DNA from: Candidatus Limnocylindria bacterium
GTDB lineage: Bacteria; Chloroflexota; Limnocylindria; P2-11E
DNA: 28,884 bases
NCBI GenBank assembly: GCA_036375335.1
Contig: DASUSA010000101.1
Location: 1-28,884, forward strand
Direction: 5' to 3'
Positions 1 through 28,884 of this stretch are shown piece after piece; position 1 is the stretch's first letter; each line of letters starts with the position of its first letter. The notes beneath the pieces are model-generated. The model saw only the letters and a list, made by a program, of their open reading frames with translations. It ran no database searches and was not told the origin of the DNA. The translations under genes and the position numbers were made by a program.

Positions 1-393
1 CTCGCCGAGGGCTCGTGGGGCAAGAACAACGACCATTCGACTTGGATCGCGCCCCAGACGAACTGGATGTGGGATGGGATCCGCAGCGCCGCATCGAAGG
101 TCCGCGCCCTCGCGGACGACCCGCCACGCGACGCGCTGCGCAAGCGGGCCGCCGACCACGCGCTCCGCGAGCTGCTGCTGCTCGAGTCGAGCGACTGGCC
201 GGTCCTCGTCACCACGGGCCAGGCCGGCGACTACGCCACCGAGCGCTTCCGCTCGCACGCCCAGCGTCTGCAGCGCTCGCTCGAGATCGCGGCGCACGGC
301 ACCGGCCAGGATGAGGTCGAGCTGCGCAGCCTCGAGCGGGCGGACAACCCGTTCCCCGGCGCGCGGATCGAGGACTTCGCGGAGATCAGCTAG
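1..393 (+). CDS. GH57 1,4-alpha-glucan branching enzyme (DUF1957-type), C-terminal part, 5'-truncated by the window
   Basis: Frame open from base 1: EGSWGKNNDHSTW...RELLLLESSDWPVLVTTG...YATERF...DNPFP, the typical C-terminal motifs of GH57 branching enzymes. Stop TAG 391-393. Confidence 0.85.
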   Translation, partial: LAEGSWGKNNDHSTWIAPQTNWMWDGIRSAASKVRALADDPPRDALRKRAADHALRELLLLESSDWPVLVTTGQAGDYATERFRSHAQRLQRSLEIAAHGTGQDEVELRSLERADNPFPGARIEDFAEIS

Positions 394-1120
394 CCGCGCA
401 CAGCGCGTCGAACCCGCTCGTCCAGGTGGCGCGCAGATCCGGGCCGATCGCGTAGGCCTCGTAGCCCTGCAGATCCTCGAGATAGTCGATCGCGCGCGCG
501 CCCATCGCGAACGCCGCGGTCGCCTGCACGTCGGCCTCGACGATGCTCGGTCCGACCACCGTCAGGCTCACGAGCTCGTCCGCTGGCGCGCCGGTGTGCG
601 GGTCGTAGATGTGGCCGCCCTTCTCGTACGTGCCGGATGTCGCGACCGCGAGATCGCCACCGAGCACGACCCGAACGACCGATCCGCGCTCGACCGGATG
701 GCGGATCCCGATGCGCCACGGCTCGCCGGCGTCGCTTTCGCCCCGGGTCCGAACGTCGCCGCCGGCATCGACGAAGTAGGCGCGATGCCCATGAGCATCC
801 AGGATCGCGCACGCGCGCTCGATCGCCCAGCCCTTCACGTAGCCCGACGGATCCAGCACCGCGCCACGCCACGCGCTGAAGAACCCGCCCGTCGCAGTTT
901 CGTGCCGCTCGCACCGCGCGAGCACGTCCTGCACCTCGGCGCTCGCGTCGTCGACCCGCAGGCGCCCGTCGTTGATTCGGGACACGGCGCTGTCCGGCGC
1001 GAACGGGCTGAATATCGCGTCGATGCGCCGGAGTTCGGCGAACGCCTCATCGGTGCCACGGTCGCCGTCGCGCACGTCGATGGTGATGGGCATGCCCATG
1101 ATCTCGTCGGTCCGGCGCAT
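386..1120 (-). CDS. apbE: FAD:protein FMN transferase (flavinyl transferase), no visible signal peptide
   Basis: IMGM N-terminal strand, DPSGYVKGWA, DAGGD, WRIGIRHP, AVATSG.YE.G.HI.DP and ADV.ATAAFAMG motifs. Adjacent to an FMN-binding protein gene. Confidence 0.92.
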   Translation of the reverse strand: MRRTDEIMGMPITIDVRDGDRGTDEAFAELRRIDAIFSPFAPDSAVSRINDGRLRVDDASAEVQDVLARCERHETATGGFFSAWRGAVLDPSGYVKGWAIERACAILDAHGHRAYFVDAGGDVRTRGESDAGEPWRIGIRHPVERGSVVRVVLGGDLAVATSGTYEKGGHIYDPHTGAPADELVSLTVVGPSIVEADVQATAAFAMGARAIDYLEDLQGYEAYAIGPDLRATWTSGFDALCAAS

Positions 1121-1122
1121 CG

Positions 1123-1596
1123 CTACTGGCCCGCCTGCTTCAGCGCGCTCGCGAGGGACTGGGCGTACGCGCGGCTCGTGTACGTCGCACCCGACACGAC
1201 ATCCACGCGGGCGGACTGCGCCTGGATCGCCTCGGAGCGGAGGATCGGCGCCGAGTACTGGCTGATGCGGGCCGATCGCGAACGGTCACTCGGCAGCTGA
1301 AGGGCCTGGACGTCGAGGATCTTGCCCCCTGACAACGCGATCTGGACCTGCACCGGCCCGAACAACGTCTCGACCGTCGGTCCCGTGAACGCCGTGCCGC
1401 CGCTCACGCCCCCGGTCGTGGCTGGAGTCGTCGTGCGGGCGGTCGGCTGCGGCGTGCGCTGCCCGGGTGCCGTCGTGACCCGCGGCGAGGGCACGGTCAC
1501 GACCGGGACGTCGATCGGCTCGGCCGTGACCTTAAACGTCACGAGCCAGTACACGCCGATGACGGTGGCCGCGAAGGCCGTGAGCGCGCGTCTCAT
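1123..1596 (-). CDS. Membrane-anchored/exported FMN-binding protein (flavinylation substrate)
   Basis: N-terminal hydrophobic segment, Pro/Thr-rich linker, FGPVQVQI, and DVVSGATYTS matching the (S/T)GA(S/T) flavinylation motif. TGATG overlap with the upstream gene. Confidence 0.9.
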   Translation of the reverse strand: MRRALTAFAATVIGVYWLVTFKVTAEPIDVPVVTVPSPRVTTAPGQRTPQPTARTTTPATTGGVSGGTAFTGPTVETLFGPVQVQIALSGGKILDVQALQLPSDRSRSARISQYSAPILRSEAIQAQSARVDVVSGATYTSRAYAQSLASALKQAGQ

Positions 1597-2963
1597 CAGA
1601 AGTCGAACGCCTCGGTGTGGATCCGGTCGGCCGCCATGCCGAGCGACCGGAGGGTATGGACCAGCTGCCGCGTCATGCCAAGCGGACCGCAGATGAACAC
1701 GTCGCGCTCGATCACGTCCGGCACCAGTTTGACCAGGTTCGCCTGCTGGAACCAGTCGGCGTGGATCCAGCCCTGCGGCCCGCGGTTGCTGATCAGGTAT
1801 TCGACCCGGACGCCGAAGCGCGATTCGAGCGAGTCGAACTCGCCGCGGAACGCGATGTCGCGCTGGCGGCGGCAGCGATAGAGGACGCAGACGTCCACTC
1901 CATCCCGCGCCAGCGACTCCGCGAGCGGCCGGATCGGCGCGATCCCGATGCCTCCGCCGACGAGCAGCGCCTTCGTGCTCCGGCAGGCCTCGCGTGTGAA
2001 CAGGCCGAACGGTCCCTCGACGATCACCGGTGTGCCCTGACGGAGCTGCGGAAGGGCGGCCGTGAAGTCGCCGATGCTCTTGGTGGTGAAGCGCAGGTGC
2101 CGGGCGCCGGGGCCGGATGAGAGCGAGAACGGATGCGCCTCGAACCAGCGCGTGCCGTCGAGGAACCGCCAGAGGAAGAACTGTCCCGCCTCGAACGGCA
2201 ATGCGGCGACGTCACGACCCGATACGTAGATCGAGATCGCCTCGTGCGCCTCGCGCTCGACACGTTCGACGCGGAACCGGTGCCGGTCGTATCGCATCAG
2301 CGGTCGCGCTACCCGGTAGTACACCAGCGCGACGGCGACGACGACGTACAGCGCCCACCAGTACGCGACCGAGAGCGGCGCGCGGATGAAGTCGACCCCG
2401 ACAGTCAGCTCGTGCGCGAACGCGAGCGCGATCGCAACGTACGAGTAGAGGTGGATGAAGTACCAGGTCTGGTACGACAGCCGCCGCCGTGCGGTGGACA
2501 TCGAGAGCCCGGCCACGGCGATCAATAGGAGTAGCGCGGCGATCGCCGGCACGAGGCCGTCGTAGTGGTCGATGAAGTCGCCCAGCTGCTGGAGGATGCC
2601 GTAGCCGTTGTCCATCGCGTAGGCGATCGTCTGCGCGACCGCGTGCGCCACGAGCAGCCACAGGATCAGGAACCCATTGCGGCGATGGAGGACGACCAGG
2701 CCCTCCATCCCGAACGCAGCGTCGAGCCACGGGATCCGCGCCATGAGCAGAAGCTCCCACAGCACGAGGTAGGTGCCGATGAGAGCGGTCACCCGACCGA
2801 TGACGTTGAGCGCATCGGCGCCCGTCTTCACGCCGTCGTGGCCGCTGCCGACCCACCAGAGGAGAAGGATGGCGGCCAGGTTCGCGTTGAAGACCGCCCA
2901 GAGAATGTCTCGGCCCGCTTGACCCGCGAAACGGCGCGCCGATACCGCGGTGGGCTGCTCCAC
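1596..2963 (-). CDS. Ferric-reductase-like transmembrane (di-heme b) + FAD/NAD(P)H-binding oxidoreductase
   Basis: Four TM His (LHRRNG, AHAVAQ, IHLYSY, AHELT), HPFSLSS, EGPFG, GGGIGIAP, CGP and terminal EAFDF. Start placed at GTG 2963 (GTG 2972 is an alternative). The ORF-track extension to 3350 overlaps rplY. Confidence 0.9.
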   Translation of the reverse strand: MEQPTAVSARRFAGQAGRDILWAVFNANLAAILLLWWVGSGHDGVKTGADALNVIGRVTALIGTYLVLWELLLMARIPWLDAAFGMEGLVVLHRRNGFLILWLLVAHAVAQTIAYAMDNGYGILQQLGDFIDHYDGLVPAIAALLLLIAVAGLSMSTARRRLSYQTWYFIHLYSYVAIALAFAHELTVGVDFIRAPLSVAYWWALYVVVAVALVYYRVARPLMRYDRHRFRVERVEREAHEAISIYVSGRDVAALPFEAGQFFLWRFLDGTRWFEAHPFSLSSGPGARHLRFTTKSIGDFTAALPQLRQGTPVIVEGPFGLFTREACRSTKALLVGGGIGIAPIRPLAESLARDGVDVCVLYRCRRQRDIAFRGEFDSLESRFGVRVEYLISNRGPQGWIHADWFQQANLVKLVPDVIERDVFICGPLGMTRQLVHTLRSLGMAADRIHTEAFDF

Positions 2964-2972
2964 TGCCGGCAC

Positions 2973-3000
2973 TACCCGGCCCGGAGCTGCCTCGTTTCGG
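2973..3000 (-). promoter_or_regulatory. Putative ECF-sigma promoter (CGAAAC-N17-GGTA), copy 1
   Basis: Minus strand CCGAAACgaGGCAGCtccGGgCCGGGTA, immediately after the rplY stop and 9 nt before GTG 2963. Near-identical to 17183-17210. Confidence 0.7.
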
Positions 3001-3783
3001 CTAGCCCTTCTTGCCCTTCGGGGCGGCCGCGGCCTTGGCCGCAGGCGCCGCTCCCTTGGCCGCGGGCGCGGCGCCCTTGGCGGCGGGAGCACCGGCGGCG
3101 GGCGCGCCGCCCGCGGCGGGCGCGGCGCCTGCCGCTGCCGGTGCGGAACCTTCGGCCGCCGGCTCGCCCTCGACAGCCTCGCCTTCGACAACGGCGGCCG
3201 GCTTCTCGACGACTTCCTCGGCGCGCGGCGCGACGGCCTTCGCCACGACCTGCTCGCCGTCATTGAGAATCTCGATCTTCGAGGCGTCGACGACGAGGTC
3301 GCGCACGTACAGGGTGTCCTCGATCTGCTCGATCTTCGCGAGGTCGACATCGATCTGGTGCGGGATGTCCTGCGGGAACGCCTCGATGCGTACCTCGCTC
3401 AGCGCGTGGACCATGACGCCGCCGTGGGTGCGAACGGCGGGGGACTCGCCGGTGAAGTGCAGCGGCACGATCGCGTGCGTCTTCTCGGTGAGCGAGACGC
3501 GCGCGAAGTCCACGTGCAGGAGTGAGCCACTCTTCGGCTCGCGCGAGACGTCGTGCACGAGCACCGCGACGTCGCCGCCATCAAGCCCGGTCAGCGACAG
3601 GAGCGTGGTCTGGCCCCAGCGGCGGTAGCCCTTCTGGAAGACGCTGGTGTCCGTCTCGACCGGCGTCGAATCCGCGTGGCCGCCGAAGATCACGGCGGGC
3701 AGGCGCCCTTCGCGGCGCAGCGCGCCGACCTTCTTGCCGAGCACGGTGCGCGGCCGGACCTCGAGCTTCGGTGCATCAGCCAA
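3001..3783 (-). CDS. rplY: 50S ribosomal protein L25/Ctc (long form)
   Basis: GKKVGALRREGRLPAVIFGG, LLHVDF, VPLHFTGESPAV and P.DIP..I.VD motifs. TTG start preceded by AGGGGAG. Confidence 0.95.
   Translation of the reverse strand: MADAPKLEVRPRTVLGKKVGALRREGRLPAVIFGGHADSTPVETDTSVFQKGYRRWGQTTLLSLTGLDGGDVAVLVHDVSREPKSGSLLHVDFARVSLTEKTHAIVPLHFTGESPAVRTHGGVMVHALSEVRIEAFPQDIPHQIDVDLAKIEQIEDTLYVRDLVVDASKIEILNDGEQVVAKAVAPRAEEVVEKPAAVVEGEAVEGEPAAEGSAPAAAGAAPAAGGAPAAGAPAAKGAAPAAKGAAPAAKAAAAPKGKKG
3004..3140 (-). repeat. Low-complexity Ala/Pro/Gly/Lys tandem repeats encoding the L25 C-terminal tail
   Basis: Translation AAAGAAPAAGGAPAAGAPAAKGAAPAAKGAAPAAKAAAAPKGKKG, with imperfect 6-7 aa (18-21 nt) units. 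Confidence 0.7.
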
Positions 3784-3827
3784 GTGGATTCGCTCCCCTG
3801 ATCGCGGTCTTGAGAGACTCGATTATC

Positions 3828-4487
3828 TCAGGGCGGGGTCGGGAGGTCCACCACGAGCCGGACAGGGCTCGCCAGCTGGCTCACCTTGGCGCAGGCCAGC
3901 CGTTCGAGGCCGAGGCCCCATGAGGTGACTCGCTCGAAGTCGTCGATGAGCTTCACCTCACGCACGAGTGGGAGACCCGGCCGGAGGTCGGTTTGGGTGA
4001 ACGTCTGCGTTCCGGTTGTCGGGTCGACGGTCGAGGCGTTGCTCAGGCGTAGCGAGAGGAACGCATTGCCGTCGACGGGCACCTGGCGTCCGCTTGTACC
4101 AACGAACTGGGTCGCGACCGCGAGCGACCAGGGCGGAAGCCCGTACGTTCCGACCGTCGAAGGGCCGAACTCGAAGACCACCCGGTCGAATCCCGGGTTG
4201 TGCGCAGCCCGGACCGCCGTGATCTGGGCCTGGAATGCCGCGCTCCCGCCACTCTGTGCGGGGCACGCCACCGGTGTGGCGCCCGGAGACGGGCTCGGGC
4301 CGACGGTGGCGGTCGGGCTAGGCGAGGGCGCGGGCGGAGGCGTCGTCGGCGACGCCACGGTCCGAGTCGGCGTCGGCGGGGCGGTCGTGAGCGCCGCGGA
4401 CGTCGTGGGCGGGGTCAGCGTGACAGGCGTGCAGGCGGCTCCGGCGATGAGGGCGGCTGCACACAACAGAAGAAAGCGGCCATTCAT
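3828..4487 (-). CDS. Lipoprotein with Pro/Thr/Ser linker and AMIN-like domain
   Basis: Signal MNGRFLLLCAAALIAGAAC (lipobox-like Cys), PT-rich linker, then AVRAAHNPGFDRVVFEF...DFERVTSWGLGL...RLVVDL, resembling actinobacterial AMIN-like domains. Confidence 0.7.
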   Translation of the reverse strand: MNGRFLLLCAAALIAGAACTPVTLTPPTTSAALTTAPPTPTRTVASPTTPPPAPSPSPTATVGPSPSPGATPVACPAQSGGSAAFQAQITAVRAAHNPGFDRVVFEFGPSTVGTYGLPPWSLAVATQFVGTSGRQVPVDGNAFLSLRLSNASTVDPTTGTQTFTQTDLRPGLPLVREVKLIDDFERVTSWGLGLERLACAKVSQLASPVRLVVDLPTPP

Positions 4488-4581
4488 GTCGGATCAGTCT
4501 GACCGAATCCACGCGGTGTGTCGATAATCCTAACAAGCACACCATCGATTTTGTACGCAGACCGTACGGCGACATGAAATT

Positions 4582-4590
4582 TGGTAGAAT
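4582..4590 (+). promoter_or_regulatory. Extended -10 element (TGnTAGAAT), probably leaderless GH57 transcript
   Basis: TGGTAGAAT in an AT-rich intergenic region, 8 nt before GTG 4599, with no Shine-Dalgarno sequence. Confidence 0.55.
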
Positions 4591-4598
4591 GCCTCCAA

Positions 4599-6770
4599 GT
4601 GGCCGATCGGCTGCGTTTGGCGCTGGTTTTTCACCAGCACCAGCCAGCGGGGAACTTCCCCCATGTCTTCGCTGACGTAGCCGAGCGCGCGTATGCGCCG
4701 CTCGTAGCTGCGCTCTATCGGCACCCCGAAGTAAAGGCGACCCTCCACTTTTCCGGCCCATTGCTGGACTGGCTCGAGGGCAACCGGCCCGACGTCATCG
4801 GCGACCTCGCCGACCTCGTCAAGCGCGGCCAGATCGAGCTCCTCTCCGGTGGCTACCACGAGCCGATCCTTGTCGGCGTCCCGCGACGCGACGCCGTCGG
4901 GCAGATCCGCGCGCTGACCGACCGGGTCGCAGCGATCTTCGGCCGGCGTCCGCTCGGCGCGTGGCTCACCGAGCGCGTCTGGGAGCCACACCTTCCCTCG
5001 ATCCTCGCCGAGGCCGGCGTCGCGTACACGATCCTCGACGAAGACCACTTTCTGCAGGCCGGTCTCCGCCGCGACGAGCTCGGCGAGTCGTTCATCACCG
5101 AGGATCAGGGCTTCCCGCTCGTTCTCTATCCGGCCAGCACGCGCCTGCGCTACCTCATCCCGTTCCGAGACGTCGGGCAGACGATGAAGGAGCTGCGCGA
5201 GCGTCAGGCCGCGGGCGCGAAGCTCGTCGTGTACGCCGACGACGGCGAAAAGTTCGGCGCGTGGCCCGGGACCTTCCAGCGCGTCCACAAGGACGGCTGG
5301 CTCGAGGACTTCTTCACCCAGATCGCGCAGGCCGACTTCATCGAGACCACGACGCTCGAGGACGCCTGGATCTTCCAGAAGCCGTCACGCCGGGTCTATC
5401 TGCCGGGTGGCACATACCACGAGATGGGTGAGTGGTCGCTCGAGGCGAGTGCGGCGCGGCGCTTCACGCAGGCCCGCAACGCCTTGAAGGACGATCTCGC
5501 GTCGCTCGTGGCGCTGCCGCCGTGGCGGAACTTCCTCGCGAAGTACCCGGAAGCGAACGCGCTGCACAAGCGGATGCTCATCGTGTCCGAGGAGCTCGCC
5601 CGCCGCAGCATCCTCGACGCGTCACCCGAGGTCCGGCAGGCCCAGCAGAACCTGTGGCGCGCGCAGACGAACGACGTCTACTGGCACGGCGTGTTTGGCG
5701 GGCTCTACCTGCCGCATCTTCGCGCCGACGCGTACGGCGCGCTGCTGCGCGCGGAACGGCTGCTCGCCGAGCGTCGCGTCGCGGCGGGCGAACAGCGCGA
5801 CTACGACGTCGACGGCCTCGACGAGTATCTGTTCCGCGGGAATGCGGGCGCGGTGTTCGTGCACGTCCACGGCGGCTCGATCATCGAGTGGGACATCTAC
5901 GCGTCGGCGACGAACCTCATCGACACGCTCGCCCGCCGCCCCGAGAACGAGCACGAGTTGCTGCGCCGCGCGGAGAAGGCCGGCAAGGTCAAGGTCGGAA
6001 AGGCCTCCGAGAAGGACTCGAAGTCGATCCATGAGGTGGTTCGCGCGAAGGAGCGCGGGCTCGTGAAGTTGCTCGAGTACGACGACGCGCGCCGCGCGTT
6101 CTTCCAGGACAGCTTCCGGGCCGGTCGCGCCGACCCGGTGAGCCTCCACGCGCTGCCGTACCAGCTCACGCCGCAGCGCGAGGCGCGCACGGTGAGCCTC
6201 ATCCTCGAGCCGCCGGCGAAGTCGCTCGCGAGCGTCCCGGGCTTCGGCATCCGCAAGGACATCCGGATCGCCGACGAGGGTCTGGCCGCGGGCGTGCGCT
6301 ACCGGCTCCGCAACGACGGCGAGGAGACGATCGAGCTCACCTTCACGAGCGCATCGAACGTCGCGTTCGTCGGCGAGGCGAATGCCGGCGACCTGATCAC
6401 CCTTGGCGCCAGGAAGACGACGCCGGGTAAGGCGCTCGAAGGCGTCCGGAACGTGACCGAGATCGCCGTCCATTCCGAGGCCCGCCACTTTGACATCACC
6501 TTCGCGGTCGACCCGCCGGCCGAGACGACTGTGCAGCCGATCTACGCGATCGCGAACTCCGAGGAGGGCTTCGAGCGGCTCTACGAGCAGACCGAGATCG
6601 CCTGCTCGTGGAACGTGACGATCGAGCCCGATTCCCACGTCGACCTGGAGATCCGGGCCACGGCCGTGGGGCAGCTTGTCGAGCCCGAATTGATCAAGCC
6701 TGCCGCGCGGCGCAGGCGGACGGCGCCCGCAGTGGCCTCCGCTGACACGGTGGCACGCGCTAAGCGGTAG
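4599..6770 (+). CDS. GH57 alpha-amylase / 4-alpha-glucanotransferase (DUF1925/DUF1926 architecture)
   Basis: FHQHQP.GN, LHFSGPLL, ELLSGGYHEPIL, WLTERVW (nucleophile Glu), DDGEKFG.WPGT (acid/base Asp), NF..KYPEAN.LHK and YWHGVFGGLYLPHLR. Start at GTG 4599 preferred over TTG 4581. Confidence 0.93.
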   Translation: MADRLRLALVFHQHQPAGNFPHVFADVAERAYAPLVAALYRHPEVKATLHFSGPLLDWLEGNRPDVIGDLADLVKRGQIELLSGGYHEPILVGVPRRDAVGQIRALTDRVAAIFGRRPLGAWLTERVWEPHLPSILAEAGVAYTILDEDHFLQAGLRRDELGESFITEDQGFPLVLYPASTRLRYLIPFRDVGQTMKELRERQAAGAKLVVYADDGEKFGAWPGTFQRVHKDGWLEDFFTQIAQADFIETTTLEDAWIFQKPSRRVYLPGGTYHEMGEWSLEASAARRFTQARNALKDDLASLVALPPWRNFLAKYPEANALHKRMLIVSEELARRSILDASPEVRQAQQNLWRAQTNDVYWHGVFGGLYLPHLRADAYGALLRAERLLAERRVAAGEQRDYDVDGLDEYLFRGNAGAVFVHVHGGSIIEWDIYASATNLIDTLARRPENEHELLRRAEKAGKVKVGKASEKDSKSIHEVVRAKERGLVKLLEYDDARRAFFQDSFRAGRADPVSLHALPYQLTPQREARTVSLILEPPAKSLASVPGFGIRKDIRIADEGLAAGVRYRLRNDGEETIELTFTSASNVAFVGEANAGDLITLGARKTTPGKALEGVRNVTEIAVHSEARHFDITFAVDPPAETTVQPIYAIANSEEGFERLYEQTEIACSWNVTIEPDSHVDLEIRATAVGQLVEPELIKPAARRRRTAPAVASADTVARAKR

Positions 6771-6779
6771 CTTCCTGCG

Positions 6780-7958
6780 ATGAGTGACGCGCCGTTCTGG
6801 TCCACCCCAGCGCCACAACCGCCGCCTCGCCGCGGCCTCAGCGTGGCCGCGATCGCGATCATGGCGCTCGTCGTTGGCGCGATCGGCGGCGGCGCGGCCG
6901 GCGGCTACGTCGCCGCGACGCGGCCGGGGCCGGCTGCAGAGGCCACCGCGACCGCCGCGACGAGCACCGCCGTGCCCGGCCCGCTCCCGACCGCTCCGCC
7001 GGTCATCGCGTCGGCCGGCGGCCCGAGCGACGTGGTTGGTGTCGTGAACGAGCTTCTGCCGACGGTCGTCACGGTCATCAACCGGCTTCCGAACGGCACG
7101 GCGCAGTCGAGCGGCTCGGGCTTCGTGATCGACGCGTCGAACGGCTACGTGGTCACGAACAACCACGTCGTCGAGGACGTGCGCGATACGAATCCCGGCG
7201 CGTCGTTCGACGTGATCTTTGCGGACAACCGCGTGGTCAAGGACGTGAAGCTCATCGGGCGCGACGACAAGACCGACGTCGCGATCCTGCAGGTGCCGGT
7301 GCAGAACCTGAAAGCGGCGAGCCTCGCCAACAGCGACGACGTCCCCGTGGGAGCGACGGTCGTCGCGATCGGAAGCGCGCTCGGCGAACTGCAGAACACG
7401 GTCACGACCGGGATCGTGTCCGCGAAGGGCCGCCGGGTGCCGGAGACGGATACGGTCACGCTCGAGGATCTCATCCAGACCGATGCCGCGATCAACGAGG
7501 GCAACTCGGGCGGGCCGCTCATCTGGGCGGCGACGAAGCAGGTCATCGGGATGAACACGCTGGTGAATCGCCAGGCCGGCGCGGAGGGTCTCGGATTCTC
7601 CATCGCGAGCAACACGGTTCGCGACATCGCGAACGAGCTGATCACGAACGGCAAGATCGATCGCGGCGCCATCGGCATCGCCTACAGCGTCCTCAGCCCG
7701 CGCCTCGCTGCCACGCTCTCCCTTCCCGCGCAGACCCAGGGAATCATCGTGACGCAGATCATCGCCGGCTCCGGCGCTGCGCAGGCCGGCCTGAAGGTGA
7801 ACGACGTCATCACGAAGATCAGCGAGCAGCAGATCGACGGCACGCATCCGATCAGCTCGATCCTGCTCCACACGCGACCGGGCGATAAGGTGAAGCTCAC
7901 GATCATCCGGGATGGGAAACAGCAGACCGTCGACCTCACCCTCGGCCGGCAGAGCTGA
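6780..7958 (+). CDS. htrA: HtrA/DegP-family (S1C) serine protease with N-terminal TM anchor and one PDZ domain
   Basis: TNNHVV (His), D.TDVA (Asp), IQTDAAINEGNSGGPL (Ser) and a C-terminal PDZ domain. Confidence 0.93.
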   Translation: MSDAPFWSTPAPQPPPRRGLSVAAIAIMALVVGAIGGGAAGGYVAATRPGPAAEATATAATSTAVPGPLPTAPPVIASAGGPSDVVGVVNELLPTVVTVINRLPNGTAQSSGSGFVIDASNGYVVTNNHVVEDVRDTNPGASFDVIFADNRVVKDVKLIGRDDKTDVAILQVPVQNLKAASLANSDDVPVGATVVAIGSALGELQNTVTTGIVSAKGRRVPETDTVTLEDLIQTDAAINEGNSGGPLIWAATKQVIGMNTLVNRQAGAEGLGFSIASNTVRDIANELITNGKIDRGAIGIAYSVLSPRLAATLSLPAQTQGIIVTQIIAGSGAAQAGLKVNDVITKISEQQIDGTHPISSILLHTRPGDKVKLTIIRDGKQQTVDLTLGRQS

Positions 7959-9192
7959 CGCGGCGCCGGCCCTTCGCCGGCACGACGCGTCGCTGTACAT
8001 CGTCGCGAGCGGTCTCGGCGGCCTCGGCCTCGGGATCGCGCTCTTTTATCTGAACTTCCTCTATCGCGCGCTTGGCTTCGACGCCCGGGCCATCGGCGTG
8101 CTCGGCGGCGCGCAGGCGCTCGGCGCGCTCGCCGGGGCGGTGCCGGCCGCGCTGCTGCCGCGGCGGATGCCGCGGCGGAACGCGATCTTCGTCGGAGGCT
8201 GCGTGACCGGGCTCGGCGTGATCGTGATCCTGAGCCAGACCACGCTGCCCGCGCTCTTCGTCGGGGCGGCCCTCACCGGCCTCGGCGGCATCATCGTCGC
8301 GTCCTCCGGAAGCGCGCTCGTGGCCGACGCGACGAGCGGTCTCGACCGGCCGCGGATGTTCGGCAACCAGGTCGCGCTCAGCGCGCTCGCGAGCTTTGCC
8401 GCGATCGTGATGGCCGGCGCGCTGGCCGCCCCGGTCGGCGCGGCGCTCGGTCTCCGCGAGACCGATCCGCTCACCATCCGCACGATCATCGGGATCGGAG
8501 GCGTGCTCGCCATCGCCTCGGCCATCCCGATCTTCTTCGTGCGACCGGCGGCCGTGGCCGTCGGTGCGCTCGACGCGCCGCACCGCCGCAGCCTTCTGCT
8601 GCGCTTCATGGCGATCGAGATGGCCTTCGGGTTCGGCGCCGGCAGCTTCCTCCCGTTCGCGAACTTGTTCTTCGCCGATCGATTCGGATTACCGATCGCG
8701 GGCGTCGGCCTCGCCATCGGCGCCCTCTCGGTCGCCGGGAGCGTCGGCGCGATCCTCAACGGGCGGCTGATCGTGCCCCGTCTCCCGCCACTGGCGGCGA
8801 TCGTCCTGCCGGTCTTTGGCTCGCTCCCGTTCGCGCTGCTCGCCGCCGTCGCCGGGCAGCCGCTGCTCGCGTGGGCGGCGCTCGCGCTGCGTGCCGCGCT
8901 CATGTACGGCTCGACGCCGAACTTCACGGCGATCGAGCTGTCCTCGTTCGCGCCGGTCGAGCGGGCCGGTGCTGTCGCCGTCTTCGCGATCAGCTGGAAC
9001 GGCGCCTCCGCCGCGGGTGCCGCGCTTTCAGGCGTCGTCCGGGCGGAGCTTGGCGCATCGGGGTACACCGCGAACCTCGTGACGCTCGTCGCGTCGTACC
9101 TCGTCGCGGCCACGCTCCTCGTCGTTTTCTTCCGCGCCCACGTGCCTCGGGGCGACGCGGCGGCGGTGGTTCGGGCAGACTCGGCGGAGTGA
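7912..9192 (+). CDS. MFS transporter (start uncertain)
   Basis: About 12 hydrophobic helices in two halves, with a LFFADRFG motif in the second half. The only canonical start before TM1 is ATG 7912, which overlaps htrA by 47 nt. Confidence 0.8.
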   Translation: MGNSRPSTSPSAGRADAAPALRRHDASLYIVASGLGGLGLGIALFYLNFLYRALGFDARAIGVLGGAQALGALAGAVPAALLPRRMPRRNAIFVGGCVTGLGVIVILSQTTLPALFVGAALTGLGGIIVASSGSALVADATSGLDRPRMFGNQVALSALASFAAIVMAGALAAPVGAALGLRETDPLTIRTIIGIGGVLAIASAIPIFFVRPAAVAVGALDAPHRRSLLLRFMAIEMAFGFGAGSFLPFANLFFADRFGLPIAGVGLAIGALSVAGSVGAILNGRLIVPRLPPLAAIVLPVFGSLPFALLAAVAGQPLLAWAALALRAALMYGSTPNFTAIELSSFAPVERAGAVAVFAISWNGASAAGAALSGVVRAELGASGYTANLVTLVASYLVAATLLVVFFRAHVPRGDAAAVVRADSAE

Positions 9193-10859
9193 CCGGCACC
9201 GCACGCGATCTCGTCCGCGACGCCGTCGCCGCCGGAGTGCTGGCGGCGAGCGATGCGCTCGGCTGGGGTGACACCGCGCGCGCGGCGGCGGTCGAGATCG
9301 AGCGCCCGGCCGACAAGAGCCACGGCGATTACGCCGCGAACATCGCGATGCGCCTCGCCAAGCCGCTCCGCAAGCCGCCGCTCGAGATCGCGAAGGCGGT
9401 CGCCGAGCGCGTCCCGCCCCGCGACGGCATCGCCTCGGTGGAGGCGGTGGGAGCTGGCTTCATCAATGTGCGGCTCGATGCGGCATGGCTCGCGAAACAG
9501 GTCGACGCGATCGCGCGCGCCGGCGACCGCTTTGGCCGCAACGACGCCCTCAAGGGCCAGAAGCTCCAAGTCGAGTTCGTCTCGGCGAACCCGAGCGGGC
9601 CGGTGACCGTCGCGAACGCGCGCGGCGGACCCATCGGTGACGTGCTCGCGAACGTGCTCGCGTTCTCGGGCGGCACCGTCGAGCGGGAGTACTACATCAA
9701 CGACGCCGGCACGCAACAGGAAGTCTTCGGCCGGAGCGTCGCAGTCCGCTATCTCGAGCTCGGCGGCCGGACCGGGCTCGTCATCCCGGACGACGGTTAC
9801 CCCGCCGACTACGTCATCGACATTGCGCGCGCGATCCGCGAGAAGACCGGCGGGGCGTTCGACGACAAGACCCCCGAGGAGCTCGGTCCGCAGTTCGCCG
9901 GGACCGCGATGGACGTTGTACTCGAATGGCACCGCGTATCGATGGAGAAGTTCGGCATCCGGTTCGACAACTTCTACCGCGAGACCGACCTCATGGAGTC
10001 CGGCTATTTCATGGCCACGATCGAGGCGTTGCGCGCGGCCGGTGCCATCGAGGAACGCGACGGCGCGGTCTGGCTGGAGTCGAAGGACCAGGGCGAAGAT
10101 ATCGACAGCGTGCTCATCCGGAGCACCGGCGTCCCGACGTACTTCGGCGTCGATGTCGCGTACCACCGGGAGGCGTTGGTCGAGCGCGGATTCGATCGGA
10201 AGATCGACGTATGGGGCGCAAACACCCATGGCCACGCCCGCCGCATGAAGAACGCGATGGCCGCGCTTGGCCTCGAGGGCCGGTGGGAGGTGCTGCTCTA
10301 CCAGTTCGTCAAGTTCCTCCACGAAGGCCTGCTCGTCAACATGGCCCGCCGCAAGGGGCAGTTCATCCGGCTTGACGACGTCATCGACACCGTCGGCAGG
10401 GACGCCGCGCGGTGGTTCTTCCTGATGGCGAGTGCCGATCGCACCCTGGACTTCGACCTTGAGCTCGCGGTCCAGCAGTCCAACGACAACCCCGTGTACT
10501 ACGTGCAGTACGCGCACGCGCGGATCGCGAGCATCTTCCGCACGGCCGCTGAGCGCAATCTCGTCGCCGACGGCGCGGACGTCGCCCTGCTGACGGCTGA
10601 CGCGGAGCTCGATCTCGTCCGACTCATGCTCCGCTTCCCCGAGCTCGTCGAGGAGATCCGCGACAAGCACAACATGCACTTGCTCACCGGCTACGGCCTC
10701 GAGCTCGCCGGAGCGTTCCACGCGTTCTACAAGGCCAACCGCGTCGTCGGCGAGGACGAACGGAGGTCCAAGGCGCGCCTCCGCCTCGTCGAGGCGGTTG
10801 GGCTGACGCTCCGCCAGACGCTCGGCCTCCTCGGGGTCAGCGCTCCCGAATCGATGTGA
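9189..10859 (+). CDS. argS: Arginine--tRNA ligase with atypical signature motifs
   Basis: HGDYAANIAM, GFIN, EFVSANP.GP, EYYINDAG.Q, TYFGVDVAYH, D.A.RWFFL and NPVYYVQYAHARI. GTGA overlap with the MFS stop fixes the start at 9189. Confidence 0.93.
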   Translation: MTGTARDLVRDAVAAGVLAASDALGWGDTARAAAVEIERPADKSHGDYAANIAMRLAKPLRKPPLEIAKAVAERVPPRDGIASVEAVGAGFINVRLDAAWLAKQVDAIARAGDRFGRNDALKGQKLQVEFVSANPSGPVTVANARGGPIGDVLANVLAFSGGTVEREYYINDAGTQQEVFGRSVAVRYLELGGRTGLVIPDDGYPADYVIDIARAIREKTGGAFDDKTPEELGPQFAGTAMDVVLEWHRVSMEKFGIRFDNFYRETDLMESGYFMATIEALRAAGAIEERDGAVWLESKDQGEDIDSVLIRSTGVPTYFGVDVAYHREALVERGFDRKIDVWGANTHGHARRMKNAMAALGLEGRWEVLLYQFVKFLHEGLLVNMARRKGQFIRLDDVIDTVGRDAARWFFLMASADRTLDFDLELAVQQSNDNPVYYVQYAHARIASIFRTAAERNLVADGADVALLTADAELDLVRLMLRFPELVEEIRDKHNMHLLTGYGLELAGAFHAFYKANRVVGEDERRSKARLRLVEAVGLTLRQTLGLLGVSAPESM

Positions 10860-10883
10860 GCCGATAGCGCGCCGCGGCGACGG

Positions 10884-11441
10884 CTACCGGCTCGGGCTTG
10901 GCCTCGGGCTCCCGCTCGCGCCGGCGCCGCGGCCACCCGGGAACCCGGCGCCACCCAGGATGTCACCGAGAATGTTCGTCGCGCCGACGACGATGGTCTG
11001 TGCGGAGATCGTCCCGCTGGTCGCGTCCGGCGTGCCGGCGATGGTGATCTGGTCGCCGACCTTGAGGTCGCTGAGCTTCACGTCAGACTCGACCGTCTTG
11101 ACGACGCGCGTCCCGCTGCCGACGAGCACGAGCTCCGTCGTGGTCGTCGCGGTGGCACCGTTGGCCCCACCTGCGCGGACCGAGACCGTGACCGAATCGG
11201 TGTTCACCGAGAGGATCTGGCCGGTCGTGACGCCGCCGCCCGCACCTCGCGCGCCTGCCCCGCCGTTCGCGCCGCCACCACCGAAGTTGCCCCGGGCACC
11301 CGTCGCTCCGGTCCCACCACTCGTGGTCCCGACCGGCGTCGGGGTGCGGGTCGAGCCGAAGGCGTAACCGCCACCGAAGAGCGCCAGGGCCACGATGACC
11401 CCGACGACGATCTGGACCGGACGCCGTGCGAGGACACTCAT
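10884..11441 (-). CDS. Membrane-anchored Gly-rich protein with a small beta (OB/DUF5666-like) domain
   Basis: Single N-terminal TM, Gly-rich linker, GQILSV...VTV...TRVVK...SDLKVGDQITIAG...ISAQTIVV. Preceded by the SD GGGAGA. Last gene of the ABC operon. Confidence 0.65.
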   Translation of the reverse strand: MSVLARRPVQIVVGVIVALALFGGGYAFGSTRTPTPVGTTSGGTGATGARGNFGGGGANGGAGARGAGGGVTTGQILSVNTDSVTVSVRAGGANGATATTTTELVLVGSGTRVVKTVESDVKLSDLKVGDQITIAGTPDATSGTISAQTIVVGATNILGDILGGAGFPGGRGAGASGSPRPSPSR

Positions 11442-11456
11442 GGTTGTTCTCCCTTG

Positions 11457-12743
11457 TCACTCATACCGAAGTGCCTGGATCGGATGCAGGCGCGCCGCCC
11501 GCATCGCGGGATAGAGGCCAAAGACGATGCCGATCGCGACTGACACGCCGACCGCGACTGCGACCGTGCCCGCCGTGATCGCGATGGGGATGTTCGCCGC
11601 CGCGGGGATCTGATGGACCACGACCGTGATGCCCCAGCCAAGGAGGATCCCGAGGATGCCGCCGATGCCAGTGAGTCCGATCGCTTCGATCAGGAACTGC
11701 ACGAGAATGTCGCGGCGTCGCGCGCCGACGGCCTTGCGGATGCCGATCTCCCGCGTCCGCTCGTTCACCGAGACCAGCATGATGTTCATGATCCCGATGC
11801 CACCGACGAGGAGCGAGATCCCGCCGATCGCGGCGAGCAGGATCGTGAACGTCCCGGTGACCTGGTTCAGCGCGGCGAGTGTGTCGTTCTGGTTCGTGAC
11901 CGTGAAGTCCGCGGACGCCGGGTCGGTGATCTTGTGACGCTGCAGGAGCACGTCGGTCACGTCGGCGGTCGTGTTGGCCATCTGATCGCTGCTCGCTGCC
12001 TTCACGATGATCGAGCTCACCGAGTTCGTCCGGCCGGTGAGGACGCGCTGCGCGGTCGTCGTTGGAACGAGGATCTGGTCATCGCGCGAGAAGCCGAACG
12101 TGGTGCCCTTCGTGTCGAGCATCCCGACGACCTTGAAGTTCACGATCCGGGCTCGCGACGCCCCCCCGCCGGGCCCGCCGCCGCCGAAGGCCTGCCGCAG
12201 CTGGATCGTTTGCCCGGTCGGATCGACGCCGTCACCGAAGAGGTTCGCAGCGGTCACCGAGCCGATCACCGCGACCTGGGCGTTCACGCTCACGTCGTCG
12301 TCGGTGAAGAAGCTTCCCGTCGCGAGCGCCCAATCGCGGACCTCCGGGTAGCCCGTGGTCACGCCGACCACGTTCGAGTTCCAGTTCTGACCGGCGGCGG
12401 TCACCTGCCAGCGGCCGGCGCCCTGCTCCGCTTCGACGGCGCCGATGGTCGGCCCGAGCTGGGCCAGGATCGCGTTCATGTCGTCGAGTGTGAGGTTCAT
12501 GCTCTGCGCGCCGGCGCCGCGGAGACCGGTATCGCTGCTCTGGTTTCCCGGCGTCACGGTCACGAGATTCGAGCCGAGCGAGAGGACCTGCTGCTGCACC
12601 TGGATCGACGCGCCGTTGCCGACGGCGACCATCGCGATCACGGATGCCACGCCGATGATCACGCCGAGCATCGTGAGCGCAGACCGCAGCTTGTTCACGA
12701 TGATCGACTGGAGCGCGGAGCGGAACGAGTCGAAGAGCTTCAT
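11457..12743 (-). CDS. MacB/FtsX-family ABC transporter permease
   Basis: [60 protein letters not shown] and [19 protein letters not shown]. Confidence 0.95.
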
Positions 12744-13549
12744 CGTGCCCCGAGCGGCGCGGTCGCAATCGGCCCGGTGTGCAGGTCGACCGAATGGCCC
12801 TGCCCCGCGAGGCGCAGCTCGTCCTCCGCCCGGCGGGGCCGGGTCACCAGTTCGTCTCCAGAGACGACGCCGTCGCGCATCCGCACGATGCGCTTGCAGT
12901 GCTCGGCCACGTCCGGCTCGTGGGTCACCATGACCACGGTCTTGCCCTGGTCGTTGAGCCGCTGGAAGATCGCAAGGATCTCGGCGCTCGAGCGGGAGTC
13001 AAGATTTCCGGTCGGCTCGTCGGCGAGGATGATCGCCGGGTCGTTCAGCAGTGCGCGAGCGATCGCGACCCGCTGCTGTTGGCCACCGCTGAGCTCGCTC
13101 GGCTTGTGGTGCATCCGCTCCCCGAGGCCGACGGCCGCCAGCGCATCCTTTGCCCGCTGCGTCCGCCCGCGGGCGGTCCCGCCGTAGAGCAGCGGCAGCT
13201 CGACATTCTCGATCGCGTTGAGCCGCGGCAGCAGGTTGAAGGTCTGGAACACGAAGCCGATGTGCTTGTTGCGGATGGCCGCGAGCTGATCATCGTTGAG
13301 CTGGCGGACCTGCTCGCCGGCGAGCACGTAGGTGCCCGCTTCGGGAACGTCGAGGCAGCCGAGGATGTTCATCATCGTCGACTTGCCTGAGCCCGATGGT
13401 CCCATGAGCGCGACGAACTCGCCCGGGTAGACGTCGAGGTCGGCGCCCTGGAGCGCCTGAACGACGTTGTCCTTTCCCATGCGATATGTCTTGGTGACTC
13501 CGCGCAGCCGGATGACCGGATCGGCCGGCGCCGGCGCGTACGCGTTCAT
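12740..13549 (-). CDS. ABC transporter ATP-binding protein (MacB/LolD-like)
   Basis: GPSGSGKST Walker [16 protein letters not shown] signature, [11 protein letters not shown] Walker B and VTHE. Confidence 0.96.
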
Positions 13550-15390
13550 CGACCGGGCACTGGGTTGCCGCCGCCCCCGCCGAGCTGGATGCCGCGCCCG
13601 CCGCCGGCATTCGTCGCGGTCGCGCGGGGCTGCGGCAAGACGACGACGTCGCCCTCCTGCACGCCGGTGAGGACCTCAGTGACGGTGTCGTTGCTGATGC
13701 CGAAGGTCACGTCGGTGTCGACCTGCTGCCCGTCCTTCATGACCGTCAGGTAGCGCCTCCCACTCGCCGTCTTCACGGCGAGGTTCGGCACCGTGAGCGC
13801 GTTCGGGCTGCTCGCGATGATCACGTTCGCGGTGCCGCTCATGCCGGGCTTCACGGACTGGTTCGGCAGGTCGATCGTGACGTCGACGCCATAGACCGGA
13901 ACGCCGCCCGAGATCGTCGCGACGGGATCGAGCGAGGTGACCTTGCCAGTCATCTTCGCGGTCCCGATCGCGTCGACCGTGACGGTCGCGACCTCGCCGA
14001 GCTTGAGCTTCACGACGTCCGACTCGCCGATCGTGCCGTGGAGGGCCATCGAGCCGGTGTTCGCGATGACGATGAATCCGGTCGTGCTGGTGCTGCTGGC
14101 GGTCTCACCGACTTGGGCGCCGATCGTGGTGACCACGCCCGCGACGGTCGCCTTGATGACCGCGTTGTCGAGGTTCGTCTGGGCGGTCGCGACCGCGGTC
14201 TGGGCGTTGTTCAGCGAATTCTGGGCGCTCTGGACGTTCGACGGTTGGTTGTTCAACGACGTCTGGGCGCTCTGGAGGCTCTGGGCCGACCGGAGCTGGG
14301 CGGCGGCCACGTTCTGGACGGCGGTGAGGTAGCTGCCTGAGATCGCGTCGCTGATCGTCGTCACGGTCGTGCCGATCTGGGTGACCTTGTTCTTCGCGTT
14401 CGTCGCGCCCTGGTTCTCACCGGTGAGCGTCACGAGGAGTGCTGCGACATCGGCCCGCGCGGCATCGAGGGTCGTGTCGACCTTGGCGTTCAGGGTGTTG
14501 AGCGAGTTCTGGGCCGAGGTCGCTGACGACTGGGCGCTCGACAGCTGGCCGTTCGGGGCGTCGATCGCGCTGGTCAATCGAGACGTCGCACTGCTGTAGG
14601 CGACCTGGGCGGTCGACAGCTGCTGGCCCGCGGCGGTCAGGTCCGCGTTCGCCGCGACGGCCGCGTCGAACGCGCTCGTCGCATTGAGGATCTGATTGAC
14701 CGCGGCGATGTAGTCGGCCTCGCCGGCCTGGTAGACGCCGTTCACGTAGTTCTGGGCGTTTCCCAAAGTCGCACTGGCCTGGTACATCGCGGTCTGGGCG
14801 GACTTGTTGTCGCTGATCTGGTTCGCCTGGGCGAGGTCGCTCTGGGTCTTGGACACCTGCTGCTGCGCCACGCTGATCTGCGAGACATAGGTCGCGAGAT
14901 CGTTGATCAGCGAGCCATACAGGCTCGAGAAGTTGACCTTCGCCGCGGCATAGTTCGACTTCAGCTTGGCCAGCGCCGCCTGTGCGGTCGCGATGTCACT
15001 CGCCGTCGACTGCTGGGTCTGGCTGTACGAGTTCTGCGCGTCGCTCACGCCGGACAGGGCCTTGTTGTAGTTCGTCTGTGCCGCATCGAGGTTGTTCTGC
15101 GCGGTCGTGAGGGCGGCCTGAAGGTCGGTCGTGTCGAGCGCGGCGAGTGGCTGGCCGGCGGTGACCTGCTGGCCGACCGCGACCATGAGCTGCGCGACCT
15201 TCCCGTTCGTCGGGGGGTTGAGTTTCACGGTGCCGGCCGAGCTGACCGATCCGGACACCGCGACCGACTGGGTGACCGCCGCGCGCGTGACCTGCGCGGT
15301 CCGCGTTTCCGCGGCCGCGGGCGCGCCGCTGCACGCCGCGGCGAACACTCCCGCCACTGCGGCGGCGATGACGCTCTTTCCGATGGACAT
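13546..15390 (-). CDS. MacA/HlyD-family periplasmic adaptor, lipoprotein, with a very long helical insert
   Basis: MSIGKSVIAAAVAGVFAAAC lipobox, split lipoyl halves (GKVAQL.V.VGQQV.AGQPL and IKATVAGVV), and a beta-barrel ESDVVKLKLG...VKPGMSG.A.VI. Start at ATG 15390 after a purine-rich SD. Confidence 0.88.
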   Translation of the reverse strand: MSIGKSVIAAAVAGVFAAACSGAPAAAETRTAQVTRAAVTQSVAVSGSVSSAGTVKLNPPTNGKVAQLMVAVGQQVTAGQPLAALDTTDLQAALTTAQNNLDAAQTNYNKALSGVSDAQNSYSQTQQSTASDIATAQAALAKLKSNYAAAKVNFSSLYGSLINDLATYVSQISVAQQQVSKTQSDLAQANQISDNKSAQTAMYQASATLGNAQNYVNGVYQAGEADYIAAVNQILNATSAFDAAVAANADLTAAGQQLSTAQVAYSSATSRLTSAIDAPNGQLSSAQSSATSAQNSLNTLNAKVDTTLDAARADVAALLVTLTGENQGATNAKNKVTQIGTTVTTISDAISGSYLTAVQNVAAAQLRSAQSLQSAQTSLNNQPSNVQSAQNSLNNAQTAVATAQTNLDNAVIKATVAGVVTTIGAQVGETASSTSTTGFIVIANTGSMALHGTIGESDVVKLKLGEVATVTVDAIGTAKMTGKVTSLDPVATISGGVPVYGVDVTIDLPNQSVKPGMSGTANVIIASSPNALTVPNLAVKTASGRRYLTVMKDGQQVDTDVTFGISNDTVTEVLTGVQEGDVVVLPQPRATATNAGGGRGIQLGGGGGNPVPGR

Positions 15391-15421
15391 TGACCCTCTT
15401 CCCTTCTCCACGCGAAGCCCG

Positions 15422-16204
15422 TTAGCTGACGATCGACGCGGGTGCGGCACCGAGCCGTGCGACCACGACGGCACCGAGCGCGTACGCGACGACGGCAAAT
15501 GCGACGACGCCGCCCACTGCGGGCAGCTGCATGAGGACGTACAGGATCGTGGCGCCGATGAGCGCGACCAGCGGACCCGGGATGCCGCCCGCCCAGCGGT
15601 TCACCGCCCGCAGCCCGAACAGGGCGTCGCCCAGCCGCCACGACGCCGCCGCGAAGCCGACGAACGTGACCAGAAGCAGCGCGGCGACGAACACGGCCAG
15701 GGTCATGAGCCCGACCTGCAGTCCGAACTGGATCGCGGTCGGCGCTTCGCGGAATCCCGCCGCGAGCCCTCCGAGCAGCACGACCCCTCCGAGGAACGTG
15801 GCGGATGCAAGCAGGAGCAGCACCGCGACGCCGGTGCCGAGGACTCGCAGCTGGTCGCGCCAGGTGCCGCGCGCGGCGTGATACGCCCCGAGCACCTGCG
15901 TGCGTCCGAGCACGAGGACGGCCGCGACCCCGATCACCACGAGCAGGTACCCGGCCGCATCGCGGGCGGTGTCCGAGATGCCACGCTGGAACGGGACCAC
16001 CGCCCGAAGCGGGATCGGCACGTCACCTGCCGCCACGGCGGTGCGGACGGGGGCGGCGCGATTCCCGAAGTTCACGAAGAAGAAGGACCGCGACCGGCCG
16101 GTCTCGTCCGCCCCCGCGGCCATCGAGCCGACGAGGAGGACGGTGGCGATCGCGAGCGCGATCACGATCGCGCCGAGCGCGAAGACGGTGTCGCGTCCGC
16201 TCAT
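15422..16204 (-). CDS. Multi-pass membrane protein of unknown function
   Basis: N-terminal TM, a short polar segment, then about six hydrophobic helices. ATGA overlap with the anti-sigma gene. Confidence 0.75.
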   Translation of the reverse strand: MSGRDTVFALGAIVIALAIATVLLVGSMAAGADETGRSRSFFFVNFGNRAAPVRTAVAAGDVPIPLRAVVPFQRGISDTARDAAGYLLVVIGVAAVLVLGRTQVLGAYHAARGTWRDQLRVLGTGVAVLLLLASATFLGGVVLLGGLAAGFREAPTAIQFGLQVGLMTLAVFVAALLLVTFVGFAAASWRLGDALFGLRAVNRWAGGIPGPLVALIGATILYVLMQLPAVGGVVAFAVVAYALGAVVVARLGAAPASIVS

Positions 16205-16590
16205 CGAGCGATCATCCGGTGCTGCTCGGTCCCGCGGAGCATCGCGTGCGCGGCGACCGCGCTCCCGATGCCGAGGAACGCGAGCGAGATGATCAGGAGA
16301 CCGTCGATCGCGACGTCAGCGCCGGTGGTCTGATCGAGCCCCTGCGCGGCCACGAGGATCGCGCTGAACGACGCGCCGAGCTCGGCGCCATGGGCCACGA
16401 GCCCCCATCCGAGGTAGGCGAGGCTCGGCAGGGCCAGCACTGCGGCGAAGATCCATTCCCAGCCCGTCGCCGGGCCGTTGCTGCGAACGCGCGCCATCAC
16501 CCCGTCGCGAAAACCGATCGGGAGCGGGGCGGGCCTGGCCGCGCTGAGCAACCGGTCGATGTCGAGCTCGTCATTCTCCAGATCATTCAT
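16201..16590 (-). CDS. Putative membrane anti-sigma factor
   Basis: ATGA overlap with the ECF sigma stop. The short cytoplasmic N-terminus (DRLL...PLP.GFRDGVMARV) is typical of anti-sigma domains and is followed by two TM helices. No HxxxCxxC zinc motif. Confidence 0.7.
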   Translation of the reverse strand: MNDLENDELDIDRLLSAARPAPLPIGFRDGVMARVRSNGPATGWEWIFAAVLALPSLAYLGWGLVAHGAELGASFSAILVAAQGLDQTTGADVAIDGLLIISLAFLGIGSAVAAHAMLRGTEQHRMIAR

Positions 16591-17141
16591 GAGCGCTTGG
16601 CCCTCCGTTCGGCGAGCCTCGTCTTCAGCGCGGCACGCGCGCGATGCAGGTGCGTCTTCACGGTGCCGAGCGGGATCCCGAGCGCGTCGGCCACCTCTTG
16701 ATAGGAGAGCTGCTGCATGTGCCTCAGTGTGAGGGCCGCGCGGTACGCCGGCGGTAGCAACGCCATCGCGTCCAGCACCTCCTGGACGTCCTCCTTGCGG
16801 ACCGCCGAGAGCTCGGGTCCGGCTTCGAGCGGCTCGGGATCCTCGGGGAATTCTTCGACCGTGATCTCGCGGCCGCGGCCCCGCTGGATGAAATTCAAGC
16901 TGGCGTTCGTCGTGATCCGGAAGAGCCAGGGCCCGAACGGGTAGGCCGGGTCGTACTGGTGGAGAGCCCGGTACGCCCGGATGAACGCATCCTGGGCGCA
17001 ATCGCGCGCGGCGTCGGGGTCGTGCGTGATCCGGAGCGCGACGTTGTACACCCGACCTCCATAGCGTTCGACCAGCGCCTCATACGCGTCCGCGTCACCG
17101 GACAGGCACCGCTGCACGATCTCCTGGTCGGTCCGAGTCAG
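16587..17141 (-). CDS. ECF RNA polymerase sigma-70 factor (SigW-like), probable CTG start
   Basis: DQEIVQRCLSGD..AYEALVERY, DCAQDAFIRAY, FGPWLFRITTN, region 4 LSYQEVADALGIPLGTVKTHLHRAR. CTG 17141 has the SD GGGAGA 6 nt upstream. An in-frame stop lies at 17172-17174. Confidence 0.92.
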   Translation of the reverse strand: MTRTDQEIVQRCLSGDADAYEALVERYGGRVYNVALRITHDPDAARDCAQDAFIRAYRALHQYDPAYPFGPWLFRITTNASLNFIQRGRGREITVEEFPEDPEPLEAGPELSAVRKEDVQEVLDAMALLPPAYRAALTLRHMQQLSYQEVADALGIPLGTVKTHLHRARAALKTRLAERRAKRS

Positions 17142-17182
17142 CGTGGATCTCCCGGCCGGCAGCGGGTGCGGTCAACAATCCA

Positions 17183-17210
17183 TACCCGGACCTTCGCTGC
17201 CATGTTTCGG
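17183..17210 (-). promoter_or_regulatory. Putative autoregulatory ECF-sigma promoter (CGAAAC-N17-GGTA), copy 2
   Basis: Minus strand CCGAAACatGGCAGCgaaGGtCCGGGTA, about 40 nt upstream of the sigma gene. Resembles the B. subtilis sigma-W consensus TGAAAC-N16-CGTA. Confidence 0.72.
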
Positions 17211-17228
17211 CGTATTCTCAACTCCTCC

Positions 17229-17870
17229 ATGGACCTGACCTGGCTCGGTCACGCGTGCTTCCGGCTGCGTGGCCGCGAAGGTGTCGTGCTGACCGATCCA
17301 CCGGACCCCCGATCCGGGGCCGCCATCCCCAAGACCGCCGCCGACCTGGTGACTATCTCGAACGACGACCCCCGTCACAACAGCCTCCGGTCGGTCGGCG
17401 GGGAGCCGGTGGTCCTCCGCGGGCCTGGCGAGTACGAGGTGAAAGAGATCCTGGTGACCGGGATCGGCACGTTCCGCGACGACGAGAGCGGCGCCAAACG
17501 AGGCCGGAACACGATCTACGCGATCCGGCTGGACGACCTGGTGATCTGCCACCTCGGAGGCCTCGGTCACGTGCTCCCTACGGCCGACCTCGAGAAGCTC
17601 GGCGACATCGACGTGGCGCTCGTCCCGATCGGGGGCCACGATGAGGATCTCAGCGCGACTCAGGCGGCCGAGATCATCCACCAGCTCGAGCCGAAGGTCG
17701 TCGTGCCGATGTCCTACGACCCGGAGAGCAACAAGAAGGACAGCCCGTTCGAGCGGCTGCTGCACGAGCTCGGGGTGAAGGACATCACGCCCACCGCCAA
17801 GCTTTCGCTGTCGCGCAGCTCGCTCCCGGAGAACGTCCAAGTGGTGACGCTGGACTCGCGCGCCCGATAG
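17229..17870 (+). CDS. MBL-fold protein (Lactamase_B_3-like) with degenerate metal ligands
   Basis: MDLTWLGHACF.L...VLTDP, GPGEYEVK, G.NTIY, CHLG and D+ALVP+GG. The canonical His/Asp ligand positions are substituted. Confidence 0.85.
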   Translation: MDLTWLGHACFRLRGREGVVLTDPPDPRSGAAIPKTAADLVTISNDDPRHNSLRSVGGEPVVLRGPGEYEVKEILVTGIGTFRDDESGAKRGRNTIYAIRLDDLVICHLGGLGHVLPTADLEKLGDIDVALVPIGGHDEDLSATQAAEIIHQLEPKVVVPMSYDPESNKKDSPFERLLHELGVKDITPTAKLSLSRSSLPENVQVVTLDSRAR

Positions 17871-17901
17871 TGGCAGGCTGCCGCCCCGTAGGAGGGACGG
17901 C

Positions 17902-19128
17902 ATGATCGCAGACAGGGCTGTCTATCGCGCGTTCCAGATTGGCCTCGGGATCTTCACGCTGACCGCGCTCCTCGGCCTCGCGAATGCCACGCAGCTCTTC
18001 GGTGCGCTCGATCGGAACACCCTGCTCACGCATCTCCACTCGGGGACGCTCGGGTGGATCACGATGGGCGTCCTCGGTGTCGCGATCTGGATGTTCGGCG
18101 GTACCGGCGGCACGCTCGCGCGCAACGTAGGCATCACCGGGCTCACGACCGCGGCATACGTCCTCGCATTCTGGTCCGGCAACTTCATCGCGCGCGCCGT
18201 GTTCGGCGCGATCGAGCTGATCGTCATCTACGCCTGGTGGTGGTGGGTCATCGGGCGGTCACGGGCAGAGGGATTCGGCCGGATCGGCACGCCGAAGCTC
18301 TCGGTCGCGCTGGGCCTCACAACGCTCGTGATCGGCTCGACAATCGGCGTGATCGTGCAGGTGATGTTCGCGACGAACAACGTTTCCGACGCCACCAACG
18401 CGTCTATCGGTGCGCACGCCGGCGCGCAGGTCGGCGGCTATCTCGTTCTCGTCGGCGCGGGCATCGCTGAGTGGCGTTTACTCGGTGACGGCCCGCGTTC
18501 GCGAACCGCGACGGCGCAGGTCCTGTTCCTCTTCGTTGGCGGGATCCTGCTGGCGATCGGCATCTACACGAACCTCACTCCGCTGCTCGGGATCGCGACG
18601 CTACTTCAGGTCGTCGGGATCGTGATCGTGCTCGTGCGATTCGGCCGGCGGGCGATCACCGCCCCGTGGGGCGAGGCGACCGGCACGCGCCATATCGCCG
18701 CCGCACTGCTGTTCCTCGTCGTCGGGCTCGCCCTCGAGGTCCTCTTGGTGAAAGAGGCGGTCTCGGCGCCGGCCGGCGCGAGCGGGCCACCCGGCTCCCC
18801 GGGACTCAACCACGCGCTCGACCACGCGATGTTCGTCGCGCTCATGACGAACGCACTCTTCGGCTCGATCCTCTTGCTCACCGCGAACGGCCCTCGCACG
18901 TGGCCGTGGGCCGATCACGTGATCTTCTGGGGCCTCAACATCGGCGCCGCGTCGTTCATCGCGGTCCTGTTCTTCGTCGGATCGGGCGAGGGCGCGAAGC
19001 CCTTCACGCACCCGGTCTCGTTCACCGCGCCGATCATGGGTCTGTCGGCGCTCCTTGGGATCGTCACGCTCGCGATGCGTCTTGGTGCGGCACGCCGCGC
19101 CGTGCAGATGGTCGCGGCACCGGCGTAA
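17902..19128 (+). CDS. 12-TM membrane protein with intramembrane His, heme-copper-oxidase-subunit-I/NnrS-like fold (putative)
   Basis: SD AGGAGG. Twelve hydrophobic helices with His in helices 2 (THLHSGTLGW), 6 (AHAGAQVGGY) and 10 (HALDHAMF). Confidence 0.6.
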   Translation: MIADRAVYRAFQIGLGIFTLTALLGLANATQLFGALDRNTLLTHLHSGTLGWITMGVLGVAIWMFGGTGGTLARNVGITGLTTAAYVLAFWSGNFIARAVFGAIELIVIYAWWWWVIGRSRAEGFGRIGTPKLSVALGLTTLVIGSTIGVIVQVMFATNNVSDATNASIGAHAGAQVGGYLVLVGAGIAEWRLLGDGPRSRTATAQVLFLFVGGILLAIGIYTNLTPLLGIATLLQVVGIVIVLVRFGRRAITAPWGEATGTRHIAAALLFLVVGLALEVLLVKEAVSAPAGASGPPGSPGLNHALDHAMFVALMTNALFGSILLLTANGPRTWPWADHVIFWGLNIGAASFIAVLFFVGSGEGAKPFTHPVSFTAPIMGLSALLGIVTLAMRLGAARRAVQMVAAPA

Positions 19129-19145
19129 GCGCGGCGGCCCACATC

Positions 19146-19189
19146 GGGCGGCCGGGACCGGCTTCGCCGGCTCCGGCCGAGCCCCTTTC
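19146..19189 (+). terminator. Putative intrinsic terminator
   Basis: Long GC-rich stem GGGC-GGCCGGgaCCGGC-TTC-GCCGGctCCGGCC-ga-GCCC followed by CTTTC, 17 nt after the upstream stop. Confidence 0.6.
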
Positions 19190-19205
19190 AAAACGCACCA
19201 TCCGG

Positions 19206-19248
19206 TATACTTCTCATACGTCGTGTCGGGCGGACACGGCGACTTTTT
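19206..19248 (+). promoter_or_regulatory. -10 element (TATACT) plus leader hairpin/U-tract upstream of rplU
   Basis: TATACT 19206-19211. Stem CGTCGTGTC/GACACGGCG (19219-19241) followed by ACTTTTT. Confidence 0.5.
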
Positions 19249-19269
19249 CTGTACGGATGGTCCCCAACC

Positions 19270-19569
19270 GTGTACGCAGTCGTCCGCACTGGCGGGAAGC
19301 AATACCGGGTCGAAGAGGGCGCGATCCTGACCGTGGCCACCATTGAAGGGGAGCCCGGGAAGGAAGTGACCTTCGGCGACGTTCTGCTCTTGGCGGACGG
19401 CGACAACGTGAAGGACGCGGCGAAAGCCAAGGTCACCGGCGAGATCGTGGGTCACGGGAAGGGCGAGAAGATCATCGTCTTCCGTTACAAGAACAAGACC
19501 CGCTCCCGCAAGCGCACCGGCCACCGCTCCAAGACGACGACCGTCCGTATCACAAAGATCGAGGCATAA
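19270..19569 (+). CDS. rplU: 50S ribosomal protein L21
   Basis: MYAVVRTGGKQYRVEEG...KGEKII VFRYKNKTRSRKRTGHR...T.VRITKI. Confidence 0.97.
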   Translation: MYAVVRTGGKQYRVEEGAILTVATIEGEPGKEVTFGDVLLLADGDNVKDAAKAKVTGEIVGHGKGEKIIVFRYKNKTRSRKRTGHRSKTTTVRITKIEA

Positions 19570-19572
19570 GAG

Positions 19573-19833
19573 ATGGCACACAAAAAAGGAGCGGGTTCGA
19601 CCCGCAACGGCCGCGACTCCGCCGGGCAGCGGCTCGGCGTGAAGGAGTACGCGGGGAGCATCGTCGACGCCGGCGCGATCCTCGTGCGCCAGCGCGGCAC
19701 CAAGCTGATCGCCGGCGAGAATGTCGGCATCGGCAAGGACCACACACTGTTCGCGCTCGTCGCGGGAACGGTGAAGTACAGCCCGGCACGGGACGATCGC
19801 CGCAAGGTGAACGTCACACCCAACGCGAGCTAA
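19573..19833 (+). CDS. rpmA: 50S ribosomal protein L27
   Basis: [24 protein letters not shown]...RQRGTK...GKDHTLFA. Confidence 0.98.
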
Positions 19834-19845
19834 GGAGACCCAGCG

Positions 19846-20088
19846 ATGAAAGCAAAGATCCACCCCCAGTACGTCGAGGCCACGGTGTCGTGCGCCTGCG
19901 GCAATCAATTCAAGACGGTGAGCACGAAGCCGGAGCTCCACGTGGAGGTCTGCGCGAAGTGCCACCCATTCTTCACCGGCAAGCAGCACCTCATCGACGT
20001 GCAGGGCCGCGTCGAGCGCTTCAACAAGCGCTACGGCCAGCAGAAGGCGGAGCAGCCGGCCGGGTCGGAGGCCGCTCCCACGCGTTAG
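19846..20088 (+). CDS. rpmE: 50S ribosomal protein L31 (Zn-binding type)
   Basis: MKAKIHPQY...CACG...[14 protein letters not shown]...[10 protein letters not shown], with four Cys retained. Confidence 0.97.
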
Positions 20089-20689
20089 CGCCCGCCCGTC
20101 GTCGGGCCACCACCAGGGTGGGCTCGAAGTCGTCGTCGGGAGCATGTTCAGCGGAAAGAGCGAGGAGCTCATCCGTCGCGTGAAGCGCGCGGTCATCGCG
20201 CGCCGCACAGTGCAGGTCTTCAAGCCCGCCATCGACGATCGCTTCAGCAGCGAGCACGTCCGCTCGCACGACGGTGACTCGTTCGACGCGCGGCCTGTGC
20301 GCTCGAGCGCCGAGATTCTCCCCTTGCTGGAGCCCGAGACGAGCGTGGTCGGCGTGGATGAAGTCCAGTTCTTCGATGCCGGCATCGTCCAGGTCGTCCG
20401 CGCCCTCGTCCTCGATGGCCGCAGGGTGATCTGCGCGGGGCTCGATCTCGACTTCCGCGGCGAGCCGTTCGGTCCGGTGCCGACGCTGCTCGCACTCGCT
20501 GAGCGCGTCGACAAGCTCGAGGCGATCTGCGTGGTCTGCGGCGAGTCGGCGACCCGCACGCAGCGGATCGTGAACGGCGTTCCCGCGGACTACGACGATC
20601 CGATCATCGTCATCGGCGCGCAGGAGGCCTACGAGGCGCGCTGCCGGACGTGCCACACCGTGCCGCGGCGCGCGACGGCGCGCGCATGA
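20084..20689 (+). CDS. tdk: Thymidine kinase (start codon unresolved; first ATG at 20144 is inside the P-loop)
   Basis: [50 protein letters not shown] and YEARCRTCH. No in-frame ATG/GTG/TTG between rpmE and the P-loop. Confidence 0.88.
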
Positions 20690-21564
20690 GCGCGCGGCCT
20701 GCGAACTATGGCGGCCAGGCGGTCATCGAGGGCGTCATGATCCGTGGCCGCCGCACAATCGCGCTCGCCTGCCGGAAGCCGGATGGCGGCATCTACCGCT
20801 ACCGCGAGGCCCTCGATTCGCCGCTCCTCACCTCAACAGTCGCGCGGGCGCCCTTCGTCCGCGGTGTGTTCGTCCTCTGGGAGTCGCTCAGCTACGGAAT
20901 GCGGATGCTGATGCGCTCGGCCGACGTGCAGCTCGCCGCTGAGGAGCAGCAGCTCCGGACCGGCGGCAGCTCGGCGTTCATGGCGGTCGGACTCATCGTC
21001 GCGCTTCTCCTGTTCATCGGCGTCCCCTACCTCGCGACCGGTCTGCTGCGCTCGGCGATCCCTTCGCCGCTGTGGCTGAACATCGCGGAGGGGCTGCTTC
21101 GGCTTGCGCTCCTGCTCGGCTACCTCGTGGCGATCTCGTTCGTGCCGGACATCCGGCGGGTGTTCGCGTATCACGGTGCTGAGCACATGACCATCCACGC
21201 ATTCGAGCACGGCGATCCGCTCGATGCCGCGCACGTGGCTCCCTACCCGACCGCGCATCCGCGGTGTGGGACCGCGTTCTTGCTGTTGGTCGTGGTCATC
21301 GCGATCGCCGTCTTCGCCTTCGTGCCGCGCGTGAACCTGATCGTCGATCTGCTCGTGCGGCTCGTGCTCGTGATCCCAGTCGCGTCCATCTCCTACGAGG
21401 TGCTGCGACTTGGGGCCGGGCACGAGGACAATGCCCTCATGCGGCTCGCCGTGGCGCCCGGTCTGCTGCTGCAGGCGATCACGACCCGGCGCCCCGACAC
21501 GCCGATGATCGAGGTGGCCATTGCGTCCCTCGAGGAAGCGCTCGCGGGGGACGCGGCGGCATGA
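20686..21564 (+). CDS. DUF1385-family membrane protein (putative metal-dependent)
   Basis: [49 protein letters not shown] and PGL.LQ.ITT..P. ATGA overlap with tdk. Confidence 0.9.
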
Positions 21565-22658
21565 CCGAGCTCTCCCCGAAGCTGCGGGGCCGCCTCGCCC
21601 AGATCGAGTCTCGCCACCGCGAGCTCGGTGAGGCCATGAGCGATCCGAGCGTCACGGGCGACCGCGACAAGCTGCGCACCGTCGGTCAGGAGTACGCGTC
21701 GCTCGAGGCAATCGTCGACACGATCGCGAGGTTGCGCGATGCCGAGAAGCGTGTCGCCGACGCCCGCGAGCTGCAGGAGGGTGACGACGCGGACCTGCGC
21801 GACCTCGCGCACGAAGAGGAGGGCACCGCGGCCCTCGAGGTCGATCGGCTGACCGACAAGCTCCGGACTCAGCTCATCCCGCGCGATCCGCTCGACGATA
21901 AGAACGTCATCGTCGAGATCCGCGCGGGCGAGGGCGGGGAAGAGGCCGCGCTGTTCGCGGGCGAGCTCTACAAGATGTACCTCCGCTACGCCGAGCGTCA
22001 TCGCTGGAAGGCCGAGGAGCTGTCAGCGAGCCGTTCCGAGAAGGGCGGCTACAAGGAAGTCATTTTCCGCATCGCCGGGCAGGGCGCGTACAGCCGGCTG
22101 AAGTTCGAGTCCGGCGTGCATCGGGTCCAGCGGGTTCCCGCCACCGAGGCCCAGGGCCGGATCCACACGTCCACCGCGACCGTCGCGGTGCTGCCCGAGG
22201 CCGAGGAGGTCGACATCCAGATCAACGACGACGACCTGAAGATCGACGTGTACCGCGCCGGCGGCAAGGGCGGCCAGGGGGTGAACACCACGGACTCAGC
22301 GGTCCGGATCACGCACCTGCCGACGGGGGAGGTCGTGATCCAGCAGGACGAGCGGTCGCAGATGAAGAACAAGGCCAAGGCGATGACGGTCCTGCGCGCT
22401 CGGCTCTTCGCGCGAGCGCAGGAGGAGAAGGACGCCAAGGCCGGCGCGCTGCGCAATTCCCAGATCGGTCGCGGCGAGCGCTCCGAGAAGATGCGCACGT
22501 ACAACTTCCCGCAGGACCGGCTCACCGACAAGCGGCTCGGCCACAACCTCTCGAACCTGCCGCGCCGCATGGATGGGGAGCTCGACGATCTCGTCGAGGC
22601 GCTCATGCAAGCCGACGAAGCCGACCGGCTCGCGTCGCTCGAGGCCGGCGAAGAGTGA
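21561..22658 (+). CDS. prfA: Peptide chain release factor 1
   Basis: EIRAGEGGEEAALF, LKFESGVHRVQRVPAT (RF1 PxT), GGQGVNTTDSAVR and RTYNFPQDRLTD. ATGA overlap sets the start at 21561. Confidence 0.97.
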   Translation: MTELSPKLRGRLAQIESRHRELGEAMSDPSVTGDRDKLRTVGQEYASLEAIVDTIARLRDAEKRVADARELQEGDDADLRDLAHEEEGTAALEVDRLTDKLRTQLIPRDPLDDKNVIVEIRAGEGGEEAALFAGELYKMYLRYAERHRWKAEELSASRSEKGGYKEVIFRIAGQGAYSRLKFESGVHRVQRVPATEAQGRIHTSTATVAVLPEAEEVDIQINDDDLKIDVYRAGGKGGQGVNTTDSAVRITHLPTGEVVIQQDERSQMKNKAKAMTVLRARLFARAQEEKDAKAGALRNSQIGRGERSEKMRTYNFPQDRLTDKRLGHNLSNLPRRMDGELDDLVEALMQADEADRLASLEAGEE

Positions 22659-23578
22659 GCCCGTACCGGTTCGTCATCGAGCCGGACGCCGCGTTCTCGC
22701 TCGATGCCGCGGCGTCGTTCGGATTCGGGCCGCACACGGGTCGCCCGAAACCGGACGGAGATCGCATGCGGCTCGCGTTCGTCGTCGATGGCTACCGCGA
22801 GCACGCCGGCGTCGTCCTGCAGCAACGGGGCGGGACGATCGAGGCGACCGTCGATGGCGCGCGCGGCGCACCGATCGAGCGCCAGGTGCGGCGGATCCTC
22901 TCTCTCGATCACCCGGGTCGCGACTGGCTGGTCGTGGGGACGCGTGATCCGGTGATCGGCGGACTGCAGCAAGCGCATCCGGGACTGCGCCCGGTGCTGT
23001 TCCACTCGCCGTACGAGGCGGCCGCGTGGTCGATCATCTCGGCCCGGAAGCCGCGCGCGTACGCCGCGGCGCTCCGAACGAAGCTTGCGTCGGCGCAGGG
23101 CAGGGTGTTCACCCTCGCCGACGAGGAGCTCGCTGCGTTCCCGCTTCCCGAGAAGCTGGCGTCGTTGCGGTCATTCCCAGGGATCGATGCGACGCGCATG
23201 ACCCGGCTGCGCGCCGTCGCGCGGGCCGCCCTGGACGGGCTGCTCGATGCGGCACACCTCGCCGCGGTCGCGCCGGATGTGGCCCGGGCCGAGCTCGAGA
23301 CGCTGCCCGGGATCGGCCCGTTCTACGCGGACCTCGTGCTCGTGCGCGCTACCGGTCTTACCGATCTCCTTCCCCGGAACGAGCCGATGCTGCTGTCCTA
23401 CGTCGGTCACTTCTACGCGAACGGCACGCCGGTCGACATGACGAGGCTCGAGGCGATCGCGGAGGGCTGGCGGCCGTTCCGCACCTGGGCGATCGTTCTC
23501 ATCCGCGTCGCTGGCGATCGCGCCGGGCTTCCGGTCGAGAAGCGCGTTCGGCAGGGGCGCGCGAGAATGCGCTCATGA
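22655..23578 (+). CDS. HhH-GPD DNA-3-methyladenine glycosylase II (AlkA-like)
   Basis: GLRPVLFHSPYEAAAWSIIS, AFPLPE, HhH motif LPGIGPFYADLVLVRA and W.PFRTW. GTGA overlap with prfA. Confidence 0.85.
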   Translation: MSPYRFVIEPDAAFSLDAAASFGFGPHTGRPKPDGDRMRLAFVVDGYREHAGVVLQQRGGTIEATVDGARGAPIERQVRRILSLDHPGRDWLVVGTRDPVIGGLQQAHPGLRPVLFHSPYEAAAWSIISARKPRAYAAALRTKLASAQGRVFTLADEELAAFPLPEKLASLRSFPGIDATRMTRLRAVARAALDGLLDAAHLAAVAPDVARAELETLPGIGPFYADLVLVRATGLTDLLPRNEPMLLSYVGHFYANGTPVDMTRLEAIAEGWRPFRTWAIVLIRVAGDRAGLPVEKRVRQGRARMRS

Positions 23579-24045
23579 AGACCGACGACCTTCGCTATGA
23601 CGAAGACGCCGCGTTCACGCTGGCTGACGATGCGGCCACGATCTCGGCGCTCGTCCGGCGCACCCCCGATGATCGGCTGCGCGCCGTCAAGATCGGCGAC
23701 TGGACTGCCAAGGAGGTCATCGGCCACATCACCGACATGGCCGAGGTGTACGCGGAGCGGGTCCGCCGCTGCGTCGCCGAGGACCGGCCGGCGCTGCCGA
23801 ACGTCGACCAAGACGCGGTCCATGCCGAGCGCAAGAACAACGCGGCCGACGCCATGGCCCTGTCGAAGCGCCTGCAAGCCGCGCACACCGCGATCGTGCA
23901 GACGCTCCAGCGCCCTGGCGCACGCGACCGGATCGGTGTCCATTCCGAGCGCGGCCCGCTGACCGCAGGCTGGATCGCTGCGTACCACTCGCGCCACTCG
24001 CACGAGCACGTCGCGGAGCTGCAGCCGCACTTCCCCCCGCGCTAG
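23575..24045 (+). CDS. DinB-superfamily protein
   Basis: WTAKEVIGHITD, LP.VDQD, R.G.HSERG.LT and C-terminal YHSRHSHEH (His-triad pattern). ATGA overlap. Confidence 0.85.
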   Translation: MKTDDLRYDEDAAFTLADDAATISALVRRTPDDRLRAVKIGDWTAKEVIGHITDMAEVYAERVRRCVAEDRPALPNVDQDAVHAERKNNAADAMALSKRLQAAHTAIVQTLQRPGARDRIGVHSERGPLTAGWIAAYHSRHSHEHVAELQPHFPPR

Positions 24046-24392
24046 ACCGTCAGGCGCTCCACCGCCGCGAGCAACTCCTCCATCTCGAACGGCTTGATCA
24101 GCACTTCATTCGCCACCGCCGCCAGCTCGCAGTCAGCCTTCGCCGCACCGTGCGCGGTGAGCACGAGCACCGGCGCGCCCGTGCGAGCGCGTGCGTCGCG
24201 GACCGTCCGGATGGCCGCCGCACTGTCGTAGCCCCTCTCGGCGAGCAGATCGGTGATCACAAGCGAGGGTCCAGGACCATCCGGCATGCGGTTTGGGGAG
24301 TCGAGGATCGTGACGGAATATGAGTCCTCGAGCATCATTTGGATCAGTTCGGCGATGGCTCGATCGTCCTCGATCACGAGCACCGACTTCAC
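24042..24392 (-). CDS. Single-domain response regulator (receiver only)
   Basis: VLVIEDD, LVITDL (phospho-acceptor Asp), VLTAH and IKPF. GTG 24392 has the SD GGAGA. Confidence 0.88.
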   Translation of the reverse strand: MKSVLVIEDDRAIAELIQMMLEDSYSVTILDSPNRMPDGPGPSLVITDLLAERGYDSAAAIRTVRDARARTGAPVLVLTAHGAAKADCELAAVANEVLIKPFEMEELLAAVERLTV

Positions 24393-24499
24393 TTCAGTCT
24401 CCCCGCCTTGGTCGTGTCGCCCGTGCACATGGAACGGCGAGTAGCGTGTGGTGGCCAGATACGGCTTGCCGTACGTGGGTCTGGCGAGGGAGCGCTCGG

Positions 24500-25153
24500 A
24501 TGGTGGCGGCGGAGAAGCGCCCTGGGCTGACCGAGCGGCAGCTCGAGGTGGTCCAGCTCGTCGCGCGTGGGTTCGCCAACAAGCAGATCGCCGGCGCGCT
24601 CTCGATCAGCGAACGGGCGGTCGAGGCGATGCTCACGCGCGTCTACGAACGCCTGGACGTGGCGAGCCGGAGCGCGCTCATCGCCCTCGCGCTGTCGGAG
24701 GCAGGGTTCGGGCTCGCAGTCGCCCGGCGCACGCCACGTCCCTCCGAGCTGGGTGCGCTCGGTGCGCCGCGCTCGCTGGAGGAGGAGGCGCGGGCATACG
24801 AGAGCGCGCCGTTCATGGTCGCGGTGAGCCAGGGTCCGGACCATCGCTACACCTTCGTGAACCGCATCGCCGCGGAGGTCGCCGGCCGCGCTGCTGACAC
24901 GCTCGTCGGCCGGACCGTCCGCGAGATCTATCCCGACCTCGACTCGGCATTCGGTTCCGCGCTCGATGAGGCCTATCGGACGGGTCGGCCATGGTCGAGC
25001 GGTGTCCCGGCCTCCGTCCGCTGGACCCACGACGACGGCTCAGTGCGCGACAGCCGAGTGAACCTCATCTTCCAACCGCTGCGCGACGCGTCGGGCGCGA
25101 TCGTCGGACTCTTGCACATCGGCGCAGAGGAGGCGCCAGAACCTAAGTCGTAG
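24500..25153 (+). CDS. Transcriptional regulator: N-terminal LuxR-type HTH + C-terminal PAS domain
   Basis: LTERQLEVVQLVARGFANKQIAGALSISERAVEAML..VYERL (LuxR HTH), then APFMVAV..GPDHRYTFVN...LVGRTVRE.YP...FQPLRDASGAIVGLL (PAS_4-like). SD GAGGGAG. Confidence 0.85.
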   Translation: MVAAEKRPGLTERQLEVVQLVARGFANKQIAGALSISERAVEAMLTRVYERLDVASRSALIALALSEAGFGLAVARRTPRPSELGALGAPRSLEEEARAYESAPFMVAVSQGPDHRYTFVNRIAAEVAGRAADTLVGRTVREIYPDLDSAFGSALDEAYRTGRPWSSGVPASVRWTHDDGSVRDSRVNLIFQPLRDASGAIVGLLHIGAEEAPEPKS

Positions 25154-25173
25154 TCCTGGCGTACTACTTAGGC

Positions 25174-26685
25174 ATGGCGACCGTCCGCGAGCAAGCTCTC
25201 GCGCCGCTCTCCCGCGCCGAAGCCGAGCGTCTCCTGCCGACGCTGTCCGTCGGAAAGCAGACCCTCGAACGGCGGATCCTTCGTGCCCGCTGCCTGACGT
25301 ATGTCGAGTCGTTCGACGTCGCCTGGTCCGAGCTCACCGCACTCCACGCGCAGACGAAGGATCCGCTGCTCTCGGCGCGGATCGCGGTCGACCTCGCGCA
25401 TCTCGCCTACTACCTCGTGCGAGGCGACGAGGTTGCTCGCCTGATGAAACAGGCCGAGCGCCAGGCCGCGGCCGATCCGCTCATGCTCGCGGAGCTGCAG
25501 CTCGCGAAATCGATCAACCGCACCGCGGCGAATGAGATCACCGCCGCGCTCACCGATGCCCGATGGGCCGAGGACGCGCTCGCCGCCGCGCCGCGCGGCC
25601 GGTCCAAGGACTTGGTCATCGCGCGGGTCCAGCGTCAGCTCGCGCATCTCCTCGCGCACACCGGCGACTACGTCGGCGCGGCGACCGCCGCCGAGGCGAC
25701 GTCGCGACATGCCGCGAAGCTTGGCGATCCGTGGGAGGCCGGTTGGGCGACGTACACGAATGGGTTCGCCCACTGGTATGCCGGCAAGAACGACCCCGCG
25801 GTCGACGAATTCACGCGCGCCGAAGAGGCCCTTCGGTCCTACGGCACGTCGGCGTGGCGCTACACGCTGCTCTGCCTTGCGCGGGCACGGATGGAGCGCG
25901 GCGAGATCGCCACTGGCGACCGCCTCGGCCGGCAGAGCGGGGCCGGCGCTCCCGAGGATCTCGCCCACATCGCGCTCCTTCGCGGCGAGGCCGAGGTCGC
26001 TGAGCGGATCCTGTCCCGCGCGCCCAAGGGCTTCCCGGCCGACGAGCACTTCCGCGACTTCGTGCGGGGCATCGTGAAGGGAAAGCGCGGCGATCCGCGG
26101 GCCGCCGTCCGCATGCTCGACGAGGTTGGGAAGGAGTTCGAGTCGCGAGGGATGGGCCACTGGTCACTCGGGGCCGCGGTCCACGCCGCGTTCAACCGGG
26201 AGTCGCTCGTGCGCGGCGGCGGCAATGCCCGTGCCGTGCAGCTCGTGCGGGACATCGCCGTGCGCGGCGGTGAGGGCTTCGCGTACTACCTGCCCGATGT
26301 CGCGTCCTGGCTCGGCCGCGCGACCGAGACGGATCCCGAAGCGCAGACGCTCGCGCGCGTCCTCAAAGCCCGCGGCGACGCGGCGGTGCGACGCGCGAAG
26401 ACCGATCCGGCCTCCGCAGTGGCCGCGTCGGCGCTCGACGAGGCGACCTATTACCTCCGCGCGATCGGGCTCACCTGGCGGGAGATCGGCGTGCTCCACG
26501 AGATCGAGAAGCTGCAGACCGCGGGGAAGCACGTCGAGCGTGTCGAGCTCGCGAAGGCCCTGGACCTCTCCCCCGAGACGCTGCGCGTGCACATCACCCG
26601 GATCCGCGCGAAGCTCGAGGTCGGCGATCGTCGCGGCGACGCGGTGTTGCTGGAGGCGGCGCTCGCGCGACGGCCGGTGACCTAG
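25174..26685 (+). CDS. Helical-repeat (TPR-like) protein with C-terminal LuxR-like HTH
   Basis: About 420 aa of Ala/Leu/Arg-rich amphipathic repeats (e.g. GDYVGAATAAE, GDPWEAGWA), then LTWREIGVL...ELAKALDLSPETLRVHITRIRAKL. Confidence 0.75.
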   Translation: MATVREQALAPLSRAEAERLLPTLSVGKQTLERRILRARCLTYVESFDVAWSELTALHAQTKDPLLSARIAVDLAHLAYYLVRGDEVARLMKQAERQAAADPLMLAELQLAKSINRTAANEITAALTDARWAEDALAAAPRGRSKDLVIARVQRQLAHLLAHTGDYVGAATAAEATSRHAAKLGDPWEAGWATYTNGFAHWYAGKNDPAVDEFTRAEEALRSYGTSAWRYTLLCLARARMERGEIATGDRLGRQSGAGAPEDLAHIALLRGEAEVAERILSRAPKGFPADEHFRDFVRGIVKGKRGDPRAAVRMLDEVGKEFESRGMGHWSLGAAVHAAFNRESLVRGGGNARAVQLVRDIAVRGGEGFAYYLPDVASWLGRATETDPEAQTLARVLKARGDAAVRRAKTDPASAVAASALDEATYYLRAIGLTWREIGVLHEIEKLQTAGKHVERVELAKALDLSPETLRVHITRIRAKLEVGDRRGDAVLLEAALARRPVT

Positions 26686-27329
26686 GCGCCGACCAGTCCG
26701 AGCACCCGTTCGAGTCCGCGCTCCTGGCCCGGCTCGACGCGCGGCAGCAGCAGCGCGATGCACCCGGCCGCGACCGCGCCGCCGTCCACGGGGTGATCGC
26801 CCACGACCAGCGTCTCGCTCGGTGTGGTGCCCATCGCCTTGCACGCCGCGAGGAAGATGCGCACATCCGGCTTTTCGATCCGGTGCTCGTACGAGTGGGT
26901 GTAGCCGTCGACCAGATCGCCCCAGCCGCGCGCGACGAACACCGGCCGGAGATCCTCGGCGACATTGCTCACGACGCCGATCCGCAAGCCGCGCTGCCGT
27001 AATGCGCGCAGGACCGGCTCGGCGTCGGGGTAGGGCAGCCACCTCTGGTGATCCATGACCCGCTCGTAGAGCAGCTTCGAGAGCCCGGGCTTATGGACCT
27101 CCGCCTGCTCGAATAGCGCCGTCCAGCCGGCCCGGTGAGCCTCCGGCGAGAGGTCGCGCTGCACCGCGAGCGCCGCGGGAGTCTTCGAGTCGCGCCAGAT
27201 CTTGTCCCAGAGCTCGCGCGCGACCTGCGGCGCGACGCCGGCCTCCGCCATGACGGCCGCCCCGTCGGGGCTGTGGAAGAGCGTGTCGCCGAAGTCGAAG
27301 CACACGCCCTTGACCGGCCTCGGGGTCAG
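26682..27329 (-). CDS. HAD-superfamily hydrolase, probable CTG start
   Basis: GVCFDFGDTL (motif I), GVVSN, EKPD.RIF and VVGD...DGGAVAAG. A CTGA overlap with the upstream stop and GGAG 5 nt upstream. Confidence 0.88.
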   Translation of the reverse strand: MTPRPVKGVCFDFGDTLFHSPDGAAVMAEAGVAPQVARELWDKIWRDSKTPAALAVQRDLSPEAHRAGWTALFEQAEVHKPGLSKLLYERVMDHQRWLPYPDAEPVLRALRQRGLRIGVVSNVAEDLRPVFVARGWGDLVDGYTHSYEHRIEKPDVRIFLAACKAMGTTPSETLVVGDHPVDGGAVAAGCIALLLPRVEPGQERGLERVLGLVGA

Positions 27330-28822
27330 GTGAGCTCCACGGTCTCGCGCCACTCCGGCACCTTCGTCGCGAAGCCGAGCTCCTTCACCTTGGGCTCGAA
27401 CGCGGCCTGGGCCGCCGGGTCGCCATGCACGATGAACGTGAGCTTCGGGGCCACACTGAAGTTCCGCAGCCAGGCGAGGAGCTCGGGCTCGTCGGCGTGC
27501 GCCGAGAAGCCACTGATGGAGCGGACCTGGCACGCGACCGCCAGATCCTGCCCGTCGATCCGGACCTGCTTCGCGCCCTGCTGCAGCTGCGCGCCGAGTG
27601 TTCCCTCACCCTGATAGCCGACGAACAGCAGCGTCATCGCCGCGTCGCCAATGAGCGACTTGACGTGCTGCACGATCCGGCCGCCGGTGATCATCCCATT
27701 CGATGCCACGACCATGTACGGACGCACGCCGTCCGTATCGAGCGCCGTGGACGCGTTCGCGTCCTTCACCATCACGGCACCGGGGTAGTCGAGCGGCGCC
27801 TCAGACTTCGCGAGGATCGCCTTCGCGTCGTCGTCGAAGTATTCCGCGTACTTGCGGTAGATGTCGGTCGCGCTGCCGGCCATCGGCGAGTCGAGATACA
27901 GAGGCACGTGCGGCGTCGTGCCCGCGTCCAGCAGCCGGTCGAGCTCGTAGACGATCTCCTGGGTGCGGCCAATGGCGAACGAGGGCATGAGCAGCACGCC
28001 CTTCGCGCCGTTCGTCGCGCTCACCGCCTCGCCGAGCAGGCGGATCGCTTCTTCTTCCGGCTCGTGCGTCCGCCCTCCGTAGGTCGACTCGACGAGCAGG
28101 TAGTCGCCGTCACGCACCGGCGTCGGGTCGCGGATGATCGGAGTGTTCGGGCGCCCGATGTCGCCGCTGAACACGATGGTCCGGTCGCCCGAGTTATCTC
28201 GAGCGCGGACGCGGATTATCGCGGAGCCGAGAATGTGCCCGGCGTCGAGGTACGTGGCCGTGACGCCCGGCGCGATCTCCAGCTCGGCGCCGTACTCGAT
28301 GCCCTTGAACCGATCGAGAGCGGCCGTCGCGTCCGGCGTCGTGTACAACGGTTGACGCAGGTACGTGAGTGCTTCAGGTGCAGCATTGCGCGTGGCAACC
28401 TCGGCGTCCTCGTTGGTCGCGGCCGCGAGGTCGGCCGCGGCGGCTTTGTCCTCGATCAACGCACGGTCGGGGTACTTGCGGGCGAACCGCTGATGCTTCG
28501 CCGCGAACTCCTCTTGGAGCTTCGCCGAGTCGAGTAGTACGAGCCGCGTGAGTTCGACCGTCCCGCGTGTGGCGTAGACCGGGCCGTGGAACCCGAGCGC
28601 GCTGACGTGCGGGATCAGGCCGCAGTGGTCGAGATGCGCGTGCGTGAGGAGCACCGCGTCGATCGCCTTCGGGTCATACGCGAACGCCACGCGGTTTCGA
28701 AGCACGTCGTGCGGACTGCCCTGAAACATGCCGCAGTCGATGACCACGCGCGCCTGATCGGTCTCCAGAAGGTATTGCGAGCCGGTGACCGTGCGCGCGG
28801 CACCGAGAAAGTGAAGGCGCAT
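27326..28822 (-). CDS. MBL-fold beta-CASP metallohydrolase (YSH1-like predicted RNA-processing nuclease)
   Basis: MRLHFLGAARTVTGSQ, DCGMFQG, THAHLDHCG, DAGHILGS, FSGDIG, VESTYG, FAIGRTQE, FSAHAD and VHGD, all ligands intact. ATG 28822 preferred. Confidence 0.92.
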   Translation of the reverse strand: MRLHFLGAARTVTGSQYLLETDQARVVIDCGMFQGSPHDVLRNRVAFAYDPKAIDAVLLTHAHLDHCGLIPHVSALGFHGPVYATRGTVELTRLVLLDSAKLQEEFAAKHQRFARKYPDRALIEDKAAAADLAAATNEDAEVATRNAAPEALTYLRQPLYTTPDATAALDRFKGIEYGAELEIAPGVTATYLDAGHILGSAIIRVRARDNSGDRTIVFSGDIGRPNTPIIRDPTPVRDGDYLLVESTYGGRTHEPEEEAIRLLGEAVSATNGAKGVLLMPSFAIGRTQEIVYELDRLLDAGTTPHVPLYLDSPMAGSATDIYRKYAEYFDDDAKAILAKSEAPLDYPGAVMVKDANASTALDTDGVRPYMVVASNGMITGGRIVQHVKSLIGDAAMTLLFVGYQGEGTLGAQLQQGAKQVRIDGQDLAVACQVRSISGFSAHADEPELLAWLRNFSVAPKLTFIVHGDPAAQAAFEPKVKELGFATKVPEWRETVELT

Positions 28823-28884
28823 CCGTTCATAATGCCGCGCTAGCATCACCCGCGCACATGTATGGTCCGGTGCTCGCGGGCACG

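What the first reader, a model, noticed from the sequence alone, without database searches (positions are those of the whole stretch)
2973..3000. Shared 28-nt ECF promoter links the flavinylation operon to the ECF sigma 14 kb away
Seen: minus-strand CCGAAACgaGGCAGCtccGGgCCGGGTA (3000->2973) aligns without gaps to CCGAAACatGGCAGCgaaGGtCCGGGTA (17210->17183), 22/28 identical. Both copies are intergenic, in sense orientation and directly upstream of an operon. The other GAAAC hits I checked in the window lack a GTA at this spacing. Known: ECF sigmas typically autoregulate from AAC/GTA-type promoters (B. subtilis sigma-W: TGAAAC-N16-CGTA). Inference: this sigma co-controls a MacAB-type envelope transporter and an extracytosolic redox module, an envelope/redox-stress regulon I do not recognise as described. 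Even the spacer (GGCAGC, CCGG) is conserved, suggesting extra recognition or promoter capture by duplication. Copy 1 would yield a leaderless mRNA starting near GTG 2963.
Basis: partly seen in the sequence, partly recalled or inferred. Interest (0 to 1): 0.85.

Follow-up and report, generated by a model that had tools for sequence, protein, structure and literature searches.

The report
Shared ECF sigma promoter, two operons
A stress-type (ECF) sigma factor in an uncultured soil Chloroflexota bacterium very probably switches on two operons through the same conserved promoter, its own efflux-pump operon and a membrane redox (flavinylation) operon 14 kb away; this is an ordinary kind of regulon with an unusual target.

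Summary
Minus-strand 3000->2973 and 17210->17183 match at 22 of 28 positions, and both are intergenic and in sense orientation. The core motif [C/G]CGAAAC-N16-GGGTA occurs only at these two places in the 1.86-Mb assembly.

Comparative genomics turns this from a marginal similarity into a well-supported promoter.
- The motif lies upstream of every readable ortholog of the ECF sigma (63-98% identical), in two overlapping sets: 29/29 and 34/34.
- It also precedes all 9 orthologous MsrQ-like reductase/FMN_bind/ApbE operons.
- The spacers diverge freely.
- In the redox operon the A of GTA always lies exactly 9 nt before the GTG/ATG start and there is no Shine-Dalgarno. GAAAC then sits at -35..-31 and GTA at -12..-10 of a leaderless mRNA starting at 2963.
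- The genome carries a strong leaderless signature overall.

The sigma/anti-sigma/membrane protein/MacA-like/ABC/MacB-like/small-protein operon keeps its gene order in all seven loci checked, from six further genera in two families. The redox operon plus its promoter is an accessory cassette found in 9 of 23 genus genomes. In another genus the same motif precedes a cell-wall amidase.

The shared spacer bases are clade-specific and not required. No start-site or expression data exist. This is a new member of a known kind, a local SigW-like ECF regulon.

The parts
2973..3000 (-). ECF-type promoter of the redox operon. The -35 GAAAC is at 2998->2994, the 16-nt spacer at 2993->2978, and the -10 GGGTA at 2977->2973.
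   Evidence: The motif is conserved in all 9 orthologous operons with diverged spacers.
2961..2963 (-). GTG start codon of the reductase and predicted transcription start (leaderless), 9 nt after the A of GGGTA.
   Evidence: The 9-nt distance is invariant in 9 orthologs. The start is ATG in one lineage. There is no Shine-Dalgarno. The genome carries a leaderless signature.
1596..2963 (-). MsrQ-like di-heme membrane reductase with a C-terminal FAD/NAD-binding module.
   Evidence: Pfam Ferric_reduct PF01794 and NAD_binding_1 PF00175.
1123..1596 (-). Membrane-anchored FMN_bind protein carrying an SGAT flavinylation motif. Its start overlaps the reductase stop.
   Evidence: Pfam PF04205. Translation. 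Overlap seen.
386..1120 (-). ApbE flavin transferase, the last gene of the redox operon.
   Evidence: Pfam PF02424, E 5e-46.
17183..17210 (-). Autoregulatory ECF promoter. The -35 GAAAC is at 17208->17204 and the -10 GGGTA at 17187->17183. The predicted start is near G 17173.
   Evidence: The motif is present in 29/29 and 34/34 orthologous upstream regions and in a second family.
16587..17141 (-). ECF sigma factor. The probable start is CTG 17141, preceded by GGGAGA. The first canonical start is GTG 17117.
   Evidence: Pfam Sigma70_r2 and r4_2. NCBIfam best hits are SigW and SigE, both below cut-off. Third-codon variation upstream of the GTG in orthologs shows that stretch is coding.
16201..16590 (-). 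129-aa membrane protein, the probable anti-sigma factor.
   Evidence: Its start overlaps the sigma stop. Translation shows a short cytoplasmic N-terminus followed by TM helices. The complex model scored 0.77 against a best control of 0.01. There is no Pfam hit.
15422..16204 (-). 260-aa polytopic membrane protein of unknown family.
   Evidence: Translation. No Pfam hit. Conserved in the operon in the seven loci checked, from two families.
13546..15498 (-). MacA/HlyD-like adaptor. Its start is uncertain, because the TTG at 15498 overlaps the previous gene.
   Evidence: Pfam HlyD_D23 and HlyD_3. NCBIfam RND_mfp and MacA.
12740..13549 (-). ABC ATPase.
   Evidence: Pfam ABC_tran.
11457..12743 (-). 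MacB-type permease.
   Evidence: Pfam MacB_PCD and FtsX.
10884..11441 (-). 185-aa Gly-rich anchored protein, the last gene of the sigma operon.
   Evidence: Translation. Found in six of the seven loci checked.
3001..3783 (-). rplY (L25/Ctc), the gene directly upstream of copy 1. It has its own sigma-70-like promoter at 3850->3822.
   Evidence: Pfam. Promoter scan found no terminator after rplY.

Best explanation
Both 28-nt elements are promoters read by the ECF sigma factor encoded at 17141-16587.

How it would work (inferred):
- The sigma is held at the membrane by the 129-aa anti-sigma encoded next to it.
- On an unknown envelope signal it is released.
- It then transcribes its own seven-gene operon (sigma, anti-sigma, membrane protein, MacA-like adaptor, ABC ATPase, MacB-like permease, small anchored protein) from a start near 17173. 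That mRNA has a 32-nt leader.
- It also transcribes the MsrQ-like reductase/FMN_bind/ApbE operon from G 2963 as a leaderless mRNA.

Shown here: the motif, its placement, its conservation, the operon gene order, and the fixed promoter-to-start-codon geometry.
Inferred: that this sigma rather than a paralog reads copy 1, the exact start sites, the signal, and the physiological role. The likely role is envelope defence or repair that combines export with extracytosolic electron transfer.
For: 1. Conservation upstream of the sigma.
- GAAAC and GTA at fixed N18 spacing lie upstream of the sigma in 29/29 relatives.
- The same holds in 34/34 species representatives at 63-98% identity and in a second family.
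- The spacer and the leader vary (information content table).
- Homologs at 36-47% identity have no such motif among the 38 long enough to read.

2. Conservation before the redox operon.
- All 9 rplY-linked reductase operons (72-94% identity) keep [C/G]CGAAAC-N16-(G/C)G(G/A)TA.
- Four lineages have unrelated spacers and different insertions after the rplY stop.

3. Specificity in relatives.
- In 24 genus genomes CGAAAC-N16-GGGTA has 26 matches: 19 before sigma genes, 6 before the reductase, and 1 inside an ORF.
- The reversed control pattern gives 18 hits.
- In 81 family genomes the count is 71 matches against 23 control hits.

4. None of 12 other ECF paralogs whose upstream DNA is on the contig carries the motif; a 13th is cut off at a contig end.

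5. Leaderless geometry.
- Nine nt separate the A of GTA from GTG/ATG in all 9 operons. This places GAAAC at -35..-31 and GTA at -12..-10.
- In this genome TANNNT ends 6-7 nt before start codons in 100 and 93 cases, against roughly 5-10 at other offsets.

6. The motif resembles B. subtilis sigma-W promoters, TGAAAC and CGTA (PMC5758882). SigW is the top NCBIfam hit, though below cut-off.

7. The sigma and the N-terminus of the neighbouring membrane protein are modelled as a complex. The score is 0.77 against a best control of 0.01. That mark was reached by 51 of 78 solved complexes and 2 of 108 mismatched pairs.

8. Local ECF sigmas with three or fewer promoters, and leaderless ECF targets, are established patterns (PMC7776599).
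Against: - There is no start-site, expression or binding data. RNA runs hold only relatives' contigs, with no read ends.
- The assembly is 83% complete, so a paralogous ECF with the same specificity could be missing.
- There is no terminator between rplY and the operon, and one RNA contig from a relative crosses the junction. Read-through therefore contributes some transcript.
- In 3 of the 34 representatives (L136, L138, L137; also L011 in the relatives set) the leader is deleted, so that an ATG overlaps the -10 or a TTG lies 7 nt after it. This does not fit the simple start-site model.
- The exact motif is not enriched in this one genome against shuffles, 2 versus 3.4.
Confidence: 0.78

Rival explanations
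1. Copy 1 is a real ECF-type promoter but is read by a different ECF sigma of the same cell, one with overlapping specificity. The two operons would then not be co-regulated.
For: The genome has at least 13 further ECF paralogs and is only 83% complete. Overlapping recognition among ECF sigmas is known in B. subtilis (PMC5758882). The base pair just after GAAAC differs systematically: GA at the reductase sites and AC/AT at the sigma sites.
Against: None of the 12 other ECF genes with readable upstream DNA has this motif upstream. Both core elements and the spacing are identical in the two classes of site. Every genome holding the reductase cassette also holds this sigma.
Confidence: 0.1
2. The redox operon is expressed mainly by read-through from the rplY promoter. 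The conserved motif contributes little, or serves another purpose such as a protein-binding site or an RNA element at the rplY 3' end.
For: There is no intrinsic terminator after rplY. An RNA contig from a relative spans rplY to 2955. The local RNA fold has a z-score of -2.2.
Against: The folded hairpin is not conserved in other lineages (sequences). What is conserved is exactly a -35/-10 pair at ECF spacing, identical to the sigma's own promoter. The 9-nt distance to a start codon without a Shine-Dalgarno is hard to explain other than by a leaderless start. RNA depth on the operon is far lower than on rplY in the runs laid, but the organisms are mixed.
Confidence: 0.08
3. The similarity is chance, or a relic of a duplication, and has no present function.
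For: A single 22/28 match in a 69% GC genome is only marginally significant. The bare motif is not enriched against shuffles. Spacer identity of 10/16 in this genome could be a duplication relic.
Against: The core elements are retained in all 9 operons and in every readable sigma ortholog while surrounding bases randomise. In relatives the motif is almost absent anywhere else.
Confidence: 0.04

Closest known systems
Bacillus subtilis sigma-W regulon, including its autoregulated sigW-rsiW operon and the YknWXYZ four-component exporter
   Same: - The promoter is bipartite, with -35 (T)GAAAC and a -10 ending in GTA (PMC5758882).
- The anti-sigma is membrane-bound.
- The target is a membrane protein + HlyD-like adaptor + ABC ATPase + FtsX/MacB permease set in the same gene order. 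YknWXYZ is cited in PMC6818787, reference 53.
- SigW is the best NCBIfam hit.
   Different: - The sigma scores far below the SigW equivalog cut-off, 125.8 against 209 bits. It belongs to Chloroflexota, not Firmicutes.
- The transporter genes here are in the same operon as the sigma.
- The 260-aa membrane protein has no detectable Yip1/YknW family match.
- The -10 reads GGGTA rather than CGTA and lies one base further from AAC.
- No flavinylation operon came up as a sigma-W target in the papers consulted here.
Local ECF sigma regulons predicted by phylogenetic footprinting (Todor et al. 2020, PMC7776599)
   Same: The logic is the same: find the autoregulatory promoter, then find conserved matches upstream of orthologous genes. 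The regulon is small (three promoters or fewer), close to the sigma gene, and patchy in distribution. That paper reports leaderless ECF targets in Actinobacteria.
   Different: I could not check whether that data set covers the lineage here, Ca. Limnocylindria, which these tools returned only as metagenome-assembled genomes. The paired targets here, a MacAB-like pump plus an MsrQ-like flavinylation operon, are not named in the parts of the paper I read.
MsrQ-like flavinylation gene clusters (Meheust et al. 2021, PMC8238504)
   Same: The gene content matches: a PF01794 membrane protein with a C-terminal PF00175 NAD-binding domain, an FMN_bind protein and ApbE. The paper describes 1797 such clusters, mostly in Actinobacteria, of unknown function.
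   Different: That paper gives no regulation for these clusters; the word sigma does not occur in it. Here the cluster is in Chloroflexota, sits directly after rplY, and carries an ECF promoter with a leaderless start.

Membership tests
ECF sigma-dependent promoter | Bipartite motif with an AAC-containing -35 and a G-T-containing -10, separated by about 16-17 nt | tested here: met
   GAAAC-N16-GGGTA at both sites.
ECF sigma-dependent promoter | One copy directly upstream of the ECF sigma gene (autoregulation) | tested here: met
   Copy 2 ends 41 nt before CTG 17141. The same arrangement is found in every readable ortholog.
ECF sigma-dependent promoter | Core elements conserved across orthologous upstream regions while the spacer and flanks diverge | tested here: met
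   The information content table shows GAAAC and TA invariant in 35 distinct sites.
ECF sigma-dependent promoter | Transcription start 6-10 nt after the -10 that depends on the sigma | not testable with these tools
   No RNA reads with ends were available.
SigW (NCBIfam equivalog NF007223 / TIGR02948) | Score above the curated equivalog cut-off | tested here: not met
   125.8 bits against a cut-off of 209, and 114.1 against 243.1. It works like SigW but is not a member at equivalog level.
Leaderless mRNA | Start codon at a fixed distance from the -10 element, so that the start site falls on the start codon, with no Shine-Dalgarno | tested here: met
   Exactly 9 nt from the A of GTA to GTG/ATG in 9 operons, with no conserved GGAGG-like element.
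Leaderless mRNA | The organism uses leaderless initiation | tested here: met
   TANNNT ends 6-7 nt before ATG/GTG of high-GC3 ORFs in 100 and 93 cases, against about 5-10 at other offsets. This is indirect, sequence-based evidence.
Leaderless mRNA | Mapped 5' end at the start codon | not testable with these tools
   No suitable RNA data.
MsrQ-like flavinylation system (PMC8238504) | A PF01794 protein in a cluster with an FMN_bind protein and ApbE | tested here: met
   One search found PF01794 + PF00175, PF04205 and PF02424 in three consecutive genes, two overlapping by a base and two 2 nt apart. An SGAT motif is present in the FMN_bind protein.
MacAB / YknWXYZ-type tripartite or four-component ABC exporter | MacB_PCD + FtsX permease, a separate ABC ATPase, and a HlyD-family adaptor | tested here: met
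   Gene order is conserved in the seven loci checked, from two families.
MacAB / YknWXYZ-type tripartite or four-component ABC exporter | A YknW-like (Yip1 family) fourth component | tested here: not met
   The 260-aa membrane protein has no Pfam or NCBIfam match.
Class I anti-sigma factor | An N-terminal helical domain that binds sigma regions 2 and 4, and a recognisable anti-sigma domain | tested here: inconclusive
   The complex model scored 0.77 against a best control of 0.01, with contacts to sigma residues 17-58 and 114-173. There is no Pfam hit, and only a 16.7-bit NCBIfam anti-sigma hit against a cut-off of 100.

The most novel reading that the evidence does not exclude
The promoter may act as a translational gate. 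The redox operon sits directly behind a ribosomal-protein gene with no terminator, and its first gene has no Shine-Dalgarno. Read-through RNA from rplY would therefore be poorly translated. Only the ECF-directed start at the first base of GTG 2963 would create a translatable, leaderless mRNA. Envelope stress would thus control both transcription and translatability of an extracytosolic flavin-based electron conduit. This would also mark the widespread MsrQ-like flavinylation systems, whose function is unknown, as envelope stress or repair modules.
Probability: 0.2. Interest if true: 0.6.

Novelty: new member of a known kind. Interest (0 to 1): 0.42.

Why it matters
The function of MsrQ-like flavinylation clusters is unknown (PMC8238504). 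A conserved promoter shared with an envelope-type ECF sigma and a MacAB-like exporter gives a testable hint that they serve envelope defence or repair rather than housekeeping respiration.

The finding also gives a first, simple regulatory circuit for Ca. Limnocylindria, a soil Chloroflexota class that these tools returned only as metagenome-assembled genomes. The circuit has a sigma, an anti-sigma, two promoters and a clear leaderless geometry, and it can be rebuilt and tested in a heterologous host.

The same sigma has picked up different envelope targets in different genera: a redox operon here and a cell-wall amidase in another genus. This illustrates regulon turnover around a fixed core operon.

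Tried and rejected
- RNA evidence. No RNA run was listed for an 8-kb query. A second search found soil metatranscriptomes holding 5-10% of the words. Laying four of them gave only assembled contigs from relatives, with no read ends and no places where molecules begin. Nothing can be said about start sites. One contig crosses from rplY to 2955.\n- ECF group assignment. The re-classification paper's main text gave no match for a MacB/FtsX context or for this motif. The nearest solved structures are AlgU, SigE, SigW and RpoE, all at similar scores. No group number can be assigned.\n- Spacer-based extra recognition. Rejected, because the spacers are unrelated in other lineages.\n- Conserved RNA hairpin or terminator at copy 1. 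The fold z-score is -2.2 in this genome, but the pairing is not conserved, and no terminator was found.\n- More regulon members in this genome. The PWM scan found none. The third-best hit, C61:1971, has GGCTA and lies inside an ORF. C17:1840 and C51:2801, which match the looser GAAAC-N17-GGTA, were not followed up.\n- Isolated motif hits in relatives were judged chance or were left unresolved. G021:C53 lies inside a lipoprotein signal peptide. G104, G026, G093, G099 and G076 have no suitable downstream gene.\n- Earlier scan notes by keyword: none found.

Full report
**What is there**

The window is contig C101 of a 1.86-Mb, 357-contig assembly that is 69% GC and 83% complete. Record titles of near-identical contigs place it in Chloroflexota, Candidatus Limnocylindria, from soil metagenomes.

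Read on the minus strand, 3000->2973 and 17210->17183 match at 22 of 28 positions without gaps.

- Copy 1 fills the 37-nt gap between the rplY stop and GTG 2963. That GTG starts an MsrQ-like reductase (Ferric_reduct + NAD_binding_1). An FMN_bind protein and ApbE follow, the FMN_bind start overlapping the reductase stop and ApbE starting 2 nt after the FMN_bind stop.
- Copy 2 lies between an ECF sigma gene and a divergent MBL-fold gene that starts at ATG 17229.

**Is it more than chance?**

Within this genome the case is only moderate.

- Copy 1 is the best non-self match to copy 2 in the assembly, at 22 identities. The next best has 20.
- GAAAC-N16-GGGTA occurs only at these two places, but shuffles give 3.4 occurrences on average.
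- Only these two of the 15 GAAAC pentamers in the window have GTA after 18 nt.

The decisive evidence comes from relatives.

*Sigma promoter.*
- Orthologs of the sigma were found in about 30 genomes of the same family at 68-98% identity. All 29 with readable upstream DNA carry GAAAC, 16 variable bases, then NN(G/A/T)TA, mostly GGGTA.
- A second, overlapping set of 34 species representatives at 63-98% identity gave 34 of 34.
- Two genomes of a second family have it too.
- In 35 distinct sites G, A, A, A, C, T and A are invariant, while spacer columns carry 0.1-0.6 bits.
- Among homologs at 36-47% identity from other phyla, none of the 38 loci long enough to read has the motif.

*Redox operon.*
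- The reductase has rplY-linked orthologs in 9 of 23 genus genomes at 72-94% identity.
- All nine carry [C/G]CGAAAC-N16-(G/C)G(G/A)TA.
- In four lineages (L036, L037, L038, L053) the spacer is unrelated to that of this genome, and extra bases have been inserted between the rplY stop and the motif. The core elements and their distance to the start codon are unchanged.
- In genomes without the operon, rplY is followed directly by a convergent glgB-like gene and there is no motif remnant. Promoter and three genes therefore behave as one presence/absence cassette.

*Specificity.*
- In 24 genus genomes CGAAAC-N16-GGGTA has 26 matches. Nineteen are before sigma genes (one a partial second copy), six are before the reductase, and one is inside a lipoprotein ORF. 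The reversed control pattern gives 18 matches.
- In 81 family genomes the pattern has 71 matches against 23 for the control.
- None of 12 other ECF paralogs in this genome whose upstream DNA is on the contig has the motif; a 13th sits at a contig end.
- A PWM scan of the genome finds no third credible site.

**Geometry and mechanism**

In every reductase operon exactly 9 nt separate the A of GTA from the start codon, which is GTG, or ATG in L037. No Shine-Dalgarno-like element is conserved. If transcription starts at the first base of the start codon, GAAAC occupies -35..-31 and GTA occupies -12..-10. From my own recollection of solved ECF promoter complexes, that is where they place these elements; I did not check this here.

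Leaderless initiation appears common in this organism. A TANNNT hexamer ends 6 or 7 nt before the ATG/GTG of high-GC3 ORFs in 100 and 93 cases, against about 5-10 at most other offsets.

For the sigma promoter the same rule predicts a start near G 17173. That gives a 32-nt leader with GGGAGA placed 6 nt before CTG 17141. Third-codon variation in orthologs shows that the stretch between CTG and the first GTG is coding. Other genera have GTG, TTG or ATG at that position.

The next gene encodes a 129-aa protein with a short N-terminus and TM helices. Its first 70 residues are modelled against sigma regions 2 and 4 with a score of 0.77 and a best control of 0.01. That mark was reached by 51 of 78 solved complexes and 2 of 108 mismatched pairs. 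The model supports binding but does not show it.

The seven-gene operon and the divergent MBL-fold gene were then sought in seven loci, from five further genera of this family and two genomes of a second family. All seven keep the divergent gene and the first six operon genes in the same order. The seventh gene was found in six of them.

**Best reading**

This is a local, SigW-like ECF sigma whose core regulon is its own MacAB/YknWXYZ-like exporter operon. In part of this genus it has also taken on the MsrQ-like flavinylation operon, through a leaderless ECF promoter.

In another genus of the family the same motif recurs upstream of an Amidase_3 lipoprotein (six genomes). Single sites precede a BNR lipoprotein and a secreted DUF2680-like protein. 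The accessory targets are all envelope proteins, which fits an envelope-directed response.

**What is not supported**

Spacer identity between the two promoters is 10/16 here, about 0.003 for a random 16-mer. It is 6-8/16 in the closest relatives and 0-7/16 in the others. The spacer is therefore not under shared constraint. An old duplication can be neither shown nor excluded.

**Limits**

- No start site, expression or binding data exist. The RNA runs found hold only assembled contigs of relatives.
- There is no terminator after rplY, which has its own sigma-70-like promoter at 3850->3822. Read-through is therefore likely to add some transcript.
- The assembly is incomplete, so a paralogous sigma with the same specificity cannot be excluded.
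- In 3 of the 34 representative sigma orthologs, and in one more of the relatives set (L011), the leader is deleted. An ATG then overlaps the -10, or a TTG lies 7 nt after it. The simple model does not explain this.

**Unpublished genomes**

G006, G010 and G097 are flagged as unpublished.
- G006 supplies one of the nine reductase sites (L036; the same stretch is held again as L096) and one sigma site (L005/L058).
- G010 supplies one sigma site (L014/L059) and one rplY junction (L094).
- G097 supplies one of the six amidase sites (L195).

Every conclusion stands without them.

**Comparison with known systems and novelty**

The promoter resembles sigma-W promoters, TGAAAC and CGTA (PMC5758882). 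The transporter resembles the sigma-W-controlled YknWXYZ exporter (cited in PMC6818787). The sigma is far below the SigW equivalog cut-off, and the fourth transporter component has no YknW-like match.

Predicting small, local ECF regulons from autoregulatory promoters is an established approach, and leaderless ECF targets are known (PMC7776599). The redox operon fits the MsrQ-like flavinylation clusters of PMC8238504, for which that paper reports no regulation. A search for papers joining ECF sigma with ApbE or FMN-binding listed none among the 15 shown.

This is a new member of a known kind. Its interest lies in the functional hint it gives for MsrQ-like flavinylation systems, and in being a clean, testable circuit from a lineage known here only from metagenomes.

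Noticed in passing
window 17141-17117 and orthologs L001-L030, L111-L144: The ECF sigma appears to start at CTG 17141, with GGGAGA 6 nt upstream. In orthologs only third-codon positions vary between this CTG and the first GTG. Other genera have GTG, TTG or ATG at the equivalent position.
   Followed up: partly
whole genome G000: There is a strong leaderless-gene signature. TANNNT ends 6-7 nt before ATG/GTG of high-GC3 ORFs in 100 and 93 cases, and 8-9 nt before in 37 and 62 cases. The background is about 5-10 per offset.
   Followed up: partly
L136, L138, L137, L011 (sigma orthologs in other genomes): The roughly 40-nt leader is deleted. An ATG then overlaps the TA of the -10, or a TTG lies 7 nt after it. 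This does not fit a start about 10 nt after the -10. L136 has no alternative start codon nearby.
   Followed up: partly
L191-L196 (genus g8 of the same family): A second conserved GCGAAAC-N16-GGGTA site lies in a divergent intergenic region. It is followed by a conserved leader of about 80 nt in most loci and a lipoprotein of roughly 315 aa with an Amidase_3 domain. This is probably another target of the orthologous sigma.
   Followed up: partly
window 17211-17228; + strand: GAGAATACG just upstream of the sigma -35 is conserved across the family. On the + strand it reads TATTCT, 10 nt before ATG 17229 of the divergent MBL-fold gene. It may be the -10 of a divergent promoter back to back with the ECF -35.
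   Followed up: no
L039, L054 (G007): Two MsrQ-like paralogs at 55% identity lie directly after the C-terminus of a histidine kinase and lack the ECF motif. In that genome the module may be under two-component control.
   Followed up: no
window 386-3000 and L088-L110: The promoter plus the reductase/FMN_bind/ApbE genes is a presence/absence cassette between rplY and a convergent glgB-like gene. It was found in 9 of 23 genus genomes. Close relatives differ: G012 has it, while the G002 contig breaks off 93 nt after rplY, already inside the convergent gene.
   Followed up: partly
window 3822-3850, minus strand: A sigma-70-like promoter for rplY: TGGACC, a 17-nt spacer, then GATAAT preceded by TG. 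GGGGAG follows before TTG 3783. No terminator was found between rplY and the redox operon.
   Followed up: no
window 2955-3484: A 511-nt contig from a soil metatranscriptome (run X16) is about 92% alike and therefore from a relative. It runs from inside rplY across the promoter to 8 nt past the reductase start. This is compatible with read-through, or with DNA in the library.
   Followed up: no
G000 contigs C17:1840 and C51:2801: Two further matches to the looser GAAAC-N17-GGTA. The C51 site is followed by GGAGG-like bases. Their context was not examined.
   Followed up: no
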